NCBI GenBank assembly: GCA_963765765.1
Contig: CAVXYC010000019.1
Coordinates: 256,001-320,000, forward strand
Origin: an uncultured Chloroflexia bacterium
GTDB lineage: Bacteria > Chloroflexota > UBA6077 > JACCZL01
Direction of reading: 5' to 3'
DNA: 64,000 nucleotides
The notes under the pieces are model-generated. The model ran no database searches. It worked only from the letters and a program-made list of their open reading frames with translations, and was not told the DNA's origin. Of the stretch, positions 1 through 64,000 are shown in pieces. Numbering within the stretch: position 1 is the first letter of the stretch; each line of letters starts with the position of its first letter. Position numbers and translations under genes: made by a program.

Positions 1-2223
1 ATCCCGTACTTCACCCCCTATGCCAGTACGCTGAGCTGGGTCATGCTCACAATCGTTCTAGGGCTCTCGTTCGATCTTTTCGTGCCATTTGCATTTCGCT
101 TCTTGATCGATCAGATTTTGACCCGGCGACCATTGCCGTTCCCAATACCCGGTATTGGCAACGCCGGCGAGCAGATTGCCGTCGACGAACGAATGCAAAC
201 GCTCTTTGTGCTTCTTGGCGCAATGGTGTTCATGTTCATCATCAACACGATTGCCCGGATCCGTCAGACGTACCTCGTGGCAACGGTCAGTCAGAGCGTG
301 AACCTCGAGCTACGCCGCCGTTTCTTCGAGCACATGCAGCGCTTGCCGGTGACGTTCCACGCACGCACCGCGGCCACTGACATTAGCCAGCGTTTCTTTA
401 CCGATATCGCCTACGTTCCGGCGTCGCTGTCCACGGGGCTTGTTCCGTTGCTCAGCAACGGTCTGGCGATGCTCCTTTTCGGTTTCTCGATGCTCTCAAC
501 CAATCTCATTCTCGCCGGGATCGCGATTGCCGGATTACCCCTCTTTGCTTTTTCAGCGAGGACCGGGCGCGTCACTACGCGCGAGCTGCAGCGGGAGGGC
601 TCACGACGTGTCAGTGAGATTCAGCAGTCGCTCTTCGAGAACCTCGCGGGCCAGAGATTTCTTCGCTTCTGGAATGCTCGTGCAGGCCACCGTGAATCGC
701 TTCGAGGAAAAGCTCCAGATCAATCGCGATCTCAACGTCCGAACCACCCTAGTCACTTCCACATTTGCTCGAGCGACCATGCTCATCACGAATGCAGCGC
801 AGGTGGCCATTCTCATCACTGGCGGCGCCATCGTCATACTTTCCAATGGTCAGGACCTCACCGCGGGAGCACTGACGGCCTTTTATCTCCTTTTGCTCCG
901 TCTCTATGGTCCAGCGGGCCAATTTGCAGGTGCTACACAATCGCTGACGCAGGGCGCTGACGGCCTGAATCGACTGCGACGCATCTTCGATCAGAAGCCC
1001 GAGGAGGAGCCGGTCGAAGCGGTCGTCCTGGGGCCGTTGCAGAAGAGCATCGAGCTAAAGGACGTGGGACTGAGTCAGAGCGGTGGCAAAGTCGTGCTAC
1101 GGCGACTCTCGGCTGTCATCCCAGCGGGCAAGAAGATCGCTTTTGTCGGTCCAACTGGATCTGGGAAGGCCAATCTCATCACGCTCTTTCCGCGTCTGGA
1201 GAGTGCTACATCCGGTCAGGTCCTCTGGGATGGGTTGGATACCGCGCTGGTGACGCGGGATTCGCTCCGGTCTCAACTGACGGTGCTTACGCAGGATACC
1301 TTCGTCTTGAATGCCACGATCTACGAGAACATACGAATTACCAAGCCCGATGCTACCGAAGACGAAGTACTGCGCGCCTCAAATGACGCCGGGCTTCACG
1401 AGTTCGTCAACGGACTCCCAGGCGCCTACGATACGGTTACGAGCGATCGCGATCCGACATTGTCTGCTCCATTGCGGCAGCGGCTGAGTGTGGCAGGGCG
1501 TTATTGCGCGACTGCTCTGTAATTCTTATGGACGACGCGCTCTCCGCCCTCGATCCTCCTACTCAGAGAGAGCTGGAGCTAAAGCTGCGCGCGCATGCAT
1601 CATCCGGCACCCTCATTGTTGTTGCCCAGCGGCTTGGGAGCATCGAGGATGCAGACAACATCTATGTGATGGACGATGGTCAGGTTGTCGAGTCGGGCAC
1701 GCATTATGAGCTCCTTGACGCGCCCGGGCTTTACGTCCAGCTTCTCAAGGATGAGCTGGGTGAGGCCGCGGTAAGTGGCGCGCGCCAGGCTATGCGCCGA
1801 TTGAGCAAGCTGGCGCCATTCTCCAGTCTGCCGCCCGAAGTCATTGAGGAGACATCTGATCTTCTGCTTTTCATGGAGCGGTTGCCCGGTCAGGACATCG
1901 TGCGGGAGGGAAGCCTGGGCGATGAGCTCTTCATTATCGGGCGTGGCGAGGTGGAGATCGTCGTCCACGATGAGGACGGGGATGAGCAGATCGTTGCGAC
2001 GCTGGGTGAGGGCGATTACTTCGGGGAGATCAGCTTCCTCCGCAGAACGGCCCGAACTGCCACCGTGCGAGCTCGAACGCCCACCGAGCTTCACGTGCTC
2101 CGTCGTGTGGACTTCGACTTGTTGCTCAACCGGCTGGGCGAGGGCACCCTGGAGCACATGGAAGAAACCGCTCGCGCTCGGCTCGAGGACACGCGCTCAA
2201 AGCTAGCGGCGCTTTCAGCGTAG
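1..2223 (+). CDS. ABC exporter (TMD + NBD) fused to a C-terminal cyclic-nucleotide-binding domain; 5' end outside window; two apparent frameshifts (~675, ~1500)
   Basis: ORFs 43..960, 440..1522 and 1504..2223 join into TM helices, Walker A GPTGSGK, Q-loop LTQDT, Walker B ILMDD and the cNMP cassette GDYFGEISFL...RTATVRA. Confidence 0.85.
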
Positions 2224-2255
2224 TTTCCTTCATCAGGTCCATCTCTTCCGTTGAA

Positions 2256-2354
2256 CCTTGGACGCGGCGGTTTCGCGCTTCTCCTAGTGCGAAGCGCGTC
2301 CGGCAGCGGCTTCGAGCCTCGCAAGAAAGCGGCGAAGACCGCCGCGGTCCAAGG
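2256..2354. repeat. REP-like inverted-repeat doublet between convergent genes
   Basis: ccttggacgcggcggtttcgcgctt (2256-2280) is an imperfect reverse complement of aagcggcgaagaccgccgcggtccaagg (2327-2354). Confidence 0.6.
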
Positions 2355-2367
2355 CGCTTGGCGCCGA

Positions 2368-3102
2368 CTAGCTGTCGTAATTTCCGAGCTCGCGCTGTAG
2401 AAAATCCACTACAAGCGGCCAGGCAAGCTCTCCCGCGTGTGGCTCGTAGAAGGCGTCCGGATCGATGAACCCGTGTCCGCCGTGAGCGAAATAGTGCCAT
2501 TCCAGCCGCTGACCATTTTCAAGACATGCTTTCCAGAGCAGCATCTGGACTTCAACGGGGGAGACTGTCTCATCCGCTCCGAACATGATCAGCGAAGGAC
2601 ATTTGAAATCCGCAGCTGCTTCCCAGCCGCGACGTGGACGCATCTCGGTCTTCGGTTCGTCGCGCACAGTCGGGTAATAGCCCACGAATGCCCGTACATT
2701 GGGCGTGGCGGCAACGAAGTGCAGGGCAATTCGACCGCCCATGCAGTACCCAGCTACCGCGGCTCGTTCCTTATCCACATCGGGACGTGCCAGGAGATGC
2801 TCCCAGCCCTTGTTGATCGCGGCTATGAACTGCGCGTCAGACGTCTGACGCTGAAGCTCGGCCCCGAGGTGAATGTGCGTCACCGAAGGATGCCCGAGTA
2901 TCTCGTACAGGTTTGGAATGATCGTGGTGTAGCCCAGCTTGGCGTACTTGCGCGCCTCGATCTTTAGGTAGCCAGTGAGACCCGTGTACTGATGCACGAG
3001 AAGCAGCGCCGGCCCGGGACTGGTACGACGCGGATACGCGATGTAGCCCGCAATTCCATGCTGATCCGTCTTCAGCGCATGCTCGATGATCTCGTAATCC
3101 AT
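2368..3102 (-). CDS. dienelactone hydrolase family protein
   Basis: nucleophile motif GYCMGG, C-terminal GGHGF; start taken at MDYEII. Confidence 0.9.
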   Translation of the reverse strand: MDYEIIEHALKTDQHGIAGYIAYPRRTSPGPALLLVHQYTGLTGYLKIEARKYAKLGYTTIIPNLYEILGHPSVTHIHLGAELQRQTSDAQFIAAINKGWEHLLARPDVDKERAAVAGYCMGGRIALHFVAATPNVRAFVGYYPTVRDEPKTEMRPRRGWEAAADFKCPSLIMFGADETVSPVEVQMLLWKACLENGQRLEWHYFAHGGHGFIDPDAFYEPHAGELAWPLVVDFLQRELGNYDS

Positions 3103-3191
3103 AGCGAGAAAACTCCGAATCGAATTCATTCATCACAAGTGCCGGATCGCGGTTGATGGAGGATTGCCGTAGTTCAAAGTACAATCGGTCC

Positions 3192-3416
3192 ATGAGCTGG
3201 GAGGATCGAATCACTGTTACGCCAGGCGTGCGCAGCGGGAAACCCTGCATCCGCGGAACACGCATAACGGTGTACGACGTACTCGAGTATCTCGCAAGTG
3301 GAATGTCCGAAAGCGAGATTCTCCGTGATTTCCCCGATTTGACTCAGCATGATATTCGGGCGGTGCTCGGATTCGCCGCCGCGCGTGAGCGGCGAGTAGC
3401 TTCTCCTGCGATGTGA
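3192..3416 (+). CDS. DUF433 family antitoxin (VapB45-like)
   Basis: RITVTPGVRSGKPCIRGTRITVYDVLEYLASGMS...FPDLT is the DUF433 signature; overlaps the downstream PIN gene. Confidence 0.92.
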   Translation: MSWEDRITVTPGVRSGKPCIRGTRITVYDVLEYLASGMSESEILRDFPDLTQHDIRAVLGFAAARERRVASPAM

Positions 3417-3763
3417 GGCTGCTCTTTGATGAGAACTTAAGCTATCGACTAATTTCCATCCTGACCGCTGAATATCCCGAGAGTGCGCACGTCAGAGACC
3501 TTGGCCTAAAGGGTGCGGCCGATCAGTCGATTTGGCAATTCGCACGCGACAACGGTTACGCCGTTGTGTCCAAGGACTCGGACTTTCGTGATCAAAGCTT
3601 TGTCACCGGCCATCCTCCCAAAGTGATCTGGCTGGATGTTGGCAATGTCAGCACCACAGTAATCATTAATATCCTCCGGTCCCACCTCGAGCTCGTCAAT
3701 CAATTCGAAGTCGCCGAGCAAGAATCACTGCTGATTCTGTCTTTGCATGACGATTCCATCTGA
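3413..3763 (+). CDS. DUF5615 PIN-like toxin (VapC45-like), type II TA pair with DUF433
   Basis: MRLLFDENLS...D..IW.FA...VVSKDSDF...PPKVIWL motif; 4-nt overlap with the antitoxin. Confidence 0.9.
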   Translation: MRLLFDENLSYRLISILTAEYPESAHVRDLGLKGAADQSIWQFARDNGYAVVSKDSDFRDQSFVTGHPPKVIWLDVGNVSTTVIINILRSHLELVNQFEVAEQESLLILSLHDDSI

Positions 3764-3860
3764 CCGAATTGTTTTGCGGATGAGCCAAGCCGCGGGAACA
3801 AAGATCTGACTTCCTGCGTCTCCCCTGCCAACGGGTAACTGACTCGTGAGAGGAGATGGC

Positions 3861-4904
3861 ATGCGAGGCCTTGTTAATGTTTTCGCGGTGGGTGCCGCGA
3901 TCTCCGCGGCGGCTCTCGGAGCGGCCGCCCCCGTGCTGGCATGCGCGGGGCTCATCGGATCGAATGGCGCAGTGAATCTTGGCCGCACAACGACCCTCGC
4001 GGCCTACAGCGACGGTATGGAGCATTACGTCACGGCGTTCAAGTTCCAGGGTGGTGGCGGCCAATTTGGAACCTTGATCCCACTGCCTGACGTGCCATCC
4101 AGCGTTGACCGCGGCGGCGCATGGACCCTGCAGCGACTCATTCGAGAGACAGAGCCGCCTCGAGCGCTACGCTTAGCTGCCTCGGATAGTGTTCTAGCCG
4201 CGCCTGCGCCGGCGGAAGTGCTACTGCAGACTCGCGTTGATGCCCTTGATCTCACCGTTTTGAAGGGTGGAGCTCCGTCGGTAGCAGCCTGGGCGACCGA
4301 CCACGGTTTCCGACTCTCCCCCGACGCTCCCGAGGTGCTCGAGTTTTACGCTGAACGCAGCCCGATCTTCCTGGCGGCGGTGTTCGATGGCGAGGCGGCC
4401 GCGGCTCGTGGCCAGCAGCTCGGCGATGGCACTCCAGTTCACATCACCATTCCGACATCCAATCCGTGGGTACCCCTGCGAATCCTCGGTCTTGGTCGAC
4501 AGCCCACAGACGAGATTCAAGCGGATGTGTTCCTGCTGACTGACCAACTCCCCACCATGCTTCCTGGAACAAACAAGGAGCTGGGACTCGCCCACAGCGC
4601 TCAGGCGAACAAGCGACTCCTGGACGATCTGCGGGCAGACGAAGGGATGAGCTGGATTCCTGAGTCAGCATGGCTGACAAAGGTCACTGTGAACAGCACG
4701 ACGGCGAACCTGCGATATGACCTTGCCGTGGACGCTACCGGCCAGGGTATGCCGTCACGTGTGGCTGCCGGACTCGAGTCGCCTTCGCAACCCGTGTCGC
4801 TCGACGGCATGGTGCCACCCGCGGCGGCAGGGGCCGGAGCGATGATCTTGATGGCTGCTCCAGCGATAGCTCGTGCCCGCCGCGAGCGCAAGTCGGAGCC
4901 GTGA
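3861..4904 (+). CDS. DUF2330-like exported protein with C-terminal membrane anchor
   Basis: signal peptide ending VLA-CAG, motif FGTLIPLPDVP, hydrophobic C-terminus followed by basic tail. Confidence 0.7.
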   Translation: MRGLVNVFAVGAAISAAALGAAAPVLACAGLIGSNGAVNLGRTTTLAAYSDGMEHYVTAFKFQGGGGQFGTLIPLPDVPSSVDRGGAWTLQRLIRETEPPRALRLAASDSVLAAPAPAEVLLQTRVDALDLTVLKGGAPSVAAWATDHGFRLSPDAPEVLEFYAERSPIFLAAVFDGEAAAARGQQLGDGTPVHITIPTSNPWVPLRILGLGRQPTDEIQADVFLLTDQLPTMLPGTNKELGLAHSAQANKRLLDDLRADEGMSWIPESAWLTKVTVNSTTANLRYDLAVDATGQGMPSRVAAGLESPSQPVSLDGMVPPAAAGAGAMILMAAPAIARARRERKSEP

Positions 4905-5302
4905 GGCGATATAGGGCGCTGGGCGCGATCCTGCTCATCGGACTGATGAGCGGGTGCGCGCCCGGCGGCCCAACCACCAACGATGCGACAGTGGTCTTCC
5001 GATACTCACACTTTGATCCGGGCGACCTGAAGGTCAAGGCCGGCGTACCGGTCATGTTCACGCTCCGCAACGACGATCCGATCGAGCACGAATGGATCGT
5101 GGGACCGAGCTCGATTCATCAGGTCCACCGAGTCGGTACGGAAGCGGTCCACAATGAGCGGCCAACCGAAGTCACGGTGCCGCCTTATACGACCAAGACA
5201 ACCACGATTGTCTTTGAACAGCCAGGCGCCATCCAGTACATCTGTCATCTCCCCGGCCATGAGGAATACGGCATGAAGGGAGTGCTCACCGTCGTTCGGT
5301 AA
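4901..5302 (+). CDS. cupredoxin (plastocyanin/azurin-like) lipoprotein
   Basis: lipobox LMSGC; type-1 copper ligands H(EW) and C-x4-H-x4-M (YICHLPGHEEYGM). Confidence 0.9.
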   Translation: MRRYRALGAILLIGLMSGCAPGGPTTNDATVVFRYSHFDPGDLKVKAGVPVMFTLRNDDPIEHEWIVGPSSIHQVHRVGTEAVHNERPTEVTVPPYTTKTTTIVFEQPGAIQYICHLPGHEEYGMKGVLTVVR

Positions 5303-5382
5303 CGGAACCGCGCGAAGCGCCTTGAGCAGCACGGAACCGGTACAGTGTCTCGTCACGGAATGGAGATCTGGAGGATCCGTAT

Positions 5383-6244
5383 ATGGGCGCGCATGAGCAG
5401 CGAAAGCGACTTCGCGAGATATTGGCCGGCGACGAGTTCGTGTCCCCCGCGTCGGTGTATGACCCGCTGACAGCGCGCGCGGCCGAGGCACTCGGATACG
5501 AGATGATGATGTTCGCGGGCTCCACCGCGTCGCTCACGGTGTTAGGAGCGCCAGACCTCGTGGTGCTGACGCTTTCTGAGTTCGCGGAGCAGTGTCACCG
5601 AATCACGCGAGTAAGCTCCCTGCCGCTCATGGTGGATGCCGATCACGGGTATGGCAATGCCCTAAATGTCATGCGCTGCGTGCAGGAGATGGAAGCGGCC
5701 GGAGTCTCAGCGATGAGCATCGAGGACACCGTACTGCCGCGCGCATTTGGATCGAGCGGCGAGACGTTCACCTCGGTGGAAGAAGGCGTGGGCAAGATGA
5801 AAGCTGCTCTAGCGGCACGCTCCGATCCGAGCTTCGTAATCTACGGTCGCACCAGCGCGATTCGAGCTGAAGGGATCGAGGGCGTGCTCAAACGGGCCAA
5901 GGCCTATGAGGAGGTAGGCGTCGATGGCCTCTTCTTCGTCGGCCTTCGTACCAAGGCGGAGCTGGAGGCGCTTCGGGCGCAGTCATCCCTGCCCTTCATC
6001 ATGGGCTCTACTGGACCGGAGATTGCGGATCGAGCCTATCTGGCATCTCAGGGCGCTCGCGTGGGCGGCTGGGACCACGCGCCACTTCAGGCAGCAGCTC
6101 GTGCGGCCTACGATTCGCTGCGCGGGCACCGGGAGTCAACCGCGCCCGGCAAGGTTCCGCCCGGCATTAGAAGCGTCAGAATTCATCGGGAAACTTACGG
6201 CGCAGTCTGAGTATGAGGCGGCAACAAAGGAGTTCCTGAGCTAG
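5383..6244 (+). CDS. ICL/PEP mutase family enzyme, oxaloacetate decarboxylase-like; frameshift near the C-terminus (~6160)
   Basis: VDADHGYGNALNV and IEDTVLP motifs; lacks the KxCGH lyase loop; tail continues in ORF 5924..6244. Confidence 0.85.
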
Positions 6245-6285
6245 TCTGTCGCAAGTATCGAATGCGGCAGCGACTTCACTAGCTT

Positions 6286-6377
6286 CCGGAGCGACGGGCT
6301 TCCCGCCCGCCCGCGAAGCGCCGCTTCTAAGGCTGAGGTAGCGCCTGCGCGGACGGGCGGGAAGCCCGTCGCTCCGG
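6286..6377. repeat. REP-like 30-bp inverted-repeat doublet
   Basis: ccggagcgacgggcttcccgcccgcccgcg / cgcggacgggcgggaagcccgtcgctccgg, one mismatch. Confidence 0.8.
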
Positions 6378-6408
6378 GAATTCGAAGATACGATCGGACT
6401 GAGTATTC

Positions 6409-7105
6409 GTGACCCCGGAAGGCAGCTCTTTAGAGAATGTCCGCTCCGCCTACGACCGCTGGTCGCAGGTCTACGACCACGATGCCAATCCACTACCCGC
6501 GCTCGAATCCGGGCCCATGCGGGCCGCAATCGGCGACGTGCAGCGGAGACGAGTGCTGGACCTTGGCTGCGGGACAGGTCGGCACACGGCCTGGCTCTCA
6601 GAGCAGGGCGCGGACGTCACGGCGGTGGACTTTTCAGCCGGCATGCTCGCCCAGGCTCGCTCACAGTGCGCGTCGGGCAGACGTGCGATTCGTCGTTCAC
6701 GATTTGCATGAGCCGCTGCCGTTCCCTGAACGCTCATTTGACGTGCTGGTTAGCGCCCTGGTGCTGGAGCACATCCGAGCTCTCGAGCCCTTCTTCACTG
6801 AAATGCAACGCGTGCTTACGCCGGGCGGGCGAGCGCTTGTTTCGACGCTCCATCCGTCCATGTTCCTCGTGGGCAGTCAGGCAAGGTTCACCGACCCGGA
6901 GTCCGGAGCCATCGTTCGTCCGGGCAGCGTTGACCATCCAATTGGTGAGATCGTGATGGCCACGATACGCGCCGGGCTCAAGCTGGAAGCGATTGAAGAG
7001 CATGCACCCACACTGGAGTTTGCCGACAGGTACATTCGCGCCGTGAAGTACGTTGGTCGACAGATGTTGTTGATGCTTGTGATGCGCGCGGGGCAGAGAA
7101 CATGA
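6409..7105 (+). CDS. class I SAM-dependent methyltransferase; frameshift ~6670
   Basis: VLDLGCGTG in ORF 6409..6711 continues into LPFPERSFDVLV...VLTPGG in ORF 6437..7105. Confidence 0.88.
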
Positions 7106-7440
7106 CCATTGAGCGATTTTCGGAATACCAGCGTCAGTCCAGAAAAACCTGGAACCCCGTGCACACGGACGATCCTATCGTCTATCCCACACTGGGCCTG
7201 GTCAACGAGGCCGGAGAGGTCGCTGGGAAAGTCAAGAAGATCTTCCGCGACAAGGGCGGGACCATCTCAGACGAGGATCGTGAGGAGCTCAAGCTTGAGC
7301 TTGGTGACGTCCTCTGGTACATCGCCCAGATCTGCACCGAGCTGGGCATTTCGCTGGACGATGTTGCCGACGCAAACATTGAGAAGCTTCGCTCACGGTT
7401 CGAGCGCGGCACGATTCGGGGCGAGGGCGATCATCGGTAG
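7102..7440 (+). CDS. MazG-like NTP pyrophosphohydrolase
   Basis: LGLVNEAGEVAGKVKK...ELGDVLWY...NIEKL..R acidic metal-binding motif. Confidence 0.9.
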   Translation: MTIERFSEYQRQSRKTWNPVHTDDPIVYPTLGLVNEAGEVAGKVKKIFRDKGGTISDEDREELKLELGDVLWYIAQICTELGISLDDVADANIEKLRSRFERGTIRGEGDHR

Positions 7441-7465
7441 AGGTCGCTGAGTCTGAGTCCTGGCT

Positions 7466-7585
7466 ATTTCGCGAGCCCCTCACCCCAACCGGCGAGGGAG
7501 CCGTTGTGGCGTTGATCGGGATCGATCTCCCCAGCTTGGCTCCCTCGCCCTTTGGGAGAGGGTTGGGGTGAGGGGCTCGCGAAAT
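7466..7585. repeat. REP-like element pair (CCCTCACCCCAACCCTCTCCC...GGGCGAGGGAG family)
   Basis: inverted arms 7466-7502 (internal 11-nt deletion) and 7538-7585; same family at 37794 and 61949, variant at 13906. Confidence 0.85.
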
Positions 7586-7592
7586 CCTCTCC

Positions 7593-8393
7593 CTACTCCG
7601 GCATTACATGCAGCTGCGCAACAATCCCCTCCAGCGCCTTGGACGCAGCCGGGTAGCGTGCGAGCACGAGTGGATCATGGCCGGGAACAACGTGAGACGG
7701 GGACTCAGCAAGGCTGCGCAGCCTCTCATAGCCATCGACCATCTGGCCAAGGTGAAATGCAGTGGGGAAGCAGCGCCCGGTCTCCATATGTTCGTAGTAA
7801 TGACTCGCGTCTGAAGCCAGCACCACCCAGCCGCGCTCAGTGTGGACGCGCACTGACTGCAAGCCCATGGTGTGACCACCGATGCGATGCAAACTGACGC
7901 CAGGTGCAATCTCAGCGTCTCCGTCGTGGAATGCAATCCGCCCCGCGAATGACATGCGCACCATGCTGACCACGTCTTCTATCTCAAAGCTGTGCTTGAA
8001 CTGGCGCTGCTGCATATATCGTCCCGTCACGAAGCGCATCTCATCATCCTGAAGATGGAACGTCGCGTTCGGAAAGTCGGGGTACGTGCCCACGTGGTCG
8101 TAATGCATGTGCGAGATGATGACCGTGTCGATCGCGTCAGCGTCCACATCCAGGAGCGCTAGCCCATCCTTGGGCTTACGCAGATGACGCCGCCCGCGCT
8201 TCTCCGCGACCTCGGCGGTGTAGCCCGTGTCGAGCAAGATGGTCCGATCGTCATTGCGGATCAGCCAGACGAAGTAGTCCATAGGCATCGGGGCATCATG
8301 GGGATCCCCACCAATGAAGTGCTCCGATCGTCGGGCATCGCGCTCGGCATATTTCACCGCGAAAACCTCGTAGGTCGGTTCACTCATTTCCAT
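7593..8393 (-). CDS. N-acyl homoserine lactonase-family metallo-beta-lactamase fold hydrolase
   Basis: HMHYDHVG (HxHxDH), GGHT, ASDASH and PGHD motifs. Confidence 0.9.
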   Translation of the reverse strand: MEMSEPTYEVFAVKYAERDARRSEHFIGGDPHDAPMPMDYFVWLIRNDDRTILLDTGYTAEVAEKRGRRHLRKPKDGLALLDVDADAIDTVIISHMHYDHVGTYPDFPNATFHLQDDEMRFVTGRYMQQRQFKHSFEIEDVVSMVRMSFAGRIAFHDGDAEIAPGVSLHRIGGHTMGLQSVRVHTERGWVVLASDASHYYEHMETGRCFPTAFHLGQMVDGYERLRSLAESPSHVVPGHDPLVLARYPAASKALEGIVAQLHVMPE

Positions 8394-8615
8394 ATCCCCT
8401 CTACCGCTTCATGACCGCGTTGCATCGCCAGCGCGTCCGCTGTGGTTCCGAAGGAATCGTCTAACTCTTCTCTTCGCCAATCCATAGGTGCATGATCTTA
8501 GCGGGCATTGGCCGCGTTTTGGAACGGAGCGCCGTCGAAATGCGATTCAAGCCTACGGCAATAGAAAACCCTACCCGTTCCCGTGGCGCTTCGCGCTCTC
8601 GTTTGGCCTGAATGG

Positions 8616-8644
8616 TTGCCGGACCGGTCATGCGAGGTAATACT
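8616..8644 (+). promoter_or_regulatory. candidate sigma70 promoter for the SBP gene
   Basis: TTGCCG-17 nt-AATACT, about 50 nt upstream of ATG 8694. Confidence 0.35.
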
Positions 8645-8693
8645 GGGAGCAGATCAGGCAATGGCACAACCCCCGGTACCTGGGAGGTCATCC

Positions 8694-10433
8694 ATGTTGC
8701 TCAGGCGGATGCGCGGCGGACTCGTTCGATCGGCCCAAGTTGCGTCTGTGGTGGTTTTGATGGTTGGGTGCGCGGCGCCCGGAGCACCACCGTCCACCGC
8801 GCCAACGGCGGCCCCGCCGCCCAAGGAGCAGCCCGCCGTCCCGACTGTGGTTCCAGCGCCAACGGTCGCCGCGGCCCAGGCACAACCGTCCCTGTCGCGA
8901 TTGGTCATGGCGGTGGCTCCTCCGGGACGCGAGTCGAACGACGTCCGCTTCACCGGTAACACTGACCTGTGGGCACTCCGCCCGATGTACGAGTTCCTCA
9001 TCGGCCTAGATCCCAAGACGGGCAAGTACATTCCGCAGCTCGCCACCGAGTGGCAGCTTGACGAGGCCGGCCCATCGGCTCGATTCAAGCTACGCAAGGG
9101 TGTGCAGTTCCATGGGGGAAACGGTGAGTTTACCGCCAAAGACGTCGTGTTTACCCGCGAGCAGATGCGCAAGGATGACGTCATCAACGGCTGGCGTACG
9201 TTCTTCGACTCAGCGATCAAGGACATCGAAGTCGTCAATGACTACGAGGTCGTTTTCCATCTCTCGCGAGCAGATCCCAACTTGCTCGACATTATCTGCG
9301 GAAGCCGAAAACGGGTTTGAGATCCGAAGCGCGGCGCACTTCGACAAGATAGGGCCTCCCACCATGGAAAGTGGCCCACTGGCCGGGACGGGTGCCTATC
9401 AGTTCAAGGAGCGTGCTCAGGCACAGTACATTCGGTTTGAGCGCGTGCCATATCAGCATTGGCGAGCCCAGCCCGAGTTCCCTGAGTTCGAGTTCCGTTT
9501 CCAGCGCGAGGCGTCCACTCGTCTGGCCGCGCTGCAGGCCGGCGAAGTCCACATCACCACCTTACCGGCGGACCTACAACGCGATGCCGAGCGTCGAGGC
9601 TTCCCGGTCATCAGCAGTCAGGCTCCAGGCCTGCGCACTTTCATGCGTTACTACTGCTGCATCATGAAGGATCCCAAGAATCCAGACGCTGGCTGGGAGT
9701 ATCCGGATAGCCCGTTGATGGACGTACGTGTCCGCAAGGCGCTCAACAAGGCCATCAACCGCGACGAGCTGAACAAGGCGCTGTTCGACGGTAAGGGCGA
9801 GCCGATGTACGTCACTCAGCACCATCAAACTCGCCTGGGCTGGGACCCCTCGTGGGTGCAGCGCTGGCCAGACGAATACGGCTACGATCCCGCCGCTGCC
9901 CGCGCGCTGCTTGCCGAGGCGGGCTTTACAGCCGGCAAGCCGATGACCACGAACATCGTTTGTCGACGCCGATGGCCTCCATTGGTCAGGCACAGGATGT
10001 TCAAGAAGCCGTGGCCGGATACTGGCGTGCTGTAGGTGCCCAGGTGGAGCTACTGTCCACAGATCCGACAGAGATCGCCAACAACACACGCGTCCGTAAG
10101 TACAGCAACCACGTCCAGATGTGGGCAAACGCTTCGGCGATGTTCACGGGCTTCACCGGCCTGTTCCTCACCTGGGGCGGACGCGGCAATGGCTTCGAGG
10201 ACTTCGACGTCGATCGCTACGTCCTCGAAGCGGTCAGCACCTTTGACGAGAAGAAGCAGGACGAGGCCTGGCGCAAGGCCGGCGAGGTGCACTTCGCCAA
10301 GCACGCCGCGGTCCCGCTCTTCTGGCTCCCGGCCGAGGCCGTTATCAACCCGCGGGTGGTGTCAGAGTACACGTACCCTGGCAACGTTACCGGGACGTGG
10401 ACGCACGTGTACACGGCGAAGGCCGCGAAGTAG
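8694..10433 (+). CDS. ABC transporter substrate-binding lipoprotein, family 5 (peptide/nickel type); frameshifts ~9295 and ~9960
   Basis: lipobox MVGC, FKLRKGVQFHGG..FTAKDV, GTGAYQF, VRVRKALNKAINR across ORFs 8583, 9058 and 9852; SD GGAGG upstream. Confidence 0.88.
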
Positions 10434-10550
10434 ACACAGTAGCCGCTGACATCCGGATGACGCAGCGAGCGACCTATTCCGCGGCAGCCGCTGAATACGG
10501 TGGCAACGATCCATCGCGCATAGGCTGTCTAGAAGGCTACGCCAGTGCGG

Positions 10551-11734
10551 TTACCCCCAGAGCTGCTTCGAAGCGATCCGCGCCCCTTCAGCTCCGCGCG
10601 AAACTTGGCCCACATGATCGATGAATGGGCGACGCGGCTCAGGCCGCAGTCGGTGCCTGCGATCACGTTCTCTTTGCCCACCAGATTGGCGTAGCGAACG
10701 AGGCGCTGGGCGACGAGCTCGGGATGCTCCACGAACTCTGGGGCGCAATGGCCCAGCACGCCCGGCATTAGGATCTTGCCGTCGGGGAGCTTTACGTCCT
10801 CGAAGACTTGCCACTCGTGCTCATGTTGCGGATTGGCGGCTTCGATAGAGTAACACTGGGCTTTGACCTTGAAGACTACATCGATGAGGTCCTTCAGGGC
10901 GATGTCCTGAGTGTGCGGATGGTGCGTGCTGCCCCAGCAGATGTGCAGCCGAACCATCTCCTCGGGAATGCCTCGGATAGCGTGGTTGATCGCATCTACG
11001 CGCAGCTCAGCAAACTTTCGATAGTCGTCCACACTCATCTCAGGGTGCACGTGGTAGCCATCGGGCAGGTCAGGATCGTCGAGCTGGAGCATGATGCCTG
11101 CGTCGGTAATGGCTTTGTACTCCTCGTGCATGGCGTCGGCCACGGCGAAGAGCAGCTCTTCCTGGGTCTTGTAGTGGTGATTGCGAAGCCAGTGCTCCAC
11201 GGTGCCCGGAGCGAGCGCCGAGAGGAATCCTTCGGTCACGTCGGCGCCCTGGAGACCGGCCTTGAAGTACTCGATATCGCGCTGCACTTCTTCCTGGCCG
11301 ACGTAGGTGATTGGGCCAACGCAGAAGACGCCCTGCTGGGCAAAGCCGCCGCCGCTTTGGACGTTCGCCGGCGTACCGCCAAATCCCTGCCGGGCCATCT
11401 TGAAGAATTCAGGGAAGAGCTGCGCCTCTCGGTTGAGAATCGACCCGTACATCGGGTCTTCCCCCTCGGCCAGCGGGCGCTGTTCCACGCCGCCCAATCG
11501 GCCACGAGCATACGTTTGCCAGCTGCGCTTTGTGTACTCACCATCGTTTACGACGTCGACGCCGTTGTTGGCCTGCTCTTTCACGACCCAGGCAACGGCT
11601 TCTTTCACACGAGCGGCGAGCGCGTCGTCGAACGGGTCTCCGTCCTTCCTTGTGGCCATCAAATCACGGAGATCGTCTGGCCGGTGAAGGCTGCCCGCGT
11701 GGCTGAGGAGAATCCTATTCTCACTGCGTTTCAT
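10551..11734 (-). CDS. cobalamin-independent methionine synthase II family (single-domain MetE-like Zn enzyme); frameshift near the C-terminus
   Basis: HAGSL, DGEY, LHICWG (H-x-C), IEAAN, GTDCG; true end probably GARIASKQLWG at 10551. Confidence 0.88.
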
Positions 11735-11780
11735 TAAAAGCTCCGAAGGGACGTATGGGAGAAACGGTACGGACGAGCCA

Positions 11781-13067
11781 TCATCGAGACGATGGCTCCA
11801 GACGGGGGTCGAATCGCTCACGGTATTCAGCGCTTGCTTCCCACCAGTCGACGTTTCGAGGCAGGATGACCTCCCCTGAGCGCACGCGATAGACCGTGGG
11901 ATTGTCCACACCAGGTGGGATCACGCCGCGCTCCTCGAACGCGCGGGCGGCCTCAATAAGTCGTCGGCGGGTGCGGATAATGAGCACGTCTGAAGTTCCG
12001 AGGCGTTCCCTGGTTCGATCGTAGATCGCCCCCATGCTCTCGGTCACTGCCACGTCCTGCTGGCGTATACCAGGGATGCCCGTATAGCTCTTCCAGGTGC
12101 GCTGGGCTTCGCGATCCAGGAGGTAGTCGTTGCTGACGTTCTGCTCGATGTTCCATCGACCGTAGCGGCTGTTCGTGTTCGGCAGCCAATTTGCGCTGGG
12201 ATCGCCGGTGCGGGCGGTCGCGTCCTGCATGGAGACGTAGCACTCCCATTGCAGCATGTGCTCGTCGTCAATCGGGACGTAGGCGTTGAGCTTCGCTTCG
12301 CTGCCCATCGTGCCGGTTGGCTGCATCGCGTAGAACGGAAACAGATAGTGACCGATGCGCCAGTAGTGGCTATCGTCCTCGGCCGGCCGGTAGGCGCCAT
12401 AGGACGTGCCCCACTCCGTCTCCAGGACCGAGAAGCGCGGCGCCCGCTGCTTGTAGTGGTAGTAACCAAAGCTGCCGGGCTCATACTCGTCAGGCTGGTT
12501 CGCTCCGCCGTGCAGAAACGCGGCGTGAACTGTATCCATCTCCCCTTCCCAGCCCTGCATCCAGTTGCAGGCTCGAGAGATGATGCGGATCTTCGTGGGA
12601 TCACTGTTTGCTAGCGTCGCTTCGAGGTCGGGTAGTGGCGGAGGGACGGACCGCGGCCCCATGTATGCCCAGATGATCCCATTTCGCTCCTTCGCGGCGT
12701 AGGCCGTAACCTTGACCTTGTGTTTGAAGTTTGACTCTGGCGGCTCATTCGGCATGTCCACGCAGGCGCCCGAGGTGTCGAACTTCCAGCCGTGATAGAC
12801 GCAGCGCAGGCCTTCCTCCTCATTGCGTCCGAAGAAAAGCGATGCGCCGCGGTGCGGGCAGTTCTCTGCAACGATGCCCACCTCGCCCGAGGATGATCTG
12901 AACCCGACGAGGTCCTCACCCAGGAGCCGAAGTCGAATCGGTGGGCAGTCGGGCGCAGGAAGCTCGTCTGATCGGATCGCGGGAATCCAGTACTGCCGCA
13001 TCATCCGACCCATTGGGGTGCCGGGGCCTATACGACAGAGGTACTCGTTGGCCTCATGACTCAGCAT
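11781..13067 (-). CDS. Rieske non-heme iron oxygenase alpha subunit, phthalate 4,5-dioxygenase/LigXa-like
   Basis: CPHRG...CVYHGW Rieske motif; CNWMQGWEGEMDTVHAAFLH iron site; QQDVAVTESMG. Confidence 0.93.
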   Translation of the reverse strand: MLSHEANEYLCRIGPGTPMGRMMRQYWIPAIRSDELPAPDCPPIRLRLLGEDLVGFRSSSGEVGIVAENCPHRGASLFFGRNEEEGLRCVYHGWKFDTSGACVDMPNEPPESNFKHKVKVTAYAAKERNGIIWAYMGPRSVPPPLPDLEATLANSDPTKIRIISRACNWMQGWEGEMDTVHAAFLHGGANQPDEYEPGSFGYYHYKQRAPRFSVLETEWGTSYGAYRPAEDDSHYWRIGHYLFPFYAMQPTGTMGSEAKLNAYVPIDDEHMLQWECYVSMQDATARTGDPSANWLPNTNSRYGRWNIEQNVSNDYLLDREAQRTWKSYTGIPGIRQQDVAVTESMGAIYDRTRERLGTSDVLIIRTRRRLIEAARAFEERGVIPPGVDNPTVYRVRSGEVILPRNVDWWEASAEYRERFDPRLEPSSR

Positions 13068-13246
13068 GACGTAACTCCTCGAGCGTGTCCTTGGAGCAGT
13101 AGAGCGCGGCGTGGATGATTGCCGTCGCTCGCCGATGCTAGCAGAATGCCCATGTAGAGTCTACGAAGTCAATGATCACTGTCATCGTTGGCAGGCATGT
13201 ACAATCGGCGCACGTCCGAACGGTGGAAGAGGGAGGAGCATCGATC

Positions 13247-13896
13247 ATGCCAAAGAAGGGCTCGGGCATCTTTCTCGTCTACACGGATCTCGGGGACCCG
13301 TCTCTCGAGGCGGAGTTCAACGCCTGGTACACCAACGAGCACATACCTGATCTGCTCAAACTGCCGGGTTTCCTGGATGCCGCTCGCTATCAGGCCGTGA
13401 GCGGCGGCCCCAAGTACCTCGCAGCATATGAGGTGGAGACGACCGATGCGGTCTACAGCCCAGAGTTCACCAATCGCGTGCGCTCAGAGCGAGATCAGCT
13501 CTATTCACCCACGGTCATCGGGAAAAACCTGACTCGAATCGTGGGCAAGCAGTTCTACCCGACTGAGCTGGAGAACCTGGATCGTGGCATGGCGCCTGTT
13601 CTGCAGATCGGCCGCATGTCCGTGCCCGAGGATCGGGAGGAAGACTGGAACGCCTGGTACAACGGCACCTACATCCCGGGCTACCGAACCGTACCCGGTG
13701 TCATCTACGCTCGGCGTTACAACGTGGTGGAAGGTGAGCGACGGTTCACCACCGTGTACGAGTTCGAGCACGAGAACGTGCCACAGAGCAAAGAGTGGAA
13801 CGAGCTCCGAATGAACGGCTCGCCGCAGAATGTCCCCATGCGCGAGATCATGGACATGGCGCCGGGGTCGCCTGGAGTGTACGGAGAATTTCGTAG
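13247..13896 (+). CDS. tandem EthD/DUF4286-like dimeric alpha-beta barrel protein; end approximate (probable terminal frameshift, otherwise 14011)
   Basis: two repeats FNAWYTNEHIP..LPGF..A.RY and WNAWYNGTYIP..VPGVIYARRY; the ORF-track tail reads through a REP element. Confidence 0.75.
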
Positions 13897-13905
13897 GCAA
13901 CTGTG

Positions 13906-14007
13906 GAAGGACCCCACCCCAGCCCTCCCCGCTGCGGCAGGGAGCCGGAATCTCAAATTCCCTAAACATGCTCCTCCCTGCCGCAGCGGGGAGGGCTGGG
14001 GTCTTCC
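13906..14007. repeat. REP-like inverted pair (variant of the 7466/37794 family)
   Basis: ccccagccctccccgctgcggcagggag / ctccctgccgcagcggggagggctgggg. Confidence 0.8.
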
Positions 14008-14017
14008 CTAAGATCTC

Positions 14018-14461
14018 CTAGTGGTTGCCCTTGTTGTTGTTCTCGTCCGACCGACGGTCAGACTGCTCTCGCCCGTCGCGTGGGTCGCGTTTTGAGTCGA
14101 GATGTTCCACCGTCAGGTGGTCAAGAATCCCAATAGCCCGGAAACCGCCGGCCGGGCGATTCATCACCTGCAGCACGTAGTAGTCATCCTGGAGCGGTAG
14201 CGAATCGTTCGATTGATCTTTGATCCAGTCGATGTGGATGGTGACGCGCTCTTTCACGCCGCTCACGCCGGAGCTGATCAGCACGATCTTGTCCCGAATC
14301 GGACAGTCGTCTTCAGAGCTCGCACCGCAATCGAGTGTGCCATCAAGGGCGAGCTCATCCGCGTACGCGGCAGAAATGTGCCCAACCATTCCCACAAATG
14401 CTGCAAGGAGCGCTGCACCTGCATATCACGGCATGAATTTCATGTGATGACGGTTCACCAT
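14018..14461 (-). CDS. hypothetical secreted protein; in-frame TGA (14428-14426) within the apparent signal peptide
   Basis: MVNRHHMKFMP*YAGAALLAAFVGMVGHISAAYA-DELAL is in frame with ORF 14018..14395. Confidence 0.45.
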
Positions 14462-14468
14462 GGTCGCC

Positions 14469-15320
14469 CTACTCGGATGCGAATTGACTGATCAGGCTGG
14501 CGTAGCGATCGAGTCTCGGTAGTAAGGCGTCAGCCGGCTCAGAGGGAAGACCGAATATTGCGCGCGTGACACCTGCCTCGGCCAGGGCGGTAATGTCCGC
14601 TGGTCGCGGCGGGGCAAAGAAGATTGAGATAGGTGCGGACGAGCGCGCTCGTCCGGCCTCATCAAGACGCTGGTGCAGCTCGGCGATGCGCGGGAGTGGA
14701 TCTTGACCGGGGCGCATGATCGGCATCCAGCCGTCGCCAAACTCAATCACCCGATCGAACGTTGTCGCGCCATCGCCACCAATCAAGATCGGCGGGTGAG
14801 GCTGCTGCAGCGGCTTGGGCCAGGACCAGATTGGATCGAAATCAACGAGCTCGCCGTGGTATTCCGCGGCGTCGTTGGTCCAGATCGCCTTCATCGCCAG
14901 GACGCGTTCACGCAACAATCGCATCCGTGTCTTCGGATTCGTCCCGTGGTTCTCCATCTCCTCGGTGTTCCAGCCGCCGCCGATTCCAAAGATGAAGCGT
15001 CCGCCGGTAAGCTGATCGAGCGTCGCGACTTCTTTAGCCATGACTATCGGGTCGCGCTCCACCACCAGACACACCCCGGTACCCAGCTTCAGGTGCTGTG
15101 TAGCGCCGGCCGCGGCCATGAGTGCGATGAAGGGGTCATAGGCAGACGAGTATTCGCGTGGTAGGGTGTCGCCTCCTGGCCAGCGACTGCGTCGACTCGT
15201 TGGGATATGCGTGTGCTCAGGTACCCAGAATGACTCGAACCCACGCTCTTCGAGTGCTCTGGCCAGCTCCGCCGGCTGCATGGCGTACTCGGTGGGGAAC
15301 ATCACCGCTCCGAAGTCCAT
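14469..15320 (-). CDS. LLM-class F420-dependent oxidoreductase (Rv2161c-like)
   Basis: FWVPEHTHIP, DPFIAL, LKLGTGVCL, GRFIFGIGGGWN, WPKPLQQPHPPILIGG. Confidence 0.93.
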   Translation of the reverse strand: MDFGAVMFPTEYAMQPAELARALEERGFESFWVPEHTHIPTSRRSRWPGGDTLPREYSSAYDPFIALMAAAGATQHLKLGTGVCLVVERDPIVMAKEVATLDQLTGGRFIFGIGGGWNTEEMENHGTNPKTRMRLLRERVLAMKAIWTNDAAEYHGELVDFDPIWSWPKPLQQPHPPILIGGDGATTFDRVIEFGDGWMPIMRPGQDPLPRIAELHQRLDEAGRARSSAPISIFFAPPRPADITALAEAGVTRAIFGLPSEPADALLPRLDRYASLISQFASE

Positions 15321-15466
15321 TGACGTGCCTCCGCTCGCGTTTCAGCGCCTGAGAATTCTGACGCTACGGCCGAGATTGATTATGGGGTCAATCCCCCGCT
15401 GATGCGCGTCAACTGGTTTCCCCGTACACTGCGGCTATCAGCAGTAGATGGATCTGGAGAGTCACC

Positions 15467-16813
15467 ATGCTCAGCCGCGAGAACAACGAGATGCTGACCC
15501 GGGTGGGGCCTGGTACACCCATGGGCGAGGTGCTCCGACAGTATTGGCACCCGTTCCTCTATCCCGATGAGCTCAAACCGGACGGCGCCCCTCTGCGTAT
15601 CCGACTGCTGGGCGAGGACCTGGTGGCGTTCCGCACCGCGTCGGGCGATGTCGGGTTGATTCAGAACAACTGCCCACATCGCGGCGCCAGCATGTTCTTC
15701 GGCCGCAACGAGGAAGAAGGCCTGCGTTGCGTCTATCACGGCTGGAAATTCAACGTCGCGGGCGATTGTGTGGACATGCCCAACGAGCCGCCAGAGTCTA
15801 ATTTCAAGCACAAGGTGCGGGTCACCGCCTATCCGTGCGTGGAGCGCGGCGGCATGATCTGGACCTATATGGGCCCCGAGAACCCGGCTCCTGCCATTCC
15901 CGACCTCGAGTTCCTGAATGTGAACGACGATCAGCGCTTCTACTGGAAGCGGGTCCAGACGTGTAACTGGGTCCAGGCCATGGAAGGCGACATCGACCAG
16001 AGTCACAACTCGTTTCTCCACACGTGGCTGGATTCGGCCATCGACACGACCAGTCGAAGTCGAATCACTCAGATTCGCGATCGTGACAAGAGTCCGCACT
16101 TTGAAGTGGTCGAAACAGACTACGGCGTCTGCGTAGCTGCGCGGCGGAACGCCGAACCCGATACTTACTACGTGCGGCTCACCCAATTCCTGATGCCCTA
16201 CCACACTATGACCGGACCGTACGGTGAGAATCCCATGCGCACCTGGCGGGGCTGGGTGCCGATTGACGATGAGAACACCCTCGTCCACGGCGTGAACTTT
16301 CACCCACTGCGTCGGCTGAACGAGCACGAGCGTGGTGGCAACAACCTGCGTGCGCCGGGGCCAAATGGATACCGAGTGCGAGGAAACGTGTTCTACGTGG
16401 AGCCCGAGGATCGCGCGCCGGCCACGAGCCAGCCTTTTGGCGCGTGGTATCCGCTGGACAGCCTGGAGAACGATCTACGGGTCAATCGCGACGTCCAGAA
16501 AAAGCTGACGTTTTCGGGCATCCCGGTCTTCTGGGCCCAGGACGGCGGCACGCAGCTCACCATGGGCAAGATCTACGACCGCACGAAGGAGCATCTCGGC
16601 ACCACCGACCTGGGCATCATCGGCACCCGCAAGAAGCTTCTCAATGCCGCGAAAGCTCTCCAGGAACGCGGAGAGACTCCGCCCGGCGTGCGCAATCCCG
16701 AGTGGTATCAAGTCCGTGGCGCGGCCATCGAGATCAAACGAAGTCAAAATTGGTACGAGGCTTCCGAAGAGACGCGGAAGGTGATTCCCGGCGTAAATCA
16801 AGCGGGGGTGTAG
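15467..16813 (+). CDS. Rieske non-heme iron oxygenase alpha subunit, PDO/LigXa-like
   Basis: CPHRG...CVYHGW; CNWVQAMEGDIDQSHNSFLH; AQDGGTQLTMG. Confidence 0.93.
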   Translation: MLSRENNEMLTRVGPGTPMGEVLRQYWHPFLYPDELKPDGAPLRIRLLGEDLVAFRTASGDVGLIQNNCPHRGASMFFGRNEEEGLRCVYHGWKFNVAGDCVDMPNEPPESNFKHKVRVTAYPCVERGGMIWTYMGPENPAPAIPDLEFLNVNDDQRFYWKRVQTCNWVQAMEGDIDQSHNSFLHTWLDSAIDTTSRSRITQIRDRDKSPHFEVVETDYGVCVAARRNAEPDTYYVRLTQFLMPYHTMTGPYGENPMRTWRGWVPIDDENTLVHGVNFHPLRRLNEHERGGNNLRAPGPNGYRVRGNVFYVEPEDRAPATSQPFGAWYPLDSLENDLRVNRDVQKKLTFSGIPVFWAQDGGTQLTMGKIYDRTKEHLGTTDLGIIGTRKKLLNAAKALQERGETPPGVRNPEWYQVRGAAIEIKRSQNWYEASEETRKVIPGVNQAGV

Positions 16814-17045
16814 GCGCTAGCGCCATAGTCTTGCTGGAGTCGTGCGTCAGCGAACCGCGATTTCGAGGATGTTTGAGCGGATTCTGCAAGGTCATCCCGA
16901 CTGAGCGATGCAGACTGCTCGTCGAGTCGACTTGTGAAATTGCGGATTATTACCCTAGTTGTAGAGCGCACCTTGATGGGAGCAAATGCACCTGACTTGG
17001 TTCACCGAATACGGCTCATTGACTGAGATGTAGACAACCTCGGAG

Positions 17046-17360
17046 CTACGCCGCCAGTGGCTCACCCGCAGGCTTACTTTGGTCAAGCCGCAGAATCATT
17101 CGGGCATCGTCGCGCCGGCCCTGCTCCACACAGTCCAAGTAGGTGGAGTACAGGGCCTTATCGACCATTTGCCGGCGGCGAGGATGCACGACCGGATCGA
17201 TCTTCTCGCGGGCCTCATTCAATCTGGCAAGGCGCTTGAGTAGCATGAGGTGTAGCTGCAATCGCCTCACGTCCTCAGCGTCCGACGGCGACTCGGTGAT
17301 GTTCGATTGGACGGCCAGCGGGGAATTGGTCATAAGCGGTTCTCTCATGGGAGATGGCAT
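17046..17360 (-). CDS. hypothetical protein
   Basis: 104-aa helical-looking ORF with a GGAG-like SD upstream; no recognised motif. Confidence 0.55.
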   Translation of the reverse strand: MPSPMREPLMTNSPLAVQSNITESPSDAEDVRRLQLHLMLLKRLARLNEAREKIDPVVHPRRRQMVDKALYSTYLDCVEQGRRDDARMILRLDQSKPAGEPLAA

Positions 17361-17503
17361 TTACGGCGTCTCCCTAGATACATAATCGTTTATGGATTGT
17401 TAGAGGGACGTGGGAGCGGTGTCAGATTTATCTAATATTCTTCTCGGCCGTAGTGAACTCATCCCCAGCGCTCTCAAGCTCCAGATATATGAAGGGACTG
17501 ACA

Positions 17504-18382
17504 ATGATCGTGCCTGGTGAATCTCTCGCACCCGAGCTGCTGGAGCGAATTCTTGCCAAGCTTGGGTTTGCGAACGCGCCAGAGCCCTCGTTGAGCGGGC
17601 TTCGGTCCCTTTACGAAGCGTGGTGTCGTTCGGTGCCATTTGACAACGTGCGCAAGCTGATCCACGTGCGGAGTCAGGATTCGGGGCCATTGCCAGGCGA
17701 TGACTCGGAGGATTTCTTCGATGCCTGGTTGAAGCACGGGACGGGTGGGACGTGCTGGGTGACGAACGGCGGGCTGTTTCGGCTGCTGGACTCGCTCGGC
17801 TTTAACGCGGTGCGGGGTGAGGCGACGATGCTGATCGCGCCAAATATTCCGCCGAACCATGGCACGGTGATCGTTTCGCTGGACGATGAGCGCTACATCG
17901 TTGATGGATCGATTCTTCAGGTGGAGCCGCTGCGCCTCGATGAGACGAGCGTGACGGGAGTGTCAAACGGGGCCTGGGGAGTGCAATGTGAAAAACGAGA
18001 TGGGCACTGGGTGATTCGTTGGCGTCCAGCCCATATGCCGGATGGGATGGATTGCCGTATCGAAAGACTGGAGGTCACGCGCGAGACGTTCCACCAGCGG
18101 CATGAAGCAACACGCCCGTGGAGTCCATTCAATTACGAGCTGTACGCGCGATCAGTTCGAGGTGATTCGATGGTTAGCGCGTGCTTCCAGCAACGGGTGG
18201 AATTCGATCATAACGGTCAGATGTCGAAGTCACCACTCGATGAACGCGGGCGAGCGCGTTTTCTCATCGAAGAGTTGGGGATGAGCGAAGAGATCGTCCA
18301 CGCGCTTCCCCCGGACATGCCCACACCGCCGCCACCATGGTCGGAGACGGCTAAACGCGCCGCGAGCCACCCCGGCCGGTGA
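17504..18382 (+). CDS. arylamine N-acetyltransferase family protein
   Basis: VPFDN, GGTCW (catalytic Cys), NHGTV (His), IVDG (Asp). Confidence 0.85.
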   Translation: MIVPGESLAPELLERILAKLGFANAPEPSLSGLRSLYEAWCRSVPFDNVRKLIHVRSQDSGPLPGDDSEDFFDAWLKHGTGGTCWVTNGGLFRLLDSLGFNAVRGEATMLIAPNIPPNHGTVIVSLDDERYIVDGSILQVEPLRLDETSVTGVSNGAWGVQCEKRDGHWVIRWRPAHMPDGMDCRIERLEVTRETFHQRHEATRPWSPFNYELYARSVRGDSMVSACFQQRVEFDHNGQMSKSPLDERGRARFLIEELGMSEEIVHALPPDMPTPPPPWSETAKRAASHPGR

Positions 18383-19155
18383 TCTCTCGGGTGGAGCTCG
18401 CAGCGGCGTCGCTCCACGCCACGAACTACTCCGTTGGAGTCGTGCGGGTCGGCAATGACGGTCGCGGACTGTTTGGCTCGGGCACCCTCATAGCTGCGGC
18501 CAGGTCACGATCGATTCTTACCAGTGCGGACGTTCTCGACCTCCTTTCCAATTCTGGGAGGCTTGGAATCGCCCTGCGCACTGAGCTGAATCAGATTAGC
18601 CTCGACGCGTCTGGGCTGATTTATCGGCGGCTCCCGGTCATTCACGGTCAGGTTGACAGTCGTCTCGGGCTGATCGAGTTCTCGGAAGACGCGGCGCAGC
18701 GATTCGACGAGCGGAAGAGATTCGTTGACGTGGGCGCTGCTTTAGCGGCGGAGACACCTTTAGCGGCGGAGACACAAGGAAGGGCGTTCTGGTGCGTGAA
18801 TGGTTTTACCGCCAAGATGACGACGACTGACCTACCGCTCGATTGCTTTGACATGGTGTGTGGGTACACGAACATCACCGCATTACGGACGACGCCGATC
18901 GACAGCTCATCCGAGCTCGAGAAGATCATCGATCTGGAGCTTGACATGGTGAGTGAGCACGTTGGGCCGCAGGGTTTCGCAGGACTGGTGGGCGGTACTC
19001 TCTGGAAGATGCAATTCGCCCGTGACCCGTCCCGCACGTGGATTCAAGAGGCTGTCCTCTCCGGGGTGGTTGATGCTGTCATGGATACGACGAAGGGCTC
19101 AGTCCACGTGCGATGCATCTCCGCGAGGCTGGCCATGGAAGCCATTCAGGCATAA
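18379..19155 (+). CDS. hypothetical protein resembling a catalytically degenerate trypsin-like serine protease
   Basis: GSGTLI...ILTSADV (cf. LTAAHV) and FAGLVGGTLW (cf. GxSGG); 4-nt overlap with the NAT gene. Confidence 0.5.
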   Translation: MISRVELAAASLHATNYSVGVVRVGNDGRGLFGSGTLIAAARSRSILTSADVLDLLSNSGRLGIALRTELNQISLDASGLIYRRLPVIHGQVDSRLGLIEFSEDAAQRFDERKRFVDVGAALAAETPLAAETQGRAFWCVNGFTAKMTTTDLPLDCFDMVCGYTNITALRTTPIDSSSELEKIIDLELDMVSEHVGPQGFAGLVGGTLWKMQFARDPSRTWIQEAVLSGVVDAVMDTTKGSVHVRCISARLAMEAIQA

Positions 19156-19162
19156 GTAGCCC

Positions 19163-19290
19163 CCCGTGACCGCCGACATCCTGTAGGCCCGGCCCCTGAG
19201 CGCCGCCCCAAAAGACTCAGACGCTAGATGATGTGGCGCTCGCGATGCGGCCCTATCGGGTCGGGCCGAGAGGATGTCGGCGGTCACGGG
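19163..19290. repeat. REP-like perfect 20-bp inverted repeat
   Basis: cccgtgaccgccgacatcct (19163-19182) / aggatgtcggcggtcacggg (19271-19290). Confidence 0.8.
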
Positions 19291-19352
19291 AGGGGCCTTA
19301 GTTGCCCCGTCATTGGGAACGGATCAAGAATGCTTGCGCACGATGGAGTTAC

Positions 19353-20450
19353 ATGATGTCAGACACGACTGTTGCCGCGGTGCTTGTGGCGCCCAAGGAA
19401 TTCGAGCTTCGGGAATTCGAGCTACCTGAGATTCCCGATGATGCGGGCTTATTGAAGTTGGAGGCCTGCGGCATTTGCGGGAGTGATATCCACGGTGCTG
19501 AGCGACTCAATGACGGTCCGAAGATTCTGGGCCATGAAAACGTGGGAATCGTCGCGAAGATCGGTCAGCGAGCGCAGGAGCGGTGGAAGATCAAGGAAGG
19601 CGACCGCATTGCCCTCGAGGAATACGTGCCCTGCGGCGCTTGCAAATGGTGTCGGTCCGATGATTTCCGATTTTGCGAACAGACGGACATCGCCGGTCCG
19701 GGCCCGCGTCTCTGGTATGGCTCCACTGCCATAAACACCTGGCCGTCGCTTTGGGGCGGCTACAGCCAGTACATGTACATCCATCCCAACGCTGTGATTC
19801 ACAAGGTGCCAAGTCACATTCCAGCCCCACACGCGGCCGCCTACTTGCCGTTCTCCAACGGCGTTGAGTGGGCGTATGAATACGGCGGGGTTGGTCTCGG
19901 TGACGCCATTCTCATCCAGGGTCCGGGCCAACAGGGCCTGGCTTGCGTCATCGCTGCCAAGGCCGCAGGCGCTTCATGCATCATCGTATCCGGACTCGCA
20001 CGCGACTCCCGTAGGATGGAGATCGCTCGCAAGCTGGGAGCGGACTACACGGTAAACGTGGATGAAGAAGACCTGGTCGCTCGTGTAATGGATGCGACCG
20101 GCGGTGAAGGCGTCAACGTTGCGGTAAACGTCACGGGCGGCGGCTCCACGACCGTTGCGGACAGCGTCGCCGTGGCATCGAAGCGATGCACGATCGTGCT
20201 GGCGGCCGCGGGCAAGGAAAACGTCAACGTCGGCACGTTTGGCCGCCGCAAGCTCGTCATCAAGCAGGCCAACGGTCACTCCTATCAATCGGTGGAGCGA
20301 GCGATCGAGTTCATCGCATCGGGACGGCTCCCGATGGACGAGATATCGACGCATACGTTTCCGATGAGCCGTGCTATGGAGGCCATTGACGCGGTTGCTG
20401 GTCGTGGAGCGCCAGGGGCGATCCACGTCAGCATCATGCCCGAGGTCTAG
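19353..20450 (+). CDS. zinc-dependent alcohol dehydrogenase (MDR family)
   Basis: GICGSDIH, GHE, structural Zn CGACKWC..C, GPGQQG. Confidence 0.92.
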   Translation: MMSDTTVAAVLVAPKEFELREFELPEIPDDAGLLKLEACGICGSDIHGAERLNDGPKILGHENVGIVAKIGQRAQERWKIKEGDRIALEEYVPCGACKWCRSDDFRFCEQTDIAGPGPRLWYGSTAINTWPSLWGGYSQYMYIHPNAVIHKVPSHIPAPHAAAYLPFSNGVEWAYEYGGVGLGDAILIQGPGQQGLACVIAAKAAGASCIIVSGLARDSRRMEIARKLGADYTVNVDEEDLVARVMDATGGEGVNVAVNVTGGGSTTVADSVAVASKRCTIVLAAAGKENVNVGTFGRRKLVIKQANGHSYQSVERAIEFIASGRLPMDEISTHTFPMSRAMEAIDAVAGRGAPGAIHVSIMPEV

Positions 20451-20490
20451 CCCACTCGTAGGGCGGAACTTACTCCGCCCTACGAGTGGG
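20451..20490. terminator. hairpin between convergent genes (bidirectional terminator or GTAG-type REP)
   Basis: cccactcgtagggcgga-6 nt-tccgccctacgagtggg, perfect 17-bp stem. Confidence 0.7.
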
Positions 20491-20502
20491 ACGGCGGCGC
20501 CT

Positions 20503-21277
20503 TCAATCTAGGTGTTGATGTAGAAATTCCCGCGTCGTCTGCCATGACGCCTGGGCGGTTGCATAGCCTTCGGCGCTTGGATCATCGAGAAATGACCTCA
20601 GAAATCCGTGGCCGATGCCCGGGTAAATTTTGATCGTATGGTCCACGCTGTCGGCATCGAGACGACGCTTGAATTCCGCCCACGTTTCAGCGTCGTACAT
20701 CGGGTCTTGGTCACCCCAGTAACCCAGCAGGCGCGCGCAGCTCGGCGGTCATGTCCATGATGCGAGGAGGTGGAACAAGCGCTTTCCCCGGCTCGCCCAT
20801 GGGATAGCCGTAGTAACTCACGCTTGCGCCCAGTTTAGGCCAGAGTGCTCCCAGGGCGAGTGACAGCGTACCGCCCATGCAAAATCCAATGGCACCCTCA
20901 CGCCGACCGTCCACCTCGGGGAGTGATGACAGATGGTCAAGCGCGGAGCAGAGGTCTTGTACCACCTGCTGCTCGTCCAGTGAGGTGGCGCGGCGTGCTC
21001 GGCGGGACTCCGGCTCCGCATTGGCCAGTGGCGGCACACGGAAGAAGTAATCAACCGTGCAAGCCACGAATCCATCCTGCACCAGCATCCCGGCCAGGTG
21101 CTCGTAGAAACCCGCTCGCCCGAGCGCATCGCTGACGATGAGCACCGCGGGAGCAGGAGTTTGCTCGGGCAGTGCAAGGAACGACGGCATGCGGGCGCCG
21201 TCCTCGCAAGGAATTGGCTCCTCGCGGCTTCGGACCATCGGCGCGACCGGGCCCGCCGACACGGCTGAATGGCACAT
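20503..21277 (-). CDS. dienelactone hydrolase family protein; frameshift ~20730
   Basis: GFCMGG, SYYG, and YPGIGHGF in ORF 20503..20700. Confidence 0.88.
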
Positions 21278-21421
21278 CGACTGGACTCCTACCTTGCCTG
21301 AGGCCGTAGAGCGGGACTCTGTGTCCGGCGATTCTCTGGCGTCGATTTCAGACCCAGGACTCGCGGGCACGGACTCCCGCTCTATAAGCTGCGCGAATCT
21401 CCCTGAAGACTTAGCAGGAAA

Positions 21422-22627
21422 TCAGACGCCTAGCAGCCGCTTCATCATTTCGCGAGCATCGGGCGTGAACGTTTCGAGCGCGCTCACGCTGCCCAGGATC
21501 TCTTGCGGACTGCCGAATCCGGCAGTCAACTGCCGCTTCTCCATATCCGCGATGAACGCGGGATTCGTGGCAGCCTGACGCATCGCCGTCCGCAGGGTCT
21601 CCAGAATGGGCTCGGGTGTCTGCTTGTGCATCGCGTAGACGTTAGTGCCCTTGTTGTTCGCGTTTATGTTTTCCAGTACCGCTTTGTGGTCGGCGGTGAT
21701 CTGCTTCGTCTCCAGCACGTTCTTGAACCAGGGAAAGCGGCCCTCGGCCTGAAGCTTCTTCAAGGTCGCTGGTGCCTCCGCCCAGTAGAACAAGGGCGTA
21801 ATCAGGTCCTTCTCCAGCCAATCTGAGTTCTGCGCCAGGTCGATGTCGCGGCACGACGGCGTGGCTTCCACCTCGCCCTGGTTGAACGCTAGCGCCATCT
21901 GAGCCGTGCCAGCGTAGCCGGCCACCAGATCGATGGGGAACCCTGCTTCCTTCGTCCACTTCAGGAGCACGTCGTAGAGCGAGCCTCCGGTGAGCGCGGA
22001 CACTTTTATCGGCCGGTTTGACGCCAGGAACTCGTCGAGATTTCCAATGACTTTTTTCTGAGCGCACAAGGCGAGCTGGGTCGGAGATGAATCGGGCTTG
22101 CCCAGTATCGCGGCTTCTTTCTCAATAGCGAAGCCGTCGAGTCCGCCGCCCAGGCTTGACTTACTGAGCAACGTTGCGATGAACACAACCACGTTGAGCT
22201 CATCCGGACGCACGGGGCCCGAGAGCACGGTCTTGGCAGCCACCAGGCTGTCCGCGCCTGGCATGTTTTCAATGACGATCGTGGGCTTCCCGGGAATCGC
22301 TTCCTGGAGGTACGGCCCCAAGATACGAGCGGCGGTATCGAAGCCGCCGCCCGGGGCGTAGCCTACGATCAGGCGTATCGTCTTGCCCGAGAGATCCGCT
22401 GCCGCGGCGGCGGGTTTGGCCGCCTCGGCGGCTGGCTTCGCGGCCTCGGCCGGCTTGGCAGCCTCAGCTGCCGGCTTGGCCGCGGTGGGCGCCGCCGGTA
22501 CGTTCGTCGGCGCCGCCTTCGGGGCCGGCGCCGCGGGACTGCTGCATGCAGAGATAACCAATGTGGCTGCAAGGGCCACGAGACCATGGCGCATGGCTCG
22601 CCACCGGACGTCAACGGATCGTGTCAT
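21422..22627 (-). CDS. tctC: tripartite tricarboxylate transporter substrate-binding lipoprotein (TctC/Bug family)
   Basis: lipobox ISAC, AKPA-rich linker, GKTIRLIVGYAPGGGFDT, ENMPGA. Confidence 0.85.
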   Translation of the reverse strand: MTRSVDVRWRAMRHGLVALAATLVISACSSPAAPAPKAAPTNVPAAPTAAKPAAEAAKPAEAAKPAAEAAKPAAAAADLSGKTIRLIVGYAPGGGFDTAARILGPYLQEAIPGKPTIVIENMPGADSLVAAKTVLSGPVRPDELNVVVFIATLLSKSSLGGGLDGFAIEKEAAILGKPDSSPTQLALCAQKKVIGNLDEFLASNRPIKVSALTGGSLYDVLLKWTKEAGFPIDLVAGYAGTAQMALAFNQGEVEATPSCRDIDLAQNSDWLEKDLITPLFYWAEAPATLKKLQAEGRFPWFKNVLETKQITADHKAVLENINANNKGTNVYAMHKQTPEPILETLRTAMRQAATNPAFIADMEKRQLTAGFGSPQEILGSVSALETFTPDAREMMKRLLGV

Positions 22628-22648
22628 GGAGCCCTCCAGCCCACTTCG

Positions 22649-23725
22649 TTATTCGGGAACTGAACGTCCGCTCAGGCGGTGACCCAGGCGTGGTTCTCTG
22701 GCCCGGCCATAATTGGCGCGCCAGACTAGACGAATCCGAGCCATCGTCTCATCCGATAGGGGCGGGGCGCCACTATTGCCGACGGCCTCTTCTAGATGGC
22801 TCAGCTCCGAGTAACCGCCCAGGACGGTTGTCACCCCGGGTGTATCGAGGATGAAGCGGTAGGCCGCCTCGGAGACCTTGTGCACGCCCGGCTGGGACAG
22901 GAAGCCCATGGGGCGCGCCTGGTCCACCATCTCCTGGTACACCTCGGTCCGCCGCGACAGTCCGCCGCCCGCGTTCGGGTGGCGGGCGCCACCCCCGATC
23001 GCGTGCTCCGTCAGGGCGCCCCCACACAGCGGTCGAATGATCGCCACACCGGTGCCGACCGACTGGGCGTGCTGGATGACGTTGTCGTAGTAGTGACCCA
23101 CATTCATGCCCGGGATCCGTCCGTAGGCCGCTGTGGGGTTCAGCAGGTCGTACCAGACGTTGATCATCTTGAACTCGCGCGTATCCAGGAGCGTGCGCAT
23201 GGCGCGCGGATCGGCGTGCTCGCTGGCGAATCCGAAGTAGCGTACCTTGCCGGCGCGCCGACAGCGCTCGAGTCCTTCGAGAGCGCCCCTGGGTCCGAGA
23301 TAGTCCTTGTAGCCCAGGTAGATCCAGCCACTGACCGTTGGGTCCGTCTCCAGATGCGGTGGGTTGTGGATCTGGAGGAAATCAACCCAGTCCACGCCCA
23401 GGCGCCTAAGGCTGCCTTCCAGGCTGCGCTCCACGGCGCCAGCAACGTCGTCGAGATCATTGGGCATGACCTCGACCTTGGTCGTGATGATGGGCCGGAC
23501 GGTGAACTCGCGCATGAGCTTGCCGATGCTCTCTTCGGCGATGCCCACCTTGTCCCCGTAGTCGGGCGAGGTGTCCCAGTAGTTGATGCCCGCTTCCAGA
23601 GCTCGCTCGAAGCAGCGGTGCTGCTCATCCGCGTCGCCGCGGATGAGCACACCGGCATTGTCCCCTGTGCCGAAGCCGATCTCTGAGGCCATCAGACCTG
23701 TGTTTCCGATAGGTCGATACTTCAT
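22649..23725 (-). CDS. aldo/keto reductase
   Basis: IGFGT, GINYWDTSPDYG, TTKV, SLRRLGVDWVDFLQIH. Confidence 0.92.
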   Translation of the reverse strand: MKYRPIGNTGLMASEIGFGTGDNAGVLIRGDADEQHRCFERALEAGINYWDTSPDYGDKVGIAEESIGKLMREFTVRPIITTKVEVMPNDLDDVAGAVERSLEGSLRRLGVDWVDFLQIHNPPHLETDPTVSGWIYLGYKDYLGPRGALEGLERCRRAGKVRYFGFASEHADPRAMRTLLDTREFKMINVWYDLLNPTAAYGRIPGMNVGHYYDNVIQHAQSVGTGVAIIRPLCGGALTEHAIGGGARHPNAGGGLSRRTEVYQEMVDQARPMGFLSQPGVHKVSEAAYRFILDTPGVTTVLGGYSELSHLEEAVGNSGAPPLSDETMARIRLVWRANYGRAREPRLGHRLSGRSVPE

Positions 23726-24999
23726 CCGGCTGCCACCATCTCCGCGTCGGCCTCGCGCGCCGCACGCGCGGCCTTGTCCATCATCTCGTCAACTTCGTCC
23801 AGCCACGGGCAGTGCATGCCCGTGGTCACGGCCACCAGGCTGCCCTTCTTGAACGACTTCGGGTTGTGGTAATCGGGAATAGGCAGATCAATGCGCTCGT
23901 GGAGCTCGCGGATCGTGTTGATCGGGTCCTCACCGCGCTCCACGGCGTCTATCTGATCCATACACATCCGCCGCAACATGATGAGGCCCTTGTCCGACTC
24001 TCCGAGCCACTCCTTGGAGCGGTCCATGATGGCCCCCTGGAGTGGCCAGGCAAGAATGTCCTGGCCCAGCACATAGTCCGGCAGGTCCTCCATCGGGACG
24101 TCGAAGATTGGCACGTACTCCTGTGCTGGCTGCGGGTTCCACTTGCCCGGAAGGAACACCTGGTAGGAGAGATGCCAGGTATTCTCGTCGTCGATGGGCA
24201 CACGAATTTGCATCTCGTAGCGCCCAACGCTACCGATGAGCACGAAGGACGGAAAGACCAGTGGGTTACCTGTGACCCAGCCGTTGGACGTCTGGGGGTC
24301 TTCGCCATCGATCAACCGATATTTGCGGAAGCCATGCTCGAACGGCTCAAAGCGAATGTCCAGGTGGTGACGAACGAAGCGACGGACTTCGTTGATCTTG
24401 ATCGGGTCCGTGACGCCCTTGCGCTCGAGCACGTACTCCCACAAGTGACCGTGCAGATACTCGGTGTGCACGGTGTCCATCGAGTTCTCCATGCACTGGA
24501 GCCAGTTGCATGGGATCATCGTGGCGCCCACCTGTCGCCACGCGCCCTCTTCAACCAGCGGGAACCAGCGCGGAATCTCGGGAGCCGGTAGTGGGCCAAG
24601 ATATCCCCAGATCAGTCCACCGAGCTCTTGCACGGGGTACGAGTCTAGTCTGACGCGCTCCTTGAAGCGATGCTCAGGAGACTCCGCCGGTTGGTCGGTG
24701 CACTGGCCCGTGGCGTCATACGCCCAACCGTGGTATGGGCATTTGAGTCCATTTTCCGTGGGAATGCCACAACGAAGATCCACCAGCCGATGAGCGCAGC
24801 GCTGGCCGATGAGTCCCAGATTCCCTGAGCGGTCACGGTAGAGCGTCAAATCCTCACCGAGGATGCGAACGGGTTTGACCGGATTCGCGGCCAGCTCACC
24901 AGTCACGGCGATTGGTTGCCAATATCGGCGCTGAAGCTCACCCATGGGCGTTCCAGGGCCTACGCGAGTGATTCGTTCGTTCTCTTCTGGCCGTAGCAT
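23722..24999 (-). CDS. Rieske non-heme iron oxygenase alpha subunit, PDO/LigXa-like
   Basis: CAHR...CPYHGW; CNWLQCMENSMDTVHTEYLH; GQDILAW. Confidence 0.93.
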   Translation of the reverse strand: MLRPEENERITRVGPGTPMGELQRRYWQPIAVTGELAANPVKPVRILGEDLTLYRDRSGNLGLIGQRCAHRLVDLRCGIPTENGLKCPYHGWAYDATGQCTDQPAESPEHRFKERVRLDSYPVQELGGLIWGYLGPLPAPEIPRWFPLVEEGAWRQVGATMIPCNWLQCMENSMDTVHTEYLHGHLWEYVLERKGVTDPIKINEVRRFVRHHLDIRFEPFEHGFRKYRLIDGEDPQTSNGWVTGNPLVFPSFVLIGSVGRYEMQIRVPIDDENTWHLSYQVFLPGKWNPQPAQEYVPIFDVPMEDLPDYVLGQDILAWPLQGAIMDRSKEWLGESDKGLIMLRRMCMDQIDAVERGEDPINTIRELHERIDLPIPDYHNPKSFKKGSLVAVTTGMHCPWLDEVDEMMDKAARAAREADAEMVAAG

Positions 25000-25119
25000 G
25001 TGTCCCTCCTCGATGGGATGCGCTTCTCATTTACTGGATGCGCTTCGGACCCCGATCCTGAACGCAGTCCGTCCGGCTTACTCCGTTTCAGCGGCTCCAG
25101 ATTGTCGAGCAATGCACTC

Positions 25120-25148
25120 AGTATTCAAAGCGGTTGACGCGTTGTCAA
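25120..25148 (-). promoter_or_regulatory. sigma70-type promoter for the Rieske-AKR-tctC-DLH operon, with a TTGAC-N5-GTCAA palindrome over the -35
   Basis: minus strand TTGACA (25148-25143), 17 nt, AATACT (25125-25120). Confidence 0.55.
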
Positions 25149-25223
25149 TGAGGTGGCGATGCGCCTCGACACATCAACTCAAGTCGGAACGGCTTCTCAG
25201 CATGAGTCTCGGAGTATGGAGGT

Positions 25224-26432
25224 CTACGAACCAATAATCCGCTTGAGAAGCTCGCGAGCTGATGGAGTCATCTTTTCAACGTCCGCGGCGGTCTTTTCGA
25301 TGGTCTCTGGGCCCTCGAACCCTGCGGGGAGTTGGCGCCGCTCGATGTCGGCTTTGTACGCGGGATTCGACGCGGCCGTACGAAATCCGTCACGCATGAT
25401 CGCAAGTAACGGGGCGGGCGTTTGCTTATGCATCGCGTAGACATTGCTTCCAACGTTTGTGTCGTTCCAATTGTCCAGAACGGCCTTCTGGTCCGCAGTC
25501 ACTGGCTTAACCTCGAGGACGTGCTTGTACCAGGGATACTTCCCCTCGGCCTGCGCCTTTTTGAGGGTCTCGGCTGGTACGGCCCAGTAAAAGAGGGGTG
25601 TAATGAGGTCCTTTTCAAGCCAATCTGGGTTCTGAACCAAGTCGAAGTCACGACACGCCGGAACCGCGTCCACTTCACCCTGATTGAATGCCAGCACCAT
25701 TTGAGCGCCTGCCGGATAGCCAAAGATGGGTTGGATCGGATAGCCGACTTCCTGCGTCCAGCGGAGCATTACGTCGTAATTGGAGCTGCCCGTCAACCCG
25801 CCGACTTTAAGCGGGCTACTGCGCGCCAGGAATTCGTCGAGATTTCCCACTAGATTTTTCTTTGCGCATAGCCCGAGCGGAGAAGGCGCTCCGTCTGGCT
25901 TGCCGAGGTACGCCGACTCCTTTTCGATCGCAAATCCGTCGAGCCCCCCGCTCAGGATTGACTTGGTAATCAGCGTGGAGATATAGATCACCACGTTGAC
26001 CTCGTCACTCCGCCCCGGGCCTGAGAGGACGCTCTTGGCTGCTACGAGACTATCCGCTCCGGGCATGTTTTCGACGACGATCGTAGGGTGTCCGGGGAGC
26101 ACTTCCTGGAGATAAGGCACCAGGAGACGTGCATTGGTGTCGAAGCCGCCGCCAGCGGTGTACCCGACGATCAGTCGGACTGTCTTGCCTGCGAGGTCGA
26201 CGCCGCCGGGCGCCGCTGCTGTCGTCGCCGGGGCGGCCGGCTTGGCTGCATCGGGCTTTACCGACTGCGGCTTCGCTGCTTCGGGGGGTGCTGGTGCCGC
26301 CTTGGCCGAATCCGTGGGCTTCGGTGGCGCGGACGGTGCCGTACTCGTCGAGCAGCCCGCGAGCGCCAAGGTGAAAACGACAAGAGCGCTGCCCAGACGG
26401 AATTTGAGCCTCGAGCCTTCCGGAAACGTCAT
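25224..26432 (-). CDS. tctC: TctC/Bug family substrate-binding lipoprotein (paralog of 21422..22627)
   Basis: lipobox LAGC, GKTVRLIVGYTAGGGFDT, ENMPGADSLVAAK shared with the paralog. Confidence 0.85.
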   Translation of the reverse strand: MTFPEGSRLKFRLGSALVVFTLALAGCSTSTAPSAPPKPTDSAKAAPAPPEAAKPQSVKPDAAKPAAPATTAAAPGGVDLAGKTVRLIVGYTAGGGFDTNARLLVPYLQEVLPGHPTIVVENMPGADSLVAAKSVLSGPGRSDEVNVVIYISTLITKSILSGGLDGFAIEKESAYLGKPDGAPSPLGLCAKKNLVGNLDEFLARSSPLKVGGLTGSSNYDVMLRWTQEVGYPIQPIFGYPAGAQMVLAFNQGEVDAVPACRDFDLVQNPDWLEKDLITPLFYWAVPAETLKKAQAEGKYPWYKHVLEVKPVTADQKAVLDNWNDTNVGSNVYAMHKQTPAPLLAIMRDGFRTAASNPAYKADIERRQLPAGFEGPETIEKTAADVEKMTPSARELLKRIIGS

Positions 26433-26664
26433 AAAACTTTGCCTTTCGCCATGGTGGAGATCCGAGGCCAAGAATGCTAGTTACTTTAGTAACACATCTC
26501 GAGAAACACATCTCGGAATTGCCAGCGCGACCGAAGTCCCAGGCTGTGGCCTAAGCTGTCGAGCCGCTGCCCTTCCGAGTAAATGGGCGCTAGTGCCGTT
26601 CCCGGTGAAGTTCCCAGTGAGGCCATACTCGACAAGATGCGCCGGCCATCTTTCCGGGTCCCAG

Positions 26665-27156
26665 TTAACGCGGGCCTGTCGAGACCGCGCCGGGATCATA
26701 GGTGGACGTGGGATCTGCCGTTGGCACCTGGCCAGGCCCGCCGGCGTCGAAGAACTCGGTGCCAGCAGTCGCGGAAGTGGGCTGCGTGTAATTCACGCGA
26801 TGCATACGATCCACGTTAGGAATCGATGCTGTTACATGAAGGATTTCGAGTGGCTCCACACCCGCGTTCTCGAACCAGTACTTGCAGTCGTGCGGAATAA
26901 TGACGCCTTCAGATGGGCCGAGTTCCGCCAGCACCGTCTCGACGTCCGAGTAGAATCGAACCCGGCCGTGGAGAACGAAATAGACGCTATCAATGCCACC
27001 ATGGGAGTGCAGGTTTGTCTCCCCGCCGTTCGCTGCAACGACTTGCACATTGCCCGAGATTTGATCGGTCTTACCGAGTCGAACGATTCCTTTGGGTCGA
27101 GACACATCGGGCTTCTGGTAGCTGAACACCTGAGCCTGGGGCTCCTGAGCTGGCAT
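26665..27156 (-). CDS. cupin domain protein
   Basis: ETNLHSH...YFVLHGRVRF...GVIIPH..KYWFENAG; SD GAGGAG upstream. Confidence 0.8.
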   Translation of the reverse strand: MPAQEPQAQVFSYQKPDVSRPKGIVRLGKTDQISGNVQVVAANGGETNLHSHGGIDSVYFVLHGRVRFYSDVETVLAELGPSEGVIIPHDCKYWFENAGVEPLEILHVTASIPNVDRMHRVNYTQPTSATAGTEFFDAGGPGQVPTADPTSTYDPGAVSTGPR

Positions 27157-27250
27157 GCTAAGTCTCCTCTCGGTGAGCGCTGCGAACCGATTTGTTCTGA
27201 TTCCCTTTGCCGGCGCGGAGTAGGTCGCCAGATCGTCAACCATTCAGAAC

Positions 27251-27346
27251 AGTATCGATGGGTCCTCAGAGGTTGTCAATTGAGGCCCGTTGGTCCCTGG
27301 CGTGCGCCCGAGAATAATTGACAGTCGTGGGGCGATGCTGCGAAAG
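27251..27346. promoter_or_regulatory. back-to-back divergent sigma70 promoters
   Basis: minus strand TTGACA (27279-27274), 17 nt, GATACT (27256-27251); plus strand TTGACA at 27318-27323 with a weaker TGc-GAAAGT -10. Confidence 0.45.
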
Positions 27347-27512
27347 TTCGCACGGCGCCCGCGAGACATGCCATGCTACTTGCCAGAGGGCGCAGCGAAC
27401 TGCAATACAGAGAGAGCCTCACGACTCCAGCGGGCGAGAATCGCCTGTCGCTATGTCCGCGGTTTATTGGTTCGTGCTGATGACTGAAAGGGCACTGTAG
27501 GCCAGGACATAT

Positions 27513-29030
27513 ATGGAGCTCATGTACGTTGTCGACGCGTTTGTCGGCGGGTTCGTTCAGGTCTTTGCCTGGCCCACTATTGGCTACATGCTCGTTGGCA
27601 TCGCCATCGGCTTCGCGGTCGGCATCCTTCCCGGGCTGGGTGGCGCTGTCACGCTGGCTTTGATGCTGCCATTTACCTTCAAGATGGCGCCGGTGGACGC
27701 GTTCGCGTTCCTGCTCGGCATGCTGGCTGTCACGGCTACCACCGGCGACATTACCTCGGTGCTTTTCGGCGTCCCGGGCGAGGCGAGCAGTGCCGCGACG
27801 GTGCTGGATGGTCACGCCATGGCGAAAAAGGGCGAGGCGGGGCGCGCGCTGGGCGCGGCGCTGATGAGCTCGCTCGTTGGCGCAGTCTTCGGAGCGTTCA
27901 CCCTCGCGGCGTCGGTCCCGATCATTCGACCCCTGGTCCTTCAGTTCGCGTCCCCCGAGTTCTTCATGCTCACAATCCTGGGCATCACCTTTGTCTCAGC
28001 GCTGAGTAGTGGTCAGATCATGAAGGGGCTCATCATGAGCGGGGTCGGATTTGTCCTCGCCATGGTTGGACTGGATCCGCAAACGGGCGTTCAGCGCTAT
28101 ACGCTCGGCCAGATCACTCTGTGGGACGGGATCGGACTGGTGCCGATCGCAGTTGGACTTTTCGCCTTCCCTGAGATCGTCGCGATGGCAGTTTCGGGGA
28201 CGTCCATTGCCCATGGCGCCGTAGGCAAGATGGGCGGCGTGCGTGAAGGTGTCAAGGACACCTTTCGGCACTTTGGCCTGACGATCCGCTGCAGCATGAT
28301 CGGAACGTTCATCGGAATCATTCCGGGCCTGGGTGCTGCATTGACCCAGTGGATGGCCTACGCCCACGCGGTGCAGTCGTCGCCCAACAAGGAGCGATTT
28401 GGCAAAGGCGCCGTGGAGGGAGTTCTCGGACCTGGAGCTGCGAACAATTCCGGGCTGGGTGGCGGTCTCATACCTACGATCTGTTTCGGGGTGCCGGGTG
28501 GATTAACCATGGCCATTCTACTCGGTGCGTTCCTCATTCAAGGCATCACACCCGGGCCAAAGATGCTGACCGATAACCTCGGCCTCACGATGTCCTTTGT
28601 CTGGATCATCGTGATCTCAAACATCATTACGGTAAGCATCTGCTTCCTCTTCCTGGAGCAGATCGCTCGACTAACGTTTGCGCGTGTGGGGCTGCTTATC
28701 CCACCAATTATCTTGCTTGTCTATATCGGCGCCTTTGCCGAGAAGAACGCCATGCTGGACCTGGCGGTAACAATCGTGTTTGGTCTCGTCGGCCTGGTGA
28801 TGGTGCTTACCAATTGGCCGCGGGCGCCGCTGATCCTGGGACTGGTGCTCGGCAAGCTGGCTGAAAATTACCTCTTTCTCACCACTGCACGATACGCTCC
28901 CGGTGAGTGGCTGACTCGCCCGGTGGTCATCGTCCTCATTGCGCTCTGTGCGTTCGTGATCTGCCTGCCACTCATTCGGAAGCGTTTCGGGCGCGGCCCA
29001 CTGCCCATGGAGATGGCCAATGAGACGTGA
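27513..29030 (+). CDS. tctA: tripartite tricarboxylate transporter large permease TctA
   Basis: GILPGLGG, GVPGE..SAATVLDGHAMA..GEAGRAL, GPGAANNS, GITPGP. Confidence 0.93.
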   Translation: MELMYVVDAFVGGFVQVFAWPTIGYMLVGIAIGFAVGILPGLGGAVTLALMLPFTFKMAPVDAFAFLLGMLAVTATTGDITSVLFGVPGEASSAATVLDGHAMAKKGEAGRALGAALMSSLVGAVFGAFTLAASVPIIRPLVLQFASPEFFMLTILGITFVSALSSGQIMKGLIMSGVGFVLAMVGLDPQTGVQRYTLGQITLWDGIGLVPIAVGLFAFPEIVAMAVSGTSIAHGAVGKMGGVREGVKDTFRHFGLTIRCSMIGTFIGIIPGLGAALTQWMAYAHAVQSSPNKERFGKGAVEGVLGPGAANNSGLGGGLIPTICFGVPGGLTMAILLGAFLIQGITPGPKMLTDNLGLTMSFVWIIVISNIITVSICFLFLEQIARLTFARVGLLIPPIILLVYIGAFAEKNAMLDLAVTIVFGLVGLVMVLTNWPRAPLILGLVLGKLAENYLFLTTARYAPGEWLTRPVVIVLIALCAFVICLPLIRKRFGRGPLPMEMANET

Positions 29031-29493
29031 TTACTTCGACCTCGGGTTCACGCTGCTGTTACTTGCGTTGATCGGCTGGACCACGTTTGAAGCGCGTCAA
29101 TGGGACACACGCGCGCGTCTATTTCCGTGGGCCGCCGGAATACCCGTGTTGGTGTTGTTGGTTATCCAGCTTGTTCGTCAGGTTCGAACCATGGTGACGT
29201 CTCCAGATGGCGCGGCCCTCTTCGTTGATGCAAACGTTGAGCCTCGCGTCGCGGCCCAGCGGACGCTCCAGATCGCGGGATGGATCCTTGGTTTCGCGGC
29301 ATTCATCTGGGCCATGGGATTTAGTATCGGAGGAACCCTGGCCACGTTGGTGTACTTGAAGACATCCTCAGGCGAGAAGTGGCCCATCAGCATTGCCATC
29401 ACGGTCGGTGTCGGTGCGTTCTTCTGGCTGTTGAGCACGCAATTGCACGTGCCATTCCCGCGTGGATTCATCGTGGATCAGTTGCCCATCTAA
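29020..29493 (+). CDS. tctB: TctB small membrane subunit
   Basis: ARLFPW, four TM helices, terminal LHVPFPRG; overlaps tctA. Confidence 0.85.
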   Translation: MRRDYFDLGFTLLLLALIGWTTFEARQWDTRARLFPWAAGIPVLVLLVIQLVRQVRTMVTSPDGAALFVDANVEPRVAAQRTLQIAGWILGFAAFIWAMGFSIGGTLATLVYLKTSSGEKWPISIAITVGVGAFFWLLSTQLHVPFPRGFIVDQLPI

Positions 29494-29650
29494 CTATGAT
29501 TTCAGGCGACATAACCGACGCAAGCTATCGCGACACGTCGATCGGGAGGAGATGTTAGGAGCCGCTGTCCGACGGGCGCCGAGAAGGAAGCCGATTCGAG
29601 AAGCATTCGGCTTCGCTACAGGGCGCTAGAGTAGAGAGTAGGAGCGATCA

Positions 29651-30896
29651 ATGTTGTTCGCGAGATCCATGGGGATCACACTTGCAAGCCTTCTTGCCGG
29701 AATGACCGTCATCCTGGCCGCGTGCAGTAGCGGTAGTTCGACGCCAGCAAAGCCGACTGCCGCTCCGGCAGCGCCGCCGACCACGGCGCCCGCTGCGAAG
29801 CCAACGGACGCGCCAAAGACCGAGGCGGCGAAGCCCGCTCCGACAACGGCAGCGGCCGCTGCGAAGCCCGCTGTGGACAATGCCAAGATTGCTGAGCAGT
29901 TCGGTGGCAAGACCATCGATCTCTATATTGGCTACGCGCCCGGCGGTGGTTACGACATTCGTGGCCGAATCTTCGCTGAGTTCTTCAGCAAGCACATGCC
30001 CGGAAATCCAAAAATGGCGATTCAGAACATGGCCGGCGGTGGTGGACTGCAAGCCACGCGTCACGTCATGCGTGCCAAGCCAGGACGGCCTGTCGATGGT
30101 CACCATTCCATCAGGGATTTTCCTCCTGGACCTCCTCGGCGAGAAGCAAGAAGGGTTCGATCGCAAGCAGCCGCTGATGTTGGGCAACTATGAGGTTGCC
30201 GCCGACGCCTATACGCCCCTCTGGGTTCGCACTGAGCTCGGCACAAGCTGGGACGAAGTGGTCAAACGCGGACAGCAGCTCAAGTACGGCGCGCCGGCCG
30301 TGGGCAACAGTCAGGCACTGGCTGGCGAATGGCTCAGCATTGTGGGCGCGCCGGTCAAGGTGGTCTACGGATACGGCGGAAGCAACGAGCTTCTCGCGGC
30401 GATGGACCGAAAAGAAGTGGACTTGATGGCGGTGGACGATCTGGCCGAGGACGTTGAAGCGTCACTGCCTCGATCCAAGCAGGCCTTCCCCGAGTGGTTC
30501 ACTACCAATCCCAAGTACATCACGCCGCTTCTGGCCACCCGAACTCCGATTCCTCAGGCTTGGGCAACTCCTTTTGGTTGGACAACCCCGCCGCAGATTC
30601 TTGACGCGGTGCAATCCACCGAGCTGCAGAAAGACGCGTACAAGCTGGCATTCGCGGTACGCGAAGCGGTCGATCCACTCTCGCTGCCACCGGGCGTGCC
30701 GGATGACGTGTTCAAAGCGCTGCAGCAGGCAATGATCGACACCTGCAATGACCCGGAATTCAAGAAGGCGATGAAGGATCGTAGCTTCGACGGTGGCTAC
30801 CGCTCCCCTGAGGAGATTCAGACAACGCTTGATAGGCTCGCTGAGTCACCGAAGGAAGTGGTGGACATCCTGCGCCGCATGTACATCGGGAATTGA
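29651..30896 (+). CDS. tctC: TctC/Bug family substrate-binding lipoprotein; frameshift ~30078
   Basis: lipobox LAAC, GKTIDLYIGYAPGGGYD, QNMAGGGG, continues in ORF 29880..30896. Confidence 0.85.
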
Positions 30897-30999
30897 TGAA
30901 GTCATGAGTGCTGAGTTGACATTGGAGATGCGTCGACTGAGGCAGCTTGTGGAGTCAAGCGACTGCTTGCTCATCACTCATCACTCATCACTCATCACT
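30894..30999. repeat. inverted heptamer tandem-repeat array (CTCATCA/CTCAGCA/CTCATGA)
   Basis: tgatgaagtcatgagtgctgagt ... (ctcatca)x4. Confidence 0.8.
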
Positions 31000-31018
31000 G
31001 CGACCGAGGAGGTCGCTG

Positions 31019-32546
31019 GTGCTTGAGGCTGGCCTAGACGCGGCAATGCGCTTTGGCCAGCCATGGGTCTTCGCCGGCCTCGTCTTCGGCGTTGCCTGCG
31101 GCCTGATCTCGGGCGCCCTGCCGGCGGGTGCGAATCTGCCGGTGCTCGTCGTTATGATGGGCTTCGCGTTCCAGCTTGATCCGTTCGTAGCGGTTGCCGT
31201 TGTCATCGGCAACCTGGCGGTCAACGGGACCACCGATCCCATCCCGTGCATCCTGATGGGGATTCCTGGCTCATCCGTGGCGCAAGCCACCGTGTTGGAC
31301 GGCTATCCGATGGCCCGGCGAGGCGAGGCTGGCCGGGCGCTTGCCGCGGCCTACATGGCCTCGCTCATCGGCGGGGTCATCGGCGCGATTGCGCTGTTGG
31401 CTAGTCTGCCGATCGCACGCGAGGTCCTCAAGATGTTCGGCTCGGCTGAGTTTTTCATGCTCAGCTTGTTGGGTATTGCCATCGTTGGAATCGTTAGTAG
31501 CGGCGCATTTACCAAAGGCTTGCTGGCCGCGTGCGCTTGGACTAACTCTGGCAATGGTTGGCTCGGATCCGGTCCGCGGCGTGCCACGGGCGACGTTCGG
31601 GATCGAGCATCTGTTCAACGGTATCAACATCATCCCCGTTGTTGTTGGCTTGTTCGCCATTCCAGAACTACTCAATCTGGTGATCGGTGGTACGCCCATC
31701 GCTCAAGCCGACCTGGATAAAGCGCTCAGCAATGTGAACAAGGGCCGAAAGCAGGGGATCATGGACGTGCTCCAGCACAAGTGGCTGGTCATGCGCTCTT
31801 CTCTTGTTGGCGTGTTCATAGCCATGCTGCCGGGGGTGGGTGGCTCAGCCGCGCACTGGATGGCCTATGCCCAGGCGCGCCAGACAGAGAAGAATGGCAT
31901 AAAAACGTTTGGCACGGGCGATGTGCGTGGCGTAATTGCACCTGAGAGCGCCAACAACTCAATCGATGGTGGCCATCTGATTCCGACCCTCACGTTCGGC
32001 ATTCCGTCGAGCGGCGGTATGGCGCTGTTGTTGGCGTTCCTGATCCTCCTGGGCTTCCAGCCGGGGCCGACGATGCTCACCCGCGAACTAAATCTCGTCG
32101 TGTTCATGGTGTGGTGTCTGGTCGTCGCGAACATCATTGCCACCATGGTTGCCCTGTGGTTCACTCCTACATTGGCGGCGATCGCAATGGTGCCACCGAA
32201 CGTGCTGCTACCGGTCATCCTGCCACTGCTCGTGCTGTCCACGGTGATGGGAACGGGTCAGCTGGAAAACTTGTGGGTGGTAGCGTTCTTCGGGGCGTTG
32301 GGCTGGTTCATGAAGCGCTATGGCTGGCCGCGGCCGCCCATCCTGATTGCCATTGCGCTGGCTCGCTCGCTCGAGAAGTATCTGTCACTGTCTATGAACA
32401 CCTACGGGGGGGAGATGTTTCTCCGGCCACAGGTTCTGGCAATCATCGTCCTGGCGATTCTCGCCGTGTGGTACACACTGCGGCTGCAACGGAATACTGC
32501 CAGGGATGCGGCTGAGGTCGCGCACGGGGAGGTGGCGGTAGGGTAA
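31019..32546 (+). CDS. tctA: second TctA permease; frameshift ~31535
   Basis: GIPGS..QATVLDGYPMA..GEAGRAL, GDVRGVIAPESANNS, GFQPGP; SD GAGGAGG before GTG. Confidence 0.9.
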
Positions 32547-33087
32547 TGAGCGACCAGCCCAAGGCCACCGCGATTGCCCCAGCGGCGAGACGATCGAACA
32601 CTGAGCGGGTGCTCGAAGTCCTGCTCATGGTGTTCTGCGCGGCTGATATTCGTTTTCATGCTTGCAGAGTCGATGAAATGGAGCGCCGGCGTGGCCCTGC
32701 TTCCTCGGATAGCGAGCGCGTTCGGTCTGGTCGTGCTCAGGTTTACGCGGTGCAGCGATTCCGGCCGCACAGAGGCCAGGGGCAGATCATGGACATGGGG
32801 TTCGATGAGGAAGGCCTAGAGAGGTCGGCCGTCATCGAGCGCACGCTTCGCTTCGTATTGACCACGGCGGCCTTTTTCGCCGCGCATCTGGCTATTCGGC
32901 TTCCACGTGACCGTCCCGATCTACATGGTGCTATATCTGGTGGTCTATGGAAAGGTGCGATGGTGGGCCGCGGTGCTCTCCGCGCTAGCCTTCCTGTTAT
33001 TCATGATCGCGGCCTACGATATCGTTATACGTAGCACCTGGCCGGAGCCCGTTGATCCGCTTGCCGCTACCCGGTGTTCGGTATTGA
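32546..33087 (+). CDS. tctB: second TctB-like membrane subunit; multiple frameshifts, end approximate
   Basis: pieces VALLPRIAS, IMDMGF...RTLRF, TVPIYMVLYL...WPEP in three frames downstream of tctA. Confidence 0.65.
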
Positions 33088-33129
33088 CAACATTCATCGA
33101 ACGATGCACGCCTCGAGAGGAGCACAGTC

Positions 33130-34478
33130 GTGACGGTAACTGATCGATCGCTGCGAAGTCTCGTTGATATGGACGCGGGGCTGGTAAGTCGCGAGATCTA
33201 CGTCAACGAGGACATCTACAAGCAGGAGCTGGAGCAGGTGTTCGCGCGTGCCTGGCTGTTCATCGGCCACGAGAGCCAGGTGCCCGAACCCGGGCGACTT
33301 CGTCATCTCTCGCATGGGCGAGGAAGAAGTCATCCTCGTGCGCGATCGGAAGAAGGAGCTGCACGTCTTCCTGAACACCTGTCGACATCGCGGCATGAAG
33401 GTATGCCGCTACGACGATGGCAATACGCTGGTGTTCACCTGCCCGTTCCACGGCTGGAGCTACGACACCGACGGCCGTCTCGTCGGCGTGCCGTACTACG
33501 ACGCGGCCTACAAAGGCGACATGGACAAGAAGGAGTGGGGCCTGCACGAAGTCGCTCAGATGAGCAACTACTACGGCTCGATCTGGGCTACCTGGGACCG
33601 CAAGGCACCGCCGTTCGAGGATTATCTCGGTCCATTTGCGCCGTGGGTGCGGCGTTGCTTCCAGAGCTCTGACGGGAACGACAACGGCGTCGAGCTGTTC
33701 AAGCCCGCCTACAAGTGGCGCATCCCGACGAACTGGAAGTTTCCCGGCTTCAGCTTTGATGGCGACAGCGCCCACGGCGCCATGACCCACCGCTCGGTGA
33801 ACGTGGCGGCCATCGGCCCGCAGGGTGAGCGCCGAAGGCGGCAGCCGCAGCGGCATGAGCAATCCGTTCCCGCGGACGAGCTACGAGATGTCCAGTCCCG
33901 AGCTCGGCCATGGCGGGCACAACCCCATCTACGAGCTCCCGGGCGTGCCACCGTATGTGGATACCTGGTTTACGGTGCCCGGTGTGGACGACTACTACCG
34001 CGAGACGCGCGGGAGATCGCGGCCAAGAAGTTCGAAGGGCCAGTACCTGCATGGCGGTACCTGCCTGGTCTGGCCGAATGTCAACATCCAGCCGCACCGC
34101 ATCCTGCATCTGGCATCCGCACGGCGTGGGCGTGACCGAGAGCTGGCGGCAGTATCCCGTCGACCGGGATGCGCCCAAGCTGGTCAAGGACGCACAGCGC
34201 CGCTACATGATGCGTTACGGCGGACCGGCCGGCCTGACCGAGTCGGACGACATGGAAAACTGGAACTACGCGTACCCGGCCAGCCTCGGCACATCGCCCA
34301 GCGGCTGCCGTACAACTTCCAGATGGGTGCTGCATCACGAGTTCGACAGACGAGCGGGTGCCAGGCATCACGCTCAACTATCGCATCGCCGAGGAGAATC
34401 AGCGCTCGCGGCTCAAGCGCTGGCTGGCAGTTTATGGAAGCCGGGAGCTGGGACGAGATTTTCCCGGTGAAGAAGTGA
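33130..34478 (+). CDS. aromatic ring-hydroxylating dioxygenase alpha subunit (BphA/HcaE-like); several frameshifts
   Basis: ELEQVFARAWLFIGHESQVP, NTCRHRG...CPFHGW, NWKF...DSAHGAMTH, ESDDMENW. Confidence 0.88.
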
Positions 34479-34529
34479 GATGCCGTTGATGTTACCTGCG
34501 TCCAACGGCTCTCTGGAGAGAAGTTCGCC

Positions 34530-34771
34530 ATGCCTGATGAAACGCCCTCGAAGGCCGAAGACTTGATGAACATCAACGACACGGTGATCCTGCGGAATCT
34601 CCCTGTGGGTACCAAGGTCGAGCATTCGTGGTGGCGCCGTGGCTGAAGTTACTGCCAACCCCCAGGACGGCGGGTGGATCTACGTGAAGTTTCTGGAGTC
34701 TCCCGCGGACCCGTCCAAAGTCGGCGAAGAGGAGCTCGTTTTTTGCACGGAAGTCGTTGAGCGTTGTCTAG
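34530..34771 (+). CDS. small hypothetical protein between the dioxygenase alpha and beta genes; frameshift ~34620
   Basis: MPDETP...LRNLPVGTKV/SIRGGAVAEVTANPQDGGWIYVKF...EELVFCTEVV; GGAG upstream. Confidence 0.55.
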
Positions 34772-34794
34772 CTCAGTTCGAGGAGGTCCCAGTC

Positions 34795-35340
34795 GTGACG
34801 CTGTCGACTAGCGCGAGGGAGGAGCTCCTGGAGCGGCTGCTGCTGGAGCGTGAGATCGAGCAGTTTCTGTACATGGAGGCGGAGCTCCTGGACGAGCGCC
34901 GCTTCAGCGAATGGATCGAGCTCATAGCGGAAGACATCCACTACCACATGCCCATTCGCCGAAACGTAAAGTTCGGCGAGCAGCATCGCGAGAATACCGA
35001 CCCCGAGTCAGAGATCTCATGGTTCGACGAGGGCAAAGCCACGCTGGCCGGCCGCGTGCGCCAGCTCAATACTGGCATTCACTGGTGCGAGGAGCCGTTC
35101 TCGCGCATCCGCCACATCGTCTCCAACGTTCAGGTTACGGACGTGCAAGGCGACGAGGTCAAGGTGCGCTGCCGCTTCTTCGTCTACCAGAATCGGCTGG
35201 CCGACGAGCAGAACTTCTTCATTGGCAAGCGTGAAGACGTTCTGCGGCGAGACGCCGAGACCGGCTGGAAGATCGCCAAGCGCACGATCATCCTGGACCA
35301 GAATGTGCTGCTCTCCAAGGTCCTCAGCACGTTCTTCTAG
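34795..35340 (+). CDS. ring-hydroxylating dioxygenase beta subunit
   Basis: EIEQFLYMEAELLDERRF.EW, HWCEEPFSRIRH, GKREDVLR, ILDQNVL; SD GAGGAGG at 34780 before GTG. Confidence 0.92.
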   Translation: MTLSTSAREELLERLLLEREIEQFLYMEAELLDERRFSEWIELIAEDIHYHMPIRRNVKFGEQHRENTDPESEISWFDEGKATLAGRVRQLNTGIHWCEEPFSRIRHIVSNVQVTDVQGDEVKVRCRFFVYQNRLADEQNFFIGKREDVLRRDAETGWKIAKRTIILDQNVLLSKVLSTFF

Positions 35341-35416
35341 TGATGAGTAAGAAGTCATGAGTATTGAGAGCCAGCGCAATCGTCACTCATCACTCAGCAC
35401 TCATGACTCATCACTT
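35341..35416. repeat. inverted heptamer tandem-repeat array
   Basis: tgatgagt..agtcatgagt ... tcactcatcactcagcactcatgactcatcac. Confidence 0.75.
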
Positions 35417-35419
35417 CGT

Positions 35420-35731
35420 GGTGAGTGGCGGACAGGCAATGGTTCTGATGTGGTGCTCATTGTCGACGAAGATCAGAACCGCGTTCGCGATGTGTTTCTG
35501 GCGACGCCGGGCCTGCTCAGTAAGCTGCTGACGACACCAGGGGATTTCCAGTCCTGGAGAAGCGATCTCTCTGTCAGTAGAGATCGTGAGGACCCATCAG
35601 TATGGGGTGATCTCGTGATTGCCCGCGCCGCCAACGGCCAGGTCATCACCATGGACCCCGGTCGGTTCTGGGAAGGCGTCTACGATTGGTTTCGCTCGCG
35701 CGGCGTGGACTACGACACTCCCGGTCAGTGA
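35420..35731 (+). CDS. hypothetical protein (start uncertain)
   Basis: protein-like stretch DVVLIVDED...WGDLVIARA...FWEGVYDWFRSRG; the ORF-track start lies inside the heptamer repeat. Confidence 0.5.
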   Translation, partial: GEWRTGNGSDVVLIVDEDQNRVRDVFLATPGLLSKLLTTPGDFQSWRSDLSVSRDREDPSVWGDLVIARAANGQVITMDPGRFWEGVYDWFRSRGVDYDTPGQ

Positions 35732-35780
35732 CCGCTCGTCGCATGGAGTGAGTGCTGAAGCACTCACTCCATGCGGTAGG

Positions 35781-37751
35781 CTAGTTCTCGGGCTTGATCT
35801 CCGCCAGAACGGCACCTGCCTGTACCTGAGCCCCCTCTGAAACATTGAGCTTGGCAAGTTTGCCCGTCCCCGGGGCCGTCACGACGTGCTCAATCTTCAT
35901 GGATTCGAGCACCAGGAGCGGCTGACGCTCGGTGACCGAATCGCCAACCGTAACCTGAAGTTTGACGACGCGCCCGGGCATTGGGGCTGTCACTGTGCCA
36001 TCATTAACGGCAATTGATGAGTCAGCCCTGATCGCGTCAGGCGGTCTCGCAGGCGTTACGTGATAGGAACGATTCTTCCAGTACACCAGCAAGCGCCCGT
36101 CTGCTTTGCGGGTGACCTTCGCAACGTTTCCATCGATTGAGACGGTACGGACGTCCAGTGTCTGCGCCTGGATGAGATTGCCGCTGGACTCGATGTCCCA
36201 GGTGGCGCTGCCCGGATGCCGGAGCGTGACGCAGGACGTAATTTCCCCTGCTCGCTGCCATAGGAGGAGCCTCGGCGTTCCAGCCTGGCGCCATGTGGAT
36301 CGATCCTGCCACACGTCATTCGATCCCTCGAGCGATGATGGAGCGGCAGCAGAGATAGCGGTGACTGCCGCGAGCACTTCAGGCGGCTGCTCCAGCAGAC
36401 CTTCAACGATCTCGTGCTCCTCCAGGAACCCGGTGTGCAGATCGCCGGCCTGAAACGCGGGATGTTCTGCGATGGTTAACAGGACATCCAGATTTGTTCG
36501 TGGTCCGCTTATCGAGCATTCAGCAAGGGCTTGGCGCAGAAGCGCGACGGCATCTGTTCGATCTCTTGCCCAGACGATCATCTTCGCCAGCAGTGAGTCG
36601 TAGTAAGGCGTGATCATACTGCCCACGTCGAAACCGGCGTCGATCCGGATGGAACCCTTTATCGCCTCGGGCAGCGACCACCCAGTGATCTCTCCAGTGG
36701 AGGGCAGAAACCCGCTCAGGGGGTCTTCAGCGATGATCCGCGTCTCAATCGCGTGACCGTTGATCTCGATGTCAGTCTGCCTGACGGGCAGCGGCTGTCC
36801 GTCAGCCACCTGAAGCTGTAGCTCGACGAGATCGAGGCCTGTCACCATCTCAGTAACCGGGTGCTCCACCTGAAGGCGGGCATTGAGCTCCAGGAAGTAG
36901 AAGCTGCCAGAGTCATCGAGAATGAACTCCACTGTCCCGGCGCCCTCGTAGCCAGCCGCGCGAGCAAGGGCGATGGCTGCAGCCCCCATACGCTCGCGCA
37001 GATCAGCATCGACAACGGGTGAAGGGCTCTCCTCCACGAGCTTTTGATGTCGCCGCTGGATACTGCATTCACGCTCGCCCAGGTGCACCACGTTTCCGTG
37101 TGTATCGCCCAAGATTTGGACTTCGACATGTCGAGGGCGGAGCACATATTTCTCCAGCAGTACGTGCTGATTGCCAAAGCTGGATTGTGCCTCGCGCTTC
37201 GCCGAGTCCAGGGCGTCCGTGAATTCGGCGGCTGACTCTACCAGACGCATGCCGCGACCGCCTCCACCAGCGCTGGCTTTGATCAGCAGCGGGAATCCCA
37301 TCTCCTGCGCGCGATGTGCGAGGTGGTTGGCGGACTGATCGTCACCGTGATAACCGGGGAGCACCGGCACATTGAGCTGCTCGGCCAGTGCCTTGGCAGG
37401 TGCTTTCTCTCCGAGCATACGCATGGCACTCGGTGGCGGACCGATCCAGATAAGCCCATCCGCTAGCACCGCGTCCGCGAAGTCGGCACTCTCTGAGAGG
37501 AAGCCGTATCCCGGGTGGACCGCCTCCGCCCCGGACTTATTCGCGATCTCAAGGATAGCCGGCTGATTGAGGTAGCTTTCCAGTGCTGGTGGCGGGCCGA
37601 CGCGATACGCCTCGTCCGCGTGCCGCACGTGTAACGCATCTCGGTCCGCATCAGAGTAGATTGCGATCGTCCGAATACCGAGCTTTCGGCACGTGCGCAT
37701 GACGCGAATCGCGATCTCGCCGCGATTGGTGATGAGGACGGAGCGGATCAT
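35781..37751 (-). CDS. liuD: biotin carboxylase-BCCP subunit of an acyl-CoA (probably 3-methylcrotonyl-CoA) carboxylase
   Basis: NRGEIA, HPGYGFLSE, GGGGRGMR, RECSIQRRHQK, NARLQVEHPVTE, biotinyl ESMKIE. Confidence 0.9.
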   Translation of the reverse strand: MIRSVLITNRGEIAIRVMRTCRKLGIRTIAIYSDADRDALHVRHADEAYRVGPPPALESYLNQPAILEIANKSGAEAVHPGYGFLSESADFADAVLADGLIWIGPPPSAMRMLGEKAPAKALAEQLNVPVLPGYHGDDQSANHLAHRAQEMGFPLLIKASAGGGGRGMRLVESAAEFTDALDSAKREAQSSFGNQHVLLEKYVLRPRHVEVQILGDTHGNVVHLGERECSIQRRHQKLVEESPSPVVDADLRERMGAAAIALARAAGYEGAGTVEFILDDSGSFYFLELNARLQVEHPVTEMVTGLDLVELQLQVADGQPLPVRQTDIEINGHAIETRIIAEDPLSGFLPSTGEITGWSLPEAIKGSIRIDAGFDVGSMITPYYDSLLAKMIVWARDRTDAVALLRQALAECSISGPRTNLDVLLTIAEHPAFQAGDLHTGFLEEHEIVEGLLEQPPEVLAAVTAISAAAPSSLEGSNDVWQDRSTWRQAGTPRLLLWQRAGEITSCVTLRHPGSATWDIESSGNLIQAQTLDVRTVSIDGNVAKVTRKADGRLLVYWKNRSYHVTPARPPDAIRADSSIAVNDGTVTAPMPGRVVKLQVTVGDSVTERQPLLVLESMKIEHVVTAPGTGKLAKLNVSEGAQVQAGAVLAEIKPEN

Positions 37752-37793
37752 GCAGCCTTCCCTGGGAGTAAATCGTCTTCACCCACCGGATCT

Positions 37794-37883
37794 GCTCCCT
37801 CGCCCTTTGGGAGAGGGTTGGGGTGAGGGGACACATCGGATATCCGCCCCTCACCCCAACCCTCTCCCAAAGGGCGAGGGAGC
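37794..37883. repeat. REP-like element pair, perfect 37-bp inverted repeat
   Basis: gctccctcgccctttgggagagggttggggtgagggg / cccctcaccccaaccctctcccaaagggcgagggagc. Confidence 0.9.
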
Positions 37884-37908
37884 GCAGTATGCTGCATCTA
37901 GACACTGA

Positions 37909-39519
37909 TCACATCCTGAACACACCGAATTGCGTCTCGGGAATGGCTGCGTTGAGGGCGGCTGAGATGCCGAGCCCTAGAACCATACGTGTATCGATGG
38001 GGTCGATCACGCCATCGTCCCAGAGCCGCGCGGTGGCGTAATAAGGGCTGCCCTCGGCCTCGTATTTAGCCAGCGTGGGCGCCATGAATTCCGCTTGCTC
38101 TTCGGGCGACATGCTTTTGCCTTCACGGCGTAGATTGTCCAGACGCACCTGGAGCAGGACACTGGCGGCCTGCTGTCCGCCCATCACGCTGATGCGAGCG
38201 TTGGGCCACAACCAGAGCTGGCGAGGGCTGAACGCGCGACCGCACATGCCGTAGTTGCCAGCGCCGAAGCTTCCACCGATGACCACCGTGAACTTGGGCA
38301 CCTGGGCGTTGGCCACCGCCATGACCATCTTGGCGCCATCGCGAGCCAGGCCTCGATTTTCGTATTCCTTGCCGACCATGAAGCCCGCGATGTTCTGTAA
38401 AAAGACGAGCGGGATTCGGCGCTGGCAGCAGAGCTCAATAAAGTGCGCTCCCTTCAAGCTACTCTCACTGAAGAGAATCCCGTTGTTGGCCACGATTCCG
38501 ACCGGGTAACCCATGATCCGTGCAAAGCCCGTGACCAATGTCGTTCCATAGCGCGCCTTGAATTCGTCAAAATCGCTCTCGTCGACGAGCCGCGCGATGA
38601 TCTCGCGTACGTCAAATTGCCGGCGCAGATCCGTTGGAATGACGCCGTACAGCTCAGTCGGATCATGGGTTGGCTCCCGCGCTGGCATGATCTCCCAGGG
38701 TGCGTGCTTTAATCTCACGGTGACATTGCGAAGCACCTGACGGGTGAGCCCCAAGGCATGCTCATCGTCTTCGGCGAGATAGTCCGCCACTCCAGAGATC
38801 CGGGTGTGCACGTCCGCGCCGCCCAGGTCTTCCGCGCTCACGTCCTCACCCGTGGCGGCTTTCACCAATGGCGGGCCGCCGATGAAGATCGTACCGGTGC
38901 CCTTCACGATGATCGTTTCGTCGCTCATCGCGGGAACGTACGCTCCACCCGCCGTACATGAACCCATGACGACTGCAATCTGGGCGATCCCTTTCGCGGA
39001 CATCGTGGCCTGGTTGTAGAAGATCCGGCCGAAATGCTCTCGGTCCGGAAACACCTCCGCCTGGAGTGGGAGGAAGGCTCCGCCGGAGTCCACCATGTAG
39101 ACACACGGCAGTCTATTTTGCTCCGCGACCTCCTGGAGTCGCAGATGCTTCTTTACGGTCATCGGGTAGTACGTGCCGCCTTTGACGGTGGCATCGTTGG
39201 CCACGATGGCTACCTCACGCCCGTGAACCGAGCCTATGCCGGTAATGATCCCCGCGGAAGGCGCGTCGCTTTCGTACATCTCCCACGCCGACAGCGGGGA
39301 AAGCTCCAGAAAAGGACTACCCAGATCCAGCAATCGATTGATCCGCTCGCGTGCCAGAAGCTTCCCGCGCGCTCGGTGACGGCGCACCGCCTCGTCGCCG
39401 CCACCTCGCTGAATCAGACGCGTGCGCTCAGCAAGCTCGCGTGCCAGCCCGAGGTTGTATTCGCGGGTCTCCGCAAACTCCGCGCCCGATGTGTCGATGT
39501 TACTGGACAGTCGCGCCAA
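37909..39519 (-). CDS. liuB: 3-methylcrotonyl-CoA carboxylase carboxyltransferase (beta) subunit
   Basis: [60 protein letters not shown]. Confidence 0.93.
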
Positions 39520-39636
39520 GAAATTGTTCCCTGCTGCTCAGGCTTGGCCAAGCATACAAGCGGCGGCCGGCCCAGGGCAGGCACGCCGCTGAAATCAAAG
39601 TGGTGCTCAGGGCAAGAGCTCGCATAGCCTGACGAT

Positions 39637-40611
39637 TCATTCCATGATTCCCCATGCGCGACGTCGGGCGAGAGCACGTTCGAGGTTGGATGCATCGATC
39701 ACCGGCGCGGGTAGGATGATCTCCTGCCGCTCCAGGCGCTCGCCGTTGAGGTGTCGCACCGCGAGCTCCATGGTGAGCTCGGTCATTTCGTACACGGCGT
39801 AGTCAAACGTCGCGGACAGCGCGCCGCGCTCCAGGGCCCGCAGACCGTCGGGCGTGCCATTGACGCCAACTACCGTTACATCCGCAAGCCTGCCGGCGGC
39901 TTCCAGCGCGTCGATCGCGCCTATCGCCATCTCATCGTTGAGCGCCACGATGGTGTTGAGGCCAGGAGCGTCCCGAAGCATCTGCGTGGCGAGCTGTCTA
40001 GCTTGACCGCGATCGTAGTTTGCCGACTCGGCGGCCAAAACTGTCATCTCGGGGTGAATCTTTAGCTCGTCACCTATACCGCGCATTCGATCCTGGCCGG
40101 TGATCCCTGCGCGGATGCCTTCGATGATGACTGCTCGAATGGGCTTGTCTCGATGCTGACCGAGCCACTGAACGATCTGTCTGCCGATGGTGTAATCATC
40201 CCCACCAACGTATGTGACGATCTCCCCACCGGCCACGCGACTTCCAATGTTGTATACAGGTAGTCCCGCGGCGTTCATCCGCTCCACCAGGTCCACCTGA
40301 CGTCGGTAGTCCGCTGGCGCAAACACAATGCCGTCCAGATCGCCCGCCCGCATCGCATCGTCTACAAGGCCGCTCTGCTCATCGTGATCGTCTGGAACGG
40401 TTGGCGCCAGTATCGTGATCCGCAATCCGAATCGAGCTGCCGCGTCATCGGCGGCCTTGGCTGCTGACACCCAGGCCGGATTGGTTCTGTTCTTTATAAC
40501 CACCGCCAGATGGTGAGGCCGGTGTGCCCTTAGCTCATTGATCGTCTCGGCGGGCAAATCGCCGGTGACGGACGTGAATTGAGGTCCAGACTGCGCGGAA
40601 TCGGTGAGCAT
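39637..40611 (-). CDS. RbsB-like periplasmic-binding-protein fold protein without an evident signal peptide
   Basis: KNRTNPAW, DGIVFAP, ANYDR, ALNDEMAIGA, VGVNG; SD GGAGGA before ATG 40611. Confidence 0.8.
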   Translation of the reverse strand: MLTDSAQSGPQFTSVTGDLPAETINELRAHRPHHLAVVIKNRTNPAWVSAAKAADDAAARFGLRITILAPTVPDDHDEQSGLVDDAMRAGDLDGIVFAPADYRRQVDLVERMNAAGLPVYNIGSRVAGGEIVTYVGGDDYTIGRQIVQWLGQHRDKPIRAVIIEGIRAGITGQDRMRGIGDELKIHPEMTVLAAESANYDRGQARQLATQMLRDAPGLNTIVALNDEMAIGAIDALEAAGRLADVTVVGVNGTPDGLRALERGALSATFDYAVYEMTELTMELAVRHLNGERLERQEIILPAPVIDASNLERALARRRAWGIME

Positions 40612-40856
40612 GCTCTCCTCCCGAGCGATCATAGCGCCAGGGACCGCCGACATTTGGTCTAACAGGTCCCGAGTTGGCCAGTCTCCAGCCAGCAATTGAT
40701 CTTGGTTGGCTTCTCACAAATGAGGCGCACGCGTCCTAGCGGCGTATGCTGAGGTTGCAGTCTGCGTGCGGTTGGAATGGAGAAGGAACGAGTCACGAAT
40801 CGGTACGCGATCCAGGGGATCGAACGAGGTCTTTGGGCGTGACTGGAGGTGCCAAC

Positions 40857-41645
40857 ATGTCGGTACACGCGTACGTATCTCAGGAATCGCGTCGTGTCGA
40901 TTGGCTACCGCGCTCCGTGTTGGCTGGTTTTATTGCCAGCGTTCTTATGGTGATCGCGTTCTTCATTGCTTATGGCGTGGCGATTATCCTGGGTACGGTC
41001 ACACTGGCGAACCGCCGGGGAGCAGAGGAGTTTCAGGGCTGGCTGGTTGCGCTGACTCACAATTCATTGATCGACATCGCGAGCGTCACACTATATGCGG
41101 CGGGAGCGATGCATCTGTCCGTGGGTGTCGTGCTAGCACTTGTCTATGGCGCGATCGCCGAGCCGCGATTGCCTGGAGCCGGATGGGTCCGCGGAATACT
41201 GTTTGCAATGATTCCGTGGCTGCTGTCATTGACCGTAGCGTTTCCAATTCTCAACGCCGGAATGTTCGGACTGGCCCTGGGTGCGGGGCCGCTGCCGGCG
41301 ATAGGGAATCTCGCATTGCACCTGATCTACGGGGCGAGCCTGGGAGCGATCTACGGTCCGCTCGGTGATCTTCCGGCGGATTCATTCTCTGTTGATGAGC
41401 CGCGGGACGATAGGGAGACCACCGCGGCCCTCGAGCGCGCCGGTGCAGTGGGGGTGATGCTGGGAGGTGCAATTGGCGCAGCGATCGGGGCTCTTGGAAC
41501 TGCCCTACCAGGCGCCCTACCTCCGTCAGGTGGGATGGCTCCAGCCTTCGCACTGGTGTTTGGAGGAGCGATACTCGGAGCCGCCTTCGGCGCAGCGGTC
41601 GCCCCCTTTCTCAGCGAGGACCGACCTCAAGCTCCGACCCGTTAG
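40857..41645 (+). CDS. multi-pass membrane protein (DUF1440/DUF6789-like)
   Basis: about six TM helices with H-x3-G motifs (MHLSVG, LHLIYG); SD GGAGG upstream. Confidence 0.7.
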   Translation: MSVHAYVSQESRRVDWLPRSVLAGFIASVLMVIAFFIAYGVAIILGTVTLANRRGAEEFQGWLVALTHNSLIDIASVTLYAAGAMHLSVGVVLALVYGAIAEPRLPGAGWVRGILFAMIPWLLSLTVAFPILNAGMFGLALGAGPLPAIGNLALHLIYGASLGAIYGPLGDLPADSFSVDEPRDDRETTAALERAGAVGVMLGGAIGAAIGALGTALPGALPPSGGMAPAFALVFGGAILGAAFGAAVAPFLSEDRPQAPTR

Positions 41646-41709
41646 CGCGAGGCGTGGCAATGGCTGACTAAGCCAATACGCGACCTCGAAGTACGTCTGA
41701 CCCTACGAA

Positions 41710-41773
41710 GACGGGTTTTCCAGCCCGTAACCAAGTTTACGAAGCTGGCGTAGGGCTGGAAGGCCGTCGCTAC
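41710..41773. repeat. degenerate REP-like doublet related to the 6286 family
   Basis: gacgggttttccagccc / gggctggaaggccgtcgctac. Confidence 0.5.
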
Positions 41774-42034
41774 GACAAACGATCGCTTAGCGAGTCCATG
41801 TTCCCGGTACGCCTCGTGCAGTAATGCACAAGCGTAGAGCGCAAGAAGCGCTTGTTGAGGGCGAATCACATGGACCGTGCGAATTCTTACCCACATTGTC
41901 GAAGCGGCCTGGTTTCGAGTCTGGTACTCAAGGGCGCCGACTACTTTCAGCGCCTGCTCATTCCCTGGGTGCATGGCTGAGTCCAGTCTCAACGAGTCGC
42001 GCGACTTGCGCTACATGGAATCACCAGGAGGTAG

Positions 42035-42382
42035 ATGATGAGAGTTGCAGAGAGAACACACGCTGCTACGGCAACTCCGGATCGCCGCGGCGATCGCGTC
42101 ATCGATTCTGCTTCGCCGTTCGCGAAGGACGAGCGCTGGATCGAGATCGATCTCGCTGACTTGCACCTTTCCAGCGACATGAGCACACTGGATCACAGGG
42201 CTGAGGTCGCCTCGTATATTTACGAGCGCTTCGTCCCGTATGCCGATGAAGGGTGGGAGTGGGTGGTACATCCCGCCAGTCGGCGGTTTGACGACTGGGT
42301 GACAAACGACTCCGAGGTTACCGCCGCTCGGATGCACTGTCGCCGGGTGAGCCGGAGACTCCGCATTCAGAGCGCGCATTGA
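42035..42382 (+). CDS. hypothetical protein
   Basis: strong SD AGGAGG, 115-aa ORF. Confidence 0.6.
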   Translation: MMRVAERTHAATATPDRRGDRVIDSASPFAKDERWIEIDLADLHLSSDMSTLDHRAEVASYIYERFVPYADEGWEWVVHPASRRFDDWVTNDSEVTAARMHCRRVSRRLRIQSAH

Positions 42383-42714
42383 ACGGACTCTCCGGGTATC
42401 GCACGCGGCAGCTCACGAGACGCCTGTGGTCATCAGAACCGACCTCACAGGTATACCGACCGGTACCATCGAATTAGTCAAAAATCACTTGTTGGACCGC
42501 GGCGGATTCGCTACTCTGACTGGCATGGAGCGACGTTAGTCAGGCCAGAGCGCGTAGGTCGTCGCGGCCAATGACCCCAGTTCTCAGGGCCCATTTGTCA
42601 ATCCAACCCTAACCGCTGTGCGTTGTATAAATAGGCCGTTCTTAAATCTGGAGTCATGATGCTCGGTGGCGCCCCGAGGCTGCTCGGACAGATCCTCTTC
42701 TTCGGCTATAGGCA

Positions 42715-44349
42715 ATGACCCGCTTCCTCGTGGGAGTAGTTGGGCTGGTTACGCTGGCTGTGGGCTGGTATGCGGCTCAAGTGGCGACCTTGAATTGGGT
42801 CCAGCCCTTGGCGATCGATAGCAGCCTATCCGCAGTCCAGCGTCCGATCCATCCTGATGTGCCTCTCCAGATATCGCTGCAGGGATACGGAGCGGAACTT
42901 GGCGGAGTGCGGCTCTATCGCACCGATGCGGAAGCGTCCAGTCAAGAGGAGCCCGTCCCCGCGCGCGCCGTAAGTAACGGTGCCGGGTCCTGGCGCGTTG
43001 AGACGGCGAATGGCCTGCGGCCCGACAGCGACTATCGTCTGGTCGTTGATGTTATCTCACCCCGGGCATCCTTCCCGGTACCGGTCCAGGAGCACATCAC
43101 TCAACAATATCGATTCGAGACCGTGCCAACTCCGCAACCTCAAATGCCCGCAAGTCTCCTTCAGCCTCGTTGGGGAGAAGCGGTGCCGATCTCCTGGTCA
43201 TTGCCACTCGAATCTGTGCAGGTCTCGGTTGACCCGGAGGCGTCCGTTGACGCCTGGGTTGACCCTGCCGACGCCACCAAGACCTGGGTTAAGCTGGCGC
43301 CAACCGCCTTGGGTGGCCAGGTGTACTCAGTCGAATTCAAGCGTGCCGTTGGTATAGATGGCATGGCGCTGCAGGAGCCGAGATCCTTTCAGCTTGCACT
43401 GCCGGATCGGCCGAGTTTTGAGAATCTTCCCGAGGAAGCCGTGATGATCGAGCACGGAGAGACCTTCGACCTCACCAGCACAGTCCCGCTCGCGGACGTC
43501 GACGTTCAGAGCAGTGGTGATCTTCAGACAAAAGCCACTCTCCACGGTGAGCACATTAGACTGGCGCTCCCGAAGTTCCGGCAGGGCGCTGAGGCCAAGG
43601 TCACTGTAGCGGCGGCAATCACTCCGCAAGGTGCTCCGCTGGAATCGCCGGTCTCGTTCCTGGTGCGCACCCCTCCCGCGATGGAGATGCCGAGGTTCGT
43701 TCCAGCGAACAAAGCTCAATCCGTTCGACTGGGAGCCCGGCCTTACCTCGAATTCCAGTCGCCACCCTCCAACCCCGGGGCGGTGCGCCGCTCAGTGACG
43801 ATGCGGCCGGCAATCAAGGGCGAGTGGAGCTGGTTAGATGACGTGACGCTGGTTTTTACACCTGCCGATCGTCTGCCACCAGAGACGACGATCAACGTCA
43901 CGTTGCCAAGCGGTCCGGATGGTCCGCGCACTGAAGCAGGCGGCTATCTGGAGAAGGACCTGGTGACGTCGTTCGTCACTATGCCTGATCGGCGCATCGA
44001 GGTCAGCATCGCGAAGCAGCAGCTGTACATGATTGAGAGCGAGCGCACGATCAAGACGATCACAGTGGGCACGGGTGTGGCCGGCGCTGATACGCCACGC
44101 GGCCAATACGAAGTGCTCTACAAACTGCCCAAGACTCGGATGCAGGGCGTGAACCCTAGTGGCGCACGGTACGATCTCCTAGACGTTCCATGGGTGTTGC
44201 CGTTCATGGGTGATTACGCCATTCACGGAGTGTATTGGCGCAATAACTTTGGCACGGTCGCCAGCAACGGTTGCGTGGGTATGACCGTAGAAGAGGCCAG
44301 GGTGCTCTACGACTGGGCGGACGTGGGTACGCCAATCCGGATTTATTAG
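42715..44349 (+). CDS. L,D-transpeptidase (YkuD domain) with N-terminal TM anchor and Ig-like domains
   Basis: IEVSIAKQQLY, TPRG, AIHG...SNGCVG catalytic His/Cys. Confidence 0.9.
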   Translation: MTRFLVGVVGLVTLAVGWYAAQVATLNWVQPLAIDSSLSAVQRPIHPDVPLQISLQGYGAELGGVRLYRTDAEASSQEEPVPARAVSNGAGSWRVETANGLRPDSDYRLVVDVISPRASFPVPVQEHITQQYRFETVPTPQPQMPASLLQPRWGEAVPISWSLPLESVQVSVDPEASVDAWVDPADATKTWVKLAPTALGGQVYSVEFKRAVGIDGMALQEPRSFQLALPDRPSFENLPEEAVMIEHGETFDLTSTVPLADVDVQSSGDLQTKATLHGEHIRLALPKFRQGAEAKVTVAAAITPQGAPLESPVSFLVRTPPAMEMPRFVPANKAQSVRLGARPYLEFQSPPSNPGAVRRSVTMRPAIKGEWSWLDDVTLVFTPADRLPPETTINVTLPSGPDGPRTEAGGYLEKDLVTSFVTMPDRRIEVSIAKQQLYMIESERTIKTITVGTGVAGADTPRGQYEVLYKLPKTRMQGVNPSGARYDLLDVPWVLPFMGDYAIHGVYWRNNFGTVASNGCVGMTVEEARVLYDWADVGTPIRIY

Positions 44350-44381
44350 TAATGCTTCGGACTCGCCGACTTAGCGCAATG

Positions 44382-44429
44382 AGGCATCCTTGTTATCCTG
44401 CAGTGAAGCGAAGAACGACAAGGATGCCT
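44382..44429. terminator. hairpin between convergent genes
   Basis: aggcatccttgt / acaaggatgcct, 12-bp stem. Confidence 0.55.
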
Positions 44430-44461
44430 GTCTGAATGACTTGCTCGATCTGTTCGCGCAG

Positions 44462-46354
44462 CTACCTCAGCGCAGGGCTTAGTTCCACTTCGGCATCCTC
44501 GCTGAACTGCGTTCGATAGAGCTCCGCGTAGCGGCCGTGGGCTGCCAGGAGCTCGGTGTGCGAGCCACGCTCCACCACACGGCCATCCTCGATGACCAAT
44601 ATGGCGTCAGCGGCTCGGATGGTCGAAAGCCGGTGGGCGATCACCAGAGCGGTGCGGCCGTTCAGTGCTTCACCGATGGCTTCTTGCACGGCAGCCTCAG
44701 AGACGGAATCGAGGTGCGCGGTGGCCTCATCCAGGATGACGACGCGCGGTTGTGACAGGAGCAGCCGCGCTATGGTCAATCGTTGGCGCTCTCCTCCCGA
44801 CAGTCGGTAGCCTCGCTCACCGACCACCGTGTCCAAACCATCCGGCAGGTGACGCACGAGCTGGTCCAATCGCGCTCGCTGAAGCGCATCCCAGAGATCG
44901 TCGTCAGACGCGCCCGGTCGCGCAAAGGTCAGGTTGGCGCGAATGCTATCGTGGAAGAGGTGGCCATCCTGAGTGACCATTCCTACAGCTTCGCGGATTG
45001 CCTTGAATGAGAGGTCGCGGACGTCCATGCCAGCGAGCCTGACCGCGCCGCTGTCCACGTCATAAAGGCGAGGAACGAGTGATGCAATCGTCGACTTGCC
45101 GGCCCCAGACGAGCCGACCAGCGCGATGAGCTGCCCGGCTTCGGCTTTGAATGAAACGCCGTGAAGCACCTCTTCACCGCCACGAGTGTCGAGATTGGCC
45201 ACCTCCTCGAGTGAGGCAAGGGACACTTTGTCCGCTGCTGGGTAGCCAAAGTGCACGTCCTCGAGCTCGACAGAAACGGGTCCATCGGGGAGACTCTCGG
45301 GGCGCTGCTTCTCCGCGATCAGCGGCGGAATGTCGAGCACTTCAAAGACTCGCTCAAAACTCACCAGGGCCGACATGACGTCTACGCGGGCGCTCGCCAG
45401 AGCCGTGAGCGGGCTGTACAGTCGCGTGAGCAGCAGTGCGAGAGTAACGACGCTTCCGGGCTCGATCTGACCGACGAGAGAGAGGTAGCCGCCAAGTCCG
45501 TATACCAGGGCTGAAGCGAGCGCCGAAACCAGCATGAGCGCAGTGATGAAGACCCACTGCACCATGGCGGTGCTCACGCCGATATCCTTCACGCGCGCCG
45601 CCCGGCGACCAAACTCCGCGGATTCTTCCTCGGGCCGACCGTACAGCTTGACAAGCGTCGCGCCGGGAGCAGAGAACCGCTCGGTCATCTGACTCGTCAT
45701 CGCGGCGTTGTGAGAAGCCGCCTCACGCTCCAGGCTGGCAAGCTTTCGTCCCATACGCCGTGCCGGAATAACGAAGATGGGCAGGAGCACCAGTGACAGC
45801 AGCGTGACCTGCCATGAGAGCCCCAGCATCACTGCCAGCGTCAGCACCAGCGAAATTACGTTTGTCACCACGCTGGAGAGCGTGTAGGTAAACGCGCGCT
45901 GGGCACCGATGACGTCGTTGTTCAGTCGGCTGACCAGCGCCCCCGTCCGAGTACGTGTAAAGAAGGCGATGGGCATGCGCTGAACGTGCTCGAACACGGT
46001 ATTTCGCAGATCCAGAATGAGCCCTTCTCCAATGCGGGCCGACTGCAGCCGCTGAAGCAGGCCAAGACCTGCTTCGACGACCGCAATAAGCGCGATCAAG
46101 ATGGAGAGCCCGATGACCGTGCTGATATCGCCGCGCTCCACGATCGCATCCACCACGCGGCCTGCGAGCACGGGCGTGGCTACCGAGAGAACAGCCAGTA
46201 CCACCGAGAGAATCAAGAATGCGATCAGCGCCCGCCTGTGCGGCCGAGCAAAGCCGGCAATGCGTCGCAGAGTGGCTCGTCCAACGCCACGGCGGGGTTG
46301 ATCGCCCTGCATGGCGCTCTCGAGAGCCATCCACGTTCCCACGTCCATGTTCAT
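44462..46354 (-). CDS. ABC exporter, fused permease/ATPase (MdlB/MsbA-like)
   Basis: GSSGAGKST, LSGGERQRL, ILDEATAHLD, IAHRLST all canonical. Confidence 0.93.
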   Translation of the reverse strand: MNMDVGTWMALESAMQGDQPRRGVGRATLRRIAGFARPHRRALIAFLILSVVLAVLSVATPVLAGRVVDAIVERGDISTVIGLSILIALIAVVEAGLGLLQRLQSARIGEGLILDLRNTVFEHVQRMPIAFFTRTRTGALVSRLNNDVIGAQRAFTYTLSSVVTNVISLVLTLAVMLGLSWQVTLLSLVLLPIFVIPARRMGRKLASLEREAASHNAAMTSQMTERFSAPGATLVKLYGRPEEESAEFGRRAARVKDIGVSTAMVQWVFITALMLVSALASALVYGLGGYLSLVGQIEPGSVVTLALLLTRLYSPLTALASARVDVMSALVSFERVFEVLDIPPLIAEKQRPESLPDGPVSVELEDVHFGYPAADKVSLASLEEVANLDTRGGEEVLHGVSFKAEAGQLIALVGSSGAGKSTIASLVPRLYDVDSGAVRLAGMDVRDLSFKAIREAVGMVTQDGHLFHDSIRANLTFARPGASDDDLWDALQRARLDQLVRHLPDGLDTVVGERGYRLSGGERQRLTIARLLLSQPRVVILDEATAHLDSVSEAAVQEAIGEALNGRTALVIAHRLSTIRAADAILVIEDGRVVERGSHTELLAAHGRYAELYRTQFSEDAEVELSPALR

Positions 46355-46535
46355 GATTGTTTCAACGCTCCAGAATGTAAAACGAACGATTCCCACAGGA
46401 ATCGACCGGGCGCGTAGCTCGGAGGCTTGTCCACTGTGCCTAGAACGCTAATCGCCCCGAATGTAATCCAGACACAGGGACACGCCCGTGTTACTTGTCC
46501 CGACTTCGAGTGGACGGCCCGACGCTGACCGACGT

Positions 46536-47571
46536 TCACGGCAGAATCAAGTGGAGGTCACCGAACTCATGCCAGAGGTAACGGCCATCGAGCGCGGCTT
46601 GATAGGCGACCTCGAGATGCGCGGCTCCCGCGATTGCACTCAGCATGTCCAGGTGTGATGCTTGCGGCTCGTGAAATCCGGTTAGCAGTCCATCGATCAC
46701 TCTGACCCCGCGATCCGGCGTGATGATCAAGTCCGTCCATGCTCGAGTGGGTCTCAGTTGGCCCGACCCGTCTGATGCGCTCTCCAGTGCGCGCACCACC
46801 GTGGTTCCCACGGCGATGACGCGCCTCCCGTCAAATCTGGCCTGATTCACCGCCGTAGCCGTCTCAGGAGGAACGATGAACGGCTCAGCATACGGCCGTT
46901 CATGCGCTTCCAAACTCGCAACGCCAGTGTGAAGCGTCAGGGTTTTGAAGCCGATCGCACGCCGGGCCAGCTCAGCCAGCACCCGGCCACTGAAGGCGCG
47001 TCCGGCCGAGGGCATCTCTGCTGAACCGGGCTCCCGCGCGTAGATGGTCTGGTAGTAATTTAGCGGCCACTCATCGTGCAGATATGGGTAATGGACGGGG
47101 CGGCCCCAACGATCCAGATATCCCAGCACAGGCAAGGGGAGATCGAGTCGCGCAATCCAGAGTCGGCTTGAGTCCGCATGTGGAGCCAGAAACGTGATCC
47201 GCCCCTCATCGGGCACAGCGACCGACTCGTCGAGATCGACGCTCGCGTGCCTGAGGTTCCACAATCCAGAGGCCATCCGGAAGTCGCGTTGAGAGGTGGA
47301 TATCCAGCTCCCGTCCATCCCGGCGGCGGGCTGTCAGCGCGGCCGGGATAGTGGCTGAATCGTTTGCCACCAGCAGGTCGCCGGGTTGGAGGTAACTCGG
47401 CAAATCGATAAACCGGGCGTGATCGACGCGATTATCGCGGTAGTGGCTCACCATGAGCCGAACTTCGTCGCGCCCAAGGCCACGCGCCTCGGGTGGTTCG
47501 TGTGCCTCCAGATCAGGAGTTAGTGAGAACGCCAATCGGCGTTCAGATGGTTGAAGAGTAGTCATGGTCAT
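46536..47571 (-). CDS. queA: S-adenosylmethionine:tRNA ribosyltransferase-isomerase family protein (QueA-like paralog); frameshift ~47240
   Basis: EPPEARG..RDEVRLMV, GDLLVANDS, YQTIYA..PGSAEMPSAGRAF, AVGTTVVRALES, TGFHEP, YLWHEFGD. Confidence 0.85.
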
Positions 47572-48305
47572 CGTTGACCTCCGGAGCCCGCCGCCACCGG
47601 CATGCGTGCCACAACGCGACGGAACGGTGTTGTTTCGTCCTCGATGAGCCGTACGATGGCTGGCGCGGAGACTTCAGGACCGGGCAGGTGGCTCAGGTCC
47701 TCGCCCGGCTCGGCGTCGCGATGCATCTGGGTGTTCATGTCGCCCGGATCCACGGTGTAAATGCGGATCCCGGTGCCGGCGACTTCGGCTGCTAGCACTC
47801 GTGAGAGATGTTCCAAGGCCGCTTTGCTGGTGCCGTAACCACCCCAGCCCGGATATGCCTCCAGGGCGGCGTCGGACGTAATGTTGACGATCACGCCCTC
47901 TCCGCTCCCTTGCATATCCGGCAGGACAAGCTGCATCAGGTGGAGCGGAGCAATGGCGTTGACGTGGAAGACTTCTGCCAGCGTGTCGAGCGGGTAGCTC
48001 TCGAGTCGCGGCATCGGGCTCGGGCCGATCGTTGATGCGTTGTTGATCAGGATGTCGATCTGTCCGAATCGCTCCTGACCTGCCACTACGAGACGTTCGG
48101 CGTGTGTTGGATCGGCAACATCGCCGGGAATGGCCAGCACTGCCGTGAGTTTATTTAGCTCCTGTGCGGCTTGATCGAGCGCCTTCGCCCCCCTCGCCGT
48201 CAGAATGAGATTCGTTCCGCGGCGAGCCAGTAGGCGCGCGATTTCAAGACCGAGACCGCGGGATGCTCCGGTGATAAGTGCTGTTGAATTGGTTGATAGC
48301 CTCAT
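47568..48305 (-). CDS. short-chain dehydrogenase/reductase
   Basis: TGASRGLG, NNAS, YGTSK; overlaps the queA-like start by 4 nt. Confidence 0.93.
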   Translation of the reverse strand: MRLSTNSTALITGASRGLGLEIARLLARRGTNLILTARGAKALDQAAQELNKLTAVLAIPGDVADPTHAERLVVAGQERFGQIDILINNASTIGPSPMPRLESYPLDTLAEVFHVNAIAPLHLMQLVLPDMQGSGEGVIVNITSDAALEAYPGWGGYGTSKAALEHLSRVLAAEVAGTGIRIYTVDPGDMNTQMHRDAEPGEDLSHLPGPEVSAPAIVRLIEDETTPFRRVVARMPVAAGSGGQR

Positions 48306-48420
48306 CTACGACTCCATGGTGTTCGGGTGTTTCCGATACCAGGAGTGTCGCGCCCAGATGAGGCCGTCGGCGTCGTGCCAGGGGTCAGAACAACGATGGT
48401 CTCTTGGGTCAGCAATCAGA

Positions 48421-48438
48421 ACTGTCCAAAAGGACAGT
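48421..48438. promoter_or_regulatory. candidate NarL/LuxR-type operator, perfect 7-4-7 palindrome
   Basis: ACTGTCC-AAAA-GGACAGT, about 115 nt upstream of the SDR start. Confidence 0.55.
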
Positions 48439-48449
48439 CCAGCGCATGC

Positions 48450-49076
48450 CTAGGGGTTGAGCAGGCCGCGTTGAGCGGCGATGGCCACGGCTTGAGCGCG
48501 ATTCTCGGCACCCAGTTTTCGGATTAGCGCCGCCGTGTGAAATTTGACGGTGCGCTCAGTGATGGAGAGGGTGTTGGCGATCTGCTTGCCAGGGAGACCC
48601 TCGGCAATGAGTGTCAGCACCTCTCGTTCTCGCAGCGTGAGTGGACCTGCGCCGCGGGGCGCTCGAACGGCGTTGGCCAGGTGCGCCGCCGCGGCCGGGG
48701 CAAGCGCGGTGCCGCCGGCTGCCACAACGCGAACGGCGTCACTGATCTCCGCCGCTGTGGCACCCTTGAGAATGTATCCACGCGCTCCGCCTCGCACCGC
48801 GTCGAGCACCCGCTCGTCCGATTCGTAGGCGGTGAAGACCAGAATTGCTGTTGATGGTGAGATCTCTGCGAGTCGTGGAATGGCCTGAGTGCCGCTCATG
48901 CCAGGCAGCTCCAGGTCCAGCAGAACCACATCCGGTTGCACTCGCTCGACGAGCCCCAGTGCCTCTTCCGCGTTACTCGCCGCGCCCAGGACTTCGAAAT
49001 CTCGTTCGTCGGCCAAGGTGGCAACGAGCCCCTGACGAACGATTGGATGGTCGTCGACGACGATCACGCGGATCAT
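48450..49076 (-). CDS. NarL/LuxR-family response regulator
   Basis: VDDH, LLDLELP, GYILK, LTLREREVL...TVKFH HTH. Confidence 0.95.
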   Translation of the reverse strand: MIRVIVVDDHPIVRQGLVATLADERDFEVLGAASNAEEALGLVERVQPDVVLLDLELPGMSGTQAIPRLAEISPSTAILVFTAYESDERVLDAVRGGARGYILKGATAAEISDAVRVVAAGGTALAPAAAAHLANAVRAPRGAGPLTLREREVLTLIAEGLPGKQIANTLSITERTVKFHTAALIRKLGAENRAQAVAIAAQRGLLNP

Positions 49077-50242
49077 GACCGCGGATCACTTGGAAGGGGA
49101 ATACGCGCGGTAATCGTGGTCCCTCGATTCGGTCGGCTCGTGACGCGGAGCTGACCGCCCAGGAGACGTGCGCGCTCGCGCATACCGATGATGCCGTGAT
49201 GACCCGCCTCGGGACTCGACGTCGCCTCGGCATTCATGCCGGTCCCGTTGTCGCGGACCGTGAGCAAGACTGCGCCGTTCGCTACGCGTAGTGCGATGCT
49301 CGCTTCGGTCGCGTGAGCGTGGTGACGCACGTTTGCGGTTGCCTCCTGCGCGATGCGATATACCTCAGATTCGACCTGAAGTGGAAGCACGACGGCCTCA
49401 TCGATGTCCACGTGAATTTGAATGCCGGTCTCGGAGGTGAATCGCCGAGCAAGTGCCGAGAGTGCTTCGGGCAGTGTCCGCTCAGCCAGGGGCTCGGAGC
49501 GCAGGTTCAACACGGATGTCCGGGCTTGCTGCAACGCCTCCCGCGTGGTTGCGAGGGCGCGCTCGAGTCGCTCTCGTGCTTGTTCCGGGCCGTCCTCCAC
49601 GTGGCGCAACGCTCCCTCGATGTCCAATCCGATGGCGGTGAGTCCTTGCGCCAGGCCATCGTGAATCTCACGTGCCAGGCGCGTGCGGTCCTCGGCGCGC
49701 ATGAGCCGCGCGCTCTCCCCGGCGAGGCGGTCGCGCTCCACTGCGATGCCGATCTGCGAGGCGATCGTGGAAAGTAGCCGCAGCTCTTCGGGGTTGAGGG
49801 CACGCCAGGCTGGCCCAGCGATGTTCATGATGCCCAGGCCGCGATGTCGGAAGTAGAGCGGGATGCTGGCGTGGTAGCGCAGGCCCTGCGTCAGTGATGG
49901 ATCCTGCGCGTGGATCGCTGGGTGCAGACGGCTGCATTCCAGCATATCGACGTTTGTGGGACGCAGCTTGCCCTTGACGAAGAGGTCCGTGCAGTAACAC
50001 CAGCTTCCGCTCATGCGCACCGGCTCCTGCAGGTACGGGGGGAGGCGCTGCGTAGCCGCGACGTAGAACTGCCCGGTTTCGGCGTCCTTGAGCCAGACCC
50101 AGCCCGTTCTCAACCCGAGCAGCCGCGCTACGAGTCCGAGCGTGCGCTCCAGCGCCTGATAGATGTCCGTGGAGCCGTGCAACGCCTCAGTGATCGCATC
50201 GAGGATGGCTGACGAGTCCGACGGCTTGCGGAGACCAGTCAT
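49073..50242 (-). CDS. soluble GAF-domain HisKA_3 sensor kinase, AirS/YhcY-like with CxC...C motif
   Basis: no TM helix; WCYC...ECSRL...HASIPL...GIMNIA; RLAREIHDGLAQ H-box; QEATANV..HA, DNGTG, GIIGMRER. Confidence 0.92.
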   Translation of the reverse strand: MTGLRKPSDSSAILDAITEALHGSTDIYQALERTLGLVARLLGLRTGWVWLKDAETGQFYVAATQRLPPYLQEPVRMSGSWCYCTDLFVKGKLRPTNVDMLECSRLHPAIHAQDPSLTQGLRYHASIPLYFRHRGLGIMNIAGPAWRALNPEELRLLSTIASQIGIAVERDRLAGESARLMRAEDRTRLAREIHDGLAQGLTAIGLDIEGALRHVEDGPEQARERLERALATTREALQQARTSVLNLRSEPLAERTLPEALSALARRFTSETGIQIHVDIDEAVVLPLQVESEVYRIAQEATANVRHHAHATEASIALRVANGAVLLTVRDNGTGMNAEATSSPEAGHHGIIGMRERARLLGGQLRVTSRPNRGTTITARIPLPSDPRS

Positions 50243-50313
50243 GAGTGATGAGTCATGAGTGATGAGCCGCGGAAGTACGTCTACTCATCACTCATGACTC
50301 ATCACTCATGACT
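50237..50313. repeat. inverted heptamer array forming a perfect 30-bp hairpin over the kinase start codon
   Basis: agtcatgagtgatgagtcatgagtgatgag / ctcatcactcatgactcatcactcatgact. Confidence 0.85.
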
Positions 50314-50314
50314 T

Positions 50315-50689
50315 CTACACATACGTGTGCGTGATCACCTCGAGAATGTGCCCGTTGGGATCACGGAAGTAGAATCCGCGGCCCTGGTGGTGGTGATTGA
50401 TCTCATAGTCCTCGAGATCGCGCGGACCGCTCCCATAAGCAATGCCTTCGTCCTTCACGCGCTGCAGCACTGTGTCGAACTCGCCGTCAGTTGTGATGAA
50501 CGCAAAATGTAGGCAAGGTAGATTCTCACCGGCATCGTCGAAATCTAGCGATAGATTGTCGTCGACTCGTACCGGCGCGAAATGACCCCATAGACCCTTG
50601 TACTCGAGCCCGAACATTCGGGCAAACCAGCGCGCTGACTCTTCTTTATTACGAGCTGGAACGATTGTGTGGTCCAGATGGAATGGCAT
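50315..50689 (-). CDS. VOC/glyoxalase family protein
   Basis: LDHTIV, HFAF, GRGFYFRDPNGHILEV. Confidence 0.9.
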   Translation of the reverse strand: MPFHLDHTIVPARNKEESARWFARMFGLEYKGLWGHFAPVRVDDNLSLDFDDAGENLPCLHFAFITTDGEFDTVLQRVKDEGIAYGSGPRDLEDYEINHHHQGRGFYFRDPNGHILEVITHTYV

Positions 50690-50753
50690 GGGTTCGCTCC
50701 TCTTCCAAATACGACTGACCGGATTGTAAACGGTTGGACGCCGTTGCAGGTTG

Positions 50754-52067
50754 TCACGCTCCTCGGATGAGGGGCGGCCGATGTGCATGCAGAGCGACAC
50801 CTCCACTTATCGAGAAGAGGGCGCTGGCGGCGAAGAGGGCGTGGTAGCCGAGCTGAGAGACAAGCACGCCGCCGACCAGGGGTGCCACCGCACCCGCGAG
50901 GCCGACGAGACCGAAGCAAAGTGCCACGTAGCTGGGGCGTCGGTCCACGGGCGCGAACTCCATGGGGCCGGTCTCGATGGCAAGCTGCGAGCCTGCTTGT
51001 CCAATGCCAACGAATGCGAATGACGCCAGCAGCCACAACGGCTGATTGGCCAACATGGCAAGGATGGAAAGACCAGCACCCGCCAGAGCCGATACTTGAC
51101 CAACCGCTGAAAAACCATGACGGTCGGCCAACCAGCCCAGAGCAGAGTTCGCAAGGACGCTGGCGGCGAGCAGCATCACCGTGTACCAGGCGGCGATCTC
51201 ATCACTTGCTCCGAGGCTTAGCACCGCATACGCCATGAGAAAACCCGTGGACATTGTTCCAAAGCTGACCAACGCGAGCCCGCTCACAAATCGACGGAAC
51301 GGCAGATCAGCCCGCAGAGTCGTAGCCATCTCAGCCATCTGGCGGTGGAACGGAGCTGCCGCCCTGGCCGGCGGACCGGGTGGCTCTTTGATTAGCAGAA
51401 TGGGCACCATGCCAACCAAAAGAATGACTGACGCGAGGCCGAAGCATGCCGCGAAGTTGTATGGAAACGGGAACCAATCGAGTAATAGGGCGGTCAGCGC
51501 GGCGGTTCCGACTCCGAGCGCACGGCCGATCATGGTCCAGTTACCCATGAATCGCCCGCGACGATTCCCGGGAACGACTCGCGCAATCACGTCCATCCAG
51601 GGCGGCACGGAAAGTCCCGACGCCACGGATTGGAAGAAGCGACAGAGGTACACCGCGCCCAGTAATACCGGCACGGGCACAAGAAATTCGCCATTGGTCG
51701 TGCTGATGGACGCGAGCGCGCAGAGCGTCAGGCCCAGTGATGGAATCCGCTCCAGCACCGTGTATCGAATGAGCAAGGGCAACTTGCGTTGACTGCGCTC
51801 GACATATCCGGCGACGAAGATCTGAGGGAGCCAGCCGAGTTGAAACGCAGTCGCGAGCAGCCCGATTGCAAGAGGATCGCTCGAGATCTTGCTGATGAAC
51901 AGCGGAACAATTGTGCTATGTCCCAGAAGCCCGAGAGCCGCCATGAACATCGCGAGATCGATCCCGAGGTAGAGTGCATTTCGCCTTGACGTCCTGGAAT
52001 CAAGAGGCGCAGAGATCTCCGGTGCTCCCTGATGCGAGTGGCGGGATCCCGGCTCGTCGAACGGCAT
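50754..52067 (-). CDS. MFS transporter
   Basis: about 12 TM helices, GWLADRHG motif A. Confidence 0.88.
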   Translation of the reverse strand: MPFDEPGSRHSHQGAPEISAPLDSRTSRRNALYLGIDLAMFMAALGLLGHSTIVPLFISKISSDPLAIGLLATAFQLGWLPQIFVAGYVERSQRKLPLLIRYTVLERIPSLGLTLCALASISTTNGEFLVPVPVLLGAVYLCRFFQSVASGLSVPPWMDVIARVVPGNRRGRFMGNWTMIGRALGVGTAALTALLLDWFPFPYNFAACFGLASVILLVGMVPILLIKEPPGPPARAAAPFHRQMAEMATTLRADLPFRRFVSGLALVSFGTMSTGFLMAYAVLSLGASDEIAAWYTVMLLAASVLANSALGWLADRHGFSAVGQVSALAGAGLSILAMLANQPLWLLASFAFVGIGQAGSQLAIETGPMEFAPVDRRPSYVALCFGLVGLAGAVAPLVGGVLVSQLGYHALFAASALFSISGGVALHAHRPPLIRGA

Positions 52068-52825
52068 AGCGATTGATTCTAGTTTCTCACCTCCGGATGC
52101 CGATATCAGGTGGACATGGAGGATCGGCTAAGGGCGAGCGCCAAACAATCGGAACCGTCGACGGCCGTGAGCACCCTACGCAGGACCCGCCTTCGTCCAT
52201 CGGCGTACGATGGAATTGACGGCATGCTTCGCGCACGTCTCGTGCTCGACTGATTAAGCGTTGCTCAGTTGCCGAGCACGGTGCTGGCGCACCAGAAGTG
52301 GTTTACCGACACCACGGCGAATTCGTCGACTGATCGCCTGTCCTCAGGCCGCGGAGGTTCGCCGCACTTGAAGTGGTCGCGGCGGAGCGGACGGGTTTGG
52401 GTTGCTATGGATCGTCTGCTCGGTCATGTTCGGCATGACAGATGCATTGGTGCAGTTTCGGTATGTGGGGATTGCTGTCAGAATCTTGTGATCGGTCGTA
52501 CCCTTCGCTGGCAGGAATGTCCAGGCAGCGTCTTCATCGCTTGTCTGGGGCGCGCGGGCCATCAATCAATTACGCATACTGAGTGAAATCTAGTTCTTGA
52601 AGCTGGGATTAATCGTTAAGACCTGGCCAGCGGGATTGGCATCATGTACCTGCTGCTGGTCCACGGAAGTGCCTCGCCGTCAATCTACCCGGCGGAGAAT
52701 TTGGTGACAAGCCAGAGTACCGCAGTGGTGCTGTCGTGGAATAATCAATTGGGCTTCGGGCGGGTTTTCGCCATAGGAGGGCTAATCGCATTGGGCTCGA
52801 GTCCATCTCCGGGAGTGCAGCAAGC

Positions 52826-53606
52826 ATGCTGAAACCTAGTGCCATAGCCGTAGCGCTAGGTATCTTCCTTTCCGTCGGGTGTTCTACGCAGCCGAGCGAT
52901 AGGCCGCGAGACGGCTCGGATCCGGTTCCGATCGGCCAAGGAATTTCGGAGGCTGTGGAAACCCCCGAGCCGGGCAGCGTCACGGACGTTTCGATTCGGT
53001 TCATCGATGAAGATGGCGCAACCGCCACGCCGCTGCCAACCGTGGCGCCGAGCGCCGAACCATCGGTGACTCCAAATCCGTCAGGACCGATTCCCCCTCA
53101 AGCCGCGGCCTCGCCCGGATCGCTTGACGGTCGAACGCCCGGCTCGGCGCATTGCCGGAACCGATCGTCAAGGTGTCCGGCTCCGAGAGAATCCGTCGGC
53201 TCAATCCAGCACCGTAGGCGCCGTGGCCGAAGGAGCAGTCGTGGATCCCGTCGAAGGGCCGGTCGTGAGCGATGGGGGAAGCTGGATTCGTGTCCAGGCC
53301 GGTGCGAGACAGGGCTGGGTACCGGACCGATATCTGGAGCCGCCGGCCATAGCCGCGGCGCCGGTTCCATCAGCAGTCGCATCCCCCGGGTTGCCCACCG
53401 ATTTTGTTATCCGGCGTACCGATGGTGCAGGCGCGAACGTCCGCGAGTCCCCCTCTACGTCGGCCCGGGTGCTGGGCAACTTGCCGGAGGGAAGCATGGT
53501 GCAGTCGGTAGAACGTCCTGTCTCTGTTGACGGCCGCGCGTGGCAAAAGGTTCAGGGGAATGGACTCGAGGGTTGGGTGCTCGCAGTAGTCGTGACACCC
53601 CGCTAG
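52826..53606 (+). CDS. lipoprotein with two C-terminal bacterial SH3 domains; frameshift ~53120
   Basis: lipobox SVGC, Pro-rich linker, GVRLRENPS...GWVPDRYL and GANVRESPS...GWVL. Confidence 0.8.
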
Positions 53607-53803
53607 CCCGTATTTCGAACAATTTGCTGGTCTGCAGAGACGGCCAATGCTCGATCGTGGCAGGCATATCCCAGCCGTGGTCCCCGCCGCGGAATACACC
53701 ATGAGTTAGTCGATGACTCCGCGGCTCTAACGGAATACACTTCAATCCGTTAGTCGCTCTCGGTCAGTAGACGTCCTAAGCGATTCCAGATGGTGGGGGT
53801 TTC

Positions 53804-54121
53804 ATGGGTATCTCATACGTTCCGATTGCTGAGTTGAACGAGCTTCAAGAAAATGAGATGAAGCTTGTCACGATTTCGGGGCGCGACATCGTCGTGACGC
53901 TCGTTGATGGCAAGCCATTCGCATTCGACCGGACGTGTCCCCACGAGGCGGCTGATCTGGACTGGGGCATGATTCATCGACGGACGGTGATATGTGACGA
54001 GCACGGCTATGCATTTGACCTGGAGTCAGGCGAATGTACGCAACCCCGTGGCGGTCCGTCACTCCCTCTCCATCCGGTCGAAGAGCATGATGGAAAATGG
54101 TGCGTTCGGATTGAGTCCTGA
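53804..54121 (+). CDS. Rieske-type [2Fe-2S] ferredoxin
   Basis: CPHE...CDEHG..FDLESG, 105 aa. Confidence 0.9.
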   Translation: MGISYVPIAELNELQENEMKLVTISGRDIVVTLVDGKPFAFDRTCPHEAADLDWGMIHRRTVICDEHGYAFDLESGECTQPRGGPSLPLHPVEEHDGKWCVRIES

Positions 54122-54161
54122 GTAGCGGCTCCCAATATCCGAGGAGTGGCTTAGTGCGCCA

Positions 54162-54263
54162 ATGATGACGCCAGAGGGCGCTGAGGCGGAGCGCAGTCTT
54201 ATTGCGCTCTTGCAGCTTGCCCATTCCGGGGAGCTTGCGGCAGCGCTTGCCTGTCCAGGATAA
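54162..54263 (+). pseudogene. 33-codon remnant resembling the N-terminus of ferritin-like (Coq7-type) proteins
   Basis: MMTPEGAEAERSLIALLQLAHSGELAAALACPG*; GAGGAG upstream. Confidence 0.35.
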
Positions 54264-54305
54264 AAGCGTTCCAAATTTAGGACTCGGAAGAGGAGCTGAT
54301 AGCCG

Positions 54306-55070
54306 ATGCCATTTGCCGCCGTGAACGGTGTTGACCTGTACTACGAGTCCGAAGGCGAGGGCCCAGCACTGGTGTTCTGCCACGGGGCCGACGGCAATCA
54401 CATGAGCTGGTGGCAACAGGTGCCCGCCTTCAGCGATCGCTATCGATGTGTTGTCTTCGATCACCGCGGATTTGGCAGGAGCCACGTGGAAGAAGGTCAG
54501 GGTGGCGATGGCCACTATGTGGCCGATATGCACGCGCTGCTGGACCACCTTGGTCTGGATCGAGTCATTCTGGTCGGCCAGTCGATGGGAAACCGCTCCG
54601 GCCTTGGCTATGCTCTGGTACATCCGGAGCGTGTGCGGGCCGTAGCTGTCTGCGATGGTCTTGCGAGCTTTTCCGACGAGGCCATCGATAGGCGGATCGC
54701 CGAGAGTCGAGCATCCCGCGAAGCGGGTGCGGAGCTCACTTACTTGCTGGCGCCCGACTTTCCAGAACGCGAACCGGCAAAGCTGCTGCTTTACCGACAG
54801 ATTTCCAGGCTCAATCCAAAGCGACCGGCCGGCCCGTCACAGGACAAGTTCGGCCTTGATGATCTGCGGCGATTTCAGACCCCGGCTCTCTTCATCGCCG
54901 GTGAGTACGATCATCTGTCTCCCCCTGACGTGCTTCAGCAGCTTGCCGAAGTAGTACCGAACGGTCGCTTCGAGCTGATCACGAACGCCGGGCACTCAGC
55001 CCACTTTGAGCGACCAGGCGAATTCAATCGCCTCTTGGTGGAGTTTCTGAGCGAGGTGACCGCTGACTAG
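54306..55070 (+). CDS. alpha/beta fold hydrolase
   Basis: HG, DHRGFG.S, GQSMG, GEYD, AGHS. Confidence 0.92.
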   Translation: MPFAAVNGVDLYYESEGEGPALVFCHGADGNHMSWWQQVPAFSDRYRCVVFDHRGFGRSHVEEGQGGDGHYVADMHALLDHLGLDRVILVGQSMGNRSGLGYALVHPERVRAVAVCDGLASFSDEAIDRRIAESRASREAGAELTYLLAPDFPEREPAKLLLYRQISRLNPKRPAGPSQDKFGLDDLRRFQTPALFIAGEYDHLSPPDVLQQLAEVVPNGRFELITNAGHSAHFERPGEFNRLLVEFLSEVTAD

Positions 55071-55091
55071 CTATTCGTCACCCTCGTCGGT

Positions 55092-55547
55092 ATGAGCTCC
55101 GACAGCGCCTTCACAGCGGACATCGATACTTGCGCCTTCTGCCGAATCGCCACGGGACTCCAGGAAGCGCACATGGTATTCGAAGACGATTCGTCCGTCG
55201 CCTTCCTCGACATTCGTCCTGTGTTCCAGGGCCATGTTTTGCTCATCCCCCGGGTCCATTACGCAACGATGATGGATCTCCCGGCAGAGCTCGGGTGTCG
55301 ACTCTTCAGCAATGCTCAGCTCCTCGCTCGAGCGGTAGAGGGCGCAATGGCTGCCGAGGGCGTGTTCGTGGCCATCAACAATCGTGTGAGCCAGAGCGTT
55401 CCCCACGTCCACATCCACCTGGTGCCGCGTCGATTCAAGGATGGATTGCGGGGCTTCTTCTGGCCGCGCACGAAGTACCCCGATCAGGCCGCCATAGAAC
55501 AAGTGCAAGCCTCGATTTCAGCAGCGATCCAGGAGCTGATGGCTTGA
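55092..55547 (+). CDS. HIT family hydrolase
   Basis: CAFC, FLDIRP..GHVL, QSVPHVHIHLVPR. Confidence 0.93.
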   Translation: MSSDSAFTADIDTCAFCRIATGLQEAHMVFEDDSSVAFLDIRPVFQGHVLLIPRVHYATMMDLPAELGCRLFSNAQLLARAVEGAMAAEGVFVAINNRVSQSVPHVHIHLVPRRFKDGLRGFFWPRTKYPDQAAIEQVQASISAAIQELMA

Positions 55548-55621
55548 CTCATCGTGGGACCCGTCCATTGGACACAACCGCGTTCATTTGTCGGGTTTGA
55601 TCGTAACGCGTAGTCCGAAGC

Positions 55622-56993
55622 CTATAGCGCTGGCAATCCCGTCCGCTCACTCGATTCACCGAGTGCGGTGAGTAGGTGCTGCGCCCACGCCTGGGCGGCT
55701 CCATCGTAGGTCGGATCGATGACCCATTCAGTGTCACCCGCCTCGCAGCCGGGGGCCAGGGTGTCCACGCAGCGATAGTGGCGAAGGGCAACCCCGCCCG
55801 TCGGCATGGCGAGAGTCGAACGCAGGCCATCGACGTTGCGCAGCGCGAGCTGTCGCCACTGCTCGTCACCTGTCTCCGCGTACAGCGCGAGGTGTGCCAG
55901 ACTCGTCCATGCGGCATACGAGGCGTACACCTGATCGATCCCGTATTCCAGGTTGTACCCCCCGCGCTCGTTGCGGAAGGTCGGCCTCGATCCCGTGGCC
56001 CACGCGCACCGCCCGTGCCAGCCGCGCCGAATCGCCGTCCAGGCGATAGGCGGCCAACTGGGCCTCGATGGCGATCCCCTGGTCGTAGTTGAAGTACCGG
56101 TCGCGGATCGCCGGGCCGCGCGTCCCGTCGTCGGCTTCCTCGAGTCCGATCCGCCACCGGTAGAGGCCCGTCTCGGGGTCGAAGAGGACGGTATCCAGCC
56201 ACAGCAGGGTCCGCAGTGCCCACTCGCGATCGTCCGGGTCGCCGGTGACCTCGAACGCCCGCGCGAAGAAGAGGGCGGCCAGGGCGTTGGTCTGCGCGGG
56301 CTTGCCTTCCGGCGTCGCCTCGTGGGAGGTGTTCCACCAGAAGCCGCCGCCGAACGTCTCGTCCCAGAGGCCGCTCTCCCGGAGGAAACTCGCCTCGCGG
56401 CGGATCGCATGGCGGTAGCGCGCCTGCTGTGATGCGTCGCGGGTCGTGCCGAGCCTCGCGATGAGCGCGAGCCCCGCCAGGGCGTTATCGTCGCCGAAGC
56501 GCTCCGCCCGCATGACTTCGGTCCCGAAGGGATTGGACCGCGCGTAATACCCGCCCTCGCTGTCGTCCCAGAGTCGGTCGAGGAACAGAAACGCCTTCTC
56601 GATATGGCAGATGCTCTCGGGATCCGTTCGTTCCGGCACCTGTTCGGTGCGCCGCGCAGGAAGCTGAGGCAACGGGACGGAGATCTGGCCCTTCGCGTGC
56701 AGCAGCGCGACATCGGCCCAGACCTGGGAAGCCACATACCACTGGTCCGCCCAATCAGGCTCCCGGTCGCTGCGACGATACGCCACGAAACGCGCTTCGG
56801 GACAGGTCCGAGCGTCGCCGAGGACGCGCAGATGCCGACGCGTCCCTTCTTGCACGCCGGCCGCCTCCGCGAGCCACCGGCCGCGGTCATCACCATCGGC
56901 GTGCGCCGGTCGGATGACCGCCAACGCGAGAACCACCGCCATGAGCACCGCAACCCGGTGGACGGTAAGGGGTACGGCGAAGCGCAGTCGCAT
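55622..56993 (-). CDS. secreted glycoside hydrolase family 76-like (alpha/alpha barrel) protein; frameshift ~55965
   Basis: signal peptide ending AHA, FGDDN, GGGFWW, KPAQTN, YFNYDQG; tail in ORF 55622..57010. Confidence 0.65.
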
Positions 56994-57079
56994 GCATGCA
57001 ATTGATGCACAGGTCAGGCCGGCAGGGCGGCCGATACGATGAGCCGATCGCAAGCTTCTAGGCCAGCACGAGACTTCGG

Positions 57080-57110
57080 CGTTCAGTCGGGCTCTCGTTC
57101 AGTCGGGCTC
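57080..57110. repeat. 15-bp tandem duplication of the clpS 3' end
   Basis: cgttcagtcgggctc at 57080-57094 and 57096-57110. Confidence 0.8.
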
Positions 57111-57404
57111 GATCGTGACGCGCAGTCCGAAGCCCGCCAGCCGCTCCTGGTACATCTCTGCCTGCTCTTTCGGAGCGCGCGCCACCACGGATGCGCCGGT
57201 GGTGTGTATTTCATAGGCGTGCTGGTGGGCTTTGGAGCGGGACATGCCGGGGATCACCTTGCATAGAGCAATCTCGACGTCGTCAAAGGAGTGACAGCTA
57301 CAGTCGAGCACGACCACACGGAATGGAGGGAGGATCCGGGTTAACGTTTCTTCGTCCAGATCCGGCTTCGTGATGGTTGGCGTAGGTGTGGCAGGAGCCG
57401 TCAT
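57099..57404 (-). CDS. clpS: ATP-dependent Clp protease adaptor ClpS, atypical pocket (DCSCH)
   Basis: PPFRVVVL...SFDDV..AL...A...AYEIH..GASVV..APKEQAEMY..L...GL.VTIEP. Confidence 0.88.
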   Translation of the reverse strand: MTAPATPTPTITKPDLDEETLTRILPPFRVVVLDCSCHSFDDVEIALCKVIPGMSRSKAHQHAYEIHTTGASVVARAPKEQAEMYQERLAGFGLRVTIEPD

Positions 57405-57525
57405 TTGAGTGTGCGTTTTGGCCGGTTCATTAGGATCACCTCGTGCGGCGGCAGCAGGTGAGTCAATAGCTCTTTCTCGAGTCTGGACGGGTGGTGGGAA
57501 GGATCATGATGATTTGGACCGTCAT
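57401..57525 (-). other. short ORF homologous to the ClpS N-terminus, stop overlapping the clpS ATG (needs one restored base)
   Basis: MTVQIIMILPTTRPD/LEKELLTHLLPPHEVILMNRPKRTLK* versus ClpS TKPDLDEETLTRILPPFRVVVLD. Confidence 0.45.
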
Positions 57526-57566
57526 TCTTAGCGTATCACGTGGGCTTCGCGAGCTATGCCGGACGT

Positions 57567-57649
57567 CGTAGTGGGGGCGTCTAGCCCGTACTCGAAGTGC
57601 TGTACCGACCCAACCGCGCTCCGCGAACGAGCGGGACGCCGACGCTACG
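57567..57649. repeat. degenerate GTAG-type REP-like doublet
   Basis: cgtagtgggggcgtctagcccgt / acgagcgggacgccgacgctacg. Confidence 0.45.
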
Positions 57650-57651
57650 GA

Positions 57652-59418
57652 CTATCCGGGCTTGGTCGCTAACGTCTCGGCCCGAGGTCGCAGCGACAGC
57701 AGGGTCTCCAGTAATGCGTCGATTCGGTGCCGGAATTCCGTGGTTTCCTCATGCTCGGCGCGGATGAAACGGTCATACGGTGCCAACGCATCGCGCACGC
57801 GCTGGAGAGTTCGATCCAGCTCACGGTCAAACTCAGTGCGCATCGCGGTAATTAGACGTTCGCGGAGCGTTTCGACGCGTTCGGCAAGCTGCTCCCTCGC
57901 GCGACGTCGCCGCAGCGGAAGCACGTAGAAACCGACGCCTGCCAGAATTCCAGCGGCGAAGAGCCCGGTCACATCGGCCGCGGCGCCGCCGAGAATGGCC
58001 ATTGTCACGGCGCCCAGACCCACTGCGCCCACCTCGATGAGCGCGGTCTGGGCCACGGCTCCGCGCACGGACTCCGCAAGCTGCTCGGCTTCGCGCCGGT
58101 GGTCGTGCTCGGCCACGACGGTGCGCGCCGTCTGGCCGAGTGAGCCGAGAAGCGCCCGCCGGTCGTACTCAAACGAGCCTGTTAAACGCTGCACCGGCGA
58201 ATCAGGTCCAATTGAGCGCGCATGATCTACTTGGTCCGTAATGGAACGCCAGAGCTTGACGTCCTGATCCACGATCCAATCGATCGTCTGTCCTGCTACC
58301 CGATCAATCCGCTGAGCCGTGTCTGCCACGACCTTTTGCTCGAACTCGTCGCGCATGCGCTCGCGATTGAAGAGATCGAAGACGCGGCCGATCCTCAGCG
58401 TATCGTCCAGGAACTCGTCGCCTCTACGATGGAGCTCATGCAGGACGTTCTCCAGCTCTTCCAGCCGAAAGGCGAAATCGCGTCGCATGTCTTCCCGATG
58501 GGCCTCGAGCTGTCGCTCGATCGACCGAGTAAGTGCCATGTCGTCTGCGATCCTTGCGAGCTTGGCGTCGGAAGCGACAACGTATTGCTTCGAGACCTTC
58601 TCCGCGATACCCAGCGGGGTGGTGAGCTTGATGGCCAGGCGTCCGCTATCGTCTAGGGTTGTGTGGATGAAGCGCTCGAGTGCTTGGAATCCACTCTCAT
58701 CCCAGAGCTCTGTTCGCTTGCCGCCATCGGACTCTGCTCGGGCCGCCATGGCCAGTCGGGCAGAGACGGGAAAGAGCTCGGGTGAGAACCCGAGCAGGCG
58801 CTCGGCGCCCTGTTGGACGAATTGGATCTGATCATCCCGGTCCCGCTCGGAGACGAGAAGATCGACCTTGTTCAGCACCACGACGACCTTCTTGCTCCAT
58901 GCGCGAATGCGCTCCATGAACGCTCGTTCAGACTCGCTGAACGGTCGGTCTGCCGACGTGACGAACAGAATCAGATCGGCGCGCGGAATGAAATGTTCGG
59001 TGATCTCCTCGTGCTCGCGGAGAACGGCGTTGGTCCCGGGGGTGTCAACAATAGCGATGTCACGCAGAAGATCCAGCGGATACCCGACCTGAAGTATTGA
59101 GCCGTCTCGCAGCTCGCGTTGGCTCTCCGCATACCCGAGCCGCGTGATCGCCGCGGTTGTCGGCGTGACACCCTCGCGGAGGATGGGCGCGCCCACAAGT
59201 GCGTTGATGAAGGCGGATTTGCCCGCGTTGAACTCACCGACGACAACCAGGAGGAAGAGCTCATCGAGATCACGCTCAGCCTGCCGGATAAGCTGAATAT
59301 CAGATTCATCCGCATGCTCACGAGCCAGCAGCTCGCGCAGATCCGCCAGGGCGGCGCGCTCATCGGCCAGTAGTGCTCGCTGCTCAGCAGAGAGCGGCGC
59401 TTTATCTGTTAGGGGCAT
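57652..59418 (-). CDS. bacterial dynamin-like GTPase (Fzo/FZL-like)
   Basis: G1 GEFNAGKS, G2 TPTT, G3 DTPG, G4 NKVD, helical stalk and hydrophobic hairpin. Confidence 0.9.
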   Translation of the reverse strand: MPLTDKAPLSAEQRALLADERAALADLRELLAREHADESDIQLIRQAERDLDELFLLVVVGEFNAGKSAFINALVGAPILREGVTPTTAAITRLGYAESQRELRDGSILQVGYPLDLLRDIAIVDTPGTNAVLREHEEITEHFIPRADLILFVTSADRPFSESERAFMERIRAWSKKVVVVLNKVDLLVSERDRDDQIQFVQQGAERLLGFSPELFPVSARLAMAARAESDGGKRTELWDESGFQALERFIHTTLDDSGRLAIKLTTPLGIAEKVSKQYVVASDAKLARIADDMALTRSIERQLEAHREDMRRDFAFRLEELENVLHELHRRGDEFLDDTLRIGRVFDLFNRERMRDEFEQKVVADTAQRIDRVAGQTIDWIVDQDVKLWRSITDQVDHARSIGPDSPVQRLTGSFEYDRRALLGSLGQTARTVVAEHDHRREAEQLAESVRGAVAQTALIEVGAVGLGAVTMAILGGAAADVTGLFAAGILAGVGFYVLPLRRRRAREQLAERVETLRERLITAMRTEFDRELDRTLQRVRDALAPYDRFIRAEHEETTEFRHRIDALLETLLSLRPRAETLATKPG

Positions 59419-59431
59419 GGCGCCATCGCGT

Positions 59432-61441
59432 TCATCGACGGTCCGCTCGAATCTCCACGGAGCGAAGCTTGACCCAGCCTTCCGAATCGGACGTTTCGGT
59501 TGCAAGCGGTTGTCTGTTGGCGTCCAGAAGTCGAATGCTCACGATGTAGTTTCCAACCGGTGCATCTGGCATCGTACTTAGCATGACGCGCGCCATATCT
59601 CCCGCGGCTCCATCGACTCTGAGGTCGGCTGCCTGAGATGAGCCGCCCGTATAGTGCTCGCTCGTCAATCGAGCTTCTACCGTACGATCCGTTGGCGGTC
59701 GATTCCAGAAAAGCGACAACTGAAGCTCCTGGCCGGGTCTCACGCGCACGGCGCTGGTGCTATAGCCCAGGAGGGCGGACCCGTCCGAGAATGCCAGACT
59801 CACCGGAGCTCCAACGCGCGTGTAGTAGATCCATGCATAGTCCACACCCTGAAGCTGCACCACATGTTCTGCCTGCCACGGGAGGAACTGTTCGTCCATG
59901 GCCGGTGGATATTCGCCGAGCTGACGATTCCGAATGTAGACCACGGTAAAGTCGTACGCCGTGGCGTCGGCGGACTCCGCGGGCATGACCTGGGCGCGAG
60001 TCTGCGCGCCCAACACCGTTGTGTAGACCTCTCCGGGCATGCCCACGCGCAGTCGCTCTGGGTCGGACTGCGCATTGAGATAGTCCGCCACCTCGTTCAG
60101 GCCTTCGCCCCATCCGGACGCGATGAGACGCGTACCCCGTTCGGCGCCACCGGCAAGCGGATTGAAGTAGGTCAGTTCATACGGCATGGCCATCGCTGAT
60201 TGACCCATTTGCAGAAGCACAACGCCTCCGAATAAGACGCCCGCGACTGTGGGCGAGCGCGGTGCAATGGCACGGGTCAATGACGCCCATCCGAATCCAG
60301 CGAGAACGGCAAGTAGTGGAAAAACCGGTAACAGATAGCGATCGAAGTTTTTCGCCGCGAACGTCATGAGCAGGCCAAACGCCAGGACGAAGCCGAGAAT
60401 CGACGCGGTCGTGCGCCGCCAGGCCGTACGCTCCCCACCGGGAACCACGAGACAGGCAAGGATGGCCAGAATGACTCCACCAAGCGTCACTGGGGATGCG
60501 CGGAGTAACAGCGTGTAGACATAAAACAGTGGACCAACTGTTGCGCGTTCTTCCCCGATGGGCCCAAGGGCGTGCGCTGGGTTGGTGTTGTCGCGCATGA
60601 ACGCCAGCACTTGCCCCAACGTTGTATCGGGCGCAGTCCACATGGCTGGCCAGACGACGACATAGGTCACGAGGGTTGCAGTGGCCCAGACCGCACCGAG
60701 CATCCACACTCGTCTCTGACGGAGCGGGCGGGGTCCGCTGAGCAGTACTCCCAGGATGGGTATGAATGCCAATAGCAGGCTGGCCGGTGCTTTCGCGAGA
60801 AGTGCGAGGCCCGTGGCTATTCCGCTTCCGACCATGACCCACGCGCCCAGTCGCCCACTCCAGCCTGCGATAGCCGTGAGCAAGGCCAGGGCGATGAAAC
60901 TGGAAAGCTCAGCGTCTATGTGGAGAAGCCGCGAATGCGCGAGCAGAAACGGCTCAAACGCCAGCAGTCCCGCTGTGATGAACCCCGCCGCTGCCCCGTA
61001 CAGGCGCCAGGCGAGCGCAGCGAGCATGAGCGCCACGATACCCGTGATGATGCCAACACCCTGGCGCGCACGTGCGAGCGCGGGTACGAAGTCTGCTTGC
61101 TGACTGACCTCGCGCCGCGAGACTTCGCGCCGCGGCCCGGCGAATGACTGGGCTCGTTCGAGCCCCAGCACGGAGACCGCAGACCACATGGTCGGGACCC
61201 CAGGGTGGCCCGTGAGAAACGTTTGGTCGAACCGCCCTTGGCCCAGCGCCCGTGCAAACGTTCCGGAACGGCCCAGCCAGAAAAGCTCGTCAGTCGTGAC
61301 GAAGACATCCGTGGCGACAAGCCGGGGAATGAACACGCAGGCGGCGAGAATCACCGCGACAAGAAGCACAATCGGAGCCGCTATGACGGGTGGATGCGGT
61401 CCAACCGGAGGGGCTGCGCGAGCCGTGGACGCTGGGACCAT
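59432..61441 (-). CDS. GT39/PMT (ArnT-like) membrane glycosyltransferase with extracellular C-terminal domain
   Basis: TTDE..W, GHPGV, HSRLLHID, LLAK, DRYLLP. Confidence 0.85.
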   Translation of the reverse strand: MVPASTARAAPPVGPHPPVIAAPIVLLVAVILAACVFIPRLVATDVFVTTDELFWLGRSGTFARALGQGRFDQTFLTGHPGVPTMWSAVSVLGLERAQSFAGPRREVSRREVSQQADFVPALARARQGVGIITGIVALMLAALAWRLYGAAAGFITAGLLAFEPFLLAHSRLLHIDAELSSFIALALLTAIAGWSGRLGAWVMVGSGIATGLALLAKAPASLLLAFIPILGVLLSGPRPLRQRRVWMLGAVWATATLVTYVVVWPAMWTAPDTTLGQVLAFMRDNTNPAHALGPIGEERATVGPLFYVYTLLLRASPVTLGGVILAILACLVVPGGERTAWRRTTASILGFVLAFGLLMTFAAKNFDRYLLPVFPLLAVLAGFGWASLTRAIAPRSPTVAGVLFGGVVLLQMGQSAMAMPYELTYFNPLAGGAERGTRLIASGWGEGLNEVADYLNAQSDPERLRVGMPGEVYTTVLGAQTRAQVMPAESADATAYDFTVVYIRNRQLGEYPPAMDEQFLPWQAEHVVQLQGVDYAWIYYTRVGAPVSLAFSDGSALLGYSTSAVRVRPGQELQLSLFWNRPPTDRTVEARLTSEHYTGGSSQAADLRVDGAAGDMARVMLSTMPDAPVGNYIVSIRLLDANRQPLATETSDSEGWVKLRSVEIRADRR

Positions 61442-61557
61442 GCGGATGGACGAGTATAGCATTGAGGCAGCCGTTGGTTGACCGATGGCGGTGCCTGATC
61501 GCAGGACTATGAAGTTTTGTCGTATGCTCGCCAAAGTTCACATCTGGGAGTACGACT

Positions 61558-61908
61558 ATGGCTGACACGGTGATTTACTGGTGGAAGCGTTGAAGCACCT
61601 GTCGTAAGGGGCGAGAGTTTCTCGTTCAAAAGGATCCTGGCGTCAAGGAACGCGACTTCTTCCTTCAACCACTGACGCGTGACGAGCTAAAGTCGCTTCT
61701 GGGGAGCCATCAGCCATCCGAGCTCTTCTCGTTTAAGAGCCCCACTGCCAAGGCACAGGGGATCACACCTGGGGCGCGAACCGAGGATGAGCTACTTGAT
61801 CTCATGGCTCAGGAGCCTCGTCTTCTCCGCCGCCCGATATTGAAGCATGGCGACACGCTGCTTATCGGGTTCAATCAGAAGGAGTGGCAGACAGAGCTTG
61901 GGGCGTAG
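61558..61908 (+). CDS. ArsC/Spx(MgsR/YffB)-family thioredoxin-fold protein, probable selenoprotein (U12-S-T-C15); absent from the ORF track
   Basis: MADTVIYWWKR(TGA)STCRKGREFL...RDFF..PLTRDEL...EDELLDLMAQEPRLLRRPIL...LIGFN; SD GGGAG at 61546; hairpin 61610-61626 after the TGA. Confidence 0.85.
61610..61626 (+). promoter_or_regulatory. candidate bacterial SECIS element
   Basis: stem GGCGAGA/TCTCGTT with a G-U-first apical loop, 23 nt after UGA 61591-61593. Confidence 0.55.
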
Positions 61909-61948
61909 CACTCTAAGAAGGAGCCCTGGCTCTGCGGACATCCGAGTA

Positions 61949-62056
61949 CCCTCACCCCAGCCCTCTCCCAGAGGGCGAGAGAGCGCTGTTGGGGGATATC
62001 GACGCCTGATACGCACAAGCCGGCCCCTCTCCCTCTGGAAAGGGCTGGGGCGAGGG
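61949..62056. repeat. REP-like element pair (7466/37794 family)
   Basis: ccctcaccccagccctctcccagagggcgag / cccctctccctctggaaagggctggggcgaggg. Confidence 0.8.
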
Positions 62057-62104
62057 TTGCCCAAACTCCCTCAACGGTTCGCCCTGATCTGCTTTAATCC
62101 GGGT

Positions 62105-64000
62105 ATGGCACTCATTCGCCGATGCGCCATTGCAGTTGTCCTGCTGACGCTGCTGGTCGCACCTTCGGCTCTGGCCCAGTCAGATAACCGCTCCGTCACC
62201 TGGGAGCGCTACGACGTTGACCTCACGCTCCTTCCCGGCGGTGCGCTTGACGTCGTCGAGACCCAGCGGATCTATTTCAGCGGCACGTACCGAAAGGGAT
62301 TTCGCGAGATTCCTCTGGCAAGGGTCACTGGGATCTCCGATATCTCCGTTGAGGAGGAAGGGCGACCGTATAGGCGCGGCAGTAGCTCAGATTTCGGATA
62401 CACGAACGGTCGGGATAACGATAGAGTCCGTGTGGAGTGGTCATTCCCGCCCACGACGAATGCCGCTCGAACGTTCGTCCTGCGCTACCGTGCCGAGGGT
62501 GCCTTGCGCGTCTTCGATGAAGCAGACCAGATTTTCTGGGAGGCGATTTACAAGGACCGTCCGGGGCAGGTGCAAGCGGGTTCTGTCACCATTCACCTCC
62601 CTTCTTCTGTTACACCTGAACAGGTAGTCCTTGAAGCAGTTCCGGAAGCTGCACTCGTGGATGCGAGGCTAGTCGACTCCCAGACTGCTCGGCTCACCAG
62701 CAGCGGACTCACACCTGGAACGGGATTCGAAGCCCGTGTCCAGATTCCTCACGGGCTAGTCGCCGCGTCGCCGCCGCCCTGGCAGGAGCAAGAGGTCTGG
62801 AACGAGCGGTACCAGCGGCGTGTGCAGCCCATCATCAATCTCGGGCTGTTGTTGCTGAGTGTGGCCATTCCGGTGATTGGCGGCCTCTGGGTGCTGCTCG
62901 CCTGGTTCTTGCGCGGACGCGACCCGCGGATGGGTCGCGTCGGGGGACTCTGACTACACCGCCAAGTGAACTGCCGCCCGGAATTGTGGGGACGCTCGTT
63001 GACGAGCGCGCTGACGTGCAGGATGTCCTGGCAACGCTTGTGGACCTGGGCAACCGTGGCATCTTGCGACTTTCGCAGGTGCCGGCCGACGTTCCTCCCT
63101 CGCAGATTAGGGACTATCGCATTCGGCCCGCGGTAGGCGATACTCGCGACCTCCGGCCATATGAGCGAACCGTATTCACTGCACTATCCCGAGGTGCGGA
63201 CGGCGCTCTCCTTTCGGTCCTGAAACAGGACTTCGTCAGTCAAATTCCGTTGATACGCGACCAGCTTCATGCCGAGGTAGTGCGTGCCGGGTTCTTCGTT
63301 TCGGACCCTGAAAAGGCTCGCCAGAGGTATCGAAGATTGGGTGGTGTGCTCCTCGTGATCGGCATTGTCGGGTTCATTGTCGGTCTCGGGGGCGCGGCAA
63401 GTGTGTCACCGCTGTTGTTTTTGCCGTTCATGACCCTCATACCGTTGGCCGTGGGCTGTCTGGTGATGTCCCGATACATGCCGCGGCGAACTCGTCGTGG
63501 TGCAATTGAGGCGGCACAGTGGCAGGCATTCGCGCGGGGTCTAGCAGCAGATGAAGATCAGCCTGGCGCCGTTCCCTCGCGTACTGACGATGATTCTATG
63601 CTCGATCGTTACCTTCCGTATGCGATTGCGCTTGGTGTTGATACGCAATGGGTGCATCGGTTCAATGCGCTTGGCACACCCGCGCCGCGCTGGTTTGACA
63701 CGCACGACATGCCCATCCTGATTGGAAGCCCGAGCTATTCCGGCCGGTCATGGGATGGCGGATATATCGGTAGAAGTCAGCATGGCGGATGGGAGCCAGA
63801 GTGGGGGGGGCCGGGAGACGGCGGCTCTGGCTGGCGTTTCCCTGATCCGCAGTCGGCAAGCGACTCGGCGGCGCACAACGTGCAGAACACGAGTGACTTT
63901 CTGGTCCAGGTGCTCAATGCTGCTTCCGAAGCGTTGAGCAGCGGTGGTCGGAGCGGCAGCGGCGGTTGGAGCGGCGGTGGCGGAGGCCGTAGTAGTGGCG
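62105..64000 (+). CDS. DUF2207 domain membrane protein; frameshift ~62945; runs off the window end
   Basis: signal peptide, YDVDLTL..GALDVVETQ, PPSELPPG.VGTLVDE..D..D..ATLVDL..RG, YLPYAIALG, Gly/Ser-rich tail. Confidence 0.85.

What the first reader, a model, noticed from the sequence alone, without database searches (positions are those of the whole stretch)
46536..50242. Putative Fe-S redox-sensing two-component system controlling an SDR + QueA-like operon
Seen: a soluble GAF kinase with WCYC...ECSRL...HASIPL...GIMNIA, a NarL-type regulator, and then an overlapping SDR and QueA-family gene. The QueA motifs deviate from canonical QueA (GSAEMPSAGRAF for GSVAAPTAGLHF; TGFHEP for TNFHLP; YLWHEFGD for YRFFSYGD). 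No tgt or other que gene is in the window. Known: the CxC...C GAF pattern resembles S. aureus AirS, a [2Fe-2S] O2/redox sensor, and B. subtilis YhcY. I recall similar kinase-RR-SDR-queA clusters in Actinobacteria, which needs verifying. Inference: an O2/redox-regulated pathway in which a QueA paralog transfers the SAM ribosyl group to a non-tRNA or non-preQ1 substrate, and the SDR reduces the product.
Basis: partly seen in the sequence, partly recalled or inferred. Interest (0 to 1): 0.7.

Follow-up and report, generated by a model that had tools for sequence, protein, structure and literature searches.

The report
Redox-sensor-controlled SDR plus QueA-paralogue operon
A soil bacterium carries a sensor-regulated two-enzyme operon whose second enzyme is a diverged copy of the queuosine enzyme QueA that evidently no longer works on tRNA, so a known chemistry seems to have been reused for an unknown, probably redox-stress-related, job.

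Summary
All four genes and every quoted motif are at the stated coordinates on the minus strand. The QueA-like gene, however, is split by one extra base at 47252-47254. This is most likely an assembly error: rpoB in the same assembly is also frame-broken, and two related soil contigs lack the base.

The QueA-like protein belongs to a separate paralogue clade. A canonical queA lies next to tgt on another contig. In 201 Actinomycetes genomes, 58 carry a QueA-family gene and 30 carry TGT, with no overlap, so preQ1-tRNA cannot be the substrate there.

An SDR gene sits directly upstream of the paralogue in 69 of 73 loci across at least eight phyla.

The kinase's only three cysteines and one histidine are invariant in 19 of 19 co-located kinases. 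They match three of the four AirS cysteines.

A palindrome, CTGTMC-N4-GKACAG, lies upstream of the SDR gene in 25 of 26 loci with this kinase and in 0 of 12 loci with another kinase type.

In other lineages the same enzyme pair sits beside SoxR (with a SoxR box) or beside a SufR-like regulator. This supports redox control.

The acceptor substrate and the sensor's cofactor remain unknown.

The parts
49073..50242 (-). Soluble sensor histidine kinase: GAF (residues about 25-170), HisKA_3 and HATPase_c. Its only cysteines are C82, C84 and C103. With H124 they are invariant in co-located orthologues.
   Evidence: Pfam. Cysteine positions and hydrophobicity. Conservation in 19 of 19 sequences.
48450..49076 (-). 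NarL/FixJ-type response regulator (receiver + GerE helix-turn-helix). Overlaps the kinase gene by 4 nt.
   Evidence: Pfam and NCBIfam. No equivalog cut-off was reached; the best match was MadR at 180.8 bits against a cut-off of 300.
48421..48438 (.). 7-4-7 palindrome ACTGTCC-N4-GGACAGT, the candidate binding site of the response regulator. It lies 11 nt after the regulator's stop codon and about 115 nt before the SDR start codon.
   Evidence: It is the only exact CTGTMC-N4-GKACAG site in the window and one of two CTGTNC-N4-GNACAG sites in the 6.49-Mb assembly. The site is conserved upstream of the SDR gene in 25 of 26 loci with this kinase type.
47568..48305 (-). Classical short-chain dehydrogenase/reductase, 245 aa, with TGASRGLG, NNA and YGTSK motifs.
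   Evidence: Found directly upstream of the QueA paralogue in 69 of 73 loci.
46536..47571 (-). QueA-family paralogue (Pfam Queuosine_synth). About 344 aa if read through, but split into two frames in this assembly. Overlaps the SDR stop codon by 4 nt.
   Evidence: Clade separation.
47252..47254 (-). Position of the single extra base that breaks the QueA-like reading frame.
   Evidence: Related soil contigs leave out one base here.
46387..46404 (-). Terminator-like hairpin about 130 nt after the QueA-like stop codon; probable end of the operon.
   Evidence: This is a consensus scan only: 2 sites found against 2.0 expected.

Best explanation
This is an inducible two-enzyme operon under the control of an adjacent two-component system. 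The enzymes are an NAD(P)-dependent classical SDR and a neofunctionalised QueA paralogue.

Shown here:
- The paralogue keeps the QueA scaffold. Forty-seven positions are conserved in both clades, including the GS..P.AG, VGTT..R.LE, T.FH.P and FGD cores. Seventeen clade-specific switches sit next to those cores.
- It forms its own clade.
- It is fixed beside the SDR gene across at least eight phyla.
- It occurs in many genomes that have no TGT, and in five checked genomes that have no QueF. Its acceptor is therefore not preQ1 in tRNA.
- A conserved palindrome sits in front of the SDR gene wherever this kinase type is present.

Inferred:
- The phosphorylated NarL-type regulator binds that palindrome and switches the operon on or off.
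- The soluble GAF kinase senses a redox, metal or thiol signal through its invariant Cys-X-Cys...Cys...His set. The ligand would be an Fe-S cluster or a Zn/thiol switch.
- The paralogue still uses SAM as ribosyl donor, releasing adenine and methionine. It builds a ribose-derived carbocycle on a non-tRNA nucleophile, most likely a small molecule.
- The SDR then oxidises or reduces a hydroxyl or carbonyl group of that product.

In other lineages the same enzyme pair lies next to SoxR (with a SoxR box), next to a SufR-like regulator, or next to a Cys-less GAF kinase. I therefore read the module as an effector of a redox or oxidative-stress response. The frameshift in this copy is most likely an assembly error.
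For: Paralogue identity:
- phmmer scores against P0002 fall into two groups with a gap: 111-152 for 24 canonical sequences and 287-511 for 74 paralogues.
- One tree branch separates the two groups with SH-aLRT 100.
- There are 47 shared and 17 switched conserved columns.
- NCBIfam QueA scores are 49.9 + 138.3 bits against a cut-off of 324.
- The protein aligns over its full length to solved QueA structures 1wdi, 1vky and 1yy3, with E-values from 2.5e-50 to 1.6e-37.

Not a queuosine enzyme:
- The same genome has a canonical queA at C29:34057-35060 beside tgt at C29:32493-33542.
- Three genomes (G031, G032, G035) have only the paralogue and no TGT.
- In a sample of 201 Actinomycetes genomes, 58 have a Queuosine_synth match. 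All score 175-257 bits, the paralogue range. Thirty have TGT and none has both; 8.7 would be expected by chance (Fisher p = 1.4e-5; related genomes are not independent).
- QueF was found in 0 of 5 paralogue-bearing genomes. QueC gave only marginal hits (27 and 21 bits) in 2 of 5.
- A published paper states that streptomycetes lack TGT and queuosine (PMC9262613, passages read).
- Paralogues are more acidic than canonical QueA: median net charge -10.5 against -0.5.

Linkage:
- An SDR gene lies directly upstream in 69 of 73 loci that have at least 800 nt of upstream sequence.
- The four-gene unit is present in 7 of 8 same-order relatives with enough sequence.

Regulation:
- The palindrome (at most 1 mismatch) lies within 1 kb upstream of the SDR gene in 25 of 26 loci with this kinase type, exact in 14. 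L027 and L122 are the same contig, so this is 24 of 25 distinct loci.
- It is present in 0 of 12 loci with the other kinase type.
- The 91 loci examined hold 23 exact sites in 873 kb. Twenty-two of them lie within 1 kb upstream of the SDR gene.
- In L125 and L128, where a 2.7-kb insert separates the regulator from the SDR gene, the site stays next to the SDR gene (-195 and -192).

Redox theme:
- C82, C84, C103 and H124 are invariant in 19 of 19 co-located kinases, and the kinase has no other cysteine.
- A SufR-family regulator with conserved His and Cys residues is present in 14 of 80 loci. In 13 of them it starts 2-80 nt after the paralogue's stop codon.
- soxR is divergent from the SDR/paralogue pair on Rhizobium replicons. 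Twenty-nine records cover at least 80% of the 2.5-kb soxR-SDR-paralogue stretch.
- The R. etli intergenic region holds a site matching the SoxR box in 15 of 18 positions.
- soxR is also adjacent in 3 of 80 loci, all Actinomycetota.
Against: - No substrate, product or cofactor is shown; everything about the chemistry is inference from homology.
- The AirS motif (Cys-X7-Cys-X-Cys-X17-Cys; PMC4601167) is only three-quarters matched. Position -8 holds an invariant proline, and the spacing is 18-19 residues rather than 17. A Cys3His set is equally typical of a zinc site.
- Thirteen of 80 loci use a GAF kinase with no cysteine motif. The signal therefore need not be read by an Fe-S cluster everywhere.
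- In 32 of 80 loci no regulator was seen. Fourteen of those loci are shorter than 9 kb.
- The Rhizobium paralogue sits on a very long branch (3.52), so its placement is unsure.
- The gene is frame-broken in this assembly. The two contigs that lack the extra base are 97-98% relatives, not the same strain.
- Counts across related genomes are not independent.
- The charge comparison sets Chloroflexota-order canonical proteins against paralogues from many phyla.
Confidence: 0.6

Rival explanations
1. The sensing step does not use Fe-S. The Cys-X-Cys...Cys...His set of the GAF domain binds zinc or acts as a thiol switch for oxidants, electrophiles or sulfide. Alternatively the GAF pocket binds a small-molecule ligand such as the pathway's substrate. 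The rest of the model is unchanged.
For: Only three cysteines are present and the first AirS cysteine is absent. A second GAF-kinase type beside the same operon has no cysteines at all. No homologue with a solved structure or a known cofactor was found.
Against: Two other regulator classes beside the same enzyme pair belong to families whose members bind Fe-S clusters: SoxR and SufR-like. Three-cysteine [2Fe-2S] coordination exists in another sensor kinase, NreB (abstract of PMC13478379, listed).
Confidence: 0.4
2. The paralogue still modifies a macromolecule, but a different one: another amine-bearing base in tRNA, rRNA or DNA, or a protein side chain. It does not act on a small molecule.
For: All characterised members of the family act on tRNA. 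The full two-domain QueA architecture is retained.
Against: Paralogues are markedly acidic (median net charge -10.5 against -0.5), which is unusual for a nucleic-acid-binding enzyme. They are fixed to an SDR partner. They are controlled by stress sensors, including SoxR, whose regulons outside the enterics are (recalled) small-molecule-handling enzymes and pumps. No RNA- or DNA-modification gene is a conserved neighbour.
Confidence: 0.15
3. In this genome the locus is decaying. The frameshift is real and the QueA-like gene is a pseudogene.
For: As assembled, the gene is split into two frames. The extra base is not in a long homopolymer run.
Against: The essential gene rpoB is frame-broken in the same assembly. 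Apart from the one base, both halves are conserved, at 91% identity to P0001. Two related soil contigs lack the base. The kinase, regulator, SDR and operator are intact.
Confidence: 0.08
4. It is a second, condition-specific QueA isozyme that makes epoxyqueuosine on tRNA under particular redox conditions.
For: It belongs to Pfam Queuosine_synth. This genome also has tgt, so the substrate would be available here.
Against: It forms a separate clade with altered hallmark motifs. It scores below the QueA equivalog cut-offs. In the Actinomycetes sample, 58 of 58 genomes carrying the family lack TGT, and QueF was found in 0 of 5.
Confidence: 0.03

Closest known systems
QueA (tRNA preQ1(34) S-adenosylmethionine ribosyltransferase-isomerase; structures 1VKY, 1WDI, 1YY3)
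   Same: Same Pfam family. The alignment covers the full length at about 32-35% identity, and 47 conserved positions are shared. SAM binding and the ribosyl-transfer/isomerisation chemistry are therefore probably retained.
   Different: It forms a separate clade. Seventeen conserved positions are switched: GSVAAPTAG becomes GSAEMPSAG, TNFHLP becomes TGFHEP, and YRFFSFGD becomes YLWHEFGD. The protein is acidic. It is always paired with an SDR. It occurs in genomes without TGT or QueF, so its acceptor differs.
AirSR (YhcSR) of Staphylococcus aureus, a [2Fe-2S] kinase with a NarL-type regulator
   Same: A soluble kinase with an N-terminal cysteine cluster containing Cys-X-Cys followed by a distal Cys, paired with a NarL-type regulator.
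   Different: The AirS motif is Cys-X7-Cys-X-Cys-X17-Cys. Here the first cysteine is replaced by a conserved proline, the spacing is 18-19 residues, and an invariant histidine could serve as the fourth ligand. No direct sequence comparison was possible because no tool supplied an AirS sequence. The regulated genes are unrelated.
[quoted passage not shown]
   Same: In Rhizobium replicons, and in 3 of 80 loci (all Actinomycetota), the same SDR/paralogue pair is transcribed divergently from soxR. In R. etli the intergenic region holds a SoxR-box-like palindrome matching 15 of 18 positions.
   Different: The window itself has no soxR. Control there is by a two-component system with a different operator. 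That non-enteric SoxR regulons consist of a few enzymes and pumps acting on redox-active compounds is recalled, not checked here.
DosS/DosT-DosR of mycobacteria (GAF-domain HisKA_3 kinases with a NarL-type regulator); this comparison is recalled
   Same: Soluble GAF + HisKA_3 + HATPase kinase, a NarL-type regulator and a palindromic operator.
   Different: DosS and DosT use haem in tandem GAF domains. Here there is a single GAF domain with a Cys/His set, and the regulon appears to be a single operon. Not tested by any search.
SufR (ArsR-type helix-turn-helix with a C-terminal Fe-S-binding cysteine motif)
   Same: In 14 of 80 loci the regulator beside the enzyme pair aligns over the full length of TIGR02702, at 93-110 bits. 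It has conserved H166, C168, C181, H202, H208 and C210.
   Different: The scores are below the equivalog cut-off of 178.8 bits. The downstream genes examined in L038 and L063 are not suf genes. This regulator is absent from the window.

Membership tests
Canonical QueA (NCBIfam NF001140 / TIGR00113 equivalogs) | Scores above the curated equivalog cut-off | tested here: not met
   The two halves score 49.9 + 138.3 bits on NF001140 (cut-off 324) and 37.8 + 125.6 bits on TIGR00113 (cut-off 267.45).
Canonical QueA | Groups with bona fide QueA in a phylogeny | tested here: not met
   Seventy-four paralogues and 24 canonical sequences are separated by one branch with SH-aLRT 100. There is a score gap between 111-152 and 287-511.
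Canonical QueA | Occurs together with TGT, which supplies the preQ1-tRNA substrate | tested here: not met
   In 201 Actinomycetes genomes there were 58 with the family, 30 with TGT and 0 with both. G031, G032 and G035 have the paralogue without TGT. The window's own genome has TGT, but it also has a canonical queA next to it.
Canonical QueA | Hallmark motifs GSVAAPTAGLHF, TNFHLP and YRFFSFGD | tested here: not met
   Seventeen clade-specific switches lie within or beside these motifs.
Canonical QueA | Converts preQ1-tRNA and SAM to epoxyqueuosine-tRNA | not testable with these tools
   Needs an enzyme assay or complementation of a queA deletion.
Queuosine_synth superfamily (Pfam PF02547) | Significant full-length match to the family profile and to solved QueA structures | tested here: met
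   The two halves score 66.1 + 185.7 bits against a cut-off of 25. The relative P0002 matches 1wdi, 1vky and 1yy3 over residues 14-343.
Classical SDR | TGxxxGxG cofactor motif, NNAG-type motif, and catalytic Ser with YxxxK | tested here: met
   TGASRGLG at residue 12, NNA at 88 and YGTSK at 157. adh_short scores 172 bits.
NarL/FixJ-type two-component system | HisKA_3 + HATPase_c kinase with a conserved H-box histidine, and a receiver + GerE regulator | tested here: met
   Pfam. H194 and D195 are invariant in alignment A1.
AirS-type [2Fe-2S] sensor kinase | Cys-X7-Cys-X-Cys-X17-Cys motif in the N-terminal sensor | tested here: not met
   Only Cys-X-Cys-X18(19)-Cys is present. Position -8 is an invariant proline.
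AirS-type [2Fe-2S] sensor kinase | Sequence homology of the sensor domain to AirS/YhcY | not testable with these tools
   No tool supplied an AirS sequence. The primary AirS paper is not held. PDB and Atlas searches gave only generic GAF matches.
AirS-type [2Fe-2S] sensor kinase | Binds a redox-active Fe-S cluster | not testable with these tools
   Needs anaerobic purification with UV-visible, EPR and metal analysis.

The most novel reading that the evidence does not exclude
The SDR/QueA-paralogue pair is a widespread, previously unrecognised redox-stress effector. It would be the first non-tRNA use of QueA chemistry. Using SAM's ribose, it would build an epoxy-cyclopentanediol-type carbocycle on a small-molecule nucleophile, which the SDR then processes. 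The outcome would be either inactivation of redox-cycling compounds or production of a protective or signalling metabolite. The module has been placed independently under at least four unrelated sensors: a Cys3His GAF kinase, a Cys-less GAF kinase, a SufR-like regulator and SoxR.
Probability: 0.35. Interest if true: 0.85.

Novelty: new variant of a known kind. Interest (0 to 1): 0.7.

Why it matters
Public records name this protein 'S-adenosylmethionine:tRNA ribosyltransferase-isomerase'. A published table lists SCO1804 as QueA. Yet the family is common in bacteria that cannot make or insert queuosine precursors. The annotation is therefore almost certainly wrong for a large family found in Actinomycetota, Chloroflexota, Acidobacteriota, Gemmatimonadota, Latescibacterota, Bacteroidota, Deinococcota and Rhizobium replicons.

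QueA's ribosyl-transfer/isomerisation is one of the rarest uses of SAM. A second substrate class would widen known SAM chemistry and might reveal a new carbocyclic metabolite.

The repeated capture of the pair by redox sensors points to the conditions under which to look, and to a new operator/regulator pair. Tractable models exist: S. coelicolor SCO1801-1804 (inferred from annotation) and R. etli p42f soxR-SDR-paralogue.

My ten literature searches found no study of this family.

Tried and rejected
- Rfam scan at gathering thresholds of 11 related loci (139,596 bases): no match, so no known riboswitch precedes the operon.
- PADLOC: no defence-system match for the paralogue, SDR or kinase. The regulator gave only weak domain hits.
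- SDR against PDB: only generic SDRs, the best being 4z0t at 4e-31, so no hint of the substrate.
- GAF domain against PDB: nothing below E = 0.2.
- ESM Atlas: only generic GAF clusters.
- The second exact CTGTNC-N4-GNACAG site in the genome (C32:157723) lies inside a coding region and is taken as chance.
- Matches with up to 2 mismatches in the window: 10 found against 5.9 +/- 2.3 expected, so not informative. The 1-mismatch site at 55870 lies inside an ORF.
- A 9-nt inverted repeat spans the SDR start codon. The leader's fold has z = -1.74, and 12 of 200 shuffles fold as well, so it is not significant.
- The window's neighbours (a VOC/glyoxalase-like gene, an MFS transporter and an ABC exporter) are not found beside the unit in relatives.
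- Genes inserted between the regulator and the SDR gene vary between relatives: amidohydrolase, ABC substrate-binding protein and unknowns.
- All-against-all clustering of neighbouring ORFs was noisy because of shadow ORFs. It showed no further widely conserved neighbour apart from the regulators.
- Literature: six searches aimed at the QueA paralogue found no study of it. Searches gave only annotation-table mentions. The primary AirS paper is not held.
- Read laying: most of the stretch is covered only by short pieces. Uncovered parts mean nothing.
- No structure prediction or complex prediction was run. The tools return no coordinates, so the position of the switched residues or of the Cys/His set could not have been read from them. 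I also make no claim that the two enzymes bind each other.
S. coelicolor expression tables that might list SCO1803 or SCO1804 could not be seen.

Full report
**1. Anatomy**

Four genes lie head to tail on the minus strand.
- The kinase is at 50242..49073 (389 aa). It has GAF, HisKA_3 and HATPase_c domains and no membrane segment (maximum KD19 1.23).
- The regulator is at 49076..48450 (208 aa; receiver + GerE). It overlaps the kinase gene by 4 nt.
- A 144-nt gap follows, then the SDR at 48305..47568 (245 aa; adh_short 172 bits; TGASRGLG, NNA, YGTSK).
- The QueA-family gene starts at 47571, overlapping the SDR stop codon by 4 nt.

A terminator-like hairpin at 46404..46387 may end the operon, though this rests on a consensus scan only.

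**2. The frameshift**

The QueA-like gene is split between ORF A (47571..47206) and ORF B (..47318..46536). The closest database protein, P0001 (91% identical), reads 'LWIVEPRHASVELDES' through the junction. This places one extra base at about 47252-47254.

Contigs from two soil metagenome runs bridge the site, and each leaves out one base there. X1 record 3 is 325 nt with 8 other differences. X2 record 12 is 151 nt with 5 differences. These are close relatives, not the same strain.

Other genes in the assembly are also broken. The assembly has 33 contigs, 91.8% completeness and 6.85% contamination. rpoB is spread over three frames, while rpoC is whole. The canonical queA has several frame changes and a TAG. 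I therefore read the break as an assembly indel and give a real pseudogene about 8%.

**3. A paralogue, not QueA**

- The two halves match Pfam Queuosine_synth at 66 + 186 bits. They stay far below the NCBIfam QueA cut-offs.
- The intact relative P0002 aligns end to end with the solved QueA structures 1wdi, 1vky and 1yy3.
- I examined 98 QueA-family ORFs. They came from 80 loci found in species-representative genomes and from 30 relatives in the same order.
- phmmer scores to P0002 fall into two groups with a gap: 111-152 (24 sequences) and 287-511 (74 sequences).
- A maximum-likelihood tree puts the two groups on either side of one branch with SH-aLRT 100 (quick search, LG+G4, no bootstrap).
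- Forty-seven columns are at least 90% conserved and identical in both groups. Seventeen are conserved but different, and they cluster in the hallmark motifs.
- Paralogues are more acidic: median net charge -10.5 against -0.5, and pI 5.7 against 7.2. The caveat is that the two groups differ in taxonomic make-up.

**4. The decisive comparative test**

The window's own genome has a canonical queA (C29:34057-35060) next to tgt (C29:32493-33542).

Among the 31 genomes of the order, including G000:
- Twenty-six have a canonical-range match (384-457 bits).
- Twelve have a paralogue-range match. Nine are full length at 263-277 bits. G000 and G030 are frame-split, and G008 is partial.
- G006 is flagged unpublished and is one row of this tally only.

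Three genomes reached through loci have the paralogue as their only family member and no TGT: a Streptomyces, Catenulispora pinistramenti, and a complete actinomycete MAG chromosome.

In an evenly drawn sample of 201 Actinomycetes genomes:
- Fifty-eight have a Queuosine_synth match, all at 175-257 bits.
- Thirty have TGT.
- None has both, where 8.7 would be expected. One-sided Fisher p = 1.4e-5, which is overstated because related genomes are not independent.
- G054 is flagged unpublished and is one row only.

QueF was found in 0 of 5 paralogue-bearing genomes. QueC gave only 27- and 21-bit hits inside long ORFs.

A published paper states that streptomycete genomes lack tgt and the Q pathway (PMC9262613, passages read). 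Another lists SCO1804 as 'QueA' (PMC4932002, table passage).

Without TGT there is no preQ1 in tRNA. The paralogue's acceptor must therefore be something else.

**5. The conserved core is SDR plus paralogue**

An SDR orthologue lies directly upstream on the same strand in 69 of the 73 loci with at least 800 nt of upstream sequence. Of the four exceptions, L025 has the SDR gene about 700 nt away, L052 has it split, L089 has it merged into a longer stop-to-stop ORF, and L060 has none.

By record title or NCBI phylum, the loci come from Chloroflexota, Actinomycetota, Acidobacteriota, Gemmatimonadota, Latescibacterota, Bacteroidota, Deinococcota and others.

No other enzyme is a conserved neighbour.

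**6. The regulators**

Of the 80 loci:
- Eighteen carry the window's kinase type plus a regulator (type 1).
- Thirteen carry another GAF-HisKA_3 kinase plus a NarL-type regulator (type 2). It has no cysteine motif. In eight loci, including the five Streptomyces loci, Catenulispora and Kutzneria, it is transcribed divergently.
- Fourteen carry a SufR-family regulator.
- Three carry SoxR.
- Thirty-two show none. Fourteen of those loci are shorter than 9 kb.

In same-order relatives the four-gene unit is present in 7 of the 8 loci with enough upstream sequence. Two of them have a 2.7-kb insert between the regulator and the SDR gene.

**7. An operator**

Just after the regulator's stop codon, the window has ACTGTCC-N4-GGACAGT at 48421-48438.
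- CTGTNC-N4-GNACAG occurs exactly twice in the 6.49-Mb assembly. The other site is inside a coding region.
- Across loci, a site with at most 1 mismatch lies within 1 kb upstream of the SDR gene in 25 of 26 type-1 loci, exact in 14. L027 and L122 are the same contig, so this is 24 of 25 distinct loci. The miss is L015.
- The corresponding figures are 0 of 12 type-2 loci and 13 of 30 loci with no two-component system in view.
- Of 23 exact sites in 873 kb, 22 lie within 1 kb upstream of the SDR gene.
- Where an insert separates the regulator from the SDR gene, the site stays with the SDR gene (-195 and -192).

This fits a NarL-type dimer site that controls the operon. Binding itself is inferred. 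Type-2 loci carry repeated CCTAGG boxes instead (by eye).

**8. The sensor**

The kinase has exactly three cysteines: C82, C84 and C103. With H124 they are invariant in 19 of 19 co-located kinases from several phyla.

A review gives the AirS motif as Cys-X7-Cys-X-Cys-X17-Cys, binding a [2Fe-2S] cluster (PMC4601167, passage read). Here the first position is a conserved proline and the last spacing is 18-19 residues. The match is three of four cysteines, with histidine as a possible fourth ligand.

A Cys3His set fits either an Fe-S cluster or a zinc/thiol switch. I could not compare the domain with an AirS sequence.

**9. Independent support for a redox role**

SufR-like regulator:
- The 14 SufR-family regulators align over the whole of TIGR02702 at 93-110 bits, against a cut-off of 178.8.
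- They conserve H166, C168, C181, H202, H208 and C210.
- In 13 of the 14 loci the gene begins 2-80 nt after the paralogue's stop codon.
- The downstream genes examined in L038 and L063 are not suf genes.

SoxR in Rhizobium:
- On R. etli CFN42 plasmid p42f, RefSeq annotates soxR divergent from 'SDR family oxidoreductase' and 'S-adenosylmethionine:tRNA ribosyltransferase-isomerase'. The two enzyme genes overlap by 4 nt, and a redoxin-domain gene follows.
- The 2.5-kb soxR-SDR-paralogue stretch is at least 80% covered in 29 Rhizobium replicon records. These are one genus and so not independent.
- The intergenic region holds CTTCAAGTTAACTTGAAC. It matches 15 of 18 positions of the SoxR-box consensus quoted in PMC4411124.
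- The Rhizobium SDR is 37% identical to the window's (E = 4e-44).
- The Rhizobium paralogue is 32% identical to P0002. It falls on the paralogue side of the tree, but on a very long branch.

SoxR elsewhere:
- SoxR homologues also sit divergently upstream of the pair in L024, L039 and L056, all Actinomycetota.
- SoxR-box-like palindromes lie in MerR-type promoters there (partly by eye).

**10. Reading**

Shown:
- The paralogue is a separate clade.
- It is independent of the queuosine pathway.
- It is fixed beside an SDR gene.
- The operator co-occurs with the type-1 kinase.
- The sensor's Cys/His set is conserved.
- The pair is repeatedly adjacent to redox-type regulators.

Inferred:
- The regulator binds the palindrome.
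- The GAF domain senses redox state through a metal or thiol centre.
- The paralogue still uses SAM's ribose, but on a non-tRNA acceptor that is probably a small molecule.
- The SDR processes the product.
- The module serves a redox or oxidative-stress response.

The acceptor is unknown.

**11. Novelty and limits**

Ten literature searches found no study of this paralogue.

The S. coelicolor counterpart SCO1801-1804 appears only in tables: an unnamed kinase/NarL pair (PMC9739842), a dehydrogenase (PMC11272600) and 'QueA'. That SCO1804 belongs to this clade is my inference from annotation and from the matching layout of the Streptomyces loci. I did not check it by sequence.

All chemistry and cofactor claims need experiments.

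Noticed in passing
window 50237-50313: A perfect 30-nt inverted repeat with a 17-nt loop, built from tandem 14-nt units. It lies between the upstream VOC-like gene and the kinase gene, and its 3' arm covers the kinase start codon. Similar arms (at most 3 mismatches) occur on contigs C14 (twice), C15 and C16, and exact 14-nt units on C15, C17, C18 and C23. It therefore looks like a dispersed REP-like element.
   Followed up: partly
G000:C29:34057-35060 (locus L002) and G000:C20:326017-329370: The canonical queA beside tgt has several frame changes and a TAG. rpoB is spread over three frames, while rpoC is whole. Indels in this assembly are clustered, so broken genes in it should not be read as pseudogenes without checking.
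   Followed up: partly
G000:C20:29606-30730: A second TGT-family gene (329 + 103 bits, one open frame of 408 aa) in addition to the tgt next to queA. Its type (second bacterial TGT, DpdA-like or other) was not examined.
   Followed up: no
L048, L050, L062, L067, L077, L081, L083, L086 (about 220 nt upstream of the SDR gene): Loci with the Cys-less GAF kinase carry two to four GNCCTAGGNC-like boxes between the divergent kinase and SDR genes. This may be a second, different operator for the same operon. Seen by eye and not tested statistically.
   Followed up: partly
L122:4633-5109 (same contig as L027); L072:4189-4740: In some loci a small extra gene sits between the operator and the SDR gene. 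One order-level relative has a PNPOx-like split-barrel protein. L072 has a DUF6069 membrane protein, and similar small ORFs in L046, L064 and L084 were seen only by eye.
   Followed up: partly
L131 (R. etli p42f) 8460-9143: A gene annotated as redoxin-domain protein directly follows the SoxR-linked SDR/paralogue pair in Rhizobium etli. It may belong to the same response.
   Followed up: no
L027 / L122: The record titled 'Proteobacteria bacterium isolate Centralia_MAG_106' is the same contig as G015:C15. The genome tool places G015 in the same order as the window's genome, so the submitter's phylum label looks wrong.
   Followed up: no
L056:4737-5080: Between the SoxR-type promoter and the SDR gene in this actinomycete locus lies another small ORF of unknown family. 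It was read by eye only.
   Followed up: no
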